The notes beneath the pieces were generated by a model. The model did no database searches, was not told where the DNA came from, and saw only the letters and a program-made list of their open reading frames with translations. The translations under genes were made by a program, and so were the position numbers. Below, one piece after another: positions 1-64,000 of a stretch of 64,000 bases of DNA (positions within the stretch are counted from its first letter, which is position 1; every line of letters starts with the position of its first letter). This DNA is from Dehalococcoidia bacterium (GTDB taxonomy: Bacteria; Chloroflexota; Dehalococcoidia; Lucifugimonadales; UBA3495): positions 2,827,295 to 2,891,294 of the forward strand of contig CBDBHA010000002.1 of NCBI GenBank assembly GCA_965205495.1, written 5' to 3'.

Positions 1-1028
1 ACGACCCAGAGCGTATCTATTTTTGGGAGAACACCAGCATCGGCAAAATGCTGTTGATATGCCGCCGCTGGCCTTCCGGTAAACCGCACAAACCTCCGAC
101 GCGAGTAGTTAATCTGGCAAGAAATCCTGCTACACCGGCCGAGGCGTTTACGGTGGCTGGGGCCATTGAGAGCAACAACGTCGAACCCCAGGCTTATGGT
201 ACGGTGCAAAATTGGCCGGAGTCCAAAATCTCCGCCGGAGATTGGGGGGCGGTTCAGTTTTTGTCGCCATACTTGTGCGAGAAATTTGCCGAATTGGGAG
301 ACGGCGTATGTTTCTGCTCGGTCGCATTGGGCAAGATCTCTGCCATAGGGCCGGAAGGTCGACGAATTCGCGACGCTTTCAAAAAATCTGCTATGCCGGA
401 TGGGCAAGGTATGGTCGCGTTGTGGGACCACAATACCGAGGTTACTCAAGGGATGGCTGCGAAACCCGACACCCATATCATTGCTAAACCCGCGAAAAAC
501 CACTTGGCGGAAAGTTACTGGCAGCAACGAAGCAATCTATTGCTGCCACACAGAATGCGTCTCAATACAGTTAGAACTATGAGCGTTAGACTAGAAACGC
601 TTGCGTTGGGATCGTCATGGACGCAATGCAACTTCAAAGTGCCGGAGCCTGATAAGGATCACTTGGAGAAGTCGCTTTGCGTCTATTTGAACTCATCTGT
701 CGGTGTTCTCGCAATGTTGGGCAGTCGCTCCAACAGGGTGCCATCATACCCTCGGTTCTCCTTGGACGACCTGCGCAATCTGCCCGTCCCTGACTTTACC
801 GCCATCGGCGAGGCCGCGGTCGCGCAATTGGCGGCGGCTTACGAAAAATACGCTGAGTCCATCTTGCTGCCCCTGCCGCAGATGAACGACTGCCCCATCC
901 GAAAAGCCCTCGACGACGCGGTATGCGCCGCCCTGGGGATAGACCCAGAAACCGTAGCCACCATCCGCCGTCAACTGTCTATGGAACCCTCGGTAACCGG
1001 AAAGCGGTACACTGGCCGCCCATCTTAA
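1..1028 (+). CDS. Partial (5' end outside window) restriction-modification-type protein, C-terminal target-recognition-like region
   Basis: Frame 3 is open from nt 3, so the gene probably starts upstream of the window. The stretch KSLCVYLNSSVGVLAMLG...LRNLPVPDF resembles the target-recognition modules of type I S / type IIG enzymes. GC is visibly lower than in neighbouring genes. Family assignment is from memory only. Confidence 0.35.
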   Translation, partial: DPERIYFWENTSIGKMLLICRRWPSGKPHKPPTRVVNLARNPATPAEAFTVAGAIESNNVEPQAYGTVQNWPESKISAGDWGAVQFLSPYLCEKFAELGDGVCFCSVALGKISAIGPEGRRIRDAFKKSAMPDGQGMVALWDHNTEVTQGMAAKPDTHIIAKPAKNHLAESYWQQRSNLLLPHRMRLNTVRTMSVRLETLALGSSWTQCNFKVPEPDKDHLEKSLCVYLNSSVGVLAMLGSRSNRVPSYPRFSLDDLRNLPVPDFTAIGEAAVAQLAAAYEKYAESILLPLPQMNDCPIRKALDDAVCAALGIDPETVATIRRQLSMEPSVTGKRYTGRPS

Positions 1029-1064
1029 CCACCCAACCCGAAACCCAAAACAACGGAGGCGCCC

Positions 1065-1547
1065 ATGCCAACCTACGTCAACCCCAACGCCTGCAACGCC
1101 TGCGCCGGAGAGCACCTGGGGCCCCTGTGCGTCTACATCTGCCCCAACGACCTCATGGTTCTCGACGCCGACAAAGGCTTCAACCAAGAGCCCGACCTCT
1201 GCTCCGAGTGCTACGCCTGCGTCAAGCTCTGCCCCCACGAGGCCATCCACGTCCGCGGCTACGCCGACTTCGTGCCCCTCGGCGCCGAGGTCCAGCCCCA
1301 TAGACAAGGAGGAACTACCGGCGGAGTGCCACCCTTCGACATTCAGGGGTTGACTTGGACCGTCCGGTTCCGCGACGGCCGTGAGTTGCAGTTCACCTAC
1401 CCCTCCAGGACCAAGCCCGCGGGCGCAGTCGTTCCCCACCAGGGCTTCACCGAAGACCCGGTGGCCGACCTGAAGGGCCAGGGCCTCGCCGGCGAGTCCC
1501 TATGGCTGGGCGTCCCCCAACTCCCCACCCTGAAGGCCAGCAAGTAG
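1065..1547 (+). CDS. aprB: Adenylylsulfate (APS) reductase beta subunit
   Basis: Two ferredoxin-type Cys clusters (CNACAGE..C.YICP and CSECYACVKLCP) and a W-T-V-R-F-R-D-G...FTYPSRT tail typical of AprB. GGAGG sits 8 nt upstream of the ATG. aprA lies downstream. Confidence 0.9.
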   Translation: MPTYVNPNACNACAGEHLGPLCVYICPNDLMVLDADKGFNQEPDLCSECYACVKLCPHEAIHVRGYADFVPLGAEVQPHRQGGTTGGVPPFDIQGLTWTVRFRDGRELQFTYPSRTKPAGAVVPHQGFTEDPVADLKGQGLAGESLWLGVPQLPTLKASK

Positions 1548-1579
1548 ACCCAAACGAAGCACTGGTGGAGGTGTCCAAA

Positions 1580-2164
1580 ATGGTTTCCTTACCATCGTCC
1601 CGCAGTGATGACCACTCTAATTGGGTAAGAGAAATGAAGGGCTGGCTGGACCAGTTCCACCCGGACAACGGCTATCCAAAGAAAGCGGTTAGCCTTGTCA
1701 TACCTAAAGAGAAGTTGATTGTCCAGTATGAGCCTGAAGGCGGAATGCCCAACATTGGGGAAATGCGCCGTAGGGTTGCAGAGATGGCTTTTGTCTCCGG
1801 GACCGGCATGGTCATAGCCGGCGGCGTCGCAATGATTATTGGGCGTACCTTACTCGGCGGTGTTGCCGGGCGCATTGGCGTCGCCGGAGCTTTTGGAGCC
1901 GTTGGGCTGGCGCCTCTGTTGCCGGTCGTGATGATAGGGGGCGCCGTGGCCGGCGTTGGATACACGGCATACAAACTGGGCAAAAACCGTTCGGAAAACC
2001 AACGATCCCAAGCCTTTGGCCAGGAATTGTCCGAGCACTTGAGATTGTTCTATCCCAGTGTCCCAGCACCAATAATCATGACGATAGTTGCCTCGGAAGA
2101 CCGCAAGATTACCATTATTTACGACCCGGACTTGGAACCAGAACAACATTCACCACAGCCGTGA
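1580..2164 (+). CDS. Hypothetical Gly-zipper membrane protein inserted between aprB and aprA
   Basis: ATG 1580 is preceded by GGTGGAGG. The 194-aa product has a hydrophobic core, GTGMVIAGGVAMIIGRTLLGGVAGRIGVAGAFGAVGLAPLLPVVMIGGAVAGVGY. GC is visibly lower than in the apr genes. I recognise no family. Confidence 0.55.
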   Translation: MVSLPSSRSDDHSNWVREMKGWLDQFHPDNGYPKKAVSLVIPKEKLIVQYEPEGGMPNIGEMRRRVAEMAFVSGTGMVIAGGVAMIIGRTLLGGVAGRIGVAGAFGAVGLAPLLPVVMIGGAVAGVGYTAYKLGKNRSENQRSQAFGQELSEHLRLFYPSVPAPIIMTIVASEDRKITIIYDPDLEPEQHSPQP

Positions 2165-2246
2165 CCCGGAATTGCGCCAAGCTGTCGAACCTTTCTTCAG
2201 CAAAATTGGGATAACTATCTATAAGGAACTAGGAAGGAACCTGATA

Positions 2247-4106
2247 ATGTCTTTACCTACCACCGAAACCGTTGAATGTGACATCCTGGTCGTTGGCGGC
2301 GGGATGTCCGGCTGCGGGGCCGCCTTTGAAGCCAGCTTCTGGGGCCAGGGCCTCCGCATCGTTATCGCCGAAAAGGCCGTCATCGAGCGCAGCGGCGCCA
2401 CCGGCGAGGGCCTGTCCGCCATCAACTGCTACATGGGCCAGCGTTACGGCTGGAACACCCCCGAGGACTTCGTCCGCTATGTGGTCAACGACATGATGGG
2501 CCTGGCCCGGGAAGACCTGGTCTACGACGTAGGCCGCCACGTCGACTCTTCCGTCCACCTGCTGGAAGAATGGGGCCTCCCCATCTGGAAGAAGGACAAC
2601 GGCGAGTACGAACGCATCGGCCGCTGGCAGATTCCCATCCACGGCGAGTCCATCAAGCCCGTCACCGCCGAGCCCGCCCGCACCGCCGTCGGCGTTGAGA
2701 ACATCTACGAGCGCGTGGCCGTCACCCACCTACTCGCCGACGAGAACGATCCCAACCGCATCGCCGGCGCCATCGGCTTTGCCGTCCGCGAAAACAAGTT
2801 CTACGTCTTCAAGGCCCGTGCCGTCATCATCACCTCCGGCGGCGCTTCCAACGTCTTCCGGCCCCGCTCCGTCAACGAGGGCCTGGGCCGCACCTGGTAC
2901 TCCGTCTTCGCCACCGGCTCCGCCTACGGCCTGATGATTCCCGCCGGTGTCGAAATGACCCAGATGGAACACCGCTTCGTCCCCACCCGCTTCAAGGACG
3001 GCTACGGACCCGTGGGCATGTGGTTCCAATACTTCCACGCCCGGGTCACCAACGCCCTGGGCGAGGACTACACCGTCACCCGCGACGACGAACTCCGCAA
3101 ATACGAGCCCTACGGCTCCGCCATCCCAACCCCCACCCCTCTCCGCAACCACCAGATGTTCCTCGACATCCAGGCCGGCCTGGGCCCCATGTACATGCGT
3201 ACCGAGGAAGCCATGCAGAAGCTGGCCGGGGGCGACCCGGCCAAGATGGACCAGGTCCGCAACGAGGCCTGGGAAGACTTCCTGGACATGACCATCGCCC
3301 AGGCCCTTACCTGGGCCTCCCAGAACATCTCCCCCGAAGTCACTCCCTCCGAGGTGGTCTTGGCCGAGCCCTACATCATGGGCTCCCACTCCGGCGAAGC
3401 CGGCGCCTGGGTCAGCGGCCCCGAAGACCTGTCGCCTCCCGAGTATTTCTGGGGCTACAACAAGATGACCACCATTCGCGGCCTTTTCGCCGCCGGTGAC
3501 GGCGTCGGCGCGGCCCCTCACAAGTTCTCCTCCGGTTCCTTCACCGAAGGACGCCTAGCCGCCAAGTCCGCCGTCAATTTCCTCACCGACAACTCCGACC
3601 GGCCCACGGTCGGCAACTCCACGGTCCAACAGTATCAGGAGACCATCTGGGCCCCCCTGGAGACTTTTGAAAAACACCGGGGCGCGTCCAGCTCCCCTGA
3701 AATCAACCCCAACTACATCACCCCCAAGCAAGGGCTGGTCCGCCTCCAGAAAATCATGGACGAGTACGCCGGCGGCACCTCCGCCTGGTACACCACCAAC
3801 GGCCCCACCCTGGAACGGGGCATAACTTTGATCGAGATGCTCCGCGCCGACCTCCAACACCTGGCAGCCCGCAACCGCCACGAACTGCTCCGCTGCTGGG
3901 AACTGGTCCACCGCACCTGGGTCGGCGAGGCCCACATGCGCCACATGCTCTACCGCCAGGAGACCCGCTGGCCGGGCTACTACTACCGCGCCGACTACCC
4001 CAACCTGGACGACAACAACTGGCGCGTCTTCGTAAACTCCCAATACAACGCCGCCAACGACTCCTGGGACCTGAAAACCCGCCCCTACATAAACCTGGTC
4101 AAATAA
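2247..4106 (+). CDS. aprA: Adenylylsulfate (APS) reductase alpha subunit (FAD flavoprotein)
   Basis: ATG 2247 follows AGGAAGGAA. Motifs DILVVGGGMSGCGAAFEA, MMGLAREDLV, WQIPIHGESIKP, MTQMEHRFVPTRFKDGYGPVG, EPYIMGSHSGEAG and PHKFSSGSFTEGR match AprA as I remember it. Confidence 0.95.
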   Translation: MSLPTTETVECDILVVGGGMSGCGAAFEASFWGQGLRIVIAEKAVIERSGATGEGLSAINCYMGQRYGWNTPEDFVRYVVNDMMGLAREDLVYDVGRHVDSSVHLLEEWGLPIWKKDNGEYERIGRWQIPIHGESIKPVTAEPARTAVGVENIYERVAVTHLLADENDPNRIAGAIGFAVRENKFYVFKARAVIITSGGASNVFRPRSVNEGLGRTWYSVFATGSAYGLMIPAGVEMTQMEHRFVPTRFKDGYGPVGMWFQYFHARVTNALGEDYTVTRDDELRKYEPYGSAIPTPTPLRNHQMFLDIQAGLGPMYMRTEEAMQKLAGGDPAKMDQVRNEAWEDFLDMTIAQALTWASQNISPEVTPSEVVLAEPYIMGSHSGEAGAWVSGPEDLSPPEYFWGYNKMTTIRGLFAAGDGVGAAPHKFSSGSFTEGRLAAKSAVNFLTDNSDRPTVGNSTVQQYQETIWAPLETFEKHRGASSSPEINPNYITPKQGLVRLQKIMDEYAGGTSAWYTTNGPTLERGITLIEMLRADLQHLAARNRHELLRCWELVHRTWVGEAHMRHMLYRQETRWPGYYYRADYPNLDDNNWRVFVNSQYNAANDSWDLKTRPYINLVK

Positions 4107-4271
4107 CCCCAACCCACCAACAGGGGGCGCCCCAACAACCGCGCGCCCCCCCAATCCCAACCCAAAAAAGTTTTGCGCAGCTTTTCCAAAAGCGGGCCCC
4201 CCGGTCCCAAACCTCTGGTGTATAATAACCCCACTCCCATTCACTTCCCCATCGCCCCCACGAGGCTTGCC

Positions 4272-5003
4272 ATGACCAGCAGACCGGCCCCAAGGAAGCC
4301 GTCCGATGCACCCGTCGGCCGGTTCAAGCCGCATCCCAGAACGCCGGTTGACTTGGGCGACGGCAAGTTTCCGGAGTTCCCCCCCAGGGGCGATATGCAG
4401 AACCCAATCTATCTACACCTTCCCGGACACCTGGCGGCCCTCAGCCTCCACTTCGGTTCGGGCGAGACCACCCTGGTCCTGGGCGAGGTCCCCGTGGGCT
4501 TGGACCTGCGCCAACGGCGGGGCCTGCGGGTGCCAGACCTGATTGTTGCTTTCGACGTGGACCCCGCCAGGATTATCGCCAACCGGGGCTATTCCATTGA
4601 GCGGGAAGGTAAATCCCCGGACTTCGTCCTGGAAATAGCGTCCGAGAACACCGCCGAGAACGACGTTACCGGTAAGCCGTGGAACTACGCCGCCTTCGGC
4701 ATCCCCGAGTACTGGCGGTTCGACCCTACTGGAGGGGACTTGTACGGCGTGCCCCTGGCCGGCGACTCGCTTTCCGAAGACGCCTACCAACCCATCGAGA
4801 TAATCACGGTGGACGAAACCCACCACTGGGGCCGCAGCGCCGTGCTGGGGTTGGACCTGTGCTGGGAAGAGGGGCAACTGCGTTGGTACGACCCGTCGGC
4901 GGGCCAGTACTTACGGACCTTCAACGAAACCGACGACGCGCGAATCACCGCCGAGGAACGGGTCCGCCAACTGGAAGCCGAAATCAGACGTCTCCAAGGT
5001 TAG
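4272..5003 (+). CDS. Uma2-family (DUF820) putative endonuclease
   Basis: PDLIVAF..., SPDFVLEIASENT, Y..FGIPEYWRFDP and a coiled C-terminus are typical of Uma2. I prefer the internal ATG 4272 over the track start at 4173. Confidence 0.75.
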   Translation: MTSRPAPRKPSDAPVGRFKPHPRTPVDLGDGKFPEFPPRGDMQNPIYLHLPGHLAALSLHFGSGETTLVLGEVPVGLDLRQRRGLRVPDLIVAFDVDPARIIANRGYSIEREGKSPDFVLEIASENTAENDVTGKPWNYAAFGIPEYWRFDPTGGDLYGVPLAGDSLSEDAYQPIEIITVDETHHWGRSAVLGLDLCWEEGQLRWYDPSAGQYLRTFNETDDARITAEERVRQLEAEIRRLQG

Positions 5004-5046
5004 CCGGGATTCCTCACTCGACAACCCGGTAGCTCCGAAACCCCTC

Positions 5047-6342
5047 TTGACATCTACCGCTCCCGAAAATCCGCCGGTTCCCGGGGAAGAAAAACCCACG
5101 GGTGAAAAATCCCAGCGGGCCTACCGCGAAACTAGGTCCTTCGTCTCCCTCCGCGACTACCCCAACCACCGCTACCTCTTTGCTGGCAACCTCTTCGCCA
5201 ACGCCGCCCAATGGCTCCAGTTCATCACCATCGGCTGGCTGGCCCTCGACGTCACCGGTTCCCCCTTCCACTCCATCATGGCCGTGGCCGTCCGCGCCCT
5301 GCCAACCCTGTTCCTCGGACCCTGGGGCGGCGTCCTGGCCGACCGCTGGGACCGCCGCCGTTTGGCCATGGGAGCCCAACTTGGCCTCGCCGCCGCCGCC
5401 TTCGGCTTCGCCTGGCTGGTCGCCACCGGTCAGGTCGATTCCCCAGTATACGTCTACGCCTACACCCTGGTCTCCGGCATCGGGTTCGCCATCGTCCAAC
5501 CCGTCCGGCAGGCCCTCATCGCCAACACCGTCCGTCCCGAACACATGGGCAATGCCTTCGCCGTCAGCGCCCTGGCCGTCACCTCCATGCGGCTGGTGGG
5601 CGCCGGGACCGGCGGGATCCTCATCGAGACCCTCGGCTTCCAATGGAATTTCTTCGTCGAGGCCGCCCTATTTACCCTGATGGTCCTTCTGCTCATCCCC
5701 ATGAAGACCCCTTACCAGGAACCCAGCACCGCCCGCCAACACTCTCCTTTGGTCAACCTCCGCGACGGCCTCGCCTTCATCTTAGGCAACCGCCTGATGC
5801 TGCGGCTGATGCTCCTCAACTTCGTCCGCACTGGCATTTTCTCTCCCCTGCTGCTCCTTCTCCCCTCCTATGCCTCCCAAGCCCTCAACGCCGGCGCGGG
5901 AGTGGGGGCCGCCATGATAGTCAGCATGGGCATCGGCGGCGTCACCGCCACCTGCATCATGTCCGCCTGGGGATTCCTCACCCGAAAGGGACTGATGGTG
6001 TTGTTAACCTTAATCTCCGGGTCCACTGTTATGGCCGTCTTGGGGTTCTCCCAATGGATTTGGCTGTCGGTGCCCGTCATGGTGGTCATGGGCCTCTCCC
6101 AAAGCCACTTCATTGTCGCCAACCAGACCCTGGTCCAAAGTTTGGTCCCCGATACTCTGCGGGGCCGGGTGACCAGCGTCTGGAGCTACGAGCAGGGCCT
6201 GATTCCCCTGTTCTCCGGCGCCATCGGCCTGCTGGCTACCGTTATCGGCATTTCCTGGTCCATGGTCTGCTTCGGCCTGGGCGCCGTCGCCCTCAGCGTC
6301 TTCTTCCTGCTCACCTTCAAGGACATCCGCGCCCTGGAATAA
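5047..6342 (+). CDS. MFS transporter (EntS/MFS_3-like)
   Basis: Multi-TM hydrophobic profile, LADRWDRRR in loop 2-3 and an EntS-like N-terminus. The TTG start comes from the track and is uncertain. Confidence 0.8.
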   Translation: MTSTAPENPPVPGEEKPTGEKSQRAYRETRSFVSLRDYPNHRYLFAGNLFANAAQWLQFITIGWLALDVTGSPFHSIMAVAVRALPTLFLGPWGGVLADRWDRRRLAMGAQLGLAAAAFGFAWLVATGQVDSPVYVYAYTLVSGIGFAIVQPVRQALIANTVRPEHMGNAFAVSALAVTSMRLVGAGTGGILIETLGFQWNFFVEAALFTLMVLLLIPMKTPYQEPSTARQHSPLVNLRDGLAFILGNRLMLRLMLLNFVRTGIFSPLLLLLPSYASQALNAGAGVGAAMIVSMGIGGVTATCIMSAWGFLTRKGLMVLLTLISGSTVMAVLGFSQWIWLSVPVMVVMGLSQSHFIVANQTLVQSLVPDTLRGRVTSVWSYEQGLIPLFSGAIGLLATVIGISWSMVCFGLGAVALSVFFLLTFKDIRALE

Positions 6343-6468
6343 TCCCCCAAACCCGCCTGCCAACCGGTCAAGAAATCAATTATTCATCGGCAACTCGTCC
6401 AAATATCATCCGCAGCCCTTCAAAACAATATCAATTCCAACCCCATCCAACCACGAAAAAAAACCTGC

Positions 6469-6477
6469 TGGTATAAT
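6469..6477 (+). promoter_or_regulatory. Candidate extended -10 promoter (TGGTATAAT)
   Basis: TG-n-TATAAT lies about 108 nt upstream of ATG 6585. There is no convincing -35. Confidence 0.3.
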
Positions 6478-6584
6478 CCCCCCATCATCCGCCAAAACGA
6501 TATCCCCCCAACCCAGGGGGTCGGGGGGATTGCCCCCCTTAAGAGGCGGCGGGGGGATTCCCCCCTTGAAAAGGAGCAGCAACC

Positions 6585-7510
6585 ATGAAAGTCGGATTCG
6601 TCGGCCTGGGCAACATGGGCAACCCCATGGCCACCAACTTGCTTAAAGCCGGTCACCAACTCACCGTCCACGACCTCCGGCGCGACCCTTCCTTGATGAC
6701 CCAGGGGCAGTCCAGGCCGCCACCAACCTCCTCGAAATGGGCGCCAACTGGGCCGACGTTCCCAAGGACGTGGTTCCCGGCAACGACGTGGTCTTTACCT
6801 CCCTTCCGGTGCCCCGCGACGTCCAAGCCGTGGTCCTGGGCGACAACGGCATCTTGGAAGGTTCCGACACATCCACCGTCTACATGGACCTCTCCACCAA
6901 CTCCCCCACCATCATCCGCCAGATTCACGACACCCTGGCCGAAAAGGGCGTAACCGTCCTGGACGCTCCCGTCTCCGGCGGCGTCTACGGCGCGGCCGCG
7001 GGCACCCTGGCCGTCATGGTGGGCGGCGACAAGGCAGTCTTTGACCGAATGAAGCCCACCCTCGACGCCATTGGCAGCCACGTTGTCTACTGCGGCCCCA
7101 TCGGCAACGGCATGGTCTGTAAAATCTGCAACAACCTGCTCAGCATGGGCATTGGCGTCCTGATGACCGAGGCCCTGACCCTGGGCGTCAAGGCCGGCGT
7201 CGACCTGGCAACCCTGGCCGACGTCATCGCCAACAGCTCCGGCGGCAACCGCCGCCTGGTCGAAAAGTTCCCCCGCTACCTCTTCCAGGGCAACTTTGAG
7301 CCCGGCTTTGCCACCGCCCTGGCCGCCAAGGACGTCCGCTTGGCCACCGACCTAGGCCGCGAATACGGCATCCCCATGGAACTCTCCAACCTGGTCGACC
7401 AGCGCCACGTCGAGGCCATGTTCCGCGGCTTAGGCCCCGAGGACTCCGACGCTGTCTCTAAAATCCAAGAAGAAAAAGCCGGCATTCAACTAAGGCTTCC
7501 CAACGTTTGA
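6585..7510 (+). pseudogene. 3-hydroxyisobutyrate/6-phosphogluconate-type NAD(P) dehydrogenase, frameshifted
   Basis: The Rossmann N-terminus MKVGFVGLGNMGNPMA is in frame 0. The remaining ~270 aa (VFTSLP, LDAPVSGG, ...) are in frame 2. Joining them needs a 1-nt shift between about 6686 and 6712. An intact paralogue lies at 20839-21777. Confidence 0.75.
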
Positions 7511-7532
7511 GCAATTGCCAATGACACCCATC

Positions 7533-7557
7533 GGGGCTGCTTGCTGCCCCTAATTTT
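7533..7557 (+). terminator. Candidate rho-independent terminator
   Basis: GGGGCTGC-TTGC-TGCCCC hairpin followed by TAATTTT, 23 nt after the stop at 7510. Confidence 0.45.
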
Positions 7558-7730
7558 CACCGTTGAGACACCTAACCTAAAATTACTCCCTAACGAACCA
7601 GCGGAAATGAGACCAGACGTTTTTCGTTGGAGCGTAACACGGGCTTTTGGGGGATTGGGGCTCTGGAGTTCTGTTTGGCTGTTTGGTAACATCGCGTCCT
7701 AACGACAGCGTAGGAAAGGCTGAGTAAATC

Positions 7731-8138
7731 ATGGCCCAACAATCCCCCATGGAACCCTTCGACCATCCCGACGAAGCGGTGGCGGACTACCGCCAGCAGG
7801 CCCGTCAGTTCTTGTCCAAGAGCCGCCAATACCTCGTTGACGACGACCTGCACCAGGCGGCGGAAAAAGGCTGGGGGGCCGCTGCGTGGATGGCGAAAGC
7901 TGTCGCCGAAAACCAGGGCTGGGATTACCGCACCCACGACCGGTTCCGTCAAGTCTTGTATCAGGCGCAACGAGTGTCCGGCGATGCCCGTCTCACCTAC
8001 TTGCCGGCCGTCGCCAACGAGTTGCACGGGTTTTTCTATACCCGCAAACGGTTCCTGAATCCCGATGCCATTGGCCGGCATTTGGACTTGATCGCCACAC
8101 TGCTAGATATCCTCGAACCCCTGACCGAACCTGCCTGA
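7731..8138 (+). CDS. PaREP1-like / HEPN-superfamily helical protein
   Basis: The pattern QAAEKGWGAAAWMAKAVA...H..F...ANELHGFFY matches the PaREP1 signature (SEK.WGAAA..KA.A ... LH.NFYE) as I remember it. Confidence 0.55.
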   Translation: MAQQSPMEPFDHPDEAVADYRQQARQFLSKSRQYLVDDDLHQAAEKGWGAAAWMAKAVAENQGWDYRTHDRFRQVLYQAQRVSGDARLTYLPAVANELHGFFYTRKRFLNPDAIGRHLDLIATLLDILEPLTEPA

Positions 8139-8201
8139 TTGAGCAATCCTGCGCCCAATCAATACCCAGGCCAGCAACGTCCAACACGGAGAGAGACACC
8201 C

Positions 8202-9236
8202 ATGTCCACCAGCCCCATCCGCTCCAACATCGTCGAGACCAGCGACACCATCGAGGCAATCGAAGAATGCTACGCCCTGGGCTGGAGCGACGGCCTCCCC
8301 GTGGTTCCGCCCGAGGAGTACAAGGTCCGCCAAATGCTGGCCTATTCCGGCATGACCGGCGAGGAGGAACTCCTCTCCCTGGACATGCGCCGCCGCGTGC
8401 TCACCTCTGAAAACGCCGCCGCCAACGCCGTCATGGCCGGCTGCCTTCCCGAGTATTTCCCGGTCCTCGCCACCACCCTCCGCGCCCTGGACGAGGAAAA
8501 GAACTTCGTCCACATGGCCGCCGCCTCCACCAGCTCCCCCAGCATCCTGATGATCGTCAACGGCCCCATCCGCCACCAAATCGGCATCAACTCCAAGGAC
8601 GGCCTCTTCGGGCCCGGCTTCCGCGCCAATTCCTGCCTGGGCCGCGCCGTCCGTCTCTGCTTCATGAACGGCTTCGATGCCTGGCCCGGCACCCTGGACC
8701 GGGGCACTCTGGGCAACCCCACCAAGTACACCTTCTGCATCGGCGACAACGAAGAGGACTCCCCCTGGGGGCCCCTCCACGTTAGCCGAGGCTTCCAGGC
8801 CGAAGATAGTTGCGTCACCACTGCCGTGGCCTATAACGCCATCACCGTCAACAACCGCTACAGCAGCTCCGGCCGCGACATCCTGCTGTCCCTAGCCGAC
8901 ACCATCAAGTCCACTGCCCTCTCTCACCGCTTCCCCGCCGAATGGGTGGTAGTCTTCGGCCCCGAACACGCCATCGCCCTCCAGCAGGACGGTTGGTCCC
9001 GCCGCGGCATCCAGGAATTCCTCATCGAGAACACCGCCCGCTCCCGCTCCGAACTAATCAGGTTGGGCGCCAAAATGGGCCCCGAACACCCCGGCGACGA
9101 TCAGCTTATGCTCCGTTGCGCCAACGAACCCGAGGAAATCCTGATAACCCTGGGCGGAGGCACCGGCGGCCGCTACAGCGCCATCATCGACACCACCGGC
9201 TTCAAAATCCGCACCCGCAAAATAGACTTCCCCTAA
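8202..9236 (+). CDS. Conserved hypothetical protein (family not recognised)
   Basis: ATG 8202 follows GGAGAGAGA. The 344-aa product has protein-like composition and conserved-looking blocks GWSDGLPVVPP, NAVMAGC and GPGFRAN. Confidence 0.6.
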   Translation: MSTSPIRSNIVETSDTIEAIEECYALGWSDGLPVVPPEEYKVRQMLAYSGMTGEEELLSLDMRRRVLTSENAAANAVMAGCLPEYFPVLATTLRALDEEKNFVHMAAASTSSPSILMIVNGPIRHQIGINSKDGLFGPGFRANSCLGRAVRLCFMNGFDAWPGTLDRGTLGNPTKYTFCIGDNEEDSPWGPLHVSRGFQAEDSCVTTAVAYNAITVNNRYSSSGRDILLSLADTIKSTALSHRFPAEWVVVFGPEHAIALQQDGWSRRGIQEFLIENTARSRSELIRLGAKMGPEHPGDDQLMLRCANEPEEILITLGGGTGGRYSAIIDTTGFKIRTRKIDFP

Positions 9237-9421
9237 CCCGACAACCCCCACCGGCAGGGCAATCGCGTCATGAAGCCCTGAGGTTCATTCACCCGTCATT
9301 CCCGCGCACACCCGTCGTTCCCGCGTAGGCGGGAATCCAGAAGTCGCTGACAAGGACGGATTTGCCGATCCAAAACAGTGTGCATTGCCTGAGCCCACCG
9401 CAGGGTCACCCCGAGCCCCTT

Positions 9422-9511
9422 CTGTCACCCCGAGCGTAGCGAGGGGCCTAAAATCCCTTCCCAACACAATCCCCAACTCTGGATTCCAGCCTCCACCACA
9501 ACTACCACGGG
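9422..9511 (+). repeat. Repeat family E, copy 1 (CTGTCACCCCGAGCGTAGCGAGGGGCCTAAAATCC...)
   Basis: Near-identical to 51857-51943. Contains the hairpin CCCC-GA-GC-GTA-GC-GA-GGGG. Confidence 0.8.
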
Positions 9512-9515
9512 GATG

Positions 9516-9761
9516 CTAGCTTTCCTTCCATCGCCGACCGCTCCCCTCCAACTCCGCTACCGACTCAACCAGCCGCAAAGCGTTGCGTGGGCTCCCCAGA
9601 AGATGTGCCGTCTCTTCCAATGCGTGGTAATCTTCCCGCGACAACATCACCACCGTCTGCCCGTTCCTCCGGGTTATAATTACTCGTGAATGGTCTTGGC
9701 ATACTCGGTCCATCGTTTCCGCCAAGTTGCTGCGGGCATAGTTACAGGTTATTGACTTCAT
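9516..9761 (-). CDS. Phd/YefM-family antitoxin (no cognate toxin gene visible)
   Basis: ARSNLAETMDRV...VIITRRNGQTVVMLSREDYHALEETAHLL is a Phd/YefM signature. Both flanks are occupied by repeats. Confidence 0.8.
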   Translation of the reverse strand: MKSITCNYARSNLAETMDRVCQDHSRVIITRRNGQTVVMLSREDYHALEETAHLLGSPRNALRLVESVAELEGSGRRWKES

Positions 9762-9838
9762 GCGGCTTCTCCAAAAAACTGTCTGGTTGACTTTTCATGA
9801 CCTAAACCCAGGCAACAATCCGCGCCAACCTCATCCCC

Positions 9839-9959
9839 CGGACAATTGCAAAGTCCCTACGAACACCTATCGTCATTCCCACGAAGGCGGTAATCCAGGT
9901 CGTACCTGGCTGGCAAGCGTCCATTTCCCTCAGAATTGCATCGTTTTACAATCGTCCTG
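9839..9959 (+). repeat. Repeat family A (MITE-like, ~122 bp), copy 1, partly decayed
   Basis: Terminal inverted repeats GGACAATTGCAAAGT...ACAATCGTCCTG. Aligns along its full length with the five other copies. Confidence 0.85.
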
Positions 9960-9996
9960 CCCTAAACCCGTCTCAGAACCGTAAAGGAAGGCCCTC

Positions 9997-11019
9997 ATGG
10001 ATTTTGGAATCTTCACCATGTTCACCACTAGGGAAGACGGCTCCCAACACGACGCCTTCCGGGATTGGTTCGACGTCGTCCACGCCGCCGAAGACTTGGG
10101 ATTAGACACTTTTTGGGTCGGCGAGTCCCACTTCCGCCCGGAACGCGCCGTCATGGCCGCGCCCCTCATCGGCGCCACCGCCATCGCCGCCCAGACCCAG
10201 CGCATCAAGGTCGGCCTCGCCGTCCAGGTCCTCCCCCTGGCCAACCCCCTCCGCATCGCCGAGGAAGCCGCCATTGTCGACCATATCAGCGAAGGCCGTC
10301 TCGTCTTTGGCGTCGGACGCAGTTCCTTCCTGGAGTCCTACCAGGGCTACAACATCAACTACTCCGAAAGCCGGGGCCGATTCGCGGAGTCCTTGGAAAT
10401 CATCCTCCAGGCCTGGGGCGACCGGCCCTTTTCCTACGACGGCGAGTTCTACCAGTTCCACGAAGTCGACCTGGTCCCCAAACCCTACCAACAGCCCCAT
10501 CCCCCGGTGCGGGTCGCCGTCGAAAGCCGCGACACTTTCGCCATGACCGGCAGCCTCGGCTTCCCCATCTTCATGCGCCACCAAATGTCCATCCCCGAGC
10601 TGCAAGACCTCTTGGCCCAGTACCAAGAAGCCCGCCACCTTGCCGGTTTCCCCGGCCCCAACGACGTCATCCTTCAGGTTGGCGCTTACGTCGCCGAAAC
10701 GGAAAAACAGGCTTACGATGACCCCCAGCCCAGCGCCATGCACCGGGTTCGAGTCATCCAGCAGCACCTCCACCAGACCGGCGACCAGGAGACCTTCGAA
10801 CGCCTTCAGGCCTCCGCCAACGTCACCTACGACCAACTCCTGGAGCGTCTGGCCGTTGGCACTCCCGACGCTGTTGCCGATAAAATCCGCTGGTACCAGG
10901 AGGAGTTGGGCATCACCGGCATCTCGCTGGACGTCAACCCCGGCGGCCAAATCCCCCACGATAAAGTCATGAACTCCCTCCGCCTCCTGGCCGAAGAAGT
11001 AATTCCCCAGTTCCGCTAG
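9997..11019 (+). CDS. LLM-class (luciferase-like) flavin/F420-dependent oxidoreductase
   Basis: FWVGESHF, GRLVFGVGRS and PKPYQQPHPPV blocks are typical of luciferase-like monooxygenases. Confidence 0.85.
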   Translation: MDFGIFTMFTTREDGSQHDAFRDWFDVVHAAEDLGLDTFWVGESHFRPERAVMAAPLIGATAIAAQTQRIKVGLAVQVLPLANPLRIAEEAAIVDHISEGRLVFGVGRSSFLESYQGYNINYSESRGRFAESLEIILQAWGDRPFSYDGEFYQFHEVDLVPKPYQQPHPPVRVAVESRDTFAMTGSLGFPIFMRHQMSIPELQDLLAQYQEARHLAGFPGPNDVILQVGAYVAETEKQAYDDPQPSAMHRVRVIQQHLHQTGDQETFERLQASANVTYDQLLERLAVGTPDAVADKIRWYQEELGITGISLDVNPGGQIPHDKVMNSLRLLAEEVIPQFR

Positions 11020-11119
11020 GCAAAAAGCCCCCACCGGCCGGCCCACTGACAAACCCCAGTTTCCAACCCCTCACCCTCTGTGGGATAATAGGCCAAGTCA
11101 ATCGATTAGGGTCTTTGCT

Positions 11120-11940
11120 CCAGCCCCGCCGGTTCAGGTACAGGTTAATATGACGGCACAAGGTACATTGGGTGAGCGCGTCAGCAGGCTTGAAGGGTCT
11201 TATGAACACCTGGCGACCAAAGCTGACATTGCCGAGGTAAAATCCGACATCGCTAGGGTAGAAGGGAAAATCGCAGGATTAGAGACAAAAATTCACAACT
11301 TTAGAATCAAGACTGCTTATCCGCCTTGGCGGGCTTATCTTGGTCGCTTCCGGGCTTGTAGTCGCCATCCTCCGCCTTTGGCCCTAAAATGGCTCCCTGG
11401 GGTCAACTTAACCGGCAAAAGTTTGTAGTTCCTGCCCCGCAGGGTCGAGTACGGGTTTAATATGACAACACAAGGAACATTGGGAGAGCGCGTCAGCAGG
11501 CTCGAAGGTTCTTACGAACATCTGGCGACCAAAGCTGATATTGCCGAACTAAAATCGACATCGCCAGGGTAGAAGCTAAAATGGCTCCCTCGGGGTAGAA
11601 GGGAAAACTCAGGGGTAGACCGGGAAAAGTTTGTAGTTCCTGCCCAGGGGTCGAGTAAAATCGACTGACTGGAATCCCGCCAAGGAACACGCGTCAGCAG
11701 GCTCGAAGGTTCTTACGAACATCTGGCGACCAAAGCTGATATTGCCGAACTAAAATCCGACATCGCCAGGGTAGAAGCCAAAATCTCGGGTGTAGAAGGG
11801 AAAATGTCAGGGGTAGATGGGAAAATCTCAGGATTGGAAGCTAAAATCGACTCCCTGGAATCCCGCCTTCTGATCCGCCTTGGCGGGCTTATTCTGGTCG
11901 CTTCCGGACTTGTAGTCGCCATCCTCCGCCTTTGGCCCTG
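11120..11940 (+). repeat. Degenerate tandem triplication of a small coiled-coil / C-terminal-TM protein gene
   Basis: Three copies of ...GTLGERVSRLEGSYEHLATKADIAE(V/L)KSDIARVE... start near 11150, 11462 and 11690. About 30 nt of upstream sequence is shared. Confidence 0.85.
11150..11428 (+). pseudogene. Copy 1 of the coiled-coil gene; C-terminal TM tail is out of frame
   Basis: Copy 1 has 43 nt where copy 3 has 42 between AAAAT and ATCCGCCTTGGC. As a result the tail LLIRLGGLILVASGLVVAILRLWP is encoded in the +1 frame. Confidence 0.5.
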
Positions 11941-11951
11941 AATGACCCAAA

Positions 11952-12548
11952 ATGTCTCAGGAATTAAAAAGTTGCAGGTGCGTTATGGCAGAGACAGTAA
12001 CCGTTAGAAATATGAGGCTGGTCAGCCCCAAGGGCCTCGACTTGGACCCGGGCAACTTTAACCTAAACCAACGGCCCACCGACCTCAGCGGCAAACGCCT
12101 GGGCCTCATGGAAAACTCCAAGGACAACTCCGACAAGCTCCTTTACGAACTTGGCGAAATTCTAAAGCAGAAGTACGACCTGGCCGAGGTCAAATACTTC
12201 AGCAAACACCACGCCTCCGTCCCCGCTAAACCCGAGGTCATCCAGAGCGTCCTCGACGAGGTGGACGTTCTCATCACCGGCGTCGGCGATTGAGGCTCCT
12301 GCAGTTCGTGCAGTGTGCACGACGGCATCGAAATGGAGAAGTTGGGAATCCCCACCGCCTCTATAGTCACCCACGTTTTCATCAACACCGCCAACGCCAT
12401 GACCAAGATGATGGGCGTTCCCGATTTCGACTACGTGGTGGCCCAGCATCCCCTCTCCAGCCTCAACGAGCAGGAGATTAAAGAACGCGCCGCCCAACTG
12501 GCCCCCGAAGTTGAGCGCATCCTCCTGGGTAGCAACGCCGATGCATGA
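11952..12548 (+). CDS. UGSC-family protein, probable selenoprotein (in-frame TGA at 12291-12293)
   Basis: Track ORFs 11952-12293 and 12315-12548 share one frame. Read-through gives GVGD-U-GSCSSCSVHDGIEMEKLGIP. The start could be ATG 11952 or ATG 11985. Confidence 0.7.
12301..12326 (+). promoter_or_regulatory. Candidate bacterial SECIS hairpin
   Basis: GC(A)G-[bulged T 12305]-TCGTGCA-GTG-TGCACGA-C(G)GC. The loop G and U lie 23 and 24 nt from the U of the UGA. Confidence 0.55.
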
Positions 12549-12609
12549 CCTCGGTTCCACCGGACCTCGTCGAAGGGCCGGTTCTGACAAACGAAAAACG
12601 GCTGGGCGG

Positions 12610-13518
12610 CTACAGCAGGTTCAAACCCGCGATGCCGCCCACCACCATCACCGTCGCCGCTAGCTTCATTCCCAGAACCCTCGCGTCCAGCGGTTCCTCC
12701 AATAGCGGAAAAGCCTTGGTACTCAGCAGCGTCCCGTAGAGGAACACGAACAGGGGCCGCGTCGCCGTCACCGTCGCCACCAACGCCACTGGCCCGAGGC
12801 TGATCGCCGCCACGTTGAACCATACTGCCAACGGTGCCAGCGCAAACTCCGCCAGGAACAAAATCAGCAGCGTCCGCCAGTCCTTGATCGCCGTCACCAG
12901 TTGACCCACCGCCCCGGGCCGCCACAGCGACCCCAACACTATCGCCATCCCGTAGTTCCGCAGCGAGAAAACAAACCAAATCGGCAGCGCGTCCAGCGCG
13001 TACTTCCCCGAGACCAGCCCGAACGCCGTAAACCCGCTGGCCGCCAACAATATGGGCAACGCCCGGTTCAAACGAATGGCCATCCCGCCTTGCGTGCCCC
13101 ACATCGATATGACGCACGCCCCCGCTACCACCACCAATATCGCCGCCCACTGTCCCCCCGTCAGGGTCTCCCCCAGAAACACCACCCCCAGAATGGCTAC
13201 CCAAACCGGAAAGGTGTGGATGATTGCCGAGGCCCGCGACGCTTCCTCCAGCTTGTACCCCCAGAACATCATCGCCAGAGCCCCGCCCCAGCACAGCCCA
13301 GACACCCCCGCCGAAACCATCGCCAGCAGCGGCGCCCCCGCCGGTATCCCGGTTACCACCAGCCCCACCGTCCCGTAAAGGAACAAAGAAAACGCCACAC
13401 CTACGTAAAACGACGACAGGCTGGGCATGTTGTACGACGCCAACCGCTTGTCCAGCACCGTGACCATTCCCAAGGTGCCGGCGCTCAACAGCGCGACCCA
13501 AATGTAAAGCAGGCTCAT
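12610..13518 (-). CDS. EamA/DMT-family transporter
   Basis: Ten-TM-like profile with two EamA-like halves (FLGETLTGGQW...). Confidence 0.85.
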   Translation of the reverse strand: MSLLYIWVALLSAGTLGMVTVLDKRLASYNMPSLSSFYVGVAFSLFLYGTVGLVVTGIPAGAPLLAMVSAGVSGLCWGGALAMMFWGYKLEEASRASAIIHTFPVWVAILGVVFLGETLTGGQWAAILVVVAGACVISMWGTQGGMAIRLNRALPILLAASGFTAFGLVSGKYALDALPIWFVFSLRNYGMAIVLGSLWRPGAVGQLVTAIKDWRTLLILFLAEFALAPLAVWFNVAAISLGPVALVATVTATRPLFVFLYGTLLSTKAFPLLEEPLDARVLGMKLAATVMVVGGIAGLNLL

Positions 13519-13861
13519 TGTCTTGCTAGAAGACGAGCAGGCGATTCCCAGTGTGCGCGGCCTTGGGCCGGTTCAAGGTCTTTCATGGGGAACCCGATTA
13601 TAGCACCGGCTTGGCAACGGGTACCTGCTTGCAAACCTTGGTCTACCCCCGCCACCCGCCGTACCACCCCCGCCACCTGTCGTTCCGGCCCCCCCGTCGT
13701 ACCCGCCCCGCCGCTAACCCGTCGTTCCGGCCTTGAGCCGGAACCCAGAAATCCCCGCCATGATTTCAGACCGACCCCACCACACCACCCCCGACATCCT
13801 TCGTTCTGGCCCCGCTAACCCGTCGTGCCCGCCCCGCTAACAGTCATACCGTCCCTCCCAA

Positions 13862-13964
13862 CTGTCATTCCGACCGTAGGGAGGAATCTAAAATCCATCG
13901 CCGCCAACCGGTTTGCCCCCGTATTCTTCGACGTAAGCTCCCCACAACGACAATTCAAAACCCC
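13862..13964 (+). repeat. Repeat family B, copy 1 (CTGTCATTCCGACCGTAGGGAGGAATCTAAAATCC...CCCCACAACGACAAT)
   Basis: Five alignable copies in the window, all on the + strand. Confidence 0.85.
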
Positions 13965-14052
13965 TGTTCCCCCAACCACCGGTCGTTGCCGCCGCCGGGG
14001 GCTGATGGTATCCTGGGTTAACCCTAGGATCCGGCGGACCGGCGCGGTGTCA

Positions 14053-15453
14053 ATGAGTTGCGGTTGCCTGCTGCCATCCCCTTTCTCGCGGCGAGCCCGG
14101 TCCGGAAGGCGCCTCTTAGCGCACTGGCCGCTGGGTTTGGCTGCTGGCGGCTTATTCCTGCTCTTGGCCCTCACCGCCTGCGGGTCCCTGCAACCCTCCC
14201 GTTGGGTATACTCGCCACCAGTGGTGGATAAAGTGACCGTTGACCGCATAACCTACGTCAATTCCGCCGGCGACATCTTCACCATCAAGGGCGACGGTAC
14301 CTCTCGCCAACGCCTCACCGGAGGCACCCGGACCGACGCCGGCCCCACCGGCTCCTTCATGGCCCAGTCCCTCGACTTTAGCAGCTTCCACGCCTGGCCT
14401 ACCTGGTCCCCCAACGGCGAGCAGTTGGCAGTGTCCAGGGTCCGGGTCTCCCAGGGCAGCAGCGCTGAAATTTCCATTCAGGTCATGGACGCCGCCACCG
14501 GCGTTTCCGATACCGTCTACGACAGCGGCTTCCCCGGACTGGTGGCTGACGGCTCTCCCCACTACCTCTACTGGTCACCAGACAACCAGACCCTTTCCTT
14601 TCTCGCTTCCACCAGCGGCGGCCTGGGCCTTTTCGTCCTCGACATCCGCTCCGGCGGCGCGCCCGTCATGCTGGAACGCGGCGCGCCCCTCTACTACAGT
14701 TGGAGCGGCGAAGGCGCCTCGTTGCTGGTCCACATCGGCGAGGAAATCAAGCTCTACCGGGAACTGTCCGACCACGCCGCCTCCGACCTGCTAGCCAGTT
14801 CCACCGGATTCCGCGTCCCCGCCTTCTCCCCCGACGGTCAATGGGTGGCCTACGTCGACGCCACCTCCGAAGGAAACGCCCTCTTTGTCGCCGAAGTCAC
14901 CAACCTCGGCCAACCGCGCCGCATTGCCGCCGTCCGCGACTTCTCCGCCTTCATGTGGTCCCCCACCGGCGCCGAATTGGCCGTGGGCGACCAGGCTGCC
15001 CCCACCAGCGGCGCCTTCGAAAGGCTCAGGATTGTCTCCGCCAGCGGCGGCGGCGAGGAAGAGCTAACCGGCCAATCCCTGCTGGCCTTCTATTGGGCCC
15101 CCGACGGTCGCCGCATCGCCTGGGTGGGCATCGACCGCGAAGACCGCAACTTCCACTGGAACGTTTCCTCAGTCTCCCCCAACACCGCTCCGGACTCTCC
15201 GGAGTTGTTTAGCTTCCACCCCACCCGCGAAGTCCTAACCATGCTCTCTTACTTCGACCAATACGCCTATTCCCACTCCCCCTGGTCCCCCGACAGCGCC
15301 CATCTGGTGGTCGCCGGCAGCGAAATCCCTCCCTTCGAGCGGCGCAACGGTCACACCCCCACCGGCGCCCGGGTCTACGTCATAGACGCCAACGGCCAGG
15401 CCCCGCCCCAGGAAATTGCCGAAGGCACCCTCGCCTTCTGGTCCTGGAACTAA
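14053..15453 (+). CDS. PD40/TolB-like beta-propeller lipoprotein
   Basis: Signal peptide with lipobox LLALTAC. Repeated W-SPDG / WSPNG / FSPDG propeller motifs. The track start 13825 runs through repeat B1, so I prefer ATG 14053 (or 14005). Confidence 0.75.
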   Translation: MSCGCLLPSPFSRRARSGRRLLAHWPLGLAAGGLFLLLALTACGSLQPSRWVYSPPVVDKVTVDRITYVNSAGDIFTIKGDGTSRQRLTGGTRTDAGPTGSFMAQSLDFSSFHAWPTWSPNGEQLAVSRVRVSQGSSAEISIQVMDAATGVSDTVYDSGFPGLVADGSPHYLYWSPDNQTLSFLASTSGGLGLFVLDIRSGGAPVMLERGAPLYYSWSGEGASLLVHIGEEIKLYRELSDHAASDLLASSTGFRVPAFSPDGQWVAYVDATSEGNALFVAEVTNLGQPRRIAAVRDFSAFMWSPTGAELAVGDQAAPTSGAFERLRIVSASGGGEEELTGQSLLAFYWAPDGRRIAWVGIDREDRNFHWNVSSVSPNTAPDSPELFSFHPTREVLTMLSYFDQYAYSHSPWSPDSAHLVVAGSEIPPFERRNGHTPTGARVYVIDANGQAPPQEIAEGTLAFWSWN

Positions 15454-16207
15454 CCCATTTTTGTCCGTTCCAGGCCAGCCCCCCGTTCGTGGTGAGCCCG
15501 TCGAACCACCCCGAACCCTTCCTTTCCTGTTCATTGTCCTGGTCACGGTCCTGTCCATCGCCTGCGCCGTCCACCCCACCCCCACTCCCACCCCACGCCC
15601 AGACCCCCGGCAAATCTTAGACCACGCCGCCGCTCAGGTTACCTCCCTGGAGTCCCTGGCCTTTGACCTGGAACACCTTTCCGGCAGTTCGCTGCTCCTC
15701 CCGGGCGTCGAGATGACCCGCGCCTACGGTGTCGCCGGTTTCCCCGACCGCTTCCGCCTTACCGTCGAAGCCCAGGCTGGTGGTACCTACCTCGAGTCCA
15801 GCGTGACCGTCGTGGACGGAAAGTCCTACATGACCAACTTCCTCACCGGCCGGTGGCAGGAAGTCCCACCGGAAATCCTCCCCTTCAACTTCTCCAACCT
15901 GGGCCAGGACCTCGCCGCCGTTTTGCAAGCCGTCCAGGACCCCACCCTGGCCGGCCAAGAGCCTCTGAACGGCCACGACACCTTCCACATCGAGGGAACC
16001 ATCAAGTCCGAAAACCTAGCCGCGTTGGTGCCCAATGCAACTCCGGGCTACGACGTGGACTTGGACCTCTGGATTGCCCGCTCCCAAGGCTGGCTCCTCC
16101 GTGCTGTTATGGACGGTCCGGTGGTCGACACCGACATCCCCGCCGCCGCCCGGTTGCTCACCCTGGACGCCATCAACCAGCCGGTGGAAATCCAAGCCCC
16201 CCGATAA
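15416..16207 (+). CDS. LppX/LprAFG-family (LprG-like) lipoprotein
   Basis: Lipobox LSIAC. The overall pattern resembles M. tuberculosis LprG (..DGKSYM...W.., ..NGHDTFHIEG.., ..LWI....). The start is uncertain and the N-terminal region overlaps a family C repeat. Confidence 0.65.
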   Translation: MPKAPSPSGPGTNPFLSVPGQPPVRGEPVEPPRTLPFLFIVLVTVLSIACAVHPTPTPTPRPDPRQILDHAAAQVTSLESLAFDLEHLSGSSLLLPGVEMTRAYGVAGFPDRFRLTVEAQAGGTYLESSVTVVDGKSYMTNFLTGRWQEVPPEILPFNFSNLGQDLAAVLQAVQDPTLAGQEPLNGHDTFHIEGTIKSENLAALVPNATPGYDVDLDLWIARSQGWLLRAVMDGPVVDTDIPAAARLLTLDAINQPVEIQAPR

Positions 16208-16216
16208 TCCTTTTCC

Positions 16217-17689
16217 ATGCGCCAGCAGGCCTCGACCCCCAATTCAACCCTGGTGCTGTCCGTGGTCTGCCTGGGCGCCCTCGTTACCGCCCTGGACCAG
16301 ACGGTGGTGGTCACCGCCCTGCCCGCCGTGATGCTCGACCTCAAAGTCCCGATAACCCAGCTTGACCGCGTCTCCTGGATAATCACCGCCTACCTGCTGG
16401 GCTACACCATCGCCATGCCCCTCATCGGCCGCTTGGCCGACGTCTACGGCTATCCCCTGGTCTACCAAACCTCCCTGATCGTCTTCACCATCGGCACCAT
16501 CCTGGTCGCTCTTTCCCCCAACCTGGAATGGATGATAGCCGCCCGCGTAGTCCAGGCCATCGGCGGCGGCGCGACCGTTCCCATCGGCATGGCCCTGGCC
16601 GCCGCATCGCTCCCTGCCGAAAAGCGTGGCCTGGCCCTGGGGCTGGTGGGCGGCGCGGCGGAGGCGGGCTCCATGCTGGGCCCCATCTACGGCGGCGCCA
16701 TCGTCGAGCTATCCAATTGGCGCTGGATATTCTGGCTCAACGTCCCCCAGGCCGCCCTGATTTTCTCCGCTCTCCTCTGGATTCCCAACCGCCCCGGCCA
16801 GAACTCGCGAGTCGACTACTGGGGCGGCCTCCTTCTGGCCGCCACCCTGTTGGTCCTGTCTCTGGCCGTGTCTCGCGGCAGCCTCTTCACCAGCTTGGCC
16901 CCCATACCATTGTCCCTGGTGGTATTGGGCCTCCTTCTGGCCGCCATCCTGGTTCTGGTGCAACACCGGGCCCCATTTCCCCTGTTACCCGCCTTTGTCT
17001 TCCGCTCCTGGGCCTTCATATCCGCCAACATCACCCAGCTTCTGGTGGGCGTCGCCTTGATAATCGCCATGGTTACCGTGCCCCTCATGGCCAACACCGT
17101 CATGGGCCAAGACCCCTTCACCGGAGCCCTGTGGCTCCTCCGCATGACCGCCGCCATCCCCGTTGGAGCGGTCTTGGGAGGTTGGGCCCTCCCCCGCGCC
17201 GGAGTCCGCCCCGTCACCATTGCCGGCCTGGCCCTAACCGCCGCCGGTCTGTTCCTGGTAAGCTCCTGGCCCATTGGCGTCCGGGAACCTCACCTTACCC
17301 TGCACCTGGTGTTGACCGGCCTCGGCTTCGGCTTGGTCATCGCCCCCATCCTGACCCGCGCCTTGGACGTCGTCTCCCAAGAACACCGGGGAACAGCGGC
17401 GGCCCTGGTCGTCGTCGCCCGAATGCTGGGCATGGCCCTGGGCCTCGCCGCCCTCTCCGCCTGGGGCGTGGAACACTTCCAGGTTTTGACCGCCGGGCTG
17501 GAACCTCCCTTCCCCCAACCCGGCGAGTCCGCTGCCTCGGCGGAAACCCGCCTGCTGGATTACAACCGCCGCTTGAACGACGCGGGTCTCGCCCTCTTCC
17601 ACAACTTTTTCCGCGTCGCCGCCTGTGTTACGCTGGTGGCGTTGGTTCCGGCCCTCTTGATGAGGCCCGGCCACCGGCAGGTTGGGTGA
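16217..17689 (+). CDS. MFS transporter, DHA2 (EmrB/QacA, 14-TM) type
   Basis: ALDQTVVVTALP, GRLADVYG and QAIGGGA motifs. Starts 9 nt after the LprG-like gene. Confidence 0.85.
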   Translation: MRQQASTPNSTLVLSVVCLGALVTALDQTVVVTALPAVMLDLKVPITQLDRVSWIITAYLLGYTIAMPLIGRLADVYGYPLVYQTSLIVFTIGTILVALSPNLEWMIAARVVQAIGGGATVPIGMALAAASLPAEKRGLALGLVGGAAEAGSMLGPIYGGAIVELSNWRWIFWLNVPQAALIFSALLWIPNRPGQNSRVDYWGGLLLAATLLVLSLAVSRGSLFTSLAPIPLSLVVLGLLLAAILVLVQHRAPFPLLPAFVFRSWAFISANITQLLVGVALIIAMVTVPLMANTVMGQDPFTGALWLLRMTAAIPVGAVLGGWALPRAGVRPVTIAGLALTAAGLFLVSSWPIGVREPHLTLHLVLTGLGFGLVIAPILTRALDVVSQEHRGTAAALVVVARMLGMALGLAALSAWGVEHFQVLTAGLEPPFPQPGESAASAETRLLDYNRRLNDAGLALFHNFFRVAACVTLVALVPALLMRPGHRQVG

Positions 17690-17693
17690 GAAA

Positions 17694-18545
17694 ATGGAGC
17701 TAAAAGAGCTGGGGGCCACCGGCGTCATGCTGCCGGAGATCGGTTTGGGCACCTGGAAATACTCCGGCGGCAGCCAGCCCCTCCAACGGGGTATCCAACT
17801 CGGCGCCTTTTTAATCGACACCGCCGAGATGTACCGCACCGAGGACCAGGTTAGCCGCGCTGTCAACGGGATTCGTGGCCGGGTGTTCATCGCCACCAAG
17901 GTCCTGGGCGGGCACCTGCGCTACGACCAGGTCCTCCGCGCCGCCGAATCCAGCCTCCGCCTCCTGGAAACCGATTACATCGACCTCTACCAGATTCATT
18001 GGCCCAACTCCAGCGTCCCAATAGCCGAGACCATGAAGGCTATGGAGGAACTGGCCAACTCGGGCATGGTCAAGTACATCGGCGTCAGCAACTTTTCGGT
18101 TCGCGAACTTCAGGAAGCCCAGCAGTCCATGACCCACCACCCCATCGTCTCTAACCAGGTCCTCTACAACCTGAAACGCCGCAAAATCGAAGCCGACCTC
18201 CTCCCCTACTGCCACCGTCAAGGCATCACCATCCTGGCCTACACTCCCCTGGCCAGCGGCGCGTTAACTTCCCCCGCAACCTCCCGGAAAGCCCGCCGGG
18301 GCCTCCGCCGCACCACCGACAAGCTGCTGGGCCGTGGCCCCCAGCAAAACGCCCTCCAGTCCATCGCCCGGGAAATGGGCAAGACCCCGGCTCAGGTCGC
18401 CCTGAACTGGTGTACTTCCCAGCCCAACGTCATTGCCATCCCCAAGTCCAACAGCGTGGCCCGCACCGAGGAAAACTGCGGCGCCTCCGGCTGGCGGCTG
18501 ACTCCCGCCCAGTTGGACCGCCTAAACCAGGCCTTTCCGCCCTAA
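17694..18545 (+). CDS. Aldo/keto reductase
   Basis: GLGTW, IDTAEMY, DLYQIHWP and IGVSNF motifs. ATG 17694 follows GGGTGAG. Confidence 0.9.
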   Translation: MELKELGATGVMLPEIGLGTWKYSGGSQPLQRGIQLGAFLIDTAEMYRTEDQVSRAVNGIRGRVFIATKVLGGHLRYDQVLRAAESSLRLLETDYIDLYQIHWPNSSVPIAETMKAMEELANSGMVKYIGVSNFSVRELQEAQQSMTHHPIVSNQVLYNLKRRKIEADLLPYCHRQGITILAYTPLASGALTSPATSRKARRGLRRTTDKLLGRGPQQNALQSIAREMGKTPAQVALNWCTSQPNVIAIPKSNSVARTEENCGASGWRLTPAQLDRLNQAFPP

Positions 18546-18578
18546 CCGTCAAACCACACCAACTGAAAGGATTCGCAC

Positions 18579-19004
18579 ATGGAATTTGAAGACACCAAGG
18601 AGTTTCTCCGCACCAACCACCGCGCGGTGGTAACCACCTTCCAGCGCAATGGCGCGGCCCAGTCCAGCATCGTCGTCTGCGGCGCCTACCACGACTACAT
18701 GGCCCTGGTATCCGTGCGGGGACGCTCCGCCAAGGTCCGCAACCTGCGCCGCGACCCCCGCTGCACCGTCACCGCTACCGCCGCCGACTGGCGCCAGTAC
18801 GTGGTCGTGGAAGGCACGGCAACCCTCATGGACTACCGCAACACCGATCCCGAAGAGATGCGGGTCAAGCTCCGGGAAGTATTCCGCGTCTGTGGCGACC
18901 AGGACCACCCCGACTGGGAAGAGTACGACCGGGCCATGGTGGAACAGGACGCCGTCATCGTCCTGGTAACCCCGGAAAGGGTCTACGGCAACCTCCGCAA
19001 TTAA
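18579..19004 (+). CDS. PPOX-class (pyridoxamine-5'-phosphate-oxidase-like) probable F420-dependent protein
   Basis: FLRTNHRAVVTT..NG.AQSS.V, R.AKVRNLRRDPR and V.VEG match the PPOX split-barrel pattern. Confidence 0.75.
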   Translation: MEFEDTKEFLRTNHRAVVTTFQRNGAAQSSIVVCGAYHDYMALVSVRGRSAKVRNLRRDPRCTVTATAADWRQYVVVEGTATLMDYRNTDPEEMRVKLREVFRVCGDQDHPDWEEYDRAMVEQDAVIVLVTPERVYGNLRN

Positions 19005-19009
19005 CCCCC

Positions 19010-19132
19010 CAGGGCAATTGCAAAGTCCCTACGAACACTTTTCGTCATTCCCGCGCAGGCGGGAATCCAGGGTGCACGTGGCCTGGCAAGCGTCCCTTTC
19101 CCTCAGAGTCGCATCACTTTGCAATCGTCCTG
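19010..19132 (+). repeat. Repeat family A, copy 2
   Basis: Full-length alignment to the other A copies, with inverted termini. Confidence 0.9.
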
Positions 19133-19204
19133 ATTACTCCCCCTTTCGTGGTGCCCCCTTCGAACCACCCCACCCCGCCTGTCAACCAATCCCCAAGCGA
19201 GGAA

Positions 19205-20179
19205 TCACCCCGCCATCACCATAACCGCGTCCGCCAAACAAACCAGCTCTCCCCACTGGTTGGTGCCCTTCACCCGGCAGTCCACCAGCTTCCTGCCGTC
19301 TTCCTCTCTCTTGCCCGTTACCTCTCCGGTGAAAACCACCGTGTCCCCCGACCGGAAAGGCGTTATCGCCCGCATCAGCAGCGACCCTCCACTGTAGAAC
19401 GCCGCCGGCGGGAAAGACTTTTGCACCATCTGGTCCACATAGGACATCGTCGCCGGCCCGGCGTTGACGATGCCTCCGAAAATGTTCTGGCGGGCAAACT
19501 CTTCGTCGGTGTGGATGTTGCTGGCGCTGGGCTTCCCCGCCAGCCGGAAGTCATTCTTGGCGTTGATGACTTCCTGGCTCTCGGTGATGCTCAACGTCGC
19601 CATCTGGTCCCCGGCTTTCACCCCGTCAAACGAAAGAAACGGCCCGGCTCCCTCCGATTGCGTCGGCGGTGGCGGGGTCTCCCCCACCGGACCTGATTCC
19701 CCGGACGGCGTCTCACGCTGCCCCTTGGCGTACTCGAAGATGCAGGTATAGTCATACTCCGCCACCCTGGCCCTCTCCTGGTTGTCGCACTCCACCCGGA
19801 AGGTTACGAATTTACTCCCCCGCCGTTCATACTTCTCAAGCACCCGCCGGTTCCCGGTAATGGTGTCCCCGGCTTGCACCGGCCCAAACCACCGCGCCTC
19901 GCACTTCGCGAAGGGCGTCTGTCGGCGGGCCGTCTGCGACCGCTCCAAAGCCAGGAACCCGTTGGCTTCTGCAATGTCGTCCCGCAACAGCGGCGCGTAG
20001 CTCAACGACATGGTCGGCATCGCCCAGCTTCCCCCGTTCCTGTACCGTGGGTCCGGGTTCTGCGAAAGCGCGGCGTACTCGGCGATGTTGTCCGCCGTGA
20101 TTTCAACCACCGTGGGCCGGCCCGCTTGCCCCGGCTCCACCACGTCAAATCCCCAAAGGTTTTCCTGCTGCTTTGGCAT
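19205..20179 (-). CDS. MaoC-like double hot-dog (enoyl-CoA hydratase/dehydratase family) protein
   Basis: Two hot-dog halves joined by a Pro/Gly-rich linker. The second half carries an NIHTDEEFA-type motif. Confidence 0.75.
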   Translation of the reverse strand: MPKQQENLWGFDVVEPGQAGRPTVVEITADNIAEYAALSQNPDPRYRNGGSWAMPTMSLSYAPLLRDDIAEANGFLALERSQTARRQTPFAKCEARWFGPVQAGDTITGNRRVLEKYERRGSKFVTFRVECDNQERARVAEYDYTCIFEYAKGQRETPSGESGPVGETPPPPTQSEGAGPFLSFDGVKAGDQMATLSITESQEVINAKNDFRLAGKPSASNIHTDEEFARQNIFGGIVNAGPATMSYVDQMVQKSFPPAAFYSGGSLLMRAITPFRSGDTVVFTGEVTGKREEDGRKLVDCRVKGTNQWGELVCLADAVMVMAG

Positions 20180-20211
20180 CGGTCTCCCCCTAATCCTGAA
20201 TCACGCCGGTT

Positions 20212-20700
20212 CTAAAACTCCGGCATCTGCCCAATAGCGCTCCGAAGGGTGGCGATGAAGCTACCCGACCGCTCGTAGTTGACCTGCCAATACTTCTGGG
20301 CTTGCTTAGGCATCTCTCGCGCTTGCAATTGAAAATGCCCTGGCTTTCCCCGCGCTCCGATGTACAGGAAAACCCCGCCCAGGGGCAGCATGAACAATGC
20401 GCTGATGGGCAGGAACGGCGTCATCAGCAGCCCCAGAATAACCATTACCGCTCCCAGGGCCAGCGACGGATGGTTCGCCCGCCGCACCATGTCCACCGAT
20501 GCCAGGTTCTGGTAGGGAATTTCCAACAGGTGACCCCGGCTGGGGCCACTGGGCGGGTCCAGCCGCATCACCCTGTAGTTGGTGGCATAGAAGGGCGCGA
20601 AGGAGCTTAACAGCCGCTCCGACGTGGCCAGGTAATGGTGTATGTTCGGCCGGTCCGGCCGGTTGTCGCGGGGGAGGCTCTCCCCCTCGGGCACTTGCAT
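20212..20700 (-). CDS. Hypothetical membrane protein (PH-like N-domain, 2 TM)
   Basis: ATG at 20700 (the track start 20805 looks over-extended). Contains the hydrophobic hairpin LALGAVMVILGLLMTPFLPISALFMLPLGGVFLYIG. Confidence 0.45.
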   Translation of the reverse strand: MQVPEGESLPRDNRPDRPNIHHYLATSERLLSSFAPFYATNYRVMRLDPPSGPSRGHLLEIPYQNLASVDMVRRANHPSLALGAVMVILGLLMTPFLPISALFMLPLGGVFLYIGARGKPGHFQLQAREMPKQAQKYWQVNYERSGSFIATLRSAIGQMPEF

Positions 20701-20838
20701 GGTCAACCCAAAAACAATTTGCCGCCCAGTATGCCCAAACCCCCCTGGGTTGACAAGACAGCTTGCCAGCCCCAACCCCCTACCCGATAATGGGTCAACT
20801 GACAAAAAACACCAACCCGGCGTCTATTGGAGGATGAA

Positions 20839-21777
20839 ATGACCAAGGTAGGATTCGTAGGACTCGGCACCATGGGAGCCAGCATGGCTTACAACTGTCT
20901 GCAAGGCGGCAACGAAATGGTGGTCCACGACCTCCGCCGAGAGGCCGCCACTCCCCATCTGGAAGCTGGCGCCGTCTGGGCAGACACCCCCCGCGCGGTT
21001 GCCGAGGCCAGCGAGGTCGTCTTCACCTCCCTACCCGGCCCGGTCGAAATCGAAGCCGTCGCCCTCGGTGAGTCCGGCCTGATGGAAGGCCTGGAGTCCG
21101 GCAAGACCTACTTCGACCTCAGCACCAACTCGCCCACCGCCATCCGCCGCATCCACGAGGTCATGGGCGCCCGGGGTATCAACGTCCTCGACGCTCCCGT
21201 CAGTGGTGGGCCACGGGGCGCCGCCAGCCGCAATCTCGCCATCTGGGTGGGCGGCGACCGCGACCTCTTCGACAAGTATAAAGACGTCCTCGACGCCATC
21301 GGCGATAAGGCCTATTACGTCGGCCCCATCGGCTGCGGCGCGGTCGCCAAGCTGGTCCACAACTGCGCCGGTTACATCATCCAGACCGCCCTGGCCGAGG
21401 TCTTCACCATGGGCGTCAAAGCCGGTGTCGAACCCCTGGCCCTCTGGCAGGCCGTCCGCCGCGGCGCTCAGGGACGGCGGGGCACCTTCGAGGGCCTGGC
21501 CGAACACCTCCTCCCCGGCAATTTCGACCCGCCCGACTTCGCCCTCCGCCTAGCCCGCAAGGACGTGGACCTGGCCGTCGGCGTGGGCCGCGAGTTTGAC
21601 GTCCCCATGAAGCTGGCCAACGTCACTCTCGCCGAAATGACCGAGGCCATGAACCGGGGGTGGGACGGCCGCGACTCCCGCGTCACCATGCTGCTCCAGG
21701 AAGAACGCGCCGGCGTCGAAGTCCGCGTAGACCCGGAAGTACTCCGCCAAGCCCTGGAAGAAGAACGCAACGCCTAA
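20839..21777 (+). CDS. NAD(P)-dependent oxidoreductase, 3-hydroxyisobutyrate dehydrogenase family (intact paralogue)
   Basis: MTKVGFVGLGTMG, VFTSLPGP and LDAPVSGG motifs. ATG 20839 follows GGAGGATGA. Confidence 0.85.
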   Translation: MTKVGFVGLGTMGASMAYNCLQGGNEMVVHDLRREAATPHLEAGAVWADTPRAVAEASEVVFTSLPGPVEIEAVALGESGLMEGLESGKTYFDLSTNSPTAIRRIHEVMGARGINVLDAPVSGGPRGAASRNLAIWVGGDRDLFDKYKDVLDAIGDKAYYVGPIGCGAVAKLVHNCAGYIIQTALAEVFTMGVKAGVEPLALWQAVRRGAQGRRGTFEGLAEHLLPGNFDPPDFALRLARKDVDLAVGVGREFDVPMKLANVTLAEMTEAMNRGWDGRDSRVTMLLQEERAGVEVRVDPEVLRQALEEERNA

Positions 21778-21822
21778 CCCGGTGGTATAATTGCAACACT
21801 ATAAATCGAACGAGTAAACACA

Positions 21823-21996
21823 ATGACTGCGAAGAACGCCATCGCCGAAAACCATTCCAGAAACGGCAAAATAAAGAAACCCGCCCCGGCCGGTCCGCCC
21901 ACCAATCTCAAGTATGATGACGAGACGATACGGCGCGTAACCAGGCTCATCATCCAGATGCACCGGGACACGCTGGAGGAGTTGGCCCGTCACTAA
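21823..21996 (+). CDS. Candidate small antitoxin-like ORF (57 aa) upstream of Doc
   Basis: ATG 21823 to TAA 21994-21996, too short for the ORF track. It ends 2 nt before the Doc-frame sequence begins and lies in a low-GC region. No family recognised. Confidence 0.3.
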   Translation: MTAKNAIAENHSRNGKIKKPAPAGPPTNLKYDDETIRRVTRLIIQMHRDTLEELARH

Positions 21997-22081
21997 ACGA
22001 TATTGGTTCCCCGATGCCGGCTACGTTGAGTTCCTGGTTTCCGAGCTGACATAAGAATTCTTCCCCAACTACCCCGATCCT

Positions 22082-22399
22082 TTGCCCGATTTCCACTTTC
22101 TTGGCGGGAGTTACGGCCGGGGAATGTTGGAGTCGGCATTGGCCCAACCTCAGCAAACTTTTTTAGGCCGCTATTTGTATCGAACCATATTCGACAAGGC
22201 GGCCATTTTGCTTTGCTCCATTATCAAGAACCATCCCTTCATTGATGGAAATAAGCGCACGGGCATCGCAACCACAGCAGTGTTTCTCGCTTTCAACGGG
22301 TACTTGTTCAACGCTCCGATGGACGAGGTTGTCGAGAAATGCATCACGGTCGCCGGGGCTGACGGGACGTCAAGCCGGGGAGAGGTCGTTAGGTGGTAA
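22082..22399 (+). CDS. Fic/Doc-family (death-on-curing) toxin, N-terminally truncated or interrupted
   Basis: The Fic motif HPFIDGNKRTG is preceded by LESALAQPQQTF. Doc-like sequence continues upstream in the same frame but is cut by TAA at 22052-22054. Confidence 0.65.
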   Translation: MPDFHFLGGSYGRGMLESALAQPQQTFLGRYLYRTIFDKAAILLCSIIKNHPFIDGNKRTGIATTAVFLAFNGYLFNAPMDEVVEKCITVAGADGTSSRGEVVRW

Positions 22400-22716
22400 A
22401 GGGCAAGGTCAATCAGGTTCGAAGTTTTCGCTTCCTTGCCCCAGGGTGAACGACAACGTTGGGCTCAATCGGTCCAAAACTTTGCGGCCCTTGCGGCTGG
22501 TATTGCCACGGGAGTTCGAGGCGTTACGGCAGGATGAACTAACGAAGCCTAAGGTTCCCTCCCCCTACCGTGGCAAGCTGTGGTGGGCGCTACCCAGGGC
22601 CTTTTTATTCTCCCCCTACCCCCATTCATCCTGCGCTATCATGGTGAGCCCCGTCGAACCACCCGTCTAAAGATCGTCCTGAGCCCCGTCGAAAGGGGTC
22701 AATCCGACCACCCTAC

Positions 22717-22820
22717 CTGTTATTCCGACCGCAGGGAGGAACCTAAAATCCATCGCCTCCAGCCGGTTTGCCCTCGAATTCGTCGTCACAAACTCCCCAC
22801 AACGACAATTAAAAGGCCCT
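22717..22820 (+). repeat. Repeat family B, copy 2
   Basis: Aligns with B1, B3, B4 and B5. Confidence 0.85.
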
Positions 22821-22833
22821 GGGGATTTTAAAT

Positions 22834-23436
22834 TCACCCTTCAAACCTGAAGGACCCCTGAATCGCGTTGTGGCCTTCCAGAAATATATCCCAGCCCAAC
22901 CTCGGCTCGGTGGCCCGCCAACGCGTCGCCTTGGAAACATAGGCCGGACTCCCCGGTATCGTCGAGAAGATGCTCTCGTTCAACGTCGTAACTTCCCCGG
23001 AACGGCTCCGGTAAGGTTCAATATCCGCCTCCACCGACTCTCCAATGGCCAGCCTCCCCTTGCCCTGAGCGACGGCATACGTTATAGGCGCCCGCTCCAC
23101 CGCCAAAACCTCCCCGATTAACCGGGACATATCCTCCAACGGCCCTCCCAACCGTCCCCGGAAGGCCGTAATAAGCGCCGCCTCCTCTTCTATGCTAGCT
23201 CGGTCATCCACCACTATCACCACCCGGAACCCGCCGTCCAGCACGTTCCCCGGAATGTGCGCCACAAAGGCCAGCGTCAACCCCGATACGTCCACTCCGT
23301 TGATGTCCCCGCGGTCAAAATGGTACGCCAATACCGAATCGCAAGTCCCCTGGTCCGGGTCCTCCCCAATCCAACACGGGCACAAGACCTGGCAGTTGCA
23401 AACTTCCAAAATGCTGCCTTCCAACCGGTACGCCAT
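22834..23436 (-). CDS. DUF1326 domain protein
   Basis: The N-terminus G.I.EVCNC..LCPCW is characteristic of DUF1326. Paired with the DUF2182 gene. Confidence 0.8.
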   Translation of the reverse strand: MAYRLEGSILEVCNCQVLCPCWIGEDPDQGTCDSVLAYHFDRGDINGVDVSGLTLAFVAHIPGNVLDGGFRVVIVVDDRASIEEEAALITAFRGRLGGPLEDMSRLIGEVLAVERAPITYAVAQGKGRLAIGESVEADIEPYRSRSGEVTTLNESIFSTIPGSPAYVSKATRWRATEPRLGWDIFLEGHNAIQGSFRFEG

Positions 23437-23553
23437 AACGTCTCCTCGTTACCCAAAACTGCGCCTGTCCCAACCCACCCCATTCGCGCTAAACACCCAC
23501 CCCGTTCATGGTGAGCCCCAACCCCGTTCGTGGTGAGCCCGTCAACCACCCCC

Positions 23554-24324
23554 CTAGCCACCTCCAATATTGTTAACCAACACGACCCCAACACCCGCCG
23601 CCAGCAAGACCACCCCCAACGGCTTCCCGATCCTCCGACCCCACGAAAAATTCTTCTCCGCCGCCATCAGCGCCCCCAACCCCAGCATCCAACCCACGTT
23701 CCCCGAACCTACGGCAAACATCAACACCATCAACGGCCAGCAGCAACCCACGCAGAATACCCCGTGGTGCAACCCCAGCCTTAACGCTTGCAGCTTGTCG
23801 TTCCGCCCCGTCCACCGGCCCATGATGAAGCTCATGGGCGACCGGCACTTGTCCAGGCACTGGTACTTCAACCGCGAAAATTGGTATCCGCCCGCCGCCG
23901 CCAACACCGCCGCACCCAGTACCCAGTAGTTCCGCCCCAGCCAGCCCGTCCCCTCCACCACCTGGTGCAGCCCCCAATCTGCCAGGTGGACCACCACGCC
24001 AAACCAGGCCCAAACCCCAACGTAACCGGCAATCAGCAGCGTAATCAAAACCCGGCCATCGGCCCGCTCCCGGGTCATCGCTCGGAACAGCGCAATCAAC
24101 GGCAGGCTAGTGGGCAGCATCATGGCAAAGACCATCAACGTCCAGCCGGCGACGAAAAACCCCAGCAGCCCCGCGTCCCCTGCCCCCAAACCGGCCAATC
24201 CCCCGTGGTCCAGGTACCGGCCGTAGGGCGACTGCCCCCAGAGAATCAGCCCCACCCAGGCCAGCGCGATTAACCCGGCCAGCAGCCCCAGGAATAGCTT
24301 CTGGTTCTCCACCCGCCAGGTCAT
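23554..24324 (-). CDS. DUF2182 predicted metal-binding membrane protein
   Basis: Multi-TM protein with MVFAMMLP and MAAEK motifs. Forms the usual gene pair with DUF1326. Confidence 0.7.
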   Translation of the reverse strand: MTWRVENQKLFLGLLAGLIALAWVGLILWGQSPYGRYLDHGGLAGLGAGDAGLLGFFVAGWTLMVFAMMLPTSLPLIALFRAMTRERADGRVLITLLIAGYVGVWAWFGVVVHLADWGLHQVVEGTGWLGRNYWVLGAAVLAAAGGYQFSRLKYQCLDKCRSPMSFIMGRWTGRNDKLQALRLGLHHGVFCVGCCWPLMVLMFAVGSGNVGWMLGLGALMAAEKNFSWGRRIGKPLGVVLLAAGVGVVLVNNIGGG

Positions 24325-24363
24325 GGCTCTTGCACCAAAAGGGACTGATTGGGCGTTAGGGGA

Positions 24364-25824
24364 CTATTCCGGCCTTTGCCAACGCAGGTTGGGCTGACGG
24401 GCCGCCCGGGCCTCGTCCAGCCGCGACACCGGCGTGGTGTGGGGCGCGTGCCGCACCAGATCCGGGTCCTCCGAGGCTTCCCGATCTATGTCCCGCATCG
24501 CCCCGATGAAGGCGTCCAGCGTTTCCTTGGTCTCAGACTCCGTCGGCTCAATCATCAACGCCTCATGCACGATCAACGGGAAGTACATGGTCGGCGCGTG
24601 GTAACCGTAGTCCAGCAACCGCTTCGCCACCTCCAACCCGCTGACTCCCCGTTCCCGCTGCCGGTCCGCCGAAAACACCACCTCGTGCATACAGGTCCGG
24701 TCGTAGGGCAAGAAGTAAATGTCCTTAAGCCCGTCCATAATGTAGTTGGCGTTCAGCACCGCGTTCCCGCTAATGGAAAGCAGCCCGGCGGCCCCCAACG
24801 TGCGGATGTAGGTGTAGGCCCGCACCAGCACCCCAAAGTTCCCGTGGAACGCGCTGATTTTGCCGATGCTCCGTTCCGGCGAAACCAGCCGGAAAACCCC
24901 GTCCTGCTCCGCCACCACCGGCGCCGCCAGGAAGGGCGTCAACGCCTCGCCGCAGCACACCGGCCCCGCGCCCGGCCCACCGCCGCCGTGGGGCGTACTA
25001 AAGGTCTTGTGCAGGTTCAGATGCGCCACGTCAAACCCCAGCTCTCCCAGCTTGGCCCGCCCCAACAGCGCGTTCATGTTGGCCCCGTCGCCGTATACCA
25101 TCCCCCCGGCCTCGTGTACTACCCGGCAGACTTCCAAAATGTTGGTGTCAAACAACCCCAACGTGCTGGGCAGGGTAATCATCGCCCCGGCCAGGTCCGG
25201 CCCGGCCAGGTGGTGCAGCGCATCCAGGTCCGTGTTGCCGTTGGCGTCCGAAGGCAGCGTCACCACGTCGAATCCCGCCATGGCCGCCGACGCCGGATTG
25301 GTCCCGTGCGCGCTGTCGGGAATCGCCAACTTGGTGCGCCCGGTATCCCCCCGCGCCTGGTGGTAGGCCCGGATCATCAGCACGCCGGCCAACTCCCCGT
25401 GGGCTCCGGCCAGCGTCGCCATGCTGACCCCGGCCATTCCGGTAACTTCCGCCAAAAACCCCTGCAACCGGTGCAATAGCTCCAACGCCCCCTGGCTGGC
25501 CTCCTCCGGTTGCAGCGGGTGAATGTTGGCGAACCCGGGCAAAAAGGCCATCTCGTCGTTGACCTTGGGATTGTACTTCATCGTGCAGCTACCCAGCGGG
25601 TAAAACTGGGTGTCAATCGAGAAGTTTAGCTGGCTAAGATTGGTGAAGTACTGCACCACCTCCGGCTCCGAAACCTCCGGCAGTTCCAACTCCGTCCGCA
25701 GCAGCGCGGCGTCCGGCAGTTCCTGCTCCGGCACGTCCAGCGGCGGCGCAACCATCCCCACCCGTCCCGGTACGCTCCGTTCCATCAAAAGCTTGGCGGT
25801 GTCGCGGTTCCCACCCTTGTTCAT
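24364..25824 (-). CDS. gcvPB: Glycine dehydrogenase (aminomethyl-transferring) subunit 2
   Basis: FYPLGSCTMKYNP, HLNLHKTFSTPHGGGGPG (PLP lysine region). ATGA overlap with gcvPA. Confidence 0.95.
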   Translation of the reverse strand: MNKGGNRDTAKLLMERSVPGRVGMVAPPLDVPEQELPDAALLRTELELPEVSEPEVVQYFTNLSQLNFSIDTQFYPLGSCTMKYNPKVNDEMAFLPGFANIHPLQPEEASQGALELLHRLQGFLAEVTGMAGVSMATLAGAHGELAGVLMIRAYHQARGDTGRTKLAIPDSAHGTNPASAAMAGFDVVTLPSDANGNTDLDALHHLAGPDLAGAMITLPSTLGLFDTNILEVCRVVHEAGGMVYGDGANMNALLGRAKLGELGFDVAHLNLHKTFSTPHGGGGPGAGPVCCGEALTPFLAAPVVAEQDGVFRLVSPERSIGKISAFHGNFGVLVRAYTYIRTLGAAGLLSISGNAVLNANYIMDGLKDIYFLPYDRTCMHEVVFSADRQRERGVSGLEVAKRLLDYGYHAPTMYFPLIVHEALMIEPTESETKETLDAFIGAMRDIDREASEDPDLVRHAPHTTPVSRLDEARAARQPNLRWQRPE

Positions 25825-27179
25825 GCGCTAAACTCCCCCAACGCCGATACCAGCGCGTCAATATCCGCCTTAGTGTTCATCTCCGTCACGCACACGAGCA
25901 TCCCCCGGTCTACCCGCTCCCCCAGCGGCTCCCGGTAGGGGCTCACCGTCAGGTCCAACCCTCCCAGGATGTTCTCCTCTAACAGCCTCCGGTTAATCTC
26001 CCCCGGCGCCGCCGGACACTGCACCACGAACTCCTGGAAGAACGCGCCCCGGGTGAAGGGCAGGGAGTAGCCGGGCAGCTCCGCGATTTGGGAAGCCGCG
26101 TAGTGCGCCTTGTGGTAGCAAAGCTCCGCCACCTGCTTCAACCCCTGCTTCCCCGTGGCCGCCAGGTAAATCGTCGCCGCCAGCGCGTACAACGCCTCGT
26201 TGGTGCAAATGTTGCTCGTCGCCCGTTCCCGCCGGATGTGCTGCTCCCGCGTCTGCAAGGTCAGCACGTACCCGGTCCGCCCTTCGGTGTCCACCGTCTT
26301 GCCCACCAACCGGCTGGGCATCTGCCGGATGTACCGTTGCTTGGTGGTGAACAGCCCCACGTAGGGACCGCCATAGCTGCTGGGAATCCCCAGCGGTTGG
26401 CCCTCGCCGGTCACGATGTCCGCGTCGTAATGCCCCGGCGGGTTGAACATCCCCATTGCCAGCGGGTCTGCCGAAACCACCAGCAGCGCCCCCTGATCGT
26501 GGGCCGTCTTGCTGTGTTCCCCCAAATCATCCAGCCCGCCGTAGAAATTGGGGTGCTGCGCCACCAGGCAGGCCGTGGCCTCGCTGACCTCCGGCTCCCA
26601 GTGCCGCACCGCTTCAATCGTCACGCCCTGGGCCTGGCAATAAGTCCGTATCACTTCCTGGTAAGCCGGGGCCAGCGTGTCCAAGACCGCCACCTGCTGC
26701 CTCGCGGTGACCCGGCACGCCATCAACACCCCTTCCGCCAGGCTGGTGGCCCCGTCGTACATCCCGGCGTTGGCTACCTCCATCCCGTAAAGGCTGGCGA
26801 TCAGCGTCTGAAACTCGTAAATCACTTGCAGAGTCCCCTGGCTGACCTCCGGCTGGTAGGGGGTGTACGCCGTCAGGAACTCCCCCCGCGTCATTAACGC
26901 TTTGACGATGGAGGGCACGAAATGGTTGTACGAACCGGCCCCCAGAAACGACGGGCCGCTGTTCATTGGCCGGTTCTTGGCCGCCAGCCCCGCCAACTCC
27001 CGTTGGATCTCCAGCTCCGAAAGCGGGTCCGGCAGGTCCAGCGGCGGATTCAAAAAGTCCCCCGGTATGGCGGCGAAAAGGTCGTCCAGCGACGCCAGCC
27101 CCAGGGACGCCAGCATCTCGGCCTGCTCCTCGGAGGTGTTGGGAATGTAGTGCGATTGAAAATGACCGTTGGTGGTCAT
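25821..27179 (-). CDS. gcvPA: Glycine dehydrogenase (aminomethyl-transferring) subunit 1
   Basis: FLGAGSYNHFVP, TAYTPYQPEVSQG and ATSNICTNEAL motifs. ATG at 27179. Confidence 0.95.
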   Translation of the reverse strand: MTTNGHFQSHYIPNTSEEQAEMLASLGLASLDDLFAAIPGDFLNPPLDLPDPLSELEIQRELAGLAAKNRPMNSGPSFLGAGSYNHFVPSIVKALMTRGEFLTAYTPYQPEVSQGTLQVIYEFQTLIASLYGMEVANAGMYDGATSLAEGVLMACRVTARQQVAVLDTLAPAYQEVIRTYCQAQGVTIEAVRHWEPEVSEATACLVAQHPNFYGGLDDLGEHSKTAHDQGALLVVSADPLAMGMFNPPGHYDADIVTGEGQPLGIPSSYGGPYVGLFTTKQRYIRQMPSRLVGKTVDTEGRTGYVLTLQTREQHIRRERATSNICTNEALYALAATIYLAATGKQGLKQVAELCYHKAHYAASQIAELPGYSLPFTRGAFFQEFVVQCPAAPGEINRRLLEENILGGLDLTVSPYREPLGERVDRGMLVCVTEMNTKADIDALVSALGEFSA

Positions 27180-27259
27180 GCGGATAGGTCTCCTTGGCAA
27201 CACTGAAATGGGTAACGCTGGAAGCCCCCGGCGGGGTCGGGGTCCGAAGCCCTCGCCAG

Positions 27260-27649
27260 TTACAACCCGCCGGTGTAGGCCTCGTATTCCTCGGCGGACA
27301 TCAGCCCGTCAACCTCCGAGGCGTCGCTCATGGTCACCCGCAAAATCCACCCCTGCTCGAAAGGGTCTTCGTTGACCAGTTCCGGCCGGTCGGACAACTC
27401 GCCGTTGATCTCCGTGACCTCCCCGCTGACCGGCGAGAACAGGTCTGAAACGGCCTTCACCGATTCCACTTCCCCCATCTTATGCAGGGCGGTTACGGTG
27501 TCGCCGGGCTGGGGCAGGTCGAAGTAGACCACGTCCCCCAACTGGTCCTGGGCGTACTCGGTGATGCCCACCAGCGCCTGGCCGGCCTGGGCATCCTCTA
27601 TCTTTATCCACTCGTGTTCGTTGGTGTAACGGCGGTCCTCTGGGTTCAA
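27260..27649 (-). CDS. gcvH: Glycine cleavage system H protein
   Basis: Lipoyl-lysine motif VESVKAVSDLFSPVSGEV. Confidence 0.95.
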   Translation of the reverse strand: MNPEDRRYTNEHEWIKIEDAQAGQALVGITEYAQDQLGDVVYFDLPQPGDTVTALHKMGEVESVKAVSDLFSPVSGEVTEINGELSDRPELVNEDPFEQGWILRVTMSDASEVDGLMSAEEYEAYTGGL

Positions 27650-27653
27650 AACG

Positions 27654-28757
27654 CTATGCGCTCCTGGCTCTGGAATAAAAGGGAAAGGGGACGATTTCCG
27701 CGGTGGCCGAGCGGCCCCGGATGTCCACTTGCACCCGGTTCCCGGCCTCGGCGTGCCGGGTCAAAACGTAGCCCATAGCAATGCTTGTGTCAAGGGTAGG
27801 CGAGTAGCTCCCGCTGGTCACTTCCCCCACCGTTTGGCCTCCGTCGGATATGGCATAACCCGCCCGGGGCGCGCTCCGTCCCGGCAGCGTCAACCCCACC
27901 AATTTCCGCTCCGTCCCCTCCTCCCGTTGCCGCCGCATGACCTCCGCGCCAACGTACTCCCCTTCATCCCGCACAAACCGCCCCAACCCCGCCTCTATCG
28001 GCGTGATGTTCTGGTCGATCTCGTGGCCGTGCAGCGGCAGCGCCGCTTCCAGCCGCAAAACGTCCCGCGCCCCCAACCCGCAGGGCACCGCCCCCCGTTC
28101 AACCAGGGTTTCCCAGACGGCGGCGGCGTCCGGCGACTCCATCGCCATCTCAAACCCGTCCTCTCCGGTGTACCCGGTCCGCCCCACTCCGACCCTTACG
28201 CCCTCAAACACCCCCCGGCTGTGGGCAAACGGCCGCAGCGCCGAAAATCCCCGCCCGTCATCCAACCCCCCCAACCCGTCCAGCAGCCCGGCGGCTCCCG
28301 GCCCCTGCACGGCGATGAGCCCCGTTTCCAAGGTCCGGTCGTCCAGCGTCACGCCCCCCGCGAATTTTTCGTCAACCTGGTTCTGGAACCAGCCCACGAC
28401 CTCCACCCGGTTCCCCGCGTTGGGAATCAACAGGAACCGGTCTTCCGCCAGCCGGTAGAAGATGGTGTCGTCAATCACCCCGCCTGCGGGATTGCAAATC
28501 ATGCAATATCTGGCCCGCCCCACCCGCAGCGCCGACGCCGGCCCGGTCAACACCCAGTCCAGGAACTCCGCCGCCTGCGGCCCCGAAATGTAGACCCGCC
28601 CCATGTGCGAAACGTCGAAGATGCCCACCTCGGTGCGCACCGCCTTCACCTCGGCCAAGATGCTGCCGTACTGCACCGGCATGTCCCACCCGCCAAAGGG
28701 CACCATCCGGGCCCCCAGCGCCACATGGTTGGGATGCAAAACCGTCTTCAAACCCAT
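27654..28757 (-). CDS. gcvT: Glycine cleavage system aminomethyltransferase T
   Basis: FGGWDMPVQY, FDVSHMG and GYTGEDGFE motifs. ATG at 28757, GAGGAA about 10 nt upstream. Confidence 0.95.
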   Translation of the reverse strand: MGLKTVLHPNHVALGARMVPFGGWDMPVQYGSILAEVKAVRTEVGIFDVSHMGRVYISGPQAAEFLDWVLTGPASALRVGRARYCMICNPAGGVIDDTIFYRLAEDRFLLIPNAGNRVEVVGWFQNQVDEKFAGGVTLDDRTLETGLIAVQGPGAAGLLDGLGGLDDGRGFSALRPFAHSRGVFEGVRVGVGRTGYTGEDGFEMAMESPDAAAVWETLVERGAVPCGLGARDVLRLEAALPLHGHEIDQNITPIEAGLGRFVRDEGEYVGAEVMRRQREEGTERKLVGLTLPGRSAPRAGYAISDGGQTVGEVTSGSYSPTLDTSIAMGYVLTRHAEAGNRVQVDIRGRSATAEIVPFPFYSRARSA

Positions 28758-28851
28758 CAAAAACCCGGTTCCTCGATAAAGTCGTTATCCAAAGCCGCAG
28801 GTATCCTACCACCTTCCAATTTCCCCCCGCCAGCCCGGTAATCCACTCTCC

Positions 28852-28981
28852 CAAGACAATTCCAAAGTCCCTACGAACACCTATCGTCATTCCCGATTCC
28901 CGCGAACGCGGGAATCCAGGTCGTACCTGGCCTGGCAAGCGTCCCTTTCCCTCAAAATTACCTCGCCTTGCAATCGTCCTG
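28852..28981 (+). repeat. Repeat family A, copy 3 (with small internal duplication)
   Basis: Aligns with the other A copies. Carries an extra CATTCCCGA before the hairpin. Confidence 0.9.
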
Positions 28982-29054
28982 TTCACCCTCCCCCGCCCTT
29001 TTCATCCTCCCAAAATGCCGCTTCCAGCCCCCTCCTCACCCTGAGCCCGTCGAA

Positions 29055-29116
29055 CCAGCGGGTACCGAGGCAATGACCGAATACCTGAAGGAACTGGGCC
29101 CCCAATTGGTGGTGGT
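29055..29116 (+). mobile_element. 62-bp relic identical to an internal piece of the IS110 transposase gene
   Basis: 100 percent identical to 35019-35080 (codes [20 protein letters not shown]). Flanked on both sides by family C repeat units. Confidence 0.9.
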
Positions 29117-29134
29117 CATCCTGAGCCCCACTAC

Positions 29135-29238
29135 CGGTCATTCCGAACCGAAGGGAGGAATCTAAAATCCATCGCGGCCAGCCGGACTGCCCCTGGAATC
29201 ACCGTCGCAAGCTCCCCACAACGACAATGGAAAGCCCC
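29135..29238 (+). repeat. Repeat family B, copy 3
   Basis: Aligns with the other B copies. Confidence 0.8.
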
Positions 29239-29540
29239 ATTCCACCCTCCAATCCCCTTCCATCATTCTTTATGGGATTCTCGGAACATCCCGTCGTTCC
29301 CGCGGAGGCGGGAATCCAGAAATGTCAAGATTTCGGAACGTTGGTAAGTGTTCAGAGTTACGGCATCAGGGTCAGGGGCATCTGGTTATTGCAACGGCGC
29401 TCCGACCGCCCAGGACGAGGTTGGGGAGGGGATTTCTGGGTTCCGGCTCAAGGCCGGAACGACGTGGGGTGGTTCGTCCTTCGACGAGCTCAGGATGATG
29501 GTTCGACGGGCTCACCAAGAACGGGAGATTTTTAAGGTGC

Positions 29541-29570
29541 TGGGACTTTTGGGGACTTTCTGGGACATTT
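29541..29570 (+). repeat. Three tandem 10-bp iteron-like repeats TGGGACTTTT/GGGGACTTTC/TGGGACATTT
   Basis: Exact 10-bp phasing (29541, 29551, 29561). Further TGGGAC/TAGGAC boxes at 29956, 29992 and 30002. Confidence 0.75.
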
Positions 29571-29586
29571 TTCGGGTTGGGCGGGG

Positions 29587-29910
29587 TTAGGAGAGACAGG
29601 GGGAGGGACGCCAGGGTAGGAGGGCGTCTAAGAGGAGCTTGTGGTCTGGCTCCTTTTTGCGGCGGCGGCAGTAGTCGAGGTAGCCGAAGGTACCGGTGAA
29701 GGGTAGGAATCGGAAACCGGAGTCGGCCACCTTTCGGATGAAGTTGTGGGGGTCTGGGAGGGGTTTGTTCTGGGATTGGGCGTCGGCCCATTCTTCGCAG
29801 AGTTGGTCCACGTGACGGCCGAGCAGAACCTCGTGACGGGGGCGGTAGAGTTTACGTCTGAGGGCGCGGACGCGGTTGGCTAGGCCGGCAAGGCTGGGAA
29901 ATTCGGTCAT
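29587..29910 (-). CDS. Hypothetical 107-aa protein flanked by GTCCCA boxes
   Basis: ATG 29910 with GGAGGA upstream and protein-like composition. No family recognised. Confidence 0.4.
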   Translation of the reverse strand: MTEFPSLAGLANRVRALRRKLYRPRHEVLLGRHVDQLCEEWADAQSQNKPLPDPHNFIRKVADSGFRFLPFTGTFGYLDYCRRRKKEPDHKLLLDALLPWRPSPCLS

Positions 29911-30105
29911 TTGGGGGTTCCTCCGGGTTTTGGATTTATTGGGGGTTTGGATGGATGGGACAGGTGAGATTTTTTACTTGTTGGGACATTTGGGGGCTTT
30001 TTAGGACATGGGGTTGGTTGTCTCGTCCGGTCGGTCCGGGGGTTGGATTTTTTGGGGTGGGGTTAGGTCTATCTATAGTTATGTTAGAGAGTCGTCACCG
30101 GAAGT

Positions 30106-30341
30106 GGCAAGGGGCAAGTGTCAGTGACTTTTTTGGGGGGAATGTCCTTCGACGGAGCTCAGGATGATGGGGGTGGTTCGACGGGCTCACCACGAGCGGG
30201 GTGGGGCTCACCATGATGGAGGGATTTCTGGATTCCGGCTCAAAGCCTGCCTCGTACCCGATACGGGGGCCGGAATGACGGACCTTGGGTTGGGCTAACC
30301 CCTTCATTTTGAACAGTTACCACTGACACTTGCCCCTTGCC
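30106..30341. repeat. Perfect 21-bp inverted repeat bracketing 194 bp of nested repeats
   Basis: GGCAAGGGGCAAGTGTCAGTG (30106-30126) and its exact reverse complement (30321-30341). Confidence 0.9.
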
Positions 30342-30608
30342 AACAACGGCGCCGATTTGCCATGCTGGTCATAAAGAAAACCCCGACGCCTTCCCGACCA
30401 GCGCCTCCACTCCCGGCCCTCCCCGAAATGCCCCAATATGTCCCCAAGTTTCATTTTTCAACACTGCTCACTGCCCTTCCCTGGGGCGATTGGCTCCTAA
30501 AAAATGTTCGCTTTCGGCCCTGCAATGTGCTATGTTTGGTCAAACATCAAGGCTTTTTCCCTCGTTTTCCAATAGTTGGATTTCCACAACTCGGAGGAGG
30601 TGGACCGG

Positions 30609-31928
30609 ATGCGTATTCTGCTAGTGGCCACCAATCGGCACAATCGGTGGATGAGCAAGGAAGAAGTCCGGCCCCTGCCCATCGGGTTGGCTTACGTCGC
30701 CGCGTATATCGACCCCAACCTCCACTCCCTTCGCGTCCTCGACCTCATGTTCGCCGACGACTACTTGGCCGAAACCCAGCGGGTGGTCCAGGAGTTCAAC
30801 CCCGACCTGGTCGGCATCTCCATTCGCAACCTGGACAACGGCAGCTACGTTAACCCCCAGTCTGCCCTCCCCATTACCCGCGACGTCATCCAGCGCATCC
30901 GCAGTTGCAGCTCCGCCGTCATCGTCTGCGGCGGCCCGGCCTTCAGCACCCTGCCCCAGGACTGTTTCCGTTACCTGGAGCCCGACGTCGGCCTGGCCGG
31001 TGACGCCGCCGAGACCTTCGCGGAGTTGGCCGGGCTGATCGAAAACTCCCGGCCCTACCACCAGCTATCCGGCGTCGTCTATCTCGAAAATGGCGAAATC
31101 AAGACCTCTCCCCAGCGCGCCGCTTCCGGCCTTTCCGTCCCGCCCCGCCTCGACGACCTGGACCTCGACCAGTACAAGCAGGCCGGCTTCGGTGTCGGCG
31201 TAATCACCAAGCTGGGCTGGTACAACTCCACCGTCCCCAGTCCCAACCCGGAAGAGGAATGGCGCTTGGTCCGCCCCGTGTCCGAAGTCATTAGCGAGTT
31301 GAAGCGCCTCCAGTCCAGCTACGGTCTCAACGAGTTCTTCTTCATCGACCAGGGCTTCAACCGCCCCGCCGACTACGCCAAGGAGCTTTGCCAGAACATC
31401 GTCGATGAAGCCCTGGGTATCCGCTGGAACACCAACCTGAAACCCCAGGGCATAGACCAGGAACTCATGGACCTCATGGCCGAGTCCGGCTGCCGCATGG
31501 TCCTCATCGGCGGCGCCAACATGACTGCCCACTCGGTGATGAACGACGGCGCCGAGGAACGGGTCCAATTCGCCGAAGAGCTGGCCAGCCTCCAACGCCT
31601 CTGCGACCTCTGCCACTCGGGCGGCCTCTCCTACGCCATTACCCAGGGTTTCGGCGAGCCCGGCGAGTCCCCCGATACCGTCCGGGCCAAGCTGGCCTTC
31701 CTCTCCACCGCCGCCGGTCAGGACCGTTCCATCCCCGTAACCCTCCGAATCGGCAACCGCCTCCTCCCCGGCAGCGAATTGACCCAACGCGCCATCCAGG
31801 AGGGCGTCATCCAGGACCAGGCCGACCTCCTAATGCCCGTCTTTTACGTCGCTTCCTCCATTCGCGCCGATCTGGTGGAAACCCTCCAGACCGCCGTCCA
31901 AGACCACCCCCTCTGGAACATCATGTAA
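30609..31928 (+). CDS. B12-binding-domain / radical-SAM-like protein lacking the CxxxCxxC motif
   Basis: The N-terminus MRILLVATN...PLPIGLAYVAAY...DLVGIS is typical of B12-binding rSAM enzymes. The position of the SAM cluster reads VITKLGWYNSTVP, with no Cys triad. ATG 30609 follows GGAGGAGGTGG. Confidence 0.65.
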   Translation: MRILLVATNRHNRWMSKEEVRPLPIGLAYVAAYIDPNLHSLRVLDLMFADDYLAETQRVVQEFNPDLVGISIRNLDNGSYVNPQSALPITRDVIQRIRSCSSAVIVCGGPAFSTLPQDCFRYLEPDVGLAGDAAETFAELAGLIENSRPYHQLSGVVYLENGEIKTSPQRAASGLSVPPRLDDLDLDQYKQAGFGVGVITKLGWYNSTVPSPNPEEEWRLVRPVSEVISELKRLQSSYGLNEFFFIDQGFNRPADYAKELCQNIVDEALGIRWNTNLKPQGIDQELMDLMAESGCRMVLIGGANMTAHSVMNDGAEERVQFAEELASLQRLCDLCHSGGLSYAITQGFGEPGESPDTVRAKLAFLSTAAGQDRSIPVTLRIGNRLLPGSELTQRAIQEGVIQDQADLLMPVFYVASSIRADLVETLQTAVQDHPLWNIM

Positions 31929-32003
31929 CCCCGCCCCGTTCGTCTGAGCCCCGTCGAAGGATCGTCCTGAGCCCCGTCGAACCACCCTACCCCCCGGACC
32001 AAA

Positions 32004-32206
32004 CGTAAGTGTTCAGAATTGATGAGTCATCCTGGCATTAAACCGTCATCCCGGCCTCGAGCCGGAATCCAGGAATCCCGGTCATTTCGAACGCCGGCCT
32101 CTCCCTGACCATTCCGGATCCCGGCTCAAAGCCTGCCCCGTACCCGATACGGGGGCCGGAATGACGGATCTTGGGTTGGGCTAACTCCTTCATCCTGAAC
32201 AGTTAC
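32004..32206 (+). repeat. Repeat family D (MITE-like, long form, 203 bp)
   Basis: Termini CGTAAGTGTTCAGAAT...CTGAACAGTTAC. Core hairpin CCGGC-TCAAAGCCTG-CCCCGTA-CCCGA-TACGGGG-GCCGG. Confidence 0.85.
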
Positions 32207-32311
32207 AACCAAACTCCGGGGGTTTTTCCATCCGGGGTTTGGTGCTACCGTAGATTGACCCCATAAATCAAAACCGGGGCCTCCTTACGGAGTATCTAGC
32301 GGAGTAGGCAG

Positions 32312-33475
32312 ATGAAACAGACCGCCGAAGTTGTGGTAATAGGCGGCGGAGTGATGGGTTGCAGCATCCTCTACCACCTGGCCCACGAGGGGTTGACCGA
32401 CACCCTCCTCCTGGAGCAGGACGTCCTGGGCTCCGGCTCCACCGGACGCTCCCAGACCATCTGCCGGATGCACTACTCCAACCCCATAACCGCCGCCATG
32501 GCCTGGCAAAGTCTGGAGGTATTCGCCAACTTCGACGAAATGGTCGGCGGCAGTTCCGGTTTCGTCCAGACCGGTTATCTCGTGGCAGTCTCCCAGCAGG
32601 ACGTGGCCGGACTCCACAAGAACATCGCCATGCAGCAGGACCTGGGCATTGCCACCGGCCTCATCACCCCCGAGGAACTGCGTGACCTGGCTCCCATGAT
32701 CGAGGTCTCCGAGGGCGAGGGTCTGGCCTGGGAACCCCTCTCCGGCTACGCCGACTCCCACCAGGTAACCACCTCCTTCGCCGCCCAGGCCCGGGCCCAG
32801 GGAGCCGAAGTTGCCATGCGCACCACCGCCACCGGCGTCGAAATCGCCAACGGCCGTGTCCAGGCCGTAATCACCAATCAGGGGCGCGTTGAAACCCCCA
32901 TCGCGGTGGTCGCCGCCGGTCCCTGGTCCAAAGAGTTGATGGCCGCCATCGGCGTCGACGTTCCCCTGTCCACCGTCCGCCACCAGGTCGCCAACATCAT
33001 GCGTCCGGTGGACCAGTTGCCCTACCACCCCATCGTCGGCGACATCGCCCACTCCTGCTCCTTCCGTCCCGACGGCCCGGCCATGACCCTGGTGGGCTTC
33101 GGCGAAGAGCCCGCGGGAGTGGACACGTACAACCAGGGCGTCGACCTCGACCGCCTGGTCCAGATCATGGAGGGTGTCACCCAGCGCGTCCCCTTGATGG
33201 CCGAGTCCTTCTTCCGGGGCGGCTGGTCCGGCTTGTTTACCATCACTCCCGACTGGCATCCCATCATGGACCGCGTCCCAGGCATCGAGGGCCTCTTTTG
33301 CGCCATCGGCTTCAGCGGCCACGGCTTCAAACTCTCCCCGGCCATCGGCAAGTCCATGGCCGAGCTTATCGCCCGGGGCGAGGGCGTTTCAGTGGACTTG
33401 ACCCCGCTGCGTTTCACCAGGTTCGACGAAGGCGACCTGCTGACGTCCAGCTACCGCTACAACGTGCTGGCCTAA
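32312..33475 (+). CDS. FAD-dependent oxidoreductase (DAO / sarcosine-oxidase-beta-like)
   Basis: VVVIGGGVMGCSILYHLA dinucleotide fold and DAO-family C-terminus GFSGHGFKLSPA. Confidence 0.85.
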   Translation: MKQTAEVVVIGGGVMGCSILYHLAHEGLTDTLLLEQDVLGSGSTGRSQTICRMHYSNPITAAMAWQSLEVFANFDEMVGGSSGFVQTGYLVAVSQQDVAGLHKNIAMQQDLGIATGLITPEELRDLAPMIEVSEGEGLAWEPLSGYADSHQVTTSFAAQARAQGAEVAMRTTATGVEIANGRVQAVITNQGRVETPIAVVAAGPWSKELMAAIGVDVPLSTVRHQVANIMRPVDQLPYHPIVGDIAHSCSFRPDGPAMTLVGFGEEPAGVDTYNQGVDLDRLVQIMEGVTQRVPLMAESFFRGGWSGLFTITPDWHPIMDRVPGIEGLFCAIGFSGHGFKLSPAIGKSMAELIARGEGVSVDLTPLRFTRFDEGDLLTSSYRYNVLA

Positions 33476-33482
33476 AGATGCC

Positions 33483-33605
33483 CAGGACGATTGCAAGGTC
33501 CGGATAAACACTTACCGTCATTCCCGCGCAGGCGGGAATCCAGGTTGCACCCGGCCTGGCCAGCGTCCCTTTCCCTCAGAATTGCATCACTTTGCAATCG
33601 TCCTG
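33483..33605 (+). repeat. Repeat family A, copy 4
   Basis: Full-length alignment to the other A copies. Confidence 0.9.
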
Positions 33606-33706
33606 TTAAGGATGCCAAATGCGTTGACCTTTCCAGGGCTTTCCGTTAGTATTCCAACCCCCAGCATCCCTGGGGGGACAGAGACCAAAAGGCCGGAGGT
33701 GTTCAG

Positions 33707-34003
33707 ATGTTTATCAGAATGGTTTGGGGGAAGCTTCGACCCGGTTCTTGGGAAGAGTACGAACGGCACTACCACGAACGTCTGGCCGGCGGCGCAGCCG
33801 TCGCAGGCCTTCAGGAACGCCAATTGCTCCGCAGCACCGAGGACCCGGACGAAGGCATCAGCGTCAGCATCTGGGATACGCTGGACAATATGCGTACCTA
33901 CGAGACCGGCGAGTTCCGCCAGAACGTAGCCCGGGAAGTGGAGCACCTCTATCGGGGCGAGTACTGGGTGAAGCACTTCGAGGTTAGCTCCACCGACGCT
34001 TAG
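33707..34003 (+). CDS. ABM (antibiotic-biosynthesis-monooxygenase-like) domain protein
   Basis: 98 aa. MFIRMVWGKL...W..Y....Y.. matches the ferredoxin-like ABM pattern. Confidence 0.6.
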   Translation: MFIRMVWGKLRPGSWEEYERHYHERLAGGAAVAGLQERQLLRSTEDPDEGISVSIWDTLDNMRTYETGEFRQNVAREVEHLYRGEYWVKHFEVSSTDA

Positions 34004-34035
34004 GCCATCCCCGGGCACATCAACCCTATGCCGCA

Positions 34036-34064
34036 ACAAAAAGGGCGGGCCGCAAGGCCCGCCC
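34036..34064 (-). terminator. Rho-independent terminator for the glcG-like gene
   Basis: GGGCGGGCC-GCAA-GGCCCGCCC hairpin with an A5 run on the + strand (T5 on the minus strand after the stem). Confidence 0.55.
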
Positions 34065-34113
34065 CCACGCGTTACCGGCGGGCCATCCCAAGACCCGCCA
34101 ACTAACCAAAACC

Positions 34114-34512
34114 CTACAGCGCCTCAATCCCGGCCCGCGCCGCATCTTCGTCCTCCTGCGCCGTCCCGCCGCTGCCGCCCACCGCGCCGATTAGCTCGCC
34201 GTCCCGGAATATGGGCAACGCCCCCTGTCCCGGCACAAACTCTCCCTTCTCCACCTCCATCACCGCCCGCAGGACCGGCGTCAACGCCCGGTCAGTCAGG
34301 TCGTTGCTGGGAATCCCGAAACAGGCCGCGGCCCGCGCCTTCCCCCGGGAAACGTAGGGCGTCCGCCAGGGCGCGCCATCCATCCGCACCATGCACTTCA
34401 AGTCTCCCCGGGCGTCCACCACCGATATGCTGAGCTTAACCCCCATATCCGCGGCCTTGCCTTTGGCCGCTTGCAATATCCGTTCCGCGTCTTCCAGGCT
34501 GATGTCAGGCAT
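34114..34512 (-). CDS. GlcG/HbpS-like heme-binding (DUF336) protein
   Basis: The VVDARGDL......DGA and GGVPI...GELIGAVGGSGG-type pattern is characteristic of this family. Confidence 0.85.
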   Translation of the reverse strand: MPDISLEDAERILQAAKGKAADMGVKLSISVVDARGDLKCMVRMDGAPWRTPYVSRGKARAAACFGIPSNDLTDRALTPVLRAVMEVEKGEFVPGQGALPIFRDGELIGAVGGSGGTAQEDEDAARAGIEAL

Positions 34513-34691
34513 AATCCTTCCTCCCTCTAGTTGTGATCGTCATGTGCCCGCCCGAATTATAGTCAATCCACCACCAGACCGTACATCGCCCCCCAACCCT
34601 CAAAACCGTTCGTGGTGACCCCCCCAACCGTTTGTGGTGCGGCCCCAACCGTTCGTGGTTAGCCCGCCGAACCACCTGAGCCCCCAGTCCG

Positions 34692-35867
<1,176 letters not shown>

Positions 35868-35898
35868 CCCTCAAAACCCTTGACACCAAAGACAGTTG

Positions 35899-36050
35899 CT
35901 GAGCCCCGTCGAAGGATCATCCCAAGCCAACCCCAGCCCCCAGTCCGTTCGTCCTGAGCCCCGTCGAAGGATCATCCCAAGCCAACCCTAGCCCCCAGTC
36001 CGTTCGTCCTGAGCCCCGTCGAAGGGCGCACGGACGGTCGCACAAAACAA
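35899..36050 (+). repeat. 55-bp tandem repeat (2.7 units) of family C units
   Basis: Units start at 35899, 35954 and 36009 (CTGAGCCCCGTCGAAGG...). Confidence 0.9.
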
Positions 36051-36278
36051 CCCCAAACGCGCCAGGATTAACCCCTTTCCCTCATGCCATCCTCAAACCC
36101 GTTCTTCCCAAGCCCCGTCCAACCGTTCGTGGTGAGCCCCCCTTGCCGTTCGTGGTAAGCCCGTCGAACCCACCAACCCCCCCGCCGCATTGCACCCTTT
36201 CAACGCCGGGTCTATCATTGAATCCCAGACCGGAGAATCCCAAACCCGCGAACCCCAGACGGACGGCAGAGGTGCGCC

Positions 36279-37220
36279 ATGAAGTTCGGTTTCTACCTGC
36301 CCAACCACGGCCCGGCAGCCCGCCCCGAACCCCTGGCAGCCATCGCCCAGAAAGGCGATGACCTGGGGTTCTACTGCATGGTGGCCGGCGACCATATCCT
36401 CGTCCCCGACACCATCGAATCTCCCTACCCTTACACCGTCGGCGGCCAATTCCCCGGCGGCGAGAGCGGGGAATACTTCGAACAACTGACCCTCCTTTCC
36501 TACCTCTGCGGCGTCACCAAGCAAATCCGCCTGGTCCCCAGCGTGATGATTGTCCCCCACCGCCCGCCCCTGCTAACCGCCAAGATTCTAGCCACCTTAG
36601 ACGTGCTTTCCCAGGGCCGCCTTACCCTGGGCGTCGGTGTCGGCTGGATGGAAGAGGAGTTCCAGGCCCTGGGCGCCCCGCCCTTCGCCCAGCGCGGCGC
36701 AGTCACCAACGAATACCTGCGGGCCTTCAAGGAACTCTGGACCAGCGACAACCCCACCTTCGACGGCGAGTTCTGCCAATTCTCCGATCTGAAGTTCCTG
36801 CCCAAGCCCGTGCAGCAGCCCCATCCGCCCATCTGGGTCGGCGGACAAAGCCGGCCGGCCATCCGCCGCGCCGCTGAGTTGGGCAACGGCTGGCACCCGG
36901 TGGGCGGCATTCCCGCTTCCCCCCTGGAACCCGAGGAGATGGCAACCAACCTGGCCCTCCTGCGCCGCTACGCCGAGAACGCGGGCCGCGACCCCGCCGA
37001 GTTGGACGTTGCCATGAAGACTCCCCTTTACGACGTCAGTTCCGATCCCGGTGGCCCCCACCGCCGCTTCTCCGGCAGCCCCCAGGAAATCCTTCAAGAC
37101 GTCCAGACCTATTCCGAAATCGGCGTAACCCACCTGATCTTCGACATCCGCGGCTCCGGCCTGACCGACGCCCTGGAACGCCTGGAATGGTTCGCTTCCG
37201 AAATCATGGCCCACGCCTAG
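36279..37220 (+). CDS. LLM-class F420-dependent oxidoreductase
   Basis: MKFGFYLPN, GRLTLGVGVGW and PKPVQQPHPPIWVGG motifs. Confidence 0.85.
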   Translation: MKFGFYLPNHGPAARPEPLAAIAQKGDDLGFYCMVAGDHILVPDTIESPYPYTVGGQFPGGESGEYFEQLTLLSYLCGVTKQIRLVPSVMIVPHRPPLLTAKILATLDVLSQGRLTLGVGVGWMEEEFQALGAPPFAQRGAVTNEYLRAFKELWTSDNPTFDGEFCQFSDLKFLPKPVQQPHPPIWVGGQSRPAIRRAAELGNGWHPVGGIPASPLEPEEMATNLALLRRYAENAGRDPAELDVAMKTPLYDVSSDPGGPHRRFSGSPQEILQDVQTYSEIGVTHLIFDIRGSGLTDALERLEWFASEIMAHA

Positions 37221-37335
37221 CCCCAGCCTTGCTGTGTTAAATCCCCCGACGGGATATAATGAGTTGAGCCCAAACTTTCCGCCGGTGGGCTGCCGCCCCG
37301 GGCGAAAAATAGTTGGCAACTGAGGAGGAAAGCAA

Positions 37336-38136
37336 GTGACTACCCTGGAAGAACGCTACCGCCAAGGTCAAGAAATGAGGGACATCCTCGCCGGTGGAGA
37401 CCTGACCCATTACACCCTCCCCGGCACCGACGTCCTGGCCCCCGACCTCAAGCGCATCATCGACGAGTCCCTTTTTGGCGCCATCTGGAATCGGGGCGGC
37501 CTCGACCTCAAGCTCCGTTGTATCGCCACCCTGGCGGCGCTAACCACCCTGGGTCAGCTTCCCCTGCTCCGCCGCACCATCGAACGCTGCCTCAACGTGG
37601 GCGTAACCCCCGCTCAGGTCGTTGAGGTGTTCGTCCAGATGACCTTCTACGTGGGCGTGCCGGCAGTCGAAGAGGCTATGAGCCTGACTAAGACCATCTT
37701 CGAGGCCCGGGGCGTCAAGTACACCCCCACCAGGGCTTACAACACCGAACGCACCACCGATGAGTTGTTCGCAGAGGGAGTCCGCATTCACGAACAATAC
37801 ATCGCCGACATCACCGCCTACCGCACCGACGATCCCGACTCCCAGGAAAACCAACTGGACCGGATTATCAACGAGTACCATTGGGGCGCCATCTACAGCC
37901 GGCCCCATCTGGACGAGAAGGCCCGGGTCATCTGCGGACTGGCCGCCATGACCGTCCTCGGACAATACGACCGCCAGCTTCGCGCCCGCGTCTCCGGAGC
38001 CTTGCGCGTCGGAATGACCCAGGAGGAAATCATGGAGGTCTTCATCCAACTGACCATGTACGGCGGCTACTTCAACACCCGTGTCGCCATGCGCATCGCC
38101 CGCTCCGTGTTTAACGAACAGGGAGTAACCGCCTAG
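37336..38136 (+). CDS. Carboxymuconolactone decarboxylase (AhpD-like) family protein, two CMD domains
   Basis: Two repeats of the pattern ...W.R..LD...R.......L...G......H......G.T.EE..E...Q...Y.G.P. GTG start follows GAGGAGGAAAG. Confidence 0.75.
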   Translation: MTTLEERYRQGQEMRDILAGGDLTHYTLPGTDVLAPDLKRIIDESLFGAIWNRGGLDLKLRCIATLAALTTLGQLPLLRRTIERCLNVGVTPAQVVEVFVQMTFYVGVPAVEEAMSLTKTIFEARGVKYTPTRAYNTERTTDELFAEGVRIHEQYIADITAYRTDDPDSQENQLDRIINEYHWGAIYSRPHLDEKARVICGLAAMTVLGQYDRQLRARVSGALRVGMTQEEIMEVFIQLTMYGGYFNTRVAMRIARSVFNEQGVTA

Positions 38137-38197
38137 TCCCCGCCAACCGTCCGCCTGGGGCGGCGCCAGTCAACCAGCGCCAAGATGAGGGGGAGTT

Positions 38198-38992
38198 ATG
38201 AGACTAAAGCTAGATGATGGCCTGGAGTTGTTCTACACCGTGGACGACTTCACAGATCCGTGGACGGAACCGGAAACCGTGGTCATGCACCACGGCATGG
38301 CCAAGAGCCACAAACTGTGGTTCGGCTGGGTTCCCATCATCGCCCGCCACTACCGGGTTATCCGCTACGACATGCGCGGCATGGGCGATTCCGATGTCCC
38401 CGAGCCCGGCTACCCCTGGACCCTCGACAATTTCGCCAAGGACCTGGCCGAAGTCGCCGATAAGCTGGAACTCGAAAAGTTCCACCTCATCGGCGAAACG
38501 GTCGGCGGCAGCATCTCCATGCGTTACGCCACCCTCCACCAGGACCGGCTGCTGTCCCTCACCGCCTGCACCTCCCCCACCAACTTCGGCGACCCCCACC
38601 ACGGCGAGAGCGCCGCTTTGATTGAGTCCCAAGGCGTCGCCGCTTGGGTGGAAAACACCATCGGACGCCGCCTCGACCCCCAAATCGTCGATCCGGCCTA
38701 CATCCGCTGGTACGCCGACCTGATGTCCCGCACCCCGGCCCACGTTGTCGCCGGTTTCCAACACCACGCCGAAGGCGACCTGCGGCCCCTTCTCAAAGAC
38801 GTGCAAACCCCCACCCTGATCATTGCCGCCGCCGCCCTCCGGGAAGAGGTCCTGGGCGATTTCCGCGACGCCTCCTCCCTGTTCCCCAACGGCCGCCGCG
38901 TAGTTTTCCCGGGAGTCGCCGGTTTCGTTCAGCACATCCTCCCCGTACCCTGCGCCCGGGTTTGGCTGGACTTCGCCCAGAGCCTGGAGTGA
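38198..38992 (+). CDS. Alpha/beta hydrolase (3-oxoadipate enol-lactonase-like)
   Basis: HHGMAKS, nucleophile elbow GETVGGS and RYDMRGMGDS. Confidence 0.85.
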   Translation: MRLKLDDGLELFYTVDDFTDPWTEPETVVMHHGMAKSHKLWFGWVPIIARHYRVIRYDMRGMGDSDVPEPGYPWTLDNFAKDLAEVADKLELEKFHLIGETVGGSISMRYATLHQDRLLSLTACTSPTNFGDPHHGESAALIESQGVAAWVENTIGRRLDPQIVDPAYIRWYADLMSRTPAHVVAGFQHHAEGDLRPLLKDVQTPTLIIAAAALREEVLGDFRDASSLFPNGRRVVFPGVAGFVQHILPVPCARVWLDFAQSLE

Positions 38993-39040
38993 CCCGCCGC
39001 CTTACCCTGTTCCCATTCGGCGCCTGAAAGGGGTTATAAA

Positions 39041-40444
39041 ATGCCCGATTCCCTCAGCCGTACCCTCGCCCGCTTCGCCGCCTCCCTGGAGTACGGGTCT
39101 CTCCCTCCCGAAGTGGTCGACAAGATGAAAGCCTCCGTCCTCCACGCCCTCGTCGTCTCCATTGTCGGCCTTGGCACCACCCACGGCAGGGCTGCGGTGG
39201 AACTGGTCAAGGAGGAAGAAACTCGGCCCGGCGGCGCCACCATCCTGGCCGACGGCGCCCAGGCCACCCGCTGTGGGGCCGCTTTCGCCAATAGTAAACT
39301 GATGCACGCCACCAACCAGTCCGATTCTTACCGGATGCTCACCCACCCCGGCCCCTGCATCGTCTCCGCCGGCTTGGCCACCGCCGAACTCAATGACGCC
39401 ACCGGCCGGCAGTTCCTCACCGCGCTGGTCGCCGGTTACGAGGTTGAGTCCCGCATCGCCGGGGACTTCATCCCTACGGTCCAAGCCCGCGGGTTTCGTT
39501 CCAGCCCCGTCTTCGGCACCCTGGGCGCCGCCACCGCCACCGGCAAGCTCCTGGGCCTCACCGAAGACCAGATGGTGACCGCCCTGGCCCTGGCCTGCAC
39601 CTTCACCGCCGGCACCAACGAAGGCCCCCGCTCCGGCGGCCGGGAAATGATGTTCCACGAGCCCAACGCCACCCGCAACGGCATCATGGCCGCGCTGCTG
39701 GCCCGGGAGAACGTCCAGGGCTCCGAATCGGCCCTGGAAGGCGACGCCGGTTTCTACAACGCTTTCACCGGCAATAACCGGGGCGAGCTTTCCTACGTTT
39801 TCTCCGGCCCCAACCAGGTTACCTTCGACCCCGTTATTGAGGGCCTCGGCTCCCGCTGGGAAATGATGCACGTCGTCCCCAAGATTTATCCCACCGCCGG
39901 TTACAACTGCCCGGTTATCGAGCTGATGACCGACATGCGGGCCGCCCACGACCTCCCACCGGAGGAAATCGAGCAGATTACCGTCGACATGAACTGGCTG
40001 GAGACCACTTATCCCTCTCCTGCCTTCCCAAACCTCACCCGCACCTCCCCCGGCGTGGGCAGCACCCACTACTTCACCGCCTATACCTGCGTCAACGGCA
40101 GCTACCCTCCCCTGCGCCAGCGCATTGAGGCCGGCGAGCAGCCCCCCGGCGGCGAACGGGCCGTCATGGACCTGCTGGCCCGTACCGAGGTCATCGGCCA
40201 TAAGGACCGCCCGGCTTTCGCCCCCCGCATCACCATCCGCATGAAGGGCGGCACCACCTACCAGGGCGAGTACCAGGGCCAGGAGTTGGAATGGGACTTG
40301 GCCACCGAGACCGGCCGGGTCACCGCCCTGTTCCCCAACGTCGATTGGCCCGACGAAAAGCTGGAAGGTATCGCCCAGACGGTCGCCCAGTTGGAAACCC
40401 AGCCCAATCTATCCTCCCTGGTAACCCTCTGCGTCCCCGAATGA
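39041..40444 (+). CDS. MmgE/PrpD-family protein
   Basis: 467 aa. The N-terminus LARFAASLEYGSLPPEVV... and the overall pattern are typical of PrpD-like dehydratases. Confidence 0.8.
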   Translation: MPDSLSRTLARFAASLEYGSLPPEVVDKMKASVLHALVVSIVGLGTTHGRAAVELVKEEETRPGGATILADGAQATRCGAAFANSKLMHATNQSDSYRMLTHPGPCIVSAGLATAELNDATGRQFLTALVAGYEVESRIAGDFIPTVQARGFRSSPVFGTLGAATATGKLLGLTEDQMVTALALACTFTAGTNEGPRSGGREMMFHEPNATRNGIMAALLARENVQGSESALEGDAGFYNAFTGNNRGELSYVFSGPNQVTFDPVIEGLGSRWEMMHVVPKIYPTAGYNCPVIELMTDMRAAHDLPPEEIEQITVDMNWLETTYPSPAFPNLTRTSPGVGSTHYFTAYTCVNGSYPPLRQRIEAGEQPPGGERAVMDLLARTEVIGHKDRPAFAPRITIRMKGGTTYQGEYQGQELEWDLATETGRVTALFPNVDWPDEKLEGIAQTVAQLETQPNLSSLVTLCVPE

Positions 40445-40481
40445 TCTCATTGACGTTAAACACTGGAAAGGAAGCAAGCTA

Positions 40482-41276
40482 ATGGCATCGGGAATCAACG
40501 GTAAAGTCGCCTTGGTCACTGGCGGCAGTATGGGAATCGGCCAAGCCACCGCCCGCGCCCTCGCGGGCGAGGGCGCCAACGTCGCCATCTGCGCCCGGGG
40601 CATCGACGCTCTCAAGCAGACCGCCCAGGAAATCCAGGAAGAGACCGGCTCCACCGTGGTCCCCATCCGCGCCGACATGACCAGCATCGAGGATATCACC
40701 ATGCTGGTCTGGTCCACCATCACCGAACTGGGACACATTGACATCCTGGTCAACAACGCCGTCAACTCCACCACCGCAAGGGCCAGCGAGCTTCCCGACG
40801 ACGTTATCCTCAACCACATCAACACCAAGATTATGGGCTACGTCCGCTGCGCCCGCGAAGTCATAACCTCCATGAAGCACAAGGGCGGCGGCCGAATCGT
40901 CAATATCGCCGGCATGGGCGCCCGCAACGCCAGCGCCACCAACCCCGGCTCCGGCATCACCAACTCCGGCGTTGCCGCCTATACCAAGTCCCTGGCCGAC
41001 GACGTTGCCGCCGACGGCATCCTGGTCAACTGCATCCACCCCGGCAGCACCCTGACCCAGCGCCAGTTGCAGTTAATCGACGAACGGGCCGAACGGGAAG
41101 GCATTTCCCCCGATGAAGTGATGCAGCGCACCGTCGCCAGCATCCCCATCGGCCGCATGGTCCAACCCGAAGACATCGCCAATCTGACAGTGTTCCTGGT
41201 GTCCGACCAGGCCAACGCCATCACCGGCCAGACCATCGCCGTCGACGGCGGCGCGGGCCGGGGCGTGGTCTACTAA
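40482..41276 (+). CDS. SDR-family oxidoreductase
   Basis: TGGSMGIG, NNAV, Y..SK-type catalytic region and IAVDGG. Confidence 0.9.
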   Translation: MASGINGKVALVTGGSMGIGQATARALAGEGANVAICARGIDALKQTAQEIQEETGSTVVPIRADMTSIEDITMLVWSTITELGHIDILVNNAVNSTTARASELPDDVILNHINTKIMGYVRCAREVITSMKHKGGGRIVNIAGMGARNASATNPGSGITNSGVAAYTKSLADDVAADGILVNCIHPGSTLTQRQLQLIDERAEREGISPDEVMQRTVASIPIGRMVQPEDIANLTVFLVSDQANAITGQTIAVDGGAGRGVVY

Positions 41277-41362
41277 CCCGGCCCAAGGTGACCCCCCACC
41301 CCCTCACGCCAAGCCCCACCCCGCCCGTGGTGCCGCCCACCCCGTTCGCGGCAAACCCCACC

Positions 41363-41490
41363 CCGTTCGTCCTGAGCCCGTCGAAGGGCCAACGGACGGT
41401 CGCACTAATCACCCCCCAATCCACCAGTCCGTTCGTCCTGAGCCCCGTCGAAGGGCCAACGGACGGTCGCACTAATCACCCCCCAATCCA
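41363..41490 (+). repeat. 66-bp tandem duplication of a family C unit, abutting the next start codon
   Basis: CCGTTCGTCCTGAGCC(C)CGTCGAAGGGCCAACGGACGGTCGCACTAATCACCCCCCAATCCA occurs twice. The second unit ends at 41490, directly before ATG 41491. Confidence 0.9.
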
Positions 41491-42423
41491 ATGAAGTTCC
41501 TACCCCAATGCCACCCCCAACTGCTCTTGGCTGCCAGCCTCGTGTTCCTGCTGGCCGCTTGCACCTCCCCCGCTCCCCCTCCCGCCGCCCCCGGCCCCCT
41601 GGGCGGGCCCGAAGTCAGCGCAATCCTCGCCAACAGCGACCTAGCCGTCGGTGAAAACCGCGTCGCTTTCGGCCTGGTCGACCGGAACAATATGCCCATC
41701 CGCACCCCGGAAGCTCAGGTCCAGACCGTCTTCTTCCCCCCCGGCGTCGACGAAGGCCAAATCCGAGCGACCGTAACCGCCAAATGGCGAAGCTGGCCGC
41801 CCCCCGGCAACCGCGGCGTCTACGTCGCCACCCTCAACTTCGACCAACCCGGCGAAGGCACCGAAGCGGTCCCCGCCCTCTGGGGCCTTCAAATCGCTAC
41901 CACCGGCACCGATGGCCGGACGATTCACGCCCAGACCGTGGCCCGGGTGGCCGCCACCTCCTCCACCCCGTCTCTGGGAGAACCGGCCCCGCCCAGCGTC
42001 ACCCCCACCGCGCGGGACACCACCGACCTATCCACCATCTCCACCGCCGCCAACCCCGACCCGGACCTCTACCGCCTCTCGGTCCACGAGGCGTTGCAAG
42101 AGTCCAAGCCCCTGGTCGTGACTTTCTCTACCCCGGCCTTCTGCGTCAGCGCCACTTGCGGCCCTCAACTCGACGTGGTGGCCCAGCTCAAGGACAACTA
42201 CCGCGAACAGGCCAACTTCATCCACGTCGAAGTGGTCGAAGACCCCCACCTGGTCACCCAGGGCCGCCCCACCAGCCGGTGGGTGCCCGCCGTAGCCGAA
42301 TGGGGCATGGAATCGGAACCCTGGACTTTCGTGGTCGACTCTCAGGGCTTGGTCCAGGCCAAGTTTGAACAGTTTACCCCCCTGGAAGACATCGAGGCCG
42401 CGCTGCTCACCGTTCTAAGATAG
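41491..42423 (+). CDS. Lipoprotein with C-terminal thioredoxin-fold (redoxin-like) domain
   Basis: Lipobox LLAAC. The C-terminus PLVVTFSTPAFCVSATCGP...W.FVVD..G is redoxin-like. No Shine-Dalgarno because of the repeat, so the start is uncertain. Confidence 0.5.
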   Translation: MKFLPQCHPQLLLAASLVFLLAACTSPAPPPAAPGPLGGPEVSAILANSDLAVGENRVAFGLVDRNNMPIRTPEAQVQTVFFPPGVDEGQIRATVTAKWRSWPPPGNRGVYVATLNFDQPGEGTEAVPALWGLQIATTGTDGRTIHAQTVARVAATSSTPSLGEPAPPSVTPTARDTTDLSTISTAANPDPDLYRLSVHEALQESKPLVVTFSTPAFCVSATCGPQLDVVAQLKDNYREQANFIHVEVVEDPHLVTQGRPTSRWVPAVAEWGMESEPWTFVVDSQGLVQAKFEQFTPLEDIEAALLTVLR

Positions 42424-42457
42424 CTGGCCTCAACTAACCGGCCCACCCCCCGTTTAT

Positions 42458-42790
42458 TCAGTCCTCCGTCTTCACCGCCACCAACCGCCCCTCTTCCTCC
42501 CGGTAAGTAACCAGGACCGAATCCCCAAACAGCCGGTGCTCTCTAAGATGCGACGGCGTAAACCCGGTGAACCCCTCGGCAACGAAAGTGTAACTCCTGC
42601 CCCCGTCGTCCCGTATCGTCAGGGTCTCGAACTCCGCAATGTTCCGCGCCGCCACCCCAACGATGTGCCCCCGCACCTGCTTCAAGTCGCCGTCAACCCC
42701 ACCCTCACCGCCGCAACCGGCAAACAAAGCCAACAACCCCCCAACCAGGGCCAAGGCTGCAACAATTGCGTACATAAGCAACACCCGCAA
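42458..42790 (-). CDS. Hypothetical small lipoprotein
   Basis: Signal peptide plus lipobox LFAGC. 110 aa. Confidence 0.5.
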   Translation of the reverse strand: MRVLLMYAIVAALALVGGLLALFAGCGGEGGVDGDLKQVRGHIVGVAARNIAEFETLTIRDDGGRSYTFVAEGFTGFTPSHLREHRLFGDSVLVTYREEEGRLVAVKTED

Positions 42791-42968
42791 AGGGCCCGGC
42801 GTGGAAGTTAGTGGAAGTCAAAGGTCGTCAGGTCAGGCCAAGAGCCCCAGTCCCGCCCCGGGACCTCCCGATCATTGTATTGCAACGCCACGCCATTACA
42901 ACCCGGCCCCGGACCTAACCCGGGGCCTTTAATTGGCCCCAACCCCCTTTCACCTTGAGCCCCCCTAC

Positions 42969-43072
42969 CTGTCATTCCGACCGTAGGGAGGAATCTAAAC
43001 TCTATCGCTGCCAGCCGGTTTGTCCCCGGATTCTTCGTCGCAATCCTCACGCAACGGCAACGAAAAGACCCT
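42969..43072 (+). repeat. Repeat family B, copy 4
   Basis: Aligns with the other B copies. Confidence 0.8.
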
Positions 43073-43166
43073 GCCCACCCCCCATTTCCCGCTATCGGAA
43101 TCAACCCATCCGTGATAGCATTGAAAGCCGTATCACAATCCCCTTAACCCCCAGGCTGGCAGCTTA

Positions 43167-44120
43167 ATGGCGTCAGGACAACCCGCCCCTCTCCCCTTCA
43201 ATTCCGGTGCTTCTCACCGTTGGTTGCAGTCAATCACCATCGTCACCGTGGTCGCGGTTTTTGCCCTGGTCGTGCTGGGCGGCGTGGTGCGGGTAACCGG
43301 CTCCGGGTTGGGCTGCCCCGACTGGCCCCTCTGCTACGGCAAGCTGCTGCCCCCTCTGGAATACACCGCCATACTGGAATACTCCCACCGCTTCGTCGCC
43401 TCGGTCATTGTTGGCCCCCTGGTTGCCGCCACCGCCGTCACCATTTTTTGGAAGTACCGCCAGGAACGCTGGCTGACCATCCCCGCCGCCATAGCCGTGG
43501 TCTTGCTCATCCTCCAAGCCCTGCTCGGCGGTTACACCGTCATCAAGGAGCTCCCCGGCGCTATCGTCGCCGCCCACCTGGCCCTGGCCCAAGCCCTGTT
43601 GGGGATCTTGGTTCTAACGTCGGTGGTCGCCTGCAAGGGCCCCTTGTCCGCCGGCCCCCAAGACCCGCCCGACCGGTTTCCCAAGCTGGCCCTCATCTCC
43701 GCGCTGGGCGTCTACGTCCTCATAATCTCCGGAGCATTAGTCACCGCAACCGGCGCCACCGCCGCCTGCGTAACCTGGCCTCTCTGCCAGGGCGACGTCT
43801 TCCCCCAAAGATTCCTGCCGGCCATCCACATGGGGCACCGCTACGTTGCCCTCATCATCGGCCTGTTCGTGCTCTACAGCGTCCACCTGGGTTTCCGAGG
43901 CCGCCAACGTCCCCGCGACATCCGCCTGCTCTCCATGACCGTCGCTGCCTCGTTCACGGCCCAGGTAATCGTGGGCGCCTTCACCATCTGGACCGGCTTT
44001 TCCACCCACATGATCGCTTTCCACATGGTCCTGGGCACCCTGGTTTGGTCCGCAATGGCCGCCACCGCCTTTGTCGCCTGCACCCGGCCCTCTCCGGCCC
44101 GGGAACCGGCCCATGATTAA
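43167..44120 (+). CDS. ctaA: Heme A synthase (COX15/CtaA)
   Basis: Eight-TM profile, GCPDWPLCYG and YSHRF / MGHRY His motifs. Adjacent to ctaB. Confidence 0.8.
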   Translation: MASGQPAPLPFNSGASHRWLQSITIVTVVAVFALVVLGGVVRVTGSGLGCPDWPLCYGKLLPPLEYTAILEYSHRFVASVIVGPLVAATAVTIFWKYRQERWLTIPAAIAVVLLILQALLGGYTVIKELPGAIVAAHLALAQALLGILVLTSVVACKGPLSAGPQDPPDRFPKLALISALGVYVLIISGALVTATGATAACVTWPLCQGDVFPQRFLPAIHMGHRYVALIIGLFVLYSVHLGFRGRQRPRDIRLLSMTVAASFTAQVIVGAFTIWTGFSTHMIAFHMVLGTLVWSAMAATAFVACTRPSPAREPAHD

Positions 44121-45030
44121 CCCCCAACCCGCCGAAAAAGCGCCTCCCGGTTTCTTCGTGTCGGCCCTGGCCTTGGCCGGCGACTACCTGACTCTGACCA
44201 AGCCTCCCATCGTGGTCCTGTTGCTGATAACCGCCATCGGTGGGATGTTTCTGGCCGCTCAGGCAATCCCCTCACCCATGTTGATGGGGCTGGTCTGCCT
44301 CGGCGGCGCCCTGGCCGCCGGCGGCGCCAATGCCATCAACCACTACCTGGACCGGGACATCGACGAACGCATGTCCCGCACCAGGCTTCGCCCCGTTCCC
44401 GGCGGACGCATCGCTCCCCTTCACGCCTTGGCCTTCGGGATCGGCCTCAACGTCGTCGCCTTCGGGCTTCTTTTCGCCTGGGTCAATCTTCTGGCGGCCT
44501 TGCTCACCCTGTCTGCGACCCTGTTCTATGCCCTGGTCTATACCCGTTGGTTGAAGCGCACCACCCCCCAAAACATCGTCATCGGCGGCGCCGCCGGGTC
44601 CATCCCGCCCCTGGTGGGCTGGGCGGCGGTCACCGGCGGCCTCGACCTCCCGGCCGTCTACCTCTTCGCCATCATCTTCTTCTGGACCCCTCCCCATTTC
44701 TGGGCCCTGTCCCTACTGATTAAAGACGACTACGCCGCCGCGGGCATCCCCATGCTCCCGGTGGTCACCACTTCCGAGCATACCGCCCTGCAAATCTTCT
44801 TTTACACCGTGGCCCTGGTTGGCATTACCGTGATGTTCGCCCTTACCACCGCCGTTGGTTGGGTCTACCTGGGCGCCGCCGCCGTTCTCGGAGCGGTCTT
44901 CGTGGTCATGGCCTGGCGGTTAATGCGCCGCTACGCTCGCTCCACCGCCAAGAATGTCTACCTTTTTTCCCTGCTGTACCTGGCCCTCCTCTTCGTAGCG
45001 GTAATGGCCGACAGCGTTATCCCAATCTAA
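44113..45030 (+). CDS. ctaB: Protoheme IX farnesyltransferase (heme O synthase)
   Basis: NHYLDRDID..M.RT..RP, WTPPHFWAL. ATGATTAA overlap with the ctaA stop. Confidence 0.9.
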   Translation: MINPQPAEKAPPGFFVSALALAGDYLTLTKPPIVVLLLITAIGGMFLAAQAIPSPMLMGLVCLGGALAAGGANAINHYLDRDIDERMSRTRLRPVPGGRIAPLHALAFGIGLNVVAFGLLFAWVNLLAALLTLSATLFYALVYTRWLKRTTPQNIVIGGAAGSIPPLVGWAAVTGGLDLPAVYLFAIIFFWTPPHFWALSLLIKDDYAAAGIPMLPVVTTSEHTALQIFFYTVALVGITVMFALTTAVGWVYLGAAAVLGAVFVVMAWRLMRRYARSTAKNVYLFSLLYLALLFVAVMADSVIPI

Positions 45031-45040
45031 CCCGTTGCCC

Positions 45041-45163
45041 CAGGACAATTGCAAAGTCCCTACGAACACCTATCGTCATTCCCGCGCGGGCGGGAATCCA
45101 GGGCGCACCTGGTCTGGCAAGCGTCCCTTTCCCTCAGAATTGCATCACTTTGCAATCGTCCTG
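45041..45163 (+). repeat. Repeat family A, copy 5 (best-preserved)
   Basis: CAGGACAATTGCAAAGT...ATTCCCGCGCGGGCGGGAAT...ACTTTGCAATCGTCCTG. Confidence 0.9.
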
Positions 45164-45266
45164 AACCCGTTGCCCACCGCCCCATTGCCGTTATTCCCGT
45201 GTCAAAAGCCAGCTCTTTTCCCCAAAAACCTAGCCTTTTCGGGGCCCGGCCCACCCCAAGTTTTCA

Positions 45267-45296
45267 TTGACAATTTCGCAAACCCTGTGCTATTGT
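45267..45296 (+). promoter_or_regulatory. Candidate sigma-70 promoter of the cox operon
   Basis: TTGACA, 18-nt spacer, TATTGT, about 55 nt upstream of ATG 45352. Confidence 0.35.
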
Positions 45297-45351
45297 CTGT
45301 CACTAGTGAAATTTTGCACATACTCAGGCCGCCAGTTGGGAGACGCTCAAA

Positions 45352-46542
45352 ATGCGCCTTGTGCCCCCCGGTAGGGCAGAGTCCTCCGCACCAGTCCCTG
45401 GGGTAACCCGTTGGAAGTCCACCCCTTCGTGGTTCCACCGTAAACAGCTATTATTTTCCCTCGGCATCCTGGGGGCCGCCCTCCTTTTGGTCGCCTGCGA
45501 CGCCGACGCCCGCCAGTCCACCTTCGGCACCGCCGGTCCGGTGGCAGAAAGCCAGCTTTTACTCTTTAACGTCCTCCTCTGGGTCATGGTTGCGGTCTTC
45601 ATCCTGGTTGAAGGCGCCCTGCTCTACGCCACCATCAAGTTCCGCCGCCGCCCCGGAGACCCCCTGCCCAAGCAGGTCCACGGCAACACCCCCCTGGAAA
45701 TCACCTGGACCGTTATCCCCACCGTCCTAATCCTGGCCCTGGGCGTCTGGTCGGTGTTTACCCTCTTCGATATTGAAAAACCCCCCGCTTCCGCCGCTGG
45801 AGACATCCTGGAAGTCACGGTCACCGGGCACCAATGGTGGTGGGAGTTTGAATACACCGATGCCGACGGCAACGGCAAGTTTATTACCACCGCCAACGAA
45901 CTTCGGATTCCCGTCGGCAAGCCGGTGGAAATCCTCCTCCAAAGCGACGACGTTATCCACAGCTTCTGGGTCCCCAAGCTTGCGGGCAAGGTCGACGTCG
46001 TCCCCACCCGCAACAACCGCATGTGGTTCCAAGCCGATGAGACCGGCACCTTCTACGGTCAGTGCGCCGAGTTTTGCGGCACCGCTCACGCCCAGATGAG
46101 GTTCATCGTCCAGTCCTTGACCCAGGAAGACTACGACGCCTGGGCCGCCGGTTTCGGCCGGCCTCCCCAGCTTTCCGCCGACGCTCAGGAGGGCCAGCAG
46201 ATTTTCAACGGCGCGGGAGGTTGCCTCATCTGTCATACCTCCAACGGCTCCGACTCTCCGGCGGTGGTAGATTCCCGGATGCAAGCCTTCCTCACCACCG
46301 AAACCGGCGTCGCCCCCGGCCCCAACCTCACCGACCTGGCAACCCGCCAGACTTTCGCCGCCGGTTTGGCGGACCTGAACCGGGAGAACCTCCGGGTCTG
46401 GATTACCTATCCCCACGACATTAAACCCGGAAATTACATGGGGGAACGGGCCACCATCTACCAGCAGAATTCCGACGGCCGGGCCAGCCTCTCCCCGAAA
46501 CAGATTTCCCTGGTAATTGAGTATCTCCTGAGCTTAAAGTAA
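45352..46542 (+). CDS. ctaC: Cytochrome c oxidase subunit II with C-terminal cytochrome c domain (caa3 type)
   Basis: CuA site HSFWVP...CAEFCGTAHAQM. C-terminal heme c site CLICH. Confidence 0.9.
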   Translation: MRLVPPGRAESSAPVPGVTRWKSTPSWFHRKQLLFSLGILGAALLLVACDADARQSTFGTAGPVAESQLLLFNVLLWVMVAVFILVEGALLYATIKFRRRPGDPLPKQVHGNTPLEITWTVIPTVLILALGVWSVFTLFDIEKPPASAAGDILEVTVTGHQWWWEFEYTDADGNGKFITTANELRIPVGKPVEILLQSDDVIHSFWVPKLAGKVDVVPTRNNRMWFQADETGTFYGQCAEFCGTAHAQMRFIVQSLTQEDYDAWAAGFGRPPQLSADAQEGQQIFNGAGGCLICHTSNGSDSPAVVDSRMQAFLTTETGVAPGPNLTDLATRQTFAAGLADLNRENLRVWITYPHDIKPGNYMGERATIYQQNSDGRASLSPKQISLVIEYLLSLK

Positions 46543-46595
46543 ACTTACTTGCAATCCTTGATTAGCACGATAACCCCGGCCCAGCGGAGGGGCAA

Positions 46596-48503
46596 ATGGC
46601 CGCTATAACCGACGTAATACCCCGCCCAGTCAGCGCCACCGGCGTCTGGAGCTGGATTACTACCGTCGACCACAAGCGTATCGGTGTCCTCTACGGCGTC
46701 ACCGCTTTCATGTTCTTCTTGATTGCCGGTGTGGAAGCCGGCGTCATCCGGATGCAATTGGCCGTCCCCGAAAATGGCCTGGTCAGCCCCGACATCTTTA
46801 ACCAGATGTTCACCATGCACGCCACGGCCATGATTTTCATGGCCATCATGCCCATGGGCGCCGCGTTCTTCAATTTCGTGGTGCCCCTGGCCATCGGCGC
46901 TCGCGACGTGGCCTTCCCCCGCTTGAACGCCTTTAGTTACTGGGTATTCCTGTTCGGGTCCCTCCTGTTACATGCTAGCTTCCTAACCATGCAGGCCCCC
47001 GACACCGGCTGGTTCGGTTACGCCAACCTCACCGAGAAGCCCTTCAGCCCCGGCGCCGGCGTAGATTTCTGGGCTCTCGGCCTCCAGGTGTTGGGCGTTG
47101 CCTCCTTGGCCGCCGCCTTCAACTTCGTGGTCACAATAATCAATCTGCGCGCCCCGGGCATGAGCTTGATGCGGATGCCCCTATTCATCTGGATGACCCT
47201 GGTCACCTCAATTTTGCTGGTCTTGGCCTTCCCGGTTATCACCGTGGGCCTGATTGAACTGACCTTCGACCGCCTTTTCTTCACCAACTTCTTCAACACC
47301 GCCGGCGGCGGTGACCCCATCCTCTGGCAGCACCTGTTCTGGATCTTCGGGCACCCGGAAGTTTACATCCTGATTCTTCCGGCGATGGGCATCGTGTCCG
47401 AAGTCCTGCCCACCTTCTCCCGGAAGCCCCTCTTCGGCTACCCGGTCGTGGTATTCTCCGGCATCGTCATCGGCATCATGGGTTGGGCCGTCTGGAGCCA
47501 CCACATGTTCACTGTCGGGTTGGGCCCGGTGGCCAACTCGGTCTTCACCATCACCACCATGCTCATCGCCGTGCCCACCGGCGTTAAAATTTTCAACTGG
47601 CTTGGCACCATCTGGGGTGGCTCTATCGACCTGAAGACCGCCATGCTCTTCGCCCTGGGCTTCGTAGCCCTGTTCATCGTGGGCGGCTTGAGCGGCGTCT
47701 CCCACGCCGTCTCTCCCTCAGACGCCCAGCAGCAAGACACCTACTACATTGTGGCTCACATCCACTACGTCCTCTTCGGCGGCTCCATCTTCGGACTCTT
47801 CGCCGGCATTTACTACTGGTTCCCCAAAGTGACCGGCAAACTGCTCCACGAAGGTCTGGGCAAGCTCAACTTCTGGCTGCTGTTCATCGGCATGAACGTC
47901 ACCTTCTTCCCCATGCACTTCGTTGGACTCAACGGGATGCCCCGGCGCATCTATACCTACACTTCGGAGTTCGGTTGGGACTTCTTGAACCTGCTGGCCT
48001 CCGGCGGTTACTTCATCATCTTCGCCGGCGTCGTGGTGTTTATTTTGAACGTCCTCAAGACCGCCAAGAACGGCGAACCCGCGGGCCACGACCCCTGGGA
48101 CGCCCCGGGACTGGAATGGAGCATCGCCTCCCCGCCCCCGGCCTATAACTTCGCCCAAATCCCCCAGGTCCTGGGCATTGACACCTACTGGATTGTCAAA
48201 CGCCGCAACGAAGAGGCCGGCACCCCCATCACCGGTCCCGAACCCTACGTCGACCCAGAGACCATCCACATGCCCAGCCCGTCCTACTGGCCTTTTGTTA
48301 CGGCGTTGGGAACCGGGCTGCTGGCGGCGGGATTCTTGATTGACTTCGGTTGGGATTACATCCGGTTCCCCATTCCCTTCATCGGCGGCATCATCGCCTT
48401 CCTCGGCGTCGTCGGTTGGGCCAACGAACCCCCCGATCACGCGGCCCACCACGACGGAGGCTCCGCCCACGGGGAAGTCCAACACGGCGAAGCCCACCAT
48501 TAG
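46596..48503 (+). CDS. ctaD: Cytochrome c oxidase subunit I (with C-terminal extension and His-rich tail)
   Basis: WFFGHPEVYILILP-type motif (WIFGHPEVYILILP), HHMF, and the HIHYVLFGG region. Tail HAAHHDGGSAHGEVQHGEAHH. Confidence 0.95.
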   Translation: MAAITDVIPRPVSATGVWSWITTVDHKRIGVLYGVTAFMFFLIAGVEAGVIRMQLAVPENGLVSPDIFNQMFTMHATAMIFMAIMPMGAAFFNFVVPLAIGARDVAFPRLNAFSYWVFLFGSLLLHASFLTMQAPDTGWFGYANLTEKPFSPGAGVDFWALGLQVLGVASLAAAFNFVVTIINLRAPGMSLMRMPLFIWMTLVTSILLVLAFPVITVGLIELTFDRLFFTNFFNTAGGGDPILWQHLFWIFGHPEVYILILPAMGIVSEVLPTFSRKPLFGYPVVVFSGIVIGIMGWAVWSHHMFTVGLGPVANSVFTITTMLIAVPTGVKIFNWLGTIWGGSIDLKTAMLFALGFVALFIVGGLSGVSHAVSPSDAQQQDTYYIVAHIHYVLFGGSIFGLFAGIYYWFPKVTGKLLHEGLGKLNFWLLFIGMNVTFFPMHFVGLNGMPRRIYTYTSEFGWDFLNLLASGGYFIIFAGVVVFILNVLKTAKNGEPAGHDPWDAPGLEWSIASPPPAYNFAQIPQVLGIDTYWIVKRRNEEAGTPITGPEPYVDPETIHMPSPSYWPFVTALGTGLLAAGFLIDFGWDYIRFPIPFIGGIIAFLGVVGWANEPPDHAAHHDGGSAHGEVQHGEAHH

Positions 48504-48515
48504 GAGGCTCTAGTC

Positions 48516-49199
48516 TTGGCTCAAGCCAGCGGTCAACTGCCCCACGCCGACGTAGACCACTCCTATACGACTACCGGCCTCAACCACCGGAAGCTGTTGA
48601 TGTGGGTGTTCCTCAGTTCCGACTGCCTTTTCTTCGGCTCCTTCATCGCCACCTACATGGTCTACCGGGGCCAGAGCCTTGTCGGCCCCTACCCAATCGA
48701 CATTATCGACGTCCCGATTACCACCATCTCCACCTTCGTCCTCCTCTGCAGCAGCTTCGCCATGGTGCAAGCCTTGGCCGCCACTAACCGCAACGACCAA
48801 CGGGGCATCCAACTATGGCTGCTGGCTACCGCCTTCCTGGGCGCCATATTCATCGCTTTCCAGGTCTACGAGTTCAACGCCTTCCGCGCCGAAGGCTTGA
48901 AGATTGATACCAACCTCTTCGGTTCAACCTTCTTCACCTTAACCGGCTTCCACGGCGCCCACGTTACCCTGGGTATCGTCTGGTTGGTAAGCCTGTTCAT
49001 CATCGCCCGCAAGGGCAGGTTGGGGCCCGCTACCGCCCTGGACGTGGAGATTGCCGGACTCTACTGGCACTTCGTAGACATTGTCTGGATTGTCATTTTC
49101 ACCCTGTTGTACTTGATAGGCGGGTTCGACCACGGTCCCGAAGCTGCCCACGCCGCCGCGAACTGGCTCGGGTCGGTTCTGGCGGTTGTCCCCATCTAA
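48516..49199 (+). CDS. ctaE: Cytochrome c oxidase subunit III
   Basis: FFTLTGFHGAHVTLG, YWHFVD. TTG start 8 nt after AGGAGG. Confidence 0.9.
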   Translation: MAQASGQLPHADVDHSYTTTGLNHRKLLMWVFLSSDCLFFGSFIATYMVYRGQSLVGPYPIDIIDVPITTISTFVLLCSSFAMVQALAATNRNDQRGIQLWLLATAFLGAIFIAFQVYEFNAFRAEGLKIDTNLFGSTFFTLTGFHGAHVTLGIVWLVSLFIIARKGRLGPATALDVEIAGLYWHFVDIVWIVIFTLLYLIGGFDHGPEAAHAAANWLGSVLAVVPI

Positions 49200-49211
49200 G
49201 GAGCCCGGTTA

Positions 49212-50009
49212 ATGAGCGTGCAACCGACTGAACATCACACCCCGGAACACCACGAGGAAGCGCACCAGGGGCGTCACCCTTCCTTCAAGCAATACGTGCT
49301 GATTGCGATAATCCTCTTCGCGATCACCATGGTTGAGTTTCTCATTATCGTGCCCAAGGCCCTCCAGGGCTCTGCCGGAGTGGTGGCCCCGCTGGTAATC
49401 CTGTCGGCGGTCAAGTTCGGCATCGTTATCATGTTCTATATGCACCTGAAGTTCGACGCCCGGATGTTCACCATCGTGTTCCTGGCCGGCCTGTTCCTGG
49501 CCTTCCTGGTGGGGTCCGCGGCGATTGGACTGTTTGGCTCCTTCCAACCTACTCCCAGGGCTTACGCCGAGTGCAACGCCCAACCATTCACCCATGGCGG
49601 CGAACCAGCGGGAGAGGTGGAAAGGCCCGAACACTGTCAGCGCGGGCCCAAAGTCATTCCAACCCCCGTACCACCTGTCGCCGTTTCCCCCTCCGATGGG
49701 GACGCTCCGGTGGGCTCCGGTCTGGAAATCTACACCGGCGCCGGAACGTGTTACACCTGCCATAAAATCGAGTCCGTCCCGCAAGCTGTTGGCGTTATCG
49801 GACCCGACCAGACCCACATCGCAACCGACGCGGCCAACCGTATCCCCGGCATGTCCGCCGAAGAATACATCCGGCAGTCCATCGTAGAACCCGACGCCTA
49901 TTTGGTTGAAGGCTACGCCGGCGGGCTGATGGCCCCTCTGGTCACCGCCGCCAACCTCTCCGAAGACCAGATCGACGCTCTGGTGGAGTTCCTCCTAGAG
50001 CAAGAATAA
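49212..50009 (+). CDS. Oxidase subunit IV-like membrane domain fused to a C-terminal cytochrome c domain
   Basis: The N-terminus HPSFKQYVLIAIILFAITMVEF...KFGIVIMFYMHLKFD is prokaryotic COX4-like. The C-terminus has CYTCH and a distal Met region. Confidence 0.65.
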   Translation: MSVQPTEHHTPEHHEEAHQGRHPSFKQYVLIAIILFAITMVEFLIIVPKALQGSAGVVAPLVILSAVKFGIVIMFYMHLKFDARMFTIVFLAGLFLAFLVGSAAIGLFGSFQPTPRAYAECNAQPFTHGGEPAGEVERPEHCQRGPKVIPTPVPPVAVSPSDGDAPVGSGLEIYTGAGTCYTCHKIESVPQAVGVIGPDQTHIATDAANRIPGMSAEEYIRQSIVEPDAYLVEGYAGGLMAPLVTAANLSEDQIDALVEFLLEQE

Positions 50010-50135
50010 CCCCCTCCCTTCCCCAACTCCCAGCCAACCAAACGGGGCCGTTCAATTATCCCCTAAACGCCGCTTCGGGCGCCCTCATCCTGAGCCACGT
50101 CGAACCACGAACCACTCGTCTAAGGGCCACCCCGA

Positions 50136-50258
50136 CAGGACAATTGCAAAGTCCCTACGAACACCTATCCTCATTCCCGCGCAGGCGGGAATCCAGTGTG
50201 CACCCGGTCTAGCGAGTGTCCCTTTTTCGCAGAATCACACCACTTTGCAATCGTACTG
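50136..50258 (+). repeat. Repeat family A, copy 6
   Basis: Full-length alignment. Immediately followed by B5. Confidence 0.9.
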
Positions 50259-50272
50259 CCACCCCGCCCCCC

Positions 50273-50375
50273 CTGTCATTCCGACCGTAGGGATGAATCT
50301 AAAATCCATCGCCGCCAGCCGGTTTGCCCCTGGATTCGTCCTCCCAAACTCCCGACAATGACAACTAAAAACCCT
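50273..50375 (+). repeat. Repeat family B, copy 5
   Basis: Aligns with the other B copies. Confidence 0.85.
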
Positions 50376-50422
50376 CCCCGCTCGGCAGGGCCTTTCCTTC
50401 AACCGGGGCAACCCAACTTGCT

Positions 50423-51310
50423 TTACCGCCCGTAACTCTCCCTAAACCCACGTTCCAACGGCCCGGCAACCCCCTCTCCCATCCGTCCCGCCGCCATACG
50501 CACCCCCTGCTCGAAAATGGTCCGGTCCCGCGCCATAATGTCTTCCGGCGAACCTCGGCCCAGCCGCTGCCCGTACTGCCGGAGAAACCCCACCATTTCC
50601 TCTTCGCTGGCCCCCAACCGGGCAAACAGCCGGAAGTTGGGGTCGGTGCGCGCCACGTTGTACACCTCTTCCAACGTCAAATAGGTATGCCGGTCCAGCA
50701 AGACCGACACCCCGAAATCGATCAGCGTCAACTCCCCCTCGTCCGTCACCAACAAGTGTGACCGTCCCTCCTGGTCGGACAGCGTTACGTCGTTGTAGTA
50801 AATCCGCTCCCGATGCAGCCCGCCCAGCATTTCTCCCAATCCCCGGCCAACCTTTTCCAGAAAATCCGGCGTCAAAATTTCTTCCGGCAATTCCGTGAAG
50901 AAACGCCCCCGGCAAAATTCTTCCACCAAGAACCCAGTCACCGAGGCAAGTTGCTTCGGGCCGGCCCCCAGCCTTCCAGCGATGGCCGCGATCTCGTCCT
51001 CCCGCTGGTTCTGCAACGGCTTGACCACCAACCCTTCGTCCCCCCGCCGGAATATCCCAACGTGCCCCCGCGTCCGTCCTTCCCAGGTCACCTCCGGCGG
51101 TTCATCTCCCAGATAGACCCACTCGTAAACCCCGGGAAACAACCCGTAAATCGAATACGTCTCAATCAAAGGGTCTTCCATCAACCGCTGAAAAAGTCCC
51201 GGCTCCGCCGCCGCCAGGGGCCACAACAGAAACAACCTGGACGGGCAGCGCCCGTCCGACACCGCGGCCCGCGCCTCCTCCGGCCCCGCCGTCCCGGCCC
51301 AGTACCGCAC
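50423..51310 (-). CDS. Protein-kinase-like fold protein (RIO/Kdo/ABC1-like, atypical)
   Basis: G.VGIF....GLVVKP (nucleotide loop plus Lys), YYNDV..SD......LIDFG (catalytic and DFG-like). The subfamily is unclear. Confidence 0.45.
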   Translation of the reverse strand: MRYWAGTAGPEEARAAVSDGRCPSRLFLLWPLAAAEPGLFQRLMEDPLIETYSIYGLFPGVYEWVYLGDEPPEVTWEGRTRGHVGIFRRGDEGLVVKPLQNQREDEIAAIAGRLGAGPKQLASVTGFLVEEFCRGRFFTELPEEILTPDFLEKVGRGLGEMLGGLHRERIYYNDVTLSDQEGRSHLLVTDEGELTLIDFGVSVLLDRHTYLTLEEVYNVARTDPNFRLFARLGASEEEMVGFLRQYGQRLGRGSPEDIMARDRTIFEQGVRMAAGRMGEGVAGPLERGFRESYGR

Positions 51311-51389
51311 CCCGCCAACGGTGTCTCGTATTAACTGAATCTCTTGCGGCGAATAGATGCTTCTTCCCTGGGCTAGACCGGCTACCCTG

Positions 51390-51728
51390 CTATTCCTCGG
51401 CTAGGTAATGGCTGCCCGACTCACCCAGCGGCAGCCGCCAAACCTTCACCACCGCGTCCAGGTTCAACGGCCCGTAGATGTGCGGGTAAATCTCCCCGGA
51501 ACGGCTGGGTTCCCGTTTCAACGGCGACCCCAACCGGTCCACCTCCACCTCCAGGGCCAGCAGGTCCTCCCGTCCCCCGTAAAGCCGCTCCGCCACCCTC
51601 AGTAGCTGTTCCGCATCCTCGGAGCAGTGAATAAACCCCTCCGACGCCAACGACTCGGCCAGGTGTTCCGTCCCGCCCCGCGAAACGTCCCATCCGGCCT
51701 GGTCGATCAAATGAAAAATCGTCGCCAT
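51390..51728 (-). CDS. DUF952 domain protein
   Basis: IFHL....W.......Y...SL..EGFIHCS...Q......R.Y......L.L......L...L+.E......YPHIYGPL is a DUF952 signature. ATG at 51728. Confidence 0.75.
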   Translation of the reverse strand: MATIFHLIDQAGWDVSRGGTEHLAESLASEGFIHCSEDAEQLLRVAERLYGGREDLLALEVEVDRLGSPLKREPSRSGEIYPHIYGPLNLDAVVKVWRLPLGESGSHYLAEE

Positions 51729-51856
51729 TCTCTTCCCCGCCCGTTTCCAAAATTCCAAAACATTGTACTCCCCAACCCCCGGCCCTTTCGATTATCCCCG
51801 CCCCCTTCAGGGTCTCTTGATTATCCCCCACTCCCCACCTATCACCCGGCCCCCCT

Positions 51857-51943
51857 CTGTCACCCCGAGCGTAGCGAGGGGTCTAAACTCCCTGCCCAAC
51901 CCAATCCGACCGGATTCCAGCCTACGCCACAATTACCACAGGG
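51857..51943 (+). repeat. Repeat family E, copy 2
   Basis: Aligns with 9422-9511. Confidence 0.8.
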
Positions 51944-51964
51944 ACGCCAACTTACCCGCAACAC

Positions 51965-52103
51965 CCAGTCCGCTCGTCCTGAGCCTGTCGAAGGATTGTC
52001 CTGAGCCCCGTCGAAGGGCAACGGACGGTCGCACGAAACACCCCCCCCCCCCGCTCGTCCTGAGCTTGTCGAAGGATCGTGGTGAGCCCGGCGAACCACC
52101 CCA
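51965..52103 (+). repeat. Cluster of family C units (includes a C12 homopolymer at 52041-52052)
   Basis: Repeated GCTCGTCCTGAGCCTGTCGAAGG / CTGAGCCCCGTCGAAGGGCAACGGACGGTCGCAC / GTGAGCCCGGCGAACCACC units. Confidence 0.8.
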
Positions 52104-52241
52104 CCGGCCCGTAAACCACGATAAACCCCCAAAATCCCAACAAAAATAATCAAAAAACCCTGCCCAATTCCCCCCACCATTTGGTCATTCCGCCGTCCAA
52201 TGGTAGGATGTCCCTACCCAAAACCCCCAGGAGCGACGACC

Positions 52242-52928
52242 ATGAACGGTGAGGCCATCAAAGGAAAGGACCTGCACTACTTCAACATCTACCCCGACGA
52301 CTACGACGAACAAAAACCCTATCCCCTGGTGGTGATGCTCCACGGCTTCGGCGCCAACATGCGCGACCTGGCCGGCCTCGCCCCCTCCATCAACCGCACC
52401 GGCTACGTCTACACCTGCCCCAACGCCCCCATTCCCTTCCAGTTGGGACCCGGCATGGCCGGCTACGGCTGGCACCCGCCCCGGGGCGAGTCCACCGCCG
52501 AGGACTTCCAGCAGGCCGAGGACCTGGTGGGCAGTTTCTTCGATGAGGTTTTTGAACAACTGGGCGCCACCCCCGGCAACATCGCCCTCCTGGGCTTCTC
52601 CCAGGGCGGCGGCATGACCTACCGCTGCGGCCTCAACCGTCCCCATACCTTCGCCGGCCTCATGGCCCTCAGCGCCTCCCTACCCGACCCGGAAATCCTT
52701 AAGACCCGCCTCCCCGAAGACCGAAACCAGCCCATCTTCATCGCCCACGGCCGCGCCGATCCGCTGGTGTCCATGGACTCGGCCCGGGTCACCATGGAGT
52801 TCCTGGAGGAGCAGGGCTACCAACCCTCCTACCACGAGTACGATATGGGCCACGAAATCCCGCCCACGGTCTTGGCCGACCTGGTCCCCTGGCTCGCCCA
52901 AATCCTCCCACCCCTAACCACGGATTAA
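52242..52928 (+). CDS. Phospholipase/carboxylesterase-family alpha/beta hydrolase
   Basis: PLVVMLHGFGAN, nucleophile elbow GFSQGG, and the C-terminal IAHG..D / H region. ATG 52242 follows AGGAG. Confidence 0.8.
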   Translation: MNGEAIKGKDLHYFNIYPDDYDEQKPYPLVVMLHGFGANMRDLAGLAPSINRTGYVYTCPNAPIPFQLGPGMAGYGWHPPRGESTAEDFQQAEDLVGSFFDEVFEQLGATPGNIALLGFSQGGGMTYRCGLNRPHTFAGLMALSASLPDPEILKTRLPEDRNQPIFIAHGRADPLVSMDSARVTMEFLEEQGYQPSYHEYDMGHEIPPTVLADLVPWLAQILPPLTTD

Positions 52929-52990
52929 CCCCCAAGGTCGAATGGATTTACCGAGAGGCCAATTCAACGGCCCGGCTCGCCGCGCCCCCC

Positions 52991-53163
52991 TCCGTTCGCC
53001 CTGAGCCTGTCGAAGGGTCGTTCCGGCCTTGCTCCGGAACCCAGCAATCCCACGTTCATGGTGAGCCCGTCGAACCACCTGAGCCCCCAGTCCGTTCGTC
53101 CTGAGCTCCGTCGAAGGGCGCACGGACGGTCGCACAAAACACCCCCAAACGCGCCAAGATTAA
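52991..53163 (+). repeat. Composite of family C/F units, including the uninterrupted version of the IS110 target
   Basis: 53078-53164 matches 34672-34691 plus 35990-36072. Confidence 0.8.
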
Positions 53164-53296
53164 CGTAACTGTTCAGAATTAAGGGGTTAGCTCAACCCAG
53201 GATCCGTCATTCCGGCTCAAAGCCTGCCCCGTACCCGATACGGGGGCCGGAATGACGGTTTAATGTTGGATGACCCCTCAAGTCTGAACACTTACG
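53164..53296 (-). repeat. Repeat family D, short form (133 bp), inverted relative to 32004-32206
   Basis: Termini CGTAACTGTTCAGAAT...CTGAACACTTACG. The core hairpin is the same as in D3. Confidence 0.85.
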
Positions 53297-53310
53297 CCAA
53301 GTCCGGCAAC

Positions 53311-53340
53311 TTGACAGCCACCAAACCCCGGCTTTACCAT
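53311..53340 (+). promoter_or_regulatory. Candidate promoter of the tRNA pair
   Basis: TTGACA, 18-nt spacer, TACCAT, about 24 nt upstream of tRNA-Ala. Confidence 0.35.
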
Positions 53341-53363
53341 TTCATAGTCGAGGGATGCCTTTC

Positions 53364-53439
53364 GGGGATATAGCTCAATTGGGAGAGCGCGGCGTTCGCA
53401 ATGCCGAGGTTGGGGGTTCGAGCCCCCCTATCTCCACCA
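53364..53439 (+). tRNA. tRNA-Ala (anticodon CGC), CCA encoded
   Basis: Cloverleaf folded by hand. Acceptor GGGGATA/TATCTCC with the G3:U70 Ala identity pair, anticodon loop TTCGCAA, T-loop TTCGAGC. Confidence 0.9.
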
Positions 53440-53442
53440 CCG

Positions 53443-53518
53443 GCCCCTGTAGCTCAGAGGATAGAGCGGCGGCGTCCTAAGTCGCGCGTCGGGGGTTCGA
53501 ATCCCTCCAGGGGTACCA
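53443..53518 (+). tRNA. tRNA-Arg (anticodon CCT), CCA encoded
   Basis: Cloverleaf folded by hand. Acceptor GCCCCTG/CAGGGGT (G1:U72), D-arm GCTC-AGAGGATA-GAGC, anticodon loop GTCCTAA, T-arm GGGGG-TTCGAAT-CCCTC. Confidence 0.85.
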
Positions 53519-53631
53519 CTTCCCACATAAAAGCCTTGATTTAGCTTCCCCCAAGCCTTACAATTCTTACCACGTAGTATAACCGTGTGGTAATAACCGC
53601 GTGGTAAGTGTGGTAAGAATTGGAGGGCGCA

Positions 53632-54846
53632 ATGGGGAAGCTAACCGCGAAGATGGTAGGCCAAATCACAGAGGCGGGGCGGTATGGCGACGGGGCGGGC
53701 CTGTATCTTCTGGTGACACCTGTCGGCACGAAGTCCTGGATTCAGCGTGTCCAGGTCGGCGGCAAGCGGACTGACAAGGGTTTGGGCGGCGTTGCCAAGG
53801 TGAGCCTGTCCAACGCCCGGAAGATTGCAGCCGCCAACCTTGCGACTATCAAGGGCGGCAAGAATCCATTCGAGCCCGGCCACGTTCCCGCCCCGATCAC
53901 GGTCAAGGAAACGCCAGCCATTCCGACGTTCGCGGATGCTGCGCGGGTTGTCTACGCCCTGAACCTTGACGAATGGGGCGCGGCGACCGCGAAACGCTGG
54001 TTACGCCGTCTTGAGATTCACGCCTTCCCGACGCTGGCGGACAGGGATGTTGCCGAGATAACCCGCGCTGACTTGGCGGACCTGCTGACGCCCCTACGGG
54101 GAGAGAACCACGAAACGGCGCGCAAGGTTCGGCAAGCATTGGCTAAGGTGTTCCGATGGGCGCGGGCGCACGATTACCGCATTGACGATCCCGCCGATGA
54201 TGCCCTTGGCGAACTGGTGAAGAAGGTCAAGCACGTACCGGAACATCACCGGGCGTTGCCCTACTGCGAGGTAGGGGCGGCAATCCGCAAGGTTCAATTC
54301 GGGTATGCCCTGCGAGTGACCGGGCTGGCGTTTGAATTCCTGATTCTCACGGCGGCGCGAACGTCTGAGGTGCGCGGGATGGTATGGGCTGAGGTAGACC
54401 TTGAAAAGGCGGTATGGGAGATTCCCGCCCAAAGGATGAAAGCGCGGCGTTCTCACCGTGTGCCGCTGTCTGACCAAGCTATGGCCATCCTGCGGCAAGT
54501 CCGCCATATTCCCGATCCCGACGCCGCCGACGATTCGATATTCCAGTTGGTAGAGGTAACGGACGGGCATGTTTTCCGGATGCCTACCGGCAAGCCGCTA
54601 TCTGAAAACGCCCTGCTGGACCGTTGCGAGAAAGACAAGATCGGCGCGACTCCACACGGAATGAGAACGTCATTCAGGGGCTTTGCCAAGGCTGAATACG
54701 GCGCCCGGTTTGAAGCTATCGAACTGGCGTTGGCGCACTCGATTGGAACGTCGGTAACGCAAGCCTACGACCGCGAGGACCTGCTAGAGGAACGCCGCCA
54801 GATGGCGCAAGCGTGGGCGGACTACCTGGACCCTGCGCCGTTTTAA
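53632..54846 (+). CDS. int: Tyrosine integrase, P4-like (DUF4102 arm-binding N-domain)
   Basis: LTAKMV......G.YGDG.GLYL.V...G.KSW N-domain. The C-terminal catalytic region has ...ARTSEV..., HGMRTSFR and LAHS...Y. Confidence 0.9.
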   Translation: MGKLTAKMVGQITEAGRYGDGAGLYLLVTPVGTKSWIQRVQVGGKRTDKGLGGVAKVSLSNARKIAAANLATIKGGKNPFEPGHVPAPITVKETPAIPTFADAARVVYALNLDEWGAATAKRWLRRLEIHAFPTLADRDVAEITRADLADLLTPLRGENHETARKVRQALAKVFRWARAHDYRIDDPADDALGELVKKVKHVPEHHRALPYCEVGAAIRKVQFGYALRVTGLAFEFLILTAARTSEVRGMVWAEVDLEKAVWEIPAQRMKARRSHRVPLSDQAMAILRQVRHIPDPDAADDSIFQLVEVTDGHVFRMPTGKPLSENALLDRCEKDKIGATPHGMRTSFRGFAKAEYGARFEAIELALAHSIGTSVTQAYDREDLLEERRQMAQAWADYLDPAPF

Positions 54847-54882
54847 TTGCTATAGCACCGGGCATTTTGGTACAATCACGGC

Positions 54883-55248
54883 ATGAACCGATGGCAACGA
54901 TGGTTTGCGTCGGAAAGGCCCCCCCGGTACCATTTCTTGTTATCACCGTTTGGATTCGCTCTCGTGACTTGGCGGATAACGGTGTATCAAACGGGGCAAG
55001 CCGAGTTTGAAAAGCTAGCAGAATACGCTAGTATTGGCGCAATCATATACGGGATCATAGCCGTGACCGTCGAATTAGGAGGACTGGCAGTGTTTTATAC
55101 GATAGGAGCGATCATCAAATACGTAGGCGAAAGAAAGGTGGAACAAGACGCCAAAGCCATTCAACGCGTGGCCAACAATCCTGCGCTATTGCAGCGAGCC
55201 AATGAGGCTGCTAGCCAGAAAGAGCGCGAACCTGTCAGCACTAAGTGA
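54883..55248 (+). CDS. Hypothetical small membrane protein
   Basis: 121 aa with hydrophobic segments FLLSPFGFALVTW and IGAIIYGIIAVTVELGGLAVFYTIGAII. Confidence 0.45.
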   Translation: MNRWQRWFASERPPRYHFLLSPFGFALVTWRITVYQTGQAEFEKLAEYASIGAIIYGIIAVTVELGGLAVFYTIGAIIKYVGERKVEQDAKAIQRVANNPALLQRANEAASQKEREPVSTK

Positions 55249-55305
55249 CGTGTTCCGATAAACCGGGATAGGGCGGACTAACCCACCGCACACCTCCAAC
55301 GAATG

Positions 55306-55340
55306 ACCGCCCCGCTCTCAGTCGGGGCGGTTTCCTTTTT
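55306..55340 (+). terminator. Rho-independent terminator
   Basis: ACCGCCCCG-CTCTCAGT-CGGGGCGGT followed by TTCCTTTTT. Confidence 0.7.
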
Positions 55341-55346
55341 GCCCAA

Positions 55347-55375
55347 TTGACACCCTTGACTGTCGGGTATACAAT
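55347..55375 (+). promoter_or_regulatory. Near-consensus sigma-70 promoter
   Basis: TTGACA (55347-55352), 17-nt spacer, TACAAT (55370-55375). A second TATACT follows. Confidence 0.6.
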
Positions 55376-55408
55376 GGGTATACTACCGATTGAAAGGAGG
55401 TGTTGCCG

Positions 55409-55765
55409 ATGTCACGGGAACGCAAACCGATCCAACTGCAACCGGGAACCTTCAAGGTGCTAATGGCCCTGCGGGAAAGAATCTTTGAATTGCAGGGGCG
55501 GCGGCTCACCGTCGATGAGACCGTCCAGGTGGCATTAGCGGGCATGACTGAAGCACCGCTCCCACCGGTCTATGAGGAACAATTGAAGCGGACCCTAGTT
55601 AGCGTGATCGGACAACTCCTGGTGCGGGTGCGCCCTGACCTGGCCGCCAAGTTTCGGAGTGTAGCCTTTAACTCTAGCACCGGCATGGCCGTGGTGGACT
55701 TGGAAGGCGACGATGATCCGCTGCAGATCATGGCCCGCGATCCTGCGGGCATGGTGAAAAACTAA
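55409..55765 (+). CDS. Hypothetical protein (possible regulator)
   Basis: ATG 55409 lies 8 nt after AGGAGG. 118 aa, no family recognised. Confidence 0.45.
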   Translation: MSRERKPIQLQPGTFKVLMALRERIFELQGRRLTVDETVQVALAGMTEAPLPPVYEEQLKRTLVSVIGQLLVRVRPDLAAKFRSVAFNSSTGMAVVDLEGDDDPLQIMARDPAGMVKN

Positions 55766-55920
55766 AGGCAAAAAGAAAACCCGCTGCGTAAACAGCGGGC
55801 AACCAAGGAGATACACGAACTAGGCAAGAATATACAACGGAAGGCCAAAAGTCAAACGACTCCAGCACTTTATCGGCGGCGGAAGTTGCCGAGCAAGACC
55901 ATTCCCTTAGCCTGTTCCCG

Positions 55921-57069
55921 TTGGATATTCAAGGGGCTGCTGAGGCGTTTCAGTGGCGACACGGTTACGGGGAACTTTACGACCTGGTGCGCCCCTACCC
56001 TGCCTACGCCTTCGATGCTGGTGCTGGTGTCTGGCGGGAATGGATGTACGGCAAGGGTTGGCAGGAACGGGATAGCATCCTGCCCGTGATGACCAACATA
56101 GTGGCCGCCCTATGCGCCCTGGAAGCTCACCGGGCCAAACCGGATGGGCCACCCGAAAAGGTAGAGGCCGAATACCGGAAACTGCGGCAGCGGCATTTCG
56201 GGCCGACCGTCGATAAGGCTATTAAGCTGGCGGCGGCTGAATGCAGCGTTTCCGATTGGGACCCAGACGGGATGATGCTGGGTATGCCCGATGGTGACTG
56301 TCTCTACATCACTCCAGAGAACACCAAGAGCCCTGTCCATAACCTCGAGCAGGAAGCCACCGACCACATTACCCAAAGCCTCGCGACCAGCCCCACGGAG
56401 CCTACGCAGCTATGGCTGGATTTTCTGGCATCGTTGACCGGCAAAGACATCATGCTGGAACACGCGCTACAGGTATGGACCGCGGCGGCGTTGCTGCCCG
56501 GTAATCGCTTCCACAAGGCGCATATCCTCTACGGCGACGGCAACACCGGCAAATCAACCTATCTCAACGTCGTGCGCCGGGCAATGGGCGACTATGCGGC
56601 CACCGCCCGATCCAGCGTGTTTGTCTCGGAGAAAGATAACCATCCCGCCGAATTGTTGCCGTTCACCCAAAAACGCCTGGTTGTGCTGCCCGAACTCCCA
56701 CGCGGCGCATTGCGGTCGGACCTCCTGAAAACGGTAACTGGTGGGGATGCTATCAGCGTTCGGGGTATGCGCCAGAACCCGCGCACGGCAACACCAACGG
56801 CAACGCTAATGTTCTCTGCCAATGAACTCCCCAGCATCCGCTTGGTGGACAATGCCCTGCGCCGCCGGCTGCTGATATGGCCTTTTGACTACTGCCCCGA
56901 AACCATAGACCACCACCTGGAGGACAAGCTGACATCACCCAAACATATCGGCGGCGTGGTGGGCTGGTTGCAGGCGGGCATTATCAAATACGTGCGGATC
57001 CAAAACGCCGGCGAGGATATGCCCCTACCTGCTGCGGTGGTGGACGCAACGGAACGGTACTTTGATTAG
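55921..57069 (+). CDS. Phage/plasmid primase-helicase, P4/D5 family (SF3 helicase), cut by in-frame TAG
   Basis: Walker A GDGNTGKS. The P4-family block LVVLPE......LK..TGGD.I..R....NP......A.L.F..N.LP. The conserved C-terminal continuation is found in frame after the TAG (57070-57285). Confidence 0.85.
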   Translation: MDIQGAAEAFQWRHGYGELYDLVRPYPAYAFDAGAGVWREWMYGKGWQERDSILPVMTNIVAALCALEAHRAKPDGPPEKVEAEYRKLRQRHFGPTVDKAIKLAAAECSVSDWDPDGMMLGMPDGDCLYITPENTKSPVHNLEQEATDHITQSLATSPTEPTQLWLDFLASLTGKDIMLEHALQVWTAAALLPGNRFHKAHILYGDGNTGKSTYLNVVRRAMGDYAATARSSVFVSEKDNHPAELLPFTQKRLVVLPELPRGALRSDLLKTVTGGDAISVRGMRQNPRTATPTATLMFSANELPSIRLVDNALRRRLLIWPFDYCPETIDHHLEDKLTSPKHIGGVVGWLQAGIIKYVRIQNAGEDMPLPAAVVDATERYFD

Positions 57070-57280
57070 GCGGACGTTATCCGGCGGTGGCTGGACGAAA
57101 CCTGCGACGAGGGCGGCGAAACCCAATTCGCTGTCCTATACCGTTCCTTCACCGGATGGTGTGAATCCCACAACCGGAGGCCAATAGCTGAAACCAGCTT
57201 CGGGCTATGGATGGGTAGGCATTATGACCGGCGGCGCACAAAGGAAGGAATACTCTACCCCGTCTCCCTGGACTATAGCC

Positions 57281-57421
57281 GGGTGTAGGGTATGTAGGGT
57301 TTTTCCGACTTTAGCGTGTATAAGGAAATGGAGAACAGGTATATAGATTGTATTAAGTTGGGTATTTGGAATTTTTCCGTGATGCGTATAAAGTCGGAAA
57401 AACCCTACATACCCTACACCC
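57281..57421. repeat. 33-bp perfect inverted repeat with AT-rich 75-bp spacer (candidate ori/cruciform)
   Basis: GGGTGTAGGGTATGTAGGGTTTTTCCGACTTTA (57281-57313) and its exact reverse complement (57389-57421). Confidence 0.9.
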
Positions 57422-57448
57422 TCTGATACGAAGCGCAACCTTGCCCCG

Positions 57449-57709
57449 ATGTTCAGGATAGAATTGAATGAATGGAGGTTTTTGGTGGTAAGCGAATACG
57501 ATGAAACTGGTGGTCATCTGATTCTTCGGAAGTTGACGCAAACCTATATTGGAGCGTCGCCATCTACAAATAGGCTGGTATTTATGATGGAAGCACGCGA
57601 AGAGAGCGAGGAAAATCCGCAGGAGTTTAGAGCTGCGCTGACAGAAGAACAGGCGAAATATGTCTTAGAGACCATGACGGAATGCATGACAAAGCTTGGT
57701 TGGCTCTAG
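57449..57709 (+). CDS. Hypothetical acidic 86-aa protein directly upstream of terL
   Basis: ORF with lower GC, in the position where a small terminase or packaging accessory gene would sit. No motif recognised. Confidence 0.35.
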   Translation: MFRIELNEWRFLVVSEYDETGGHLILRKLTQTYIGASPSTNRLVFMMEAREESEENPQEFRAALTEEQAKYVLETMTECMTKLGWL

Positions 57710-57781
57710 GGAACCCTGCTATAGGAAACGCTGGGGGGCTGTGCAACACTGGCGGGTGTGTTCCGTGTAAAAGGGGATGAT

Positions 57782-59215
57782 ATGAAACTTCGGCGTTTTC
57801 AGACCAATTTCATACGGCGGGCGATGGACCCGGCGGTTAAGGTTGCCGTGCTTTCAACCCCACGCGGAAACGGTAAATCGTTTTTGGCGGCGCACCTAAT
57901 CACCCGCGCGTTGACTCCCGGCGATGTGCTGTTTCAGCCGGGCAAGGAAATTGTCCAATGCGCCGGGAGCATTGAGCAAGCGCGGATGGTGTATGGGTTT
58001 GTCCGCGCGGCGTTGGAACCCACCGGGGAATACCGCTGGATAGACTCAGTGACCAGGTTGGGAGCGACTCATATTGCCAGCAACACGAAGTTGAGGATTA
58101 TATCCTCCAATGGCAAGACCGCTATGGGGCTGGTCAACGTGAGTCTGGCGGTAGCGGACGAACCTGGCAGCTGGGAACTCGCTGGCGGATTGCTGATGTG
58201 GGACGCCTTGACCGGGGCATTGGGCAAACCGGGCAGCCCGTTGAAGATCATCGTGATTGGGACATTGGCGCCGATGGCGACCGGGGCCGGACATTGGTAT
58301 TGGAACCTAGTGCATGACGGAACGCGGGGCAGCACCTACGTTGAGGCTATCCAGGGGCAACTTGAGGGTTGGGATACCTGGCCGGTAATCAGGCGGTGCA
58401 ACCCGTTGACCGCCATTAGTGCGGAGTTTCGGGCTCAGCTTTTGGAAGAGCGGGACGAAGCGCGGGCGGATACCCGGCTCAAGGCGCGTTTCCTTTCGTA
58501 CAGGCTAAATGTTCCATCCGCGGACGCCGCCGAAGTCCTATTGACCACCGATGATTGGAAGGCGGTAGAGCGGCGGGAAGTCCCGGACGCCGAGGGTAGG
58601 CCGGTGGTTGGCGTGGACCTGGCGGCGGGACGGGCATGGTCGGCAGCTTGCGGAATCTGGCCCAACGGTAGGGTTGAAGCGTTGGCAGTAGCGCCGGGCA
58701 TACCTGGCCTTGAGGCTCAAGAGAAGCGGGACCGCGTACCAGCGGGAACGTACCAACGCCTACATGACATTGGGCAGCTTGCCATTGCCGAGGGGCTCCA
58801 GGTTCAACCCCCGGCGCAGCTATGGGCATCAATCCGGGCGCGTTGGGGGAGGCCAAGGTTGATAGTGTGCGACCGTTTCCGGTTGGCGGAATTGCAAGAC
58901 GCGGTGAAGAACGGGGCACGGCTGGAACCACGGGTAACGCGGTGGTCTGAGGCGGCGTTTGACATTCGGGCACTACGCCGGCAGGCGAAGGATGGGAACC
59001 TGTCCGTTGACCGGGATAGCCGGTTGTTGCTGGCGACTTCGTTATCGCGGGCGCGTGTCCAGAACGATGATGCGGGAAGTGTGCGGCTGGTGAAGCACGG
59101 GACCAACAACACGGCGCGTGACGATGTAGCTGCGGCTCTCGTGCTGGCGGCGGGAGCGGTAGAGCGGAAAGCCAAGCGAACTGGGGGTATCTACCTTGGC
59201 AGCACGAACGATTAG
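57782..59215 (+). CDS. terL: Terminase large subunit
   Basis: The N-terminus LRRFQ..FIRRA........VLSTPRGNGKS is the Terminase_1 Walker A region. The C-terminal nuclease-like half has conserved Asp residues. ATG 57782 follows AAAGGGGA. Confidence 0.8.
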   Translation: MKLRRFQTNFIRRAMDPAVKVAVLSTPRGNGKSFLAAHLITRALTPGDVLFQPGKEIVQCAGSIEQARMVYGFVRAALEPTGEYRWIDSVTRLGATHIASNTKLRIISSNGKTAMGLVNVSLAVADEPGSWELAGGLLMWDALTGALGKPGSPLKIIVIGTLAPMATGAGHWYWNLVHDGTRGSTYVEAIQGQLEGWDTWPVIRRCNPLTAISAEFRAQLLEERDEARADTRLKARFLSYRLNVPSADAAEVLLTTDDWKAVERREVPDAEGRPVVGVDLAAGRAWSAACGIWPNGRVEALAVAPGIPGLEAQEKRDRVPAGTYQRLHDIGQLAIAEGLQVQPPAQLWASIRARWGRPRLIVCDRFRLAELQDAVKNGARLEPRVTRWSEAAFDIRALRRQAKDGNLSVDRDSRLLLATSLSRARVQNDDAGSVRLVKHGTNNTARDDVAAALVLAAGAVERKAKRTGGIYLGSTND

Positions 59216-59246
59216 CACCTTCCACGCGGCGTTAGACCGGCGGGTG

Positions 59247-59486
59247 ATGAAGCGGGTACGGTGGGAGGTGTTGACCGCCCAGAACTGGACCTGCCAAACC
59301 TGCGGACGATGGGGAAACCACTGCGACCACGTAATCCCGTTGTTCCAAGGCGGCGCGCCCTACGACCTGGGCAACCTTCAAATACTTTGTGCAAATTGCC
59401 ACTACTCCAAATGCCGCCTTGAGCAAACGCAACCGCCATCGCCTGAAGTCACGGCATGGGACGCCTACCTTGCAAGCGTAGTATAA
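59247..59486 (+). CDS. HNH endonuclease
   Basis: W.CQ.CG......CDH..P...GG......NLQ.LC..CH..K. The start could be GTG 59244, ATG 59247 or TTG 59196. Confidence 0.85.
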   Translation: MKRVRWEVLTAQNWTCQTCGRWGNHCDHVIPLFQGGAPYDLGNLQILCANCHYSKCRLEQTQPPSPEVTAWDAYLASVV

Positions 59487-59544
59487 CCGAGACTAGGTAT
59501 CAATAAGTGGTATGATTAGGGCAAACCACTAGGAGGTTTGCCCT

Positions 59545-60764
59545 ATGACTCCGCTTCAGACTTTGGAAGTCCGGCAAGGGGAGGTGAAAATCCGCCTGGC
59601 CGAACTTGGCGGCATGGCGGAACTTACCGAAGAAACCCGCGCCGAACTGGACACCCTGCGCACCGAGTACACCGACACCGAACGGCGCATGGCCGCCTTG
59701 CGGCTTGCTGAGCCGGACCGGACGCCTATCATTGCCCGCACCGCCCCGAGGGCACCGAATACCGCGAGATGCTGGAACGGGCCAACCTGGGCACCATCTT
59801 TGACGTTCTAATGTCCCACCAGAACCCCACCGGCGTTGAGGCCGAACTTCAACAGCATTTGCACCTGGCCGGAAACCAGATTCCGCTTGACATGCTGCGG
59901 GGCTCGGGCGGCGGCGGGCGCGGCATGGGCGGGCTGGAAACCCGCGCCGTTACGCCGGGCGCGGCCAACGTTGGGCAGAATCAGCAACCCATTATTCCGT
60001 ATGTGTTCCCGATGTCGGCGGCGGCGTTTTTGGGGGTGAACATGCCTTCTGTGCCAGCCGGTGACGCCGTTTTCCCGGTGTTGACCGGAACCCTTGACGT
60101 TGGGACGCCAGCCGAGAACGCCAGCCAAGCGGAAACCACCGGCTCGTTTTCTTCGGACGTGTTGACCCCGACCAGGTTGCAGGCGAGTTTCTTCTACTCC
60201 CGCGAGGACCGCGCCCGCTTTGCCATGATGGACGCTGCGCTACGGGAGAACCTGAGCGACGGGTTGGCCGACGGGTTGGACGACCAAATCCTGAGCGGAA
60301 CCAATGGGTTGTTCACCACCTTAACCGCCAATGCCCAAACCACCGACGACACTTTCGACAGCTACCTGAATAACCTCGTTTGTTCTCAAGTGGATGGCCG
60401 GTATGCCGCCATGACTTCGGACCTGTCAATGGTGGTTGGAAGCGCCACCTACGGCGATATGGGCGCCACCTACCGCAACACCAGCGTTGACCGTTCCGCC
60501 CTGGACCGGGTGATGGAACTCACCAGCGGCGTAAGGGTTTCCGCCCACGTTCCCGCACCGGCCAGCAACCGGCAGGACGTGGTAATCCGGCGCGGCATGT
60601 CCATGACGGCCGTTGCGCCTACCTGGGAGGGTGTAACCCTGATTCCCGATGAAATCACTAAGGCCGGGACCGGCCAGATCGTGATAACCGCCGTGATGCT
60701 GTACGCCGTCAAAGTCTTGAGGACCGGCGCTGGCCTGATTCGGCAAGGAACGGACCACAGCTAG
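59545..60764 (+). pseudogene. HK97-fold major capsid protein, frameshifted in a C-run
   Basis: The coiled-coil N-terminus (59545-) is in frame 1 and the capsid body (..-60764) in frame 0. Adding one C to the C-run at 59744-59747 would give ...IARTAPEGTEYREMLERANLG... Confidence 0.75.
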
Positions 60765-60766
60765 GC

Positions 60767-61213
60767 ATGGCCGACCCGATTCTATTCAGCGGACCGGCGG
60801 GCGCGGGCAAAACCCAAGCTGCCCGCCGGTTACTTGCCGAAGCCACCGGGCCGATGGTGGCGGCTGATTTTCAGGCGTTGCTAGCGGCATTGCTTTTGCT
60901 TGAACGCCTACCCGATGGCCGTTACCCGGCGCGGCTGGCGTCTCAGGCGGCATGGTTGTTGCCACTGGTGGAATCGCTCAGGCAGACGGTTATCACCTTC
61001 GCGCGGGACCGTGACATAGACGTGGTGGGAACTAACAGCGATGGCAACCCAGCACGGCGGGTATACCTGCTCCAACGCCTTGGGGCGGGCTCTACCGAAC
61101 GGATAATTGACCCTGGATTTGACGTTGTGACGGAACGCTTGTCAAACCCGGATGGAACCATTGACGAACAATGTGTTGAAGCGCGGGACCGCTGGTACTC
61201 CCGGAGGGTGTAA
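60767..61213 (+). CDS. P-loop NTPase-like hypothetical protein
   Basis: Walker A GPAGAGKT at residues 9-16. 148 aa. Confidence 0.45.
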   Translation: MADPILFSGPAGAGKTQAARRLLAEATGPMVAADFQALLAALLLLERLPDGRYPARLASQAAWLLPLVESLRQTVITFARDRDIDVVGTNSDGNPARRVYLLQRLGAGSTERIIDPGFDVVTERLSNPDGTIDEQCVEARDRWYSRRV

Positions 61214-61702
61214 ATGGAAACACTATTTGCAGCGTTGGAGTTTAGGGCCGACGAAACGCGGGACAGTCCAGGATTGCTTTCTGGCGTTTTGATGGCCTAC
61301 GGGACGCGCGCCAACGACCGCCCGGAGCTATTCGAGGATGGCGCGCTTTACTGGCGGGACTCAGGCATCGTAATCAGAGAACAACACAACCGGGCCGCGC
61401 CGATTGTGCGGGCTCAGCCCTACATGGAAGGGCGGGAGCTCCGGGTGAACGTTCCCCTTCCCAACACGCAACGAGGGCGGGACGCTGCTTTTGCCATGCA
61501 AGGGGATAACCCACTGTACACCGGCCTATCCGTCGAATTCAACGCCGAACGGGAGACGCGGCGGAACGGGTTGAGGGTGATAACCCGCGCGTTCCTGGAC
61601 GGGGCAAGTCTGGTCGACACACCGGCATACCTGGGCAGCACCGTTGAAGTACGGGAAGAATCCGGCCTATTCGTCCCCCGGAGTGTCTTTACATGGCTGT
61701 AA
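61214..61702 (+). CDS. HK97-family prohead protease
   Basis: Size and pattern (..F.G.....Y.....D...E.F..GA........V...H......P.....L..GLSVEF...........R.I....L.G.SLVD.PAY) match S78-like proteases. Confidence 0.7.
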   Translation: METLFAALEFRADETRDSPGLLSGVLMAYGTRANDRPELFEDGALYWRDSGIVIREQHNRAAPIVRAQPYMEGRELRVNVPLPNTQRGRDAAFAMQGDNPLYTGLSVEFNAERETRRNGLRVITRAFLDGASLVDTPAYLGSTVEVREESGLFVPRSVFTWL

Positions 61703-62241
61703 CCATTACGCGGGCGCAACTGGCCGCCCGGATACGCCTGGGCCGGACGCCGACCGAACTGGACGAGGCCGACCAAATCCTGGCCTACGCTACCGAGGCC
61801 GTAACCCACCACGCGCCCGACGCGCCCGACGTGGTGCATAACGAGGCCGCTTACAGGCTGGCCGGATACATCTATGATCGGCCATTTGCCAGCGCGGATA
61901 CCCGATTCTCCAACGTCTTGCGGAACTCCGGCGCGGCGGCTGCCCTGCTGCCCTACCGCCAACACCGTTTGGGTTTGAGCGGTAGCGATGATACTGCGAC
62001 CGCACCAGCGACCGCAGCGGGCAACGCCATTACCGGGCTGGCGATTGTCGGCGGGAACATCATCATCACCTTTGGCAGCGGCGCAACCCAAGTTGTACCG
62101 CTACCGCCGTCCATTGGCGGCGTGACCGTTACCAGCGTCACTTTCAACGCCATGACCAACGCGATTGATGTTGAATACTCCAACGGCGCGGGGGTTGCCA
62201 TACCGCTTCCCGCTGGCCTTATCACCTGGCCGGGGGTGTAA
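61693..62241 (+). CDS. Head-tail connector (gp6-like / DNA-packaging QLRG-type) protein with extra C-terminal domain
   Basis: The N-terminus ITRAQLAARIRLG......D..IL.YATEAV....P....V.NEAAYRLAGY.YD resembles the gp6-like family. Confidence 0.5.
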   Translation: MAVTITRAQLAARIRLGRTPTELDEADQILAYATEAVTHHAPDAPDVVHNEAAYRLAGYIYDRPFASADTRFSNVLRNSGAAAALLPYRQHRLGLSGSDDTATAPATAAGNAITGLAIVGGNIIITFGSGATQVVPLPPSIGGVTVTSVTFNAMTNAIDVEYSNGAGVAIPLPAGLITWPGV

Positions 62242-62595
62242 ATGCCACTAGATAGACCTATCACCATCGGCATCCGCGGGCCGGACGACACCAACGCAGC
62301 CGGTCAATTCGTCCCGGGAGTGAAGGTTGATTACCCGGTTTTCGCTACCGCCCTTGATATTTCCGTTCAACGGAACTTGGAAGTTGGCGGGGCGCGGCTG
62401 GAAGCTGACCGCATTTTTCGCGTTAGATGGTTCGAGGAACTGGCCGTTGCCCCCGTTACCAGCATTGAACTTGCCGACGAACTGGCGTTGAACTACACCG
62501 TTACCGACGTTTCCGAATTTGTCGGCAGATTCTCCGATTTGAGGAGGCGTTGGCTGGACCTGGAATGTTCGAGGGAGGCGCAAACCCGAATATGA
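62242..62595 (+). CDS. Head-closure / head-tail adaptor-like protein
   Basis: 117 aa. Position and the pattern ...R.I.I..........G.........VWA........E.......R...F.+R fit this class. Weak call. Confidence 0.4.
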   Translation: MPLDRPITIGIRGPDDTNAAGQFVPGVKVDYPVFATALDISVQRNLEVGGARLEADRIFRVRWFEELAVAPVTSIELADELALNYTVTDVSEFVGRFSDLRRRWLDLECSREAQTRI

Positions 62596-63644
62596 AATGG
62601 CCTTGGCAATCCAAGATGGAACACCGGGCAGATTCCAGTTACACCGATGCGTTCCTTACTGCCCTACTGTCACGGGCCACCGGGCAATCAACGGCCTTTC
62701 CTGCGGCGGTGGGCGCGCTGGAGGCGGCTTCCGGGCTCACGGCAAGGGCCATTTTTGCCACCGCCGTTGTGCAAACGGGCTCTACGGCCATCCTGGGCGC
62801 ATTGACGCCATCCTGCCTTGCCATGATCGGGCGGGCGATGGTCAGGAAAGGCGAAATTGTTTTCTACATAGACACCAGCCGGGGAATGATTGACCTGCTA
62901 CCATGCCAGAGTCACGACGTTGACGGCGGGCCCAACCCGGCAACGTGGATTTATCGTTGCACGACGGCGGGACCGGAGCGGACCTACACCTTCGACAACA
63001 TGCCGGCGGATTCAGTGGTTCACATCATGTATAGCCGAGACCCTGAGCAACCATTTAGGGGAATCGGGCCGCTGCAATCTGCCCAGCTTACGGGGCGGCT
63101 GGCGTCCGAAACCCTGGCGGCGTTGGCGGATGAATCCAGCGGACCGCGCGGGCATATCATGGGGCTACCCGTTGATGGTGATGATCCAACCCTTGCACCG
63201 TTGAAAGCGGCCATCGGCAAGTTGAAGGGAGAGGTAGCTTTCTTGGAAGATGGCGATTACGGCGGCGCGGCTGGCGGTGGGAAGGTGATGTTGAAACCCG
63301 AACGGCTGGGCCCGGAACCTACGGCGGCGTTGGTGGAACTATTCAAGATTAGCCGGGAGGACGTGCTAGCGGCCTGCGGCGTCAACCCGGCGTTGTTTGA
63401 AACCGCGCCCGGCGTTGCCATGCGGGAAGCATACCGGGAATTTCTTTTCAGCAACGTTGCTGCGCTGGGGCGGCTGGTGTCCACCGAATTGACCGCCAAG
63501 CTAGGCGACACGGTTTCCCTGGACTGGGAAGAACTCAGGGCCGGGGATATTGCCAGCCATGCGCGGGCATTCGGAACGTTGGTGCAAGGCGGGATGGACC
63601 TGGACCGCGCGGCGGCGCTATCGGGCCTGCTGGCGGCGGAATAG
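62592..63644 (+). CDS. Phage portal protein (HK97-like)
   Basis: 350 aa with ATGA overlap to the previous gene. The blocks ...R.....G...F......G.....L.P... and the C-terminus EELRAGDIASHARAFGTLVQGGMDLDRAAALSGL are portal-like. Confidence 0.7.
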   Translation: MKWPWQSKMEHRADSSYTDAFLTALLSRATGQSTAFPAAVGALEAASGLTARAIFATAVVQTGSTAILGALTPSCLAMIGRAMVRKGEIVFYIDTSRGMIDLLPCQSHDVDGGPNPATWIYRCTTAGPERTYTFDNMPADSVVHIMYSRDPEQPFRGIGPLQSAQLTGRLASETLAALADESSGPRGHIMGLPVDGDDPTLAPLKAAIGKLKGEVAFLEDGDYGGAAGGGKVMLKPERLGPEPTAALVELFKISREDVLAACGVNPALFETAPGVAMREAYREFLFSNVAALGRLVSTELTAKLGDTVSLDWEELRAGDIASHARAFGTLVQGGMDLDRAAALSGLLAAE

Positions 63645-63655
63645 GAGGAGTAGAT

Positions 63656-63850
63656 TTATGACTTACCGGATTCGTCTGCGCCATTCTGACCTTTTTGTTG
63701 TAGGTCCCGGCCATACTGTTGAAGTACAAGGCCCAGCTCTATTGCTTCCTCCGGGTCGAGAGACGCTATTAGGTGTTCCACCGGGTCAGTTTCAGGATAG
63801 CCAACCGCTTGCCCCATCAGATCCACGCGCCTTTCCACAATCCGAACCAC
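63656..63850 (-). CDS. Hypothetical 64-aa protein (strand choice uncertain)
   Basis: The minus-strand product looks more protein-like than the overlapping Pro-rich + strand ORF (63658-63882). However, that + ORF has a good RBS (AGGAGG 7 nt upstream of ATG 63658). Confidence 0.3.
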   Translation of the reverse strand: MVRIVERRVDLMGQAVGYPETDPVEHLIASLDPEEAIELGLVLQQYGRDLQQKGQNGADESGKS

Positions 63851-63885
63851 AAGATAAATTGCTGGCTCCTGATCAGGACTAGTAG

Positions 63886-64000
63886 TCAGTCAACTTTGGA
63901 ATCAAAAGGGTAGAGGCGGTGAAGTTTGGTTCGAGCATCCTGGGTTTTGAACCGCCACTTGATACCAACTCGGGCGGCGTTGCGCTCCCGCACCAGTGCC
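63886..64000 (-). CDS. C-terminal 38 aa of an IS630-family-like transposase (rest outside window)
   Basis: The minus-strand translation ...ALVRERNAARVGIKWRFKTQDARTKLHRLYPFDSKVD* matches the RNAAR..(I/V).W(R/Q)FTT.DAR.KLK.LYP tail I remember from IS630-type transposases. Confidence 0.5.
   Translation of the reverse strand, partial: ALVRERNAARVGIKWRFKTQDARTKLHRLYPFDSKVD

Follow-up and report, generated by a model that had tools for sequence, protein, structure and literature searches.

An in-frame UGA and a conserved coding-region hairpin mark a probable selenoprotein gene of the UGSC family in a Dehalococcoidia bacterium

The 64,000 nucleotides of DNA that were analysed here (a single stretch, referred to below as the window) contain a gene at 11985-12548 that very probably specifies one selenoprotein of 187 residues, a member of the UGSC family from the Dehalococcoidia (Chloroflexota), in which an in-frame UGA would be decoded as selenocysteine (Sec) by way of a hairpin in the mRNA just downstream of it. 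Neither the family nor its recoding is new; descriptions of the family go back to the marine selenoproteome surveys of 2005-2008. The "UGSC-containing protein" was described by Zhang and Gladyshev as a major predicted selenoprotein family in the Global Ocean Sampling (GOS) data, with 255 Sec forms as against 21 Cys forms and with an 'Unknown_1' domain fused to UGSC (PMC2398784, PLoS Genet 2008), and the family is listed in a review of 2022 (PMC9312934) and in another of 2026, the latter with the model NF041046 (PMC13188914). Since both the family and the mechanism are known, the identification of this gene is a correct rediscovery whose practical value lies in the repair of an annotation. The evidence for it is presented below, together with observations on a second gene that accompanies the UGSC gene in many genomes and might be informative about its function.

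The gene came to attention through a reading of the nucleotide sequence by itself (the sequence-only reading), in which two open reading frames, 11952-12293 and 12315-12548, were joined across the TGA at 12291-12293. On inspection, the two do share one frame with no further stop between them, and reading through the TGA yields the peptide that had been given, ...DVLITGVGD-U-GSCSSCSVHDGIEMEKLGIP...; the tryptic peptide that spans codon 103 would be ...VLITGVGD-U-GSCSSCSVHDGIEMEK. The start of the frame has to be moved from 11952 to the ATG at 11985 (MAETVTV...), where the homologues and the public gene calls begin. On the length of the homologues (102 aa) and on these calls we take 11985 to be the true start, from which 102 codons precede the UGA, as compared with 113 from 11952. 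Translation of the 187-codon gene would end at a second TGA, 12546-12548. It had also been foreseen that gene callers would split such a gene, and this is what has happened: public assemblies list a 102-aa and a 77-aa product, the latter beginning at the GTG at 12315 in the gene calls for the same species, and each of these two fragments matches the Pfam model PF24696. The features of the locus are collected in Table 1.

Table 1. Features of the UGSC locus and of its conserved neighbour, in window coordinates
Feature	Position	Strand	Remarks
Complete UGSC-family selenoprotein gene	11985..12548	+	187 codons, Sec at codon 103 (predicted)
In-frame UGA, putative selenocysteine codon (U of U-G-S-C)	12291..12293	+	Aligns with the Cys of homologues
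C-terminal 84 codons, translated only upon UGA read-through	12294..12545	+	In frame, conserved in all orthologues
Core SECIS element (candidate)	12306..12322	+	7-bp stem UCGUGCA/UGCACGA, GUG loop, 12 nt 3' of the UGA
Extended hairpin as drawn in the sequence-only reading	12301..12326	+	Predicted in the window sequence, not a conserved feature
Gene for a 344-aa protein without family assignment	8202..9236	+	Motif GW[ST]DGLPVVPP, near-invariant Cys81

Membership in the UGSC family, which the sequence-only reading had put forward, is confirmed by profile searches. With U read as C, the window protein scores 151.9 bits against NF041046 (titled "UGSC family (seleno)protein"; curated cutoff 125) and 187.4 bits against PF24696 ("UGSC family"; cutoff 25), and both models are matched by all 24 of the members that were aligned. 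A homologue search over 5.8 billion proteins returned 104 relatives of two kinds. The close relatives (50-99% identity) are nearly all 102 aa in length, align with no more than 55% of the query and have ...GVGD as their very last residues, these gene calls having been cut short by the same UGA. The full-length relatives (177-293 aa) are 30-48% identical to the window protein, and in the alignment that had been suggested as a check on them the UGA column is occupied by Cys in 14 of 14 full-length homologues, always within an invariant GD-C-GSC. There is no essential difference between the window gene and the UGSC family as it is known. The U/C-G-S-C motif falls in the same alignment column, the length class is the same (~180 aa), the Sec forms outnumber the Cys forms here as they do in the GOS data, and the lineage is again of an aquatic or marine type; the public records for this species, however, split the gene in two.

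The in-frame UGA is itself a conserved character. A scan of genomes, restricted to one genome per species, located 36 loci, of which 35 are from metagenome-assembled genomes (MAGs) of Dehalococcoidia or other Chloroflexota and one is from a MAG of the Deltaproteobacteria. At 35 of the 36 the homologous codon is TGA, followed by ~85 conserved in-frame codons and then by a genuine stop; the exception (L033) has undergone an in-frame deletion of 21 nt that removes GVGD-U-GS. An orthologue with 92% identity lies on the MAG chromosome OY762444.1. A scan of metagenomes added 80 further loci, and the TGA-type orthologues from genomes and metagenomes together comprise 94 distinct sequences. For the 68 distinct genes that could be compared without gaps, the Nei-Gojobori dN/dS is 0.147 over codons 1-102, ahead of the UGA, and 0.136 over codons 104-187, after it (0.149 when the codons of the hairpin are left out). 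The two values are alike, and the part of the gene that follows the UGA is therefore under the same purifying selection at the protein level as the part that precedes it, which argues against simple termination at the UGA as well as against a pseudogene. A single in-frame stop, viewed alone, does have the look of a nonsense mutation or sequencing error in an ordinary Cys-type gene, but this explanation deserves next to no credence, given that 35 of 36 independent genome assemblies share this TGA and 94 distinct sequences have it altogether, that 18 public contigs carry it together with the identical N-terminal protein, and that selection downstream of it is as strong as selection upstream.

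The hairpin described in the sequence-only reading lies directly 3' of the UGA. The coordinates of its upper stem, in which TCGTGCA (12306-12312) pairs with TGCACGA (12316-12322) around the GTG loop at 12313-12315, are correct, and RNAfold agrees with the structure. The loop G and U are indeed at +23 and +24 and the spacing from the UGA to the stem is the 12 nt that had been counted, so placed that the loop follows the UGA at a distance of 19 nt. The three lower pairs that had been drawn beneath this stem (G12301-C12326, C12302-G12325 and G12304-C12323) are found by RNAfold in the window sequence but are not conserved in orthologues: among 30 representative orthologues, the 12301-12326 pair is unpaired in 17 and the lower-stem pair 17-36 of the alignment is unpaired in 5. 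The bulged T12305 has to be given up as a conserved feature, as orthologues have U, C or G at this position. The upper stem-loop is conserved nearly without exception, with 7 of 7 pairs in 93 of the 94 distinct TGA-type sequences and the GUG loop in all 94, and the upper 7-bp stem is the sole helix in the RNAalifold consensus.

Measured in isolation, the 17-nt stem-loop has a folding energy of -8.2 kcal/mol (z = -3.3) that was equalled by none of 200 shuffled sequences, and in contexts of 40-90 nt the z scores lie between +0.1 and -1.3 (-1.3 at 50 nt, +0.1 at 90 nt). Folding energy alone sets the hairpin beyond chance only in part, and it is the comparative evidence that gives it significance. 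No stable structure follows the terminator TGA at 12546-12548 (z = +0.7). A search of Rfam over the window gave no match at gathering thresholds, and at 12260-12380 it gave nothing relevant at E values up to 10.

The peptide that follows the UGA is near-invariant, so that conservation of its nucleotides proves little, and for this reason the synonymous sites were examined. Across the TGA-type genes these sites are near saturation (dS about 1.1-1.5). Among 163 codons that are degenerate and conserved in amino acid in the 68 sequences, only 6 show zero synonymous variation, and four of the six are the consecutive codons 108-111 (TCG TGC AGT GTG), which make up the 5' arm and the loop of the hairpin; the chance of an invariant run of at least four codons is about 1e-4. 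A fifth is the GAT directly 5' of the UGA, present in 68 of 68 sequences. Synonymous variation is free in the flanking codons, which are found as GGC/GGG/GGA/GGT, TCC/TCT/TCG/AGC, AGT/AGC/TCG/TCC, GGC/GGA/GGG/GGT and ATC/ATT/ATA. The 17-mer is unchanged in a group of members at only 42-47% protein identity (L120-L127), and all of the Sec-type sequences that were examined, among them members with as little as 36% protein identity, have kept the element nearly as it is. Two of the rare departures from it preserve pairing: a CAC to CAT change in the stem keeps a G-U wobble, and in the deltaproteobacterial locus (L036) TGG replaces TGC in one arm and GTC replaces GTG in the opposite arm, which amounts to a compensatory swap of C-G for G-C. 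Support from covariation is thin (one compensatory pair) because the hairpin hardly varies, and the argument for a helix therefore rests on the suppression of synonymous variation.

These observations also bear on the possibility that the locus yields two polypeptides, a 102-aa protein ending at the UGA and a 77-aa protein initiated at the GTG at 12315, whose halves might assemble non-covalently. Public assemblies call exactly these two ORFs, and the GTG is invariant among the orthologues. This GTG is also the loop of the hairpin, and its invariance is explained by that position, with no need for it to serve as a start codon. No purine run resembling a Shine-Dalgarno sequence precedes 12315. 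Between the UGA and the GTG lie seven codons (GSCSSCS) that are conserved as protein and align with the CGSC of Cys homologues that are contiguous; were they untranslated, the U/CxxC centre would be lost. The TGA, moreover, is kept in all 94 distinct sequences with no drift to TAA or TAG. We consider the production of two separate polypeptides to be very unlikely, and favour a single polypeptide with Sec at codon 103.

Genes that carry Cys at this codon allow the hairpin to be compared with the presence of the TGA. In seven distinct Cys-type sequences between 2 and 7 of the stem pairs can form, all seven pairs form in one, and the GUG loop is found in none; by Fisher tests, the association with TGA has p = 4e-8 for the stem and p = 6e-11 for the GUG loop. 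One of these genes (L041), which has TGC in place of TGA, specifies an identical SCSSCSV peptide through different codons that leave only 4 of 7 pairs. In two of the seven the hairpin is still a good one, with 7 of 7 pairs in L043 and 6 of 7 in L042, and both a constraint from the peptide and a relic of an earlier SECIS element were therefore considered. The peptide may contribute part of the constraint on the hairpin region, and the hairpins of L043 and L042 are plausibly fossil SECIS elements that have outlived a conversion of Sec to Cys, in a family where Sec forms dominate.

The candidate element resembles bacterial SECIS elements in several respects. The bSECISearch-type model put forward by Zhang and Gladyshev in 2005 reportedly places the apical loop ~16-37 nt from the UGA, allows it 3-14 nt and is said to call for a G within its first two positions; the hairpin at 12306-12322, with 19 nt to the loop and a 3-nt GUG loop, fits these criteria. 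A 3-nt apical loop is the shortest that the published model would admit. In the SECIS element of E. coli fdhF, a hairpin within the coding region just 3' of the UGA, the stem begins 11 nt from this codon, as against 12 nt in the window gene. The two elements share the G and U at +23 and +24 of the loop, which are invariant in the orthologues studied here, the G at the first position of the apical loop and the constraint on synonymous sites. They differ in that the window hairpin has a loop of 3 nt (GUG) and a lower stem and bulged U that are not conserved, so that the contact with SelB that is attributed to the bulged U of fdhF has no conserved counterpart in the UGSC genes.

In the window and the related loci, TGA is otherwise used as an ordinary stop codon. 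It ends 8 of the 46 long ORFs of the window, in one case within a 4-nt overlap of stop and start, and 146 of 319 long ORFs in the related loci. With TGA acting as a stop elsewhere and as the terminator of the UGSC gene itself, this pattern of stop-codon usage rules out a genome-wide reassignment of UGA. Among 126 in-frame TGA codons that were screened in the window as candidates for a second selenoprotein gene, the sequence is coding-like on both sides at 12291 only.

A more local form of recoding would be the reading of codon 103 as a standard amino acid (Cys, Trp or Gly), through near-cognate decoding stimulated by the hairpin or inefficient termination by RF2. It would be in keeping with the modest share of TGA among the stops of the window (only 17%) and with the outcome of searches for Sec machinery in the window and the related loci scanned. 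No selA, selB or selD was found by tblastn with E. coli SelA, SelB and SelD in the 64-kb window and ~0.6 Mb of related loci, a sample too small to be informative where genomes measure 2-5 Mb, and ARAGORN detected no tRNA-Sec in the 64-kb window (whose tRNAs are tRNA-Ala and tRNA-Arg only) or in the 36 related loci. Against such a reading, UGA terminates other genes in the window and its relatives as well as the UGSC gene, at 12546, the layout of the hairpin is that of a bacterial SECIS element, and the family is documented as one of Sec and Cys forms. A codon for Cys, TGC or TGT, is one mutation away, yet TGA has stayed fixed at this position despite a dS of about 1.1-1.5. Insertion of a standard amino acid is thus highly improbable, and decoding as Sec is the reading that we retain. 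Sec decoding is supported at the level of the lineage, since the database BSepDB, which admits a species only when at least two genes of its Sec pathway are present, counts MAGs of the Dehalococcoidia, which have 46-49 selenoproteins, among the bacteria richest in such proteins (PMC13326102). For the UGSC family, neither 75Se labelling nor a peptide spanning the site is reported in PMC2398784, PMC13188914 or PMC9312934.

Expression of the gene might be pictured as follows. On arrival at codon 103, the ribosome would decode the UGA as selenocysteine instead of stopping, as the mRNA that begins 12 nt downstream would fold into the 7-bp, GUG-loop hairpin and act as a bacterial SECIS element, recruiting SelB with GTP and Sec-tRNASec to the ribosome. 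At the second UGA, which has no such element after it, translation would end. That SelB actually inserts Sec at this codon is what we infer from the sequence comparisons described above.

The Sec residue, in its U-G-S-C(-S-S-C) motif, would lie where a beta-strand meets the N-terminus of an alpha-helix, within an alpha/beta domain that is flavodoxin-like. The picture is drawn from an AF2 model of a Cys homologue, P0024, that is 46% identical to the window protein; the model, a confident one (pLDDT 87, pTM 0.82), consists of repeated parallel beta-alpha units and places Cys94, the equivalent of the Sec, between strand 86-92 and helix 95-110. The best matches to its fold in the PDB, by Foldseek, are WrbA, MsuE and the flavodoxin domains of flavodiiron proteins, all with TM < 0.5, and a search of PDB sequences with the UGSC protein returned nothing meaningful. 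A thioredoxin-like fold had been guessed for the family (PMC2398784), whereas the present model looks flavodoxin-like. In some UGSC proteins (P0075, P0089) there is in addition a C-terminal NifU-like domain. If the model is a fair guide, the position of the Sec would be typical of a redox-active selenenylsulfide/dithiol (CxxC) centre. The UGSC protein is most likely a small catalytic subunit with a redox or nucleophilic role, and it probably works together with the 344-aa protein that is encoded nearby.

A possible hint of function comes from selenoprotein B of the glycine/sarcosine/betaine reductases and from PrdB of D-proline reductase. The model for GrdB (glycine reductase selenoprotein B), TIGR01917, is weakly matched by 12 of 24 UGSC members (best E = 7.7e-4), while PrdB is weakly matched by 4 of the 24 and GrdF by 3. 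Residues 90-165 of the window protein align with the Sec-bearing region of GrdB-type models, at positions of about 335-410. The scores against the GrdB/PrdB models (TIGR01917, TIGR01918, TIGR04483 and NF040794) are 12-17 bits as against cutoffs of 65-800, which places the UGSC proteins outside these families as they are now defined, and none of the UGSC members scanned matches the Pfam model GRDB (PF07355). The motif of GrdB is of the U-x-x-C(-x-x-C) type; the UGSC protein has this type of motif in common with GrdB/PrdB, as it probably does a separate partner subunit. It differs in being less than half the length of GrdB and in having a putative partner that is unrelated to the annotated Grd or Prd subunits. 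No grd or prd gene was seen near the UGSC gene among the Pfam matches of the genes called within ~10 kb.

The partner in question would be the 344-aa protein. For 29 of the 35 UGSC loci from Dehalococcoidia, the flanking sequence that was retrieved includes its gene, on the same strand as UGSC, and it also flanks UGSC in the deltaproteobacterial locus L036 and in 4 of 5 Cys-type loci. Many of the Dehalococcoidia loci have the match to the 344-aa protein ending roughly 130 nt ahead of the UGSC start; in the window, inserted genes put ~2.7 kb between the two. In L041, L043 and L045 the Cys-type UGSC gene is overlapped or directly adjoined by a gene whose product shares 35-39% identity with the 344-aa protein (E = 1e-55 to 1e-72), and by tblastn homologues of this protein adjoin UGSC in L044 (E = 2e-50) and in the Sec-type locus L036 (E = 1e-46). 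The linkage spans the Chloroflexota, a MAG of the Deltaproteobacteria and a Citricoccus genome, and it may be a new observation.

The 344-aa protein has >5000 homologues, and those that are named in their sources are nearly all called "hypothetical protein". It has no match in Pfam or NCBIfam. Its structural model is fairly confident (pLDDT 81), and no relative was found in the PDB either by fold (Foldseek, TM at most 0.3) or by sequence. Many Arg, Asn, Glu, His and Ser residues are invariant in the family. We put forward, as a tentative proposal that is rather less probable than its negation, that the UGSC protein, instead of being a thiol oxidoreductase that stands alone, is the small, Sec-bearing subunit of a two-component enzyme, with the 344-aa protein as the other component, and that it is a distant and minimal relative of the Sec region of GrdB/PrdB.

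For the annotation of these genomes the consequence is immediate. In public assemblies of the species, as in about a hundred clusters of related proteins, the gene is present as fragments of 102 aa and 77 aa, and the remedy is to merge these into a single CDS in which codon 103 is given a translation exception for selenocysteine. With respect to Sec recoding as such, nothing is added to existing knowledge; the hairpin, for its part, shows very cleanly how an RNA element inside a coding region can be detected through the suppression of synonymous variation. The pairing of UGSC with the 344-aa protein, together with the weak GrdB/PrdB-like signal, offers a starting point for the function of a family that ranks among the most abundant selenoprotein families of the environment. 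If the two-component proposal is true, the two genes would represent a widespread reductase module of marine and soil Chloroflexota and Actinomycetota, to which some members have added a NifU-like domain.

The aspartate codon directly 5' of the predicted selenocysteine (Sec) UGA is GAT in all 68 of the 68 sequences compared, whereas the other Asp codons of the UGSC gene are mostly GAC, and this difference suggests that a U at position -1 of the Sec-UGA might be a requirement of the recoding context. Hairpins at the position homologous to the predicted SECIS element also occur in two Cys-type genes, in which the Sec position is TGC: all 7 of the 7 pairs can form in L043 and 6 of 7 in L042, where the hairpin is built from other amino acids (S-G-S-V-L-D). 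It is possible that both are fossil SECIS elements left after a recent Sec-to-Cys conversion. In L033, a Dehalococcoidia orthologue (JAGWBI010000006.1), a 21-nt in-frame deletion has removed exactly GVGD-U-GS. The Sec codon is gone from this gene, and CSSCSVHD, the peptide encoded by the downstream hairpin, is retained together with its CxxC (CSSC). The deletion could be natural, in which case L033 is a variant that has lost Sec, or it could have arisen as an artefact of assembly.

The stop codons of the 46 long ORFs in the window (21 TAA, 17 TAG and 8 TGA) are unusual for DNA of 62% GC and a GC3 of about 0.8. TGA accounts for 17% of these stops as compared to 46% in the related Dehalococcoidia loci L001-L035 (Fisher p = 2e-4). 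The UGSC orthologues themselves seldom end in TGA (2/30, against the 46% background); unlike most of them, the window copy does.

A gene for a 344-aa protein is linked to the UGSC gene on the same strand in Chloroflexota MAGs, one Deltaproteobacteria MAG and Citricoccus. The two genes directly adjoin in many of the loci, but are set apart by ~2.7 kb of inserted genes in the window. Searches of Pfam, NCBIfam and PDB yielded no relative of the 344-aa protein. Duplicated copies of a small gene precede UGSC in the window, and the repeats there include two 85-nt copies that are 89% identical and a 116-nt sequence present three times. The C-terminal tail sequence common to the copies of the duplicated gene lies in another reading frame in the first. 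ORF lengths here differ between contigs of the same species (92 aa vs 64 aa), which suggests copy-number variation.

Features of the window and of the compared UGSC loci
Feature	Locus	Position	Strand	Remarks
344-aa protein gene	window	8202-9236	+	motif GW[ST]DGLPVVPP
Relatives of 344-aa protein	L041	1-1004
	L043	1615-2618
	L045	1543-2546
	L036			downstream of UGSC gene
Inserts between 344-aa gene and UGSC	window			PhdYeFM antitoxin, luciferase-like monooxygenase, small ORFs
Duplicated small gene	window	11150-11942	+	coiled-coil, transmembrane tail; just upstream of UGSC
85-nt repeat	window	11304-11388; 11858-11942
21-nt (heptad) tandem repeats	window	11769-11847
Asp codon 5' of Sec-UGA	window	12288-12290
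Cys-type hairpins	L043	about 1290-1330
	L042	about 500-540
Deletion	L033	around 6280-6300
UGSC gene of P0089	L041	1001-1831

Some Cys-type UGSC proteins (P0075 and P0089) carry a C-terminal fusion to a NifU-like domain (PF01106), and this fusion could be either identical to or distinct from the one with 'Unknown_1' in the Global Ocean Sampling selenoproteome study (PMC2398784). The presence of this domain on some members of the family hints at a tie between UGSC and Fe-S cluster or thiol redox chemistry.

Follow-up and report, generated by a model that had tools for sequence, protein, structure and literature searches.

A compact integrative element with its own head genes at a tRNA-Arg gene, a member of a family that resembles capsid-forming phage satellites

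The window, that is, the whole 64-kb stretch of DNA analysed in this study, ends in a compact element located downstream of tRNA-Arg(CCT), a gene that is itself immediately preceded by tRNA-Ala(CGC) (53364-53439). The features of the element are collected in Table 1, where L numbers designate related loci. The integrase reading frame contains the Arm-DNA-bind_3, Phage_int_M and Phage_integrase domains and probably starts at the ATG at 53632, which confirms the P4-like integrase that the initial annotation had placed 114 nt after the tRNA gene. It shares 84-88% amino acid identity with the integrases of L010, L011, and L012, and in these same loci the motifs of the attL arm, namely the GTGGTAA repeats and the 10-mer GTAGTATAAC (here at 53574-53583), also adjoin attR. 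The 3' end of tRNA-Arg(CCT) occurs as a single copy within the 64-kb window, with no second copy that could serve as attR.

Table 1. Features of the element and of its insertion site, with positions in the window.
Position	Strand	Feature	Evidence or remark
53443-53518	+	tRNA-Arg(CCT), integration target	ARAGORN, Rfam
53505-53518	+	attL core, CTCCAGGGGTACCA	12-14 nt repeated as attR in L011 and L012
53519-53631	+	attL arm and integrase upstream region	GTGGTAA repeats, 10-mer GTAGTATAAC, inverted repeats I3 and I16
53620-54846	+	P4-type tyrosine integrase	PF13356, PF22022, PF00589; PHROG 1 at 2.7e-46
54883-55248	+	121-aa ORF with hydrophobic stretches	no function from family search
55400-55765	+	121-aa early gene	94% aa identity to L011 s119
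55921-57285	+	P4-family primase C-terminal/SF3 helicase gene (DUF5906)	TIGR01613, PHROG 1156
57281-57421	.	perfect 33-nt inverted repeat around AT-rich 75-nt spacer	candidate replication origin
57449-57709	+	small ORF just before TerL	small-terminase slot by position only
57758-59215	+	large terminase (TerL)	PHROG 9 at 1.9e-39
59196-59486	+	HNH endonuclease, packaging accessory	PF01844 at 4e-8; PHROG 589 at 2.2e-16
59478-59544	+	10-mer GTAGTATAAC with TATGAT box 23 nt on	candidate capsid-operon promoter or operator
59545-60764	+	HK97-type major capsid gene	PF05065 at 1.1e-6; TIGR01554
60767-61213	+	148-aa P-loop protein inside head module, between capsid and protease	Walker-A-level matches only
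61214-61702	+	prohead protease (S78/HK97-type)	PF04586 1.3e-3; PHROG 80 8.7e-6; TIGR01543 3.8e-3 (weak matches)
61693-62241	+	adaptor-like protein	conserved helical N-domain (~95 aa), variable C-terminal beta domain
62242-62595	+	head completion (stopper) protein, SPP1 gp16/HK97 gp7 type	PF05521, Foldseek
62592-63644	+	short portal protein, 350 aa, last head-module gene	PF04860 at 6.6e-11
63656-63850	-	64-aa ORF, variable post-portal slot	called as gene on L001 and L005
63881-64000	-	IS630-family (DDE_3) transposase gene, 3' end	C-terminus in last 120 nt

Two small genes separate the integrase from the replication module. The first, without a family match in Pfam, PHROGs, NCBIfam, or PADLOC and without a homologue among the other loci, is probably an accessory gene; the second, also unmatched in these four collections, is a candidate regulator by its position. 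In the replication module, the helicase ORF as far as its stop (55921-57069) passes the TIGR01613 model (phage/plasmid primase, P4 family, C-terminal; cut-off 108.7 bits) with 137.6 bits and covers profile positions 32-256 of 304; read through the stop, the gene reaches 170.7 bits and positions 32-304. The stop is an in-frame TAG at 57067-57069, a substitution found also in L003 and L004 (three assemblies in all), and the 72 codons that it cuts off (57070-57285) match the family profile. The P4/D5 primase-helicase reported initially is therefore upheld as a P4-family protein, but only for the C-terminal helicase half of the primase-helicase profiles (PHROG 1156 aligns solely at positions 383-744 of 855) and in truncated form. 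In the relatives, AAA_25, PF03090 replicase, or ParA-type modules take the place of this helicase. The inverted repeat that follows may be the replication origin, and in L012 and L044, too, the replication gene is immediately followed by iteron-like inverted repeats. No repressor, AlpA-type regulator, excisionase, or small terminase was recognisable in the window element with Pfam, PHROGs, NCBIfam, and PADLOC.

The small ORF in front of TerL is likewise unmatched in these collections, and unrelated small ORFs fill the same slot in L010, L011, L012, and L044. TerL is one of two alternative types in the family: its identity is 73-80% to L046 and L047, 53% to L013, and only ~28% to L010, L011, and L012. 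The arrangement of GTAGTATAAC and TATGAT ahead of the capsid gene recurs in L010, L012, L044, L046, and L047. The capsid protein has a coiled-coil (delta-like) N-terminal region, and a CC insertion at 59744-59745 produces a 2-nt frameshift that divides its gene into ORFs of 88 and 331 aa, which align to residues 1-67 and 75-407 of intact relatives; L004, a metagenome contig 99.9% identical to the window copy, lacks the insertion and has an intact capsid gene of 405 aa. The next gene, which encodes the P-loop protein and was not mentioned in the initial annotation, is conserved in L006, L010, L012, L044, and L046.

The protease and adaptor-like families each comprise 20 ORFs across loci, the latter conserved next to the portal gene; the protease homologue of L020 matches PF04586 at 2.6e-7. 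For the adaptor-like protein, the AF2 model of the N-domain reaches a pLDDT of ~90, one of 17 members matches PF05135 (0.003), and BFVD returns a 'Head to tail adaptor' (prob 0.95, TM 0.54, E 0.1). Its C-terminal beta domain is hypervariable and reaches ~700 aa in L024, L025, and L049 (fusions of 650-800 aa). Rib/Ig-like matches were obtained for 12 of 73 homologues, and BFVD pointed to tail-fibre-like proteins (E about 1e-4). This domain is not essential, since the L011 protein (104 aa) lacks it. The stopper assignment is well supported by sequence and model comparisons: PF05521 is matched by 51 of 67 homologues (best 1.3e-7), and the AF2 model (pLDDT 84) has as its top Foldseek matches phage neck or stopper chains, including those of SaPI1, T1, GTA, and SPP1 gp16 (prob 1.0, TM 0.5-0.57). 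The exact portal protein is also present on metagenome contigs. These results confirm the terminase, HNH, protease, head-closure, and portal genes of the initial annotation, the protease with weak scores. The HK97-fold capsid proposed there also holds, although its split in this copy had passed without comment, while the direct evidence for a gp6-like connector consists of the weak PF05135 and BFVD matches given above.

The limits of the element can be read from its relatives. At least nine related elements have defined ends, four of them integrated copies and five circular metagenome contigs, and all nine measure 9.0-10.9 kb. The integrated copies are bounded by tRNA-derived direct repeats with host genes on both sides: L011 (10,371 bp) and L012 (10,307 bp) at tRNA-Arg(CCT) with CTCCAGGGGTACCA as attR, L044 (10,387 bp) at tRNA-Ala(TGC) with a 17-nt repeat, and L013 (9,557 bp) at tRNA-Ala(GGC) with a 19-nt repeat. 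The distance from portal to attR is 370-440 nt in four relatives; in L011 and L012 a 14-nt direct repeat of the tRNA 3' end closes the element 390-440 nt past the portal stop, and host genes come next. The same head module is found in the circular forms (L020, L021, L041, L043, and L047, recognised by terminal overlaps). All nine elements have the order TerL-HNH-capsid-protease-adaptor-(stopper)-portal, which recurs in ~20 independent loci with portal identity down to ~38%. Portal homologues number 212 at 90% clustering and form 1,682 50%-identity clusters at E<=1e-30; among the best 120, contigs of 9-11 kb (n = 30) outnumber those of 7-9 kb (n = 10) and 11-13 kb (n = 2). The capsid gene has four matches in IMG/VR, every one on a contig of 4.8-9.5 kb, and no large IMG/VR genome with it was found. 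The family is mosaic in that it combines two TerL types with at least four replication types, as mobile elements typically do. By comparison with its relatives, the window copy would be ~10 kb long, with its right end outside the window.

At that end, the post-portal slot holds a 64-aa ORF without a family match in NCBIfam or PADLOC, and relatives have small, unrelated ORFs there. The IS630-like transposase fragment noticed initially at the window edge was verified as the C-terminus of a minus-strand DDE_3 transposase, 85% identical in amino acids to two copies in L011. The assembly of the metagenome contigs L001 and L005 stops at 63932, as a repeat would lead one to expect. Judging from its sequence, the window copy is probably impaired by the helicase nonsense codon, the capsid frameshift, and the IS that has inserted after the portal gene, ahead of the site expected for attR. 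The initial annotation had not recognised these three probable lesions.

We consider it unlikely that the window copy is instead fully functional, which would require that TAG and CC be consensus errors or tolerated changes (the split capsid acting as scaffold plus shell) and that the IS lie outside the element. The intact capsid gene of L004, the homopolymer errors that do arise in low-coverage long-read assemblies, and the ATG that the 331-aa ORF possesses are compatible with this; however, the TAG is a substitution in three assemblies that removes profile-matching codons, and the IS lies ~236 nt past the portal stop, within the portal-attR span of four relatives. The same lesions, together with a right end beyond the window, could also suggest the decayed remnant of an ordinary temperate prophage of 35-50 kb whose tail, lysis, and lysogeny modules were lost by deletion or IS activity. 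This is very improbable, given that identical compact content and order recur in ~20 independent divergent loci, and separate deletion events would not stop at the same limits again and again. The spacing of the precise tRNA-derived att repeats is 9.6-10.4 kb, the same module is found on five circles of 9.0-10.9 kb, and the capsid gene is confined to small IMG/VR contigs.

An autonomous minimal virus or self-sufficient transfer particle, in which portal, adaptor, stopper, and the fibre-like C-domain of the adaptor form the whole delivery device, is distinctly unlikely. The hypervariability and the Rib/Ig-like and tail-fibre-like matches of that domain, the free circular genomes, and the unannotated ORFs past the portal gene in some members would agree with such a particle. 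Nevertheless, solved structures show long tails docking onto gp16-type stoppers, L011 dispenses with the adaptor C-domain, lysis genes are absent, and no HK97-fold virus is known to deliver its DNA without a tail. A domesticated particle system serving the host, either GTA-like or an encapsulin-like compartment and no longer a selfish mobile element, would fit the head-only gene content and the RcGTA neck among the Foldseek matches of the stopper. It is extremely improbable, because the element brings an integrase, att sites, and replication modules of its own, exists in circular forms, uses different tRNA sites, and exchanges modules in a mosaic manner; furthermore, the presence of TerL, HNH, and portal genes implies that DNA is packaged, which encapsulin does not do, and GTAs encode tails and are not known to carry integrases.

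Among known systems, P4-like satellites share with the window element a P4-type integrase (Arm-DNA-bind_3 architecture) beside a tRNA gene, a P4-family primase C-terminal/helicase domain, and a size of ~10-11 kb, but P4 lacks genes for capsid, portal, and terminase. Whereas the window element encodes its own head, P4 reshapes the capsid of P2 through Sid and Psu; it also uses Delta and Epsilon, and searches of the window element with Pfam, PHROGs, and NCBIfam detected none of these four proteins. HK97-like head modules of temperate siphoviruses have the same components, namely an HK97-type capsid whose N-terminal region is scaffold-like, an S78-type protease, a PF04860 portal, an HNH-assisted terminase, a gp6-like adaptor, and a gp7/gp16-like stopper. 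Their order, however, is TerS-TerL-portal-protease-capsid-adaptor-stopper followed by tail genes, whereas that of the window element is TerL-HNH-capsid-(P-loop)-protease-adaptor-stopper-portal, where the element ends. Capsid-forming PICIs (cf-PICIs) are known to produce small capsids that contain DNA but no tail and that acquire tails from phages (PMC10085698; 10.1101/2025.02.11.637232). Like the window family, cf-PICIs (for example EcCIEDL933 and KpCIDSM30104) are integrative islands with an integrase and a primase or replicase and a full head and packaging set of TerL, HNH, portal, protease, capsid, head-tail adaptor, and connector, and both lack tail and holin genes. The window family differs in gene order, with the capsid gene ahead of the protease and the portal at the end, and in having no detectable TerS or AlpA/MerR/Stl-type regulator. 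BLAST found nothing similar to its capsid, portal, or stopper among 50,697 phage records, its elements are smaller (9-10.9 kb), and it includes episomal members that have ParA or a plasmid-type replicase. A SatelliteFinder survey found cfPICIs in Proteobacteria and Firmicutes (PMC10085698), in agreement with the host range given initially for such satellites; the hosts of the window family are uncultured bacteria from metagenome assemblies. Other capsid-encoding satellites, such as MiniFlayer and MulchRoom (Streptomyces), also have their own encapsidation genes and come from soil bacteria outside these two groups, but they are described as lacking key replication genes (PMC10690885; PMC12822802), whereas the window family has integrases and replication modules. 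The window capsid and portal show no BLAST similarity in the 50,697-record phage collection.

Tail, tape-measure, lysis, and obvious repressor genes, which the initial annotation had not seen in ~10 kb, were not recognised in our analysis either, and no recognisable tail or lysis gene is present in any of the nine delimited relatives; no such families appeared among the Pfam-annotated genes of complete elements or the extra ORFs tested. Many ORFs of relatives are unannotated, and a very divergent minimal tail may exist in some members, for example L020 and L047 or the adaptor fusions of L024, L025, and L049. With relatives of defined size, att repeats, and adjoining host genes, the suggestion of a phage satellite gains support, and the gene content supports a capsid-forming, cf-PICI-like element in particular. 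A head with a stopper is made for the attachment of a long tail, and the element has no genes for one, which points in the same direction. We conclude that the region is probably one copy of a family of ~10 kb integrative elements that behave like capsid-forming phage satellites, episomal variants included.

In such a life cycle, the integrase would insert the element into, and excise it from, the 3' end of a tRNA gene (in this case tRNA-Arg(CCT)), where relatives have their att sites, and the exchangeable replication module, here the P4-family helicase, would copy the excised circle from the putative iteron-like origin downstream. The capsid protein with its scaffold-like N-terminal domain, the protease, and the portal would form a small HK97-fold procapsid of the element's own, which TerL and HNH would fill with its ~10 kb genome, presumably by cos-type packaging, before the adaptor-like protein and the gp16-type stopper seal the head. 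Infectious particles would need a tail from another phage, since tail, tape-measure, baseplate, and lysis genes are missing; a co-resident or co-infecting phage would supply the long tail, as in the tail piracy of cf-PICIs, and probably the lysis functions too. The family comprises widespread, undescribed mobile elements of ~10 kb with tRNA genes as insertion sites; they have the genes for a DNA-filled head but none for a tail and, by analogy with cf-PICIs, most likely spread with tails borrowed from another phage.

Site-specific integration at tRNA genes, a self-contained set of head and packaging genes, circular forms and modular exchange are observed in the family to which the element beginning at tRNA-Arg(CCT) belongs. 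The gene layout proposed in the initial annotation, which ran from tRNA-Arg through a P4-like integrase, a primase-helicase and a head block to an IS630 end, was borne out by ARAGORN, Rfam, Pfam, PHROGs and NCBIfam (see the table). The credible genes from the tRNA pair to the window end lie on the plus strand, the two tRNAs are the only Rfam matches here, and the large host ORFs encode ordinary metabolic functions. The label 'P4-type primase' stood in part: the gene scores above the TIGR01613 cut-off, but the primase-helicase profiles align over their C-terminal halves only, so that the helicase half is present and the primase catalytic domain is absent. The 121-aa ORF directly 3' of the integrase has no homologue among the related elements and, judging by its sequence, is probably a strain-specific accessory membrane protein, putatively exclusion or holin-like. 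The 148-aa P-loop protein is kept in the close clade (L006, L010, L012, L044, and L046) and missing from the distant relatives; PADLOC, PDB, Pfam, PHROGs and NCBIfam yielded no function for it or for the small ORFs.

Features of the element in the window, with the evidence for each assignment
Feature	Position	Strand	Evidence or remark
tRNA-Ala(CGC)	53364-53439		ARAGORN and Rfam
tRNA-Arg(CCT), attL side	53443-53518		ARAGORN and Rfam
Integrase	53620/53632-54846	+	P4-type architecture: Arm-DNA-bind_3, Phage_int_M, Phage_integrase
121-aa ORF	54883-55248	+	Two strongly hydrophobic stretches
Primase C-terminal/helicase	55921-57069	+	TIGR01613, 137.6 bits (cut-off 108.7); DUF5906
TerL	57758-59215	+	PHROG 9, 1.9e-39
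HNH	59196-59486	+	PF01844
HK97-type capsid	59545-60764	+	PF05065, TIGR01554; weak in the window copy, supported by homologues
148-aa P-loop protein	60767-61213	+	Between capsid and protease; Walker-A-level matches only, motif GPAGAGKT
S78-type prohead protease	61214-61702	+	Weak in the window copy, stronger in homologues
182-aa adaptor-like protein	61693-62241	+	Conserved position beside the portal
117-aa stopper	62242-62595	+	PF05521 in homologues; Foldseek
Portal	62592-63644	+	PF04860
64-aa ORF	63656-63850	-	No match
DDE_3/IS630-family transposase C-terminus	last 120 nt of the window	-	

The window copy carries several probable lesions. An in-frame TAG at 57067-57069 shortens the helicase gene; with read-through, the gene gains 72 codons, its TIGR01613 score rises from 137.6 to 170.7 bits and the profile alignment becomes complete (32-304 of 304). 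This TAG is common to three assemblies, namely the window and two metagenome contigs 99.9% identical to it (L003 and L004). In addition, a CC insertion at 59744-59745, which gives a run of four C (59742-59745) where L004 has two, divides the capsid gene into two ORFs, a scaffold-like one of 88 aa and one of 331 aa for the shell, while the gene of L004 is intact at 405 aa; the insertion is also found in L003, and it may be a true polymorphism or else a consensus error in a homopolymer. The IS is located 236 nt past the portal stop, in the region that contains the attR arm in the relatives. The window copy is probably impaired, and the family is clearly active.

Within the 64-kb window, the tRNA 3' end occurs only once, and the metagenome contigs with the exact window proteins are short and end at the IS, where the same-strain metagenome contigs also break. 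The check for attR proposed in the initial annotation was run on relatives, and tRNA-derived repeats were found to bound elements of 9.6-10.4 kb in four of them. Two have the gene order of the window and occupy the same tRNA-Arg(CCT) site: L011, on a 5.9 Mb contig, with a portal 77% identical to that of the window and a unit of 10,371 bp, and L012, on a 5.26 Mb circular contig, with a portal 65% identical and a unit of 10,307 bp. In both, the tRNA 3' end recurs as a direct repeat (CTCCAGGGGTACCA) that closes the element 390-440 nt past the portal stop, with host genes on both sides. The other two are found at tRNA-Ala genes: L044 (1929-12333) at tRNA-Ala(TGC), with a 17-nt repeat (10,387 bp), and L013 at tRNA-Ala(GGC), with a 19-nt repeat (9,557 bp), where IMG/VR excised the same 9.1 kb as a provirus. 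In the related locus L006, whose portal is 99% identical to the window's, host genes come directly after the portal. In five other members (L020, L021, L041, L043, and L047) the contig ends overlap, which makes them circles, and the units measure 9.0-10.9 kb. Contigs of 9-11 kb carry 30 of the best 120 portal homologues, and a capsid locus search of IMG/VR with a narrow capsid alignment, the broad one being too divergent, found the gene in four contigs, all of them of 4.8-9.5 kb. In the window genome, attR is expected beyond the IS as GTAGTATAAC...CGTGGTAA followed by the tRNA-derived core.

These limits bear on whether the element is, or once was, a conventional prophage. The order TerL-HNH-capsid-protease-adaptor-(stopper)-portal is kept in about 20 independent loci, down to about 38% portal identity, with no tail or lysis family among their annotated genes; we rejected a deletion remnant of a large prophage because the same compact order and limits recur without such families in all these loci. 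A complete temperate tailed prophage does not agree with our results either, given that tail, tape-measure and lysis families are absent from the annotated genes of both the att-bounded relatives (9.6-10.4 kb) and the circular ones (9.0-10.9 kb). L047 was considered as a possible carrier of tail genes after the portal; its ends overlap inside TerL, which makes it a 10.9 kb circle in which the extra genes lie in the early region. The initial annotation had seen no tail or lysis genes before the IS, and we likewise found none among the window genes up to it; its preference for a capsid-forming satellite over a full prophage is upheld by the complete relatives.

Under the SatelliteFinder definition (PMC10085698), a cf-PICI, a capsid-forming satellite that takes tails from phages, must encode an integrase, a replicase, TerL, HNH, portal, protease, capsid, adaptor and connector, and may not encode tails or holins. 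By content, and as known here from its genes, the element fits most of this functional definition, with the adaptor-like protein as the candidate adaptor. The integrase lies at one end, at a tRNA site, and attL/attR repeats are present in L011, L012, L013 and L044; TerL, HNH, portal, capsid and prohead protease are all encoded in the window, together with a connector or stopper; and no tail or holin gene was found among the annotated genes, either in the window up to the IS or in the complete relatives. The primase-replicase gene exceeds its cut-off as a C-terminal half with an in-frame stop in the window, and relatives use other modules in its place. In contrast to the cf-PICIs, no TerS or AlpA-type regulator was detected in the window family (the small ORFs gave no match to AlpA-, MerR- or Stl-type regulators in Pfam, PHROGs, NCBIfam or PADLOC), its elements are smaller and some members are episomal. 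The head-gene order also differs from that of HK97, of which it is no circular permutation. In tblastn searches against 50,697 phage records, capsid, portal and stopper had no match and TerL matched at about 22% identity only; among plasmids, the portal had one match, at 28%, in a Pseudorhodobacter replicon. The head modules of cf-PICIs reportedly arose from phages on several occasions (PMC10085698), and an independent origin of this head module is plausible. We therefore file the family under a kind already known, the capsid-forming satellite, and outside the described cf-PICI lineages.

Two other classes of element were considered. P4-like satellites are defined by the core genes Sid, Psu, Delta, Epsilon and AlpA and do not encode a capsid; we rejected this class, as the element has capsid, portal and terminase genes of its own and gave no match to any of the five core genes in Pfam, PHROGs or NCBIfam. 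Gene transfer agents have tail genes and a fixed chromosomal locus and lack integrase and replication genes, and this class was rejected because the family has circular forms, occupies several tRNA sites and encodes an integrase and replication genes.

The stopper, which completes the head, is the 117-aa protein: 51 of its 67 homologues match PF05521 (best 1.3e-7), the window protein itself aligns to this family over its full length at E = 0.026, and Foldseek matched its AlphaFold model (pLDDT 84) to the neck or stopper chains of Bas63, NF5, SaPI1, T1, Pam3, RcGTA and SPP1 gp16, with probability 1.0 and TM 0.5-0.57. The hhalign comparison with HK97 gp7 was weak, with a single-sequence template that is poor for such a comparison. 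The 182-aa protein has a helical N-terminal domain of about 95 aa, conserved beside the portal across loci (20 ORFs). Direct evidence for its being an adaptor is weak: one of 17 members matches PF05135, at 0.003, and BFVD gave a 'Head to tail adaptor' match (probability 0.95, TM 0.54, E 0.1). No informative match for its identity came from the PDB profile search, PDB Foldseek with the two-domain model or hhalign against HK97 gp6 with a single-sequence template. The beta domain at its C-terminus is hypervariable. L011 lacks it, the window copy has about 85 aa of it (61975-62241), and in L024 (5397-7367), L025 (5019-7418) and L049 (3685-5934) it reaches about 550-700 aa. This domain has Rib/Ig-like Pfam matches and a structural likeness to phage fibre-like proteins, and it may form putative neck fibres or a host-binding device.

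The stopper also bears on how the particles would be completed. In solved structures, stoppers are the docking platform for long tails, and for this reason the heads of the element appear meant to receive a tail that it does not encode. Tails, and probably lysis functions, would be acquired from a helper phage, by analogy with the cf-PICIs, for which tail acquisition from a helper has been shown experimentally (10.1101/2025.02.11.637232). Packaging would be of the cos type, by TerL and HNH, into a small capsid sized for about 10 kb, after replication from the inverted-repeat AT-rich region at 57281-57421, just 3' of the replication gene. We consider it improbable that the 9-11 kb elements are, instead of tail thieves, minimal HK97-fold particles whose DNA is delivered with no conventional tail. 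The many ORFs that carry no annotation and the resemblance of the adaptor C-terminal domain to phage fibre domains leave room for such delivery, in which the adaptor ring, with its hypervariable C-terminal domains (85 to about 700 aa), would be a host-recognition device on a portal-adaptor-stopper stub, a role to which we also give little credence. If it were true, no smaller self-sufficient head-and-neck viruses or transfer particles would be known.

The replication and packaging modules have been exchanged among members. At least four replication types were identified (DUF5906 helicase, AAA_25, PF03090 replicase, and a ParA-bearing module with an HTH protein). Some circular members of 9-11 kb (L041, L021 and L047) have no detectable integrase; in its place these carry a ParA-type partition ATPase (4095-4730 in L041) or a plasmid-type replicase (PF03090, 2515-3495 in L021), a sign that part of the family has a plasmid-like lifestyle. 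TerL occurs in two types, one of about 480 aa in the window and one of about 543 aa in L010 (3730-5358), L011 (4758-6389) and L012 (4916-6547), which are about 28% identical over the C-terminal half, while the remaining head module is 60-90% identical. Each type has its own small upstream ORF; such an ORF is present in every member and has no family match in Pfam, PHROGs or NCBIfam. Comparison of the window with L006, a variant at the tRNA-Ala(TGC) site, gave 71-85% nucleotide identity from capsid to adaptor, locally 93%, and 92-96% in the portal gene, a contrast that, at the sequence level, indicates recombination between elements. The adaptors of the window (P0121) and of L044 (P0122) both list the same longest contig, of 3,469,667 nt, and the source genome therefore probably carries two family members.

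Two kinds of repeat recur within the elements. A perfect 33-nt inverted repeat (57281-57313 and 57389-57421) with an AT-rich 75-nt spacer starts exactly at the end of the read-through helicase ORF, and L012 (4353-4518) and L044 (5247-5360) also have iteron-like inverted repeats immediately 3' of their replication genes; we infer that these regions are candidate replication origins. The second is the 10-mer GTAGTATAAC, found exactly at 53574-53583 and 59478-59487 in the window, with one mismatch on the minus strand at 55377-55386, and in L010 (5633 and 10177), L011 (11355), L012 (6844 and 11394), L044 (7805), L046 (4185) and L047 (837). Most of the close-clade elements examined have two to four copies (one in L046), against a chance expectation of about 0.02 per element. 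In six elements it precedes the capsid gene, 22-28 nt upstream of a TATAAT-like box; further copies lie close to the integrase promoter and within the attR arm. The 10-mer may serve as a shared operator or activator site, possibly the point where a helper or the element itself turns on the head genes. Apart from these, a REP- or MITE-like intergenic repeat of about 50-200 nt was observed in the window at 53165-53295, just left of the tRNA pair, at 32005-32206, 30264-30320 and 13715-13750, and in L006 at 13619-13797.

Portal homologues form 212 clusters at 90% identity, and the portal profile retrieved 1,682 clusters at 50% identity with E<=1e-30, of which the best 150, mostly of 340-370 aa, all have E<=1e-87. 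These numbers suggest a large family, of which about 20 loci were checked for genomic context. Its members come almost exclusively from metagenome assemblies. The only GTDB representative genome recovered by the scan is a Dehalococcoidia MAG (L002, CBDDEJ010000008.1), with a 387-aa portal homologue at 9446-10609 that is 56% identical over 160 aa; no other family genes were found near it, and it may be a remnant or belong to an unrelated phage. Capsid-forming satellites have been characterised in Proteobacteria and Firmicutes (PMC10085698), and a few capsid-encoding satellites have been described in Streptomyces (PMC10690885, PMC12822802). We found no literature tying SatelliteFinder or phage satellites to Chloroflexota, in a search whose design cannot prove absence.

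These elements need about 10 kb for a complete self-packaging head; their head genes are ordered differently from those of HK97, and their capsid, portal and stopper have no BLAST-detectable relative among sequenced phages. The att sites, the origin-like repeats and the conserved 10-mer before the capsid operon provide experimental handles, and the elements could serve as compact DNA-packaging chassis. Should they indeed use borrowed tails, tail piracy would turn out to be a general strategy that reaches well past its known hosts, the elements would be unrecognised vehicles of gene flow, and the 'viral' metagenome contigs of about 10 kb would need re-reading.
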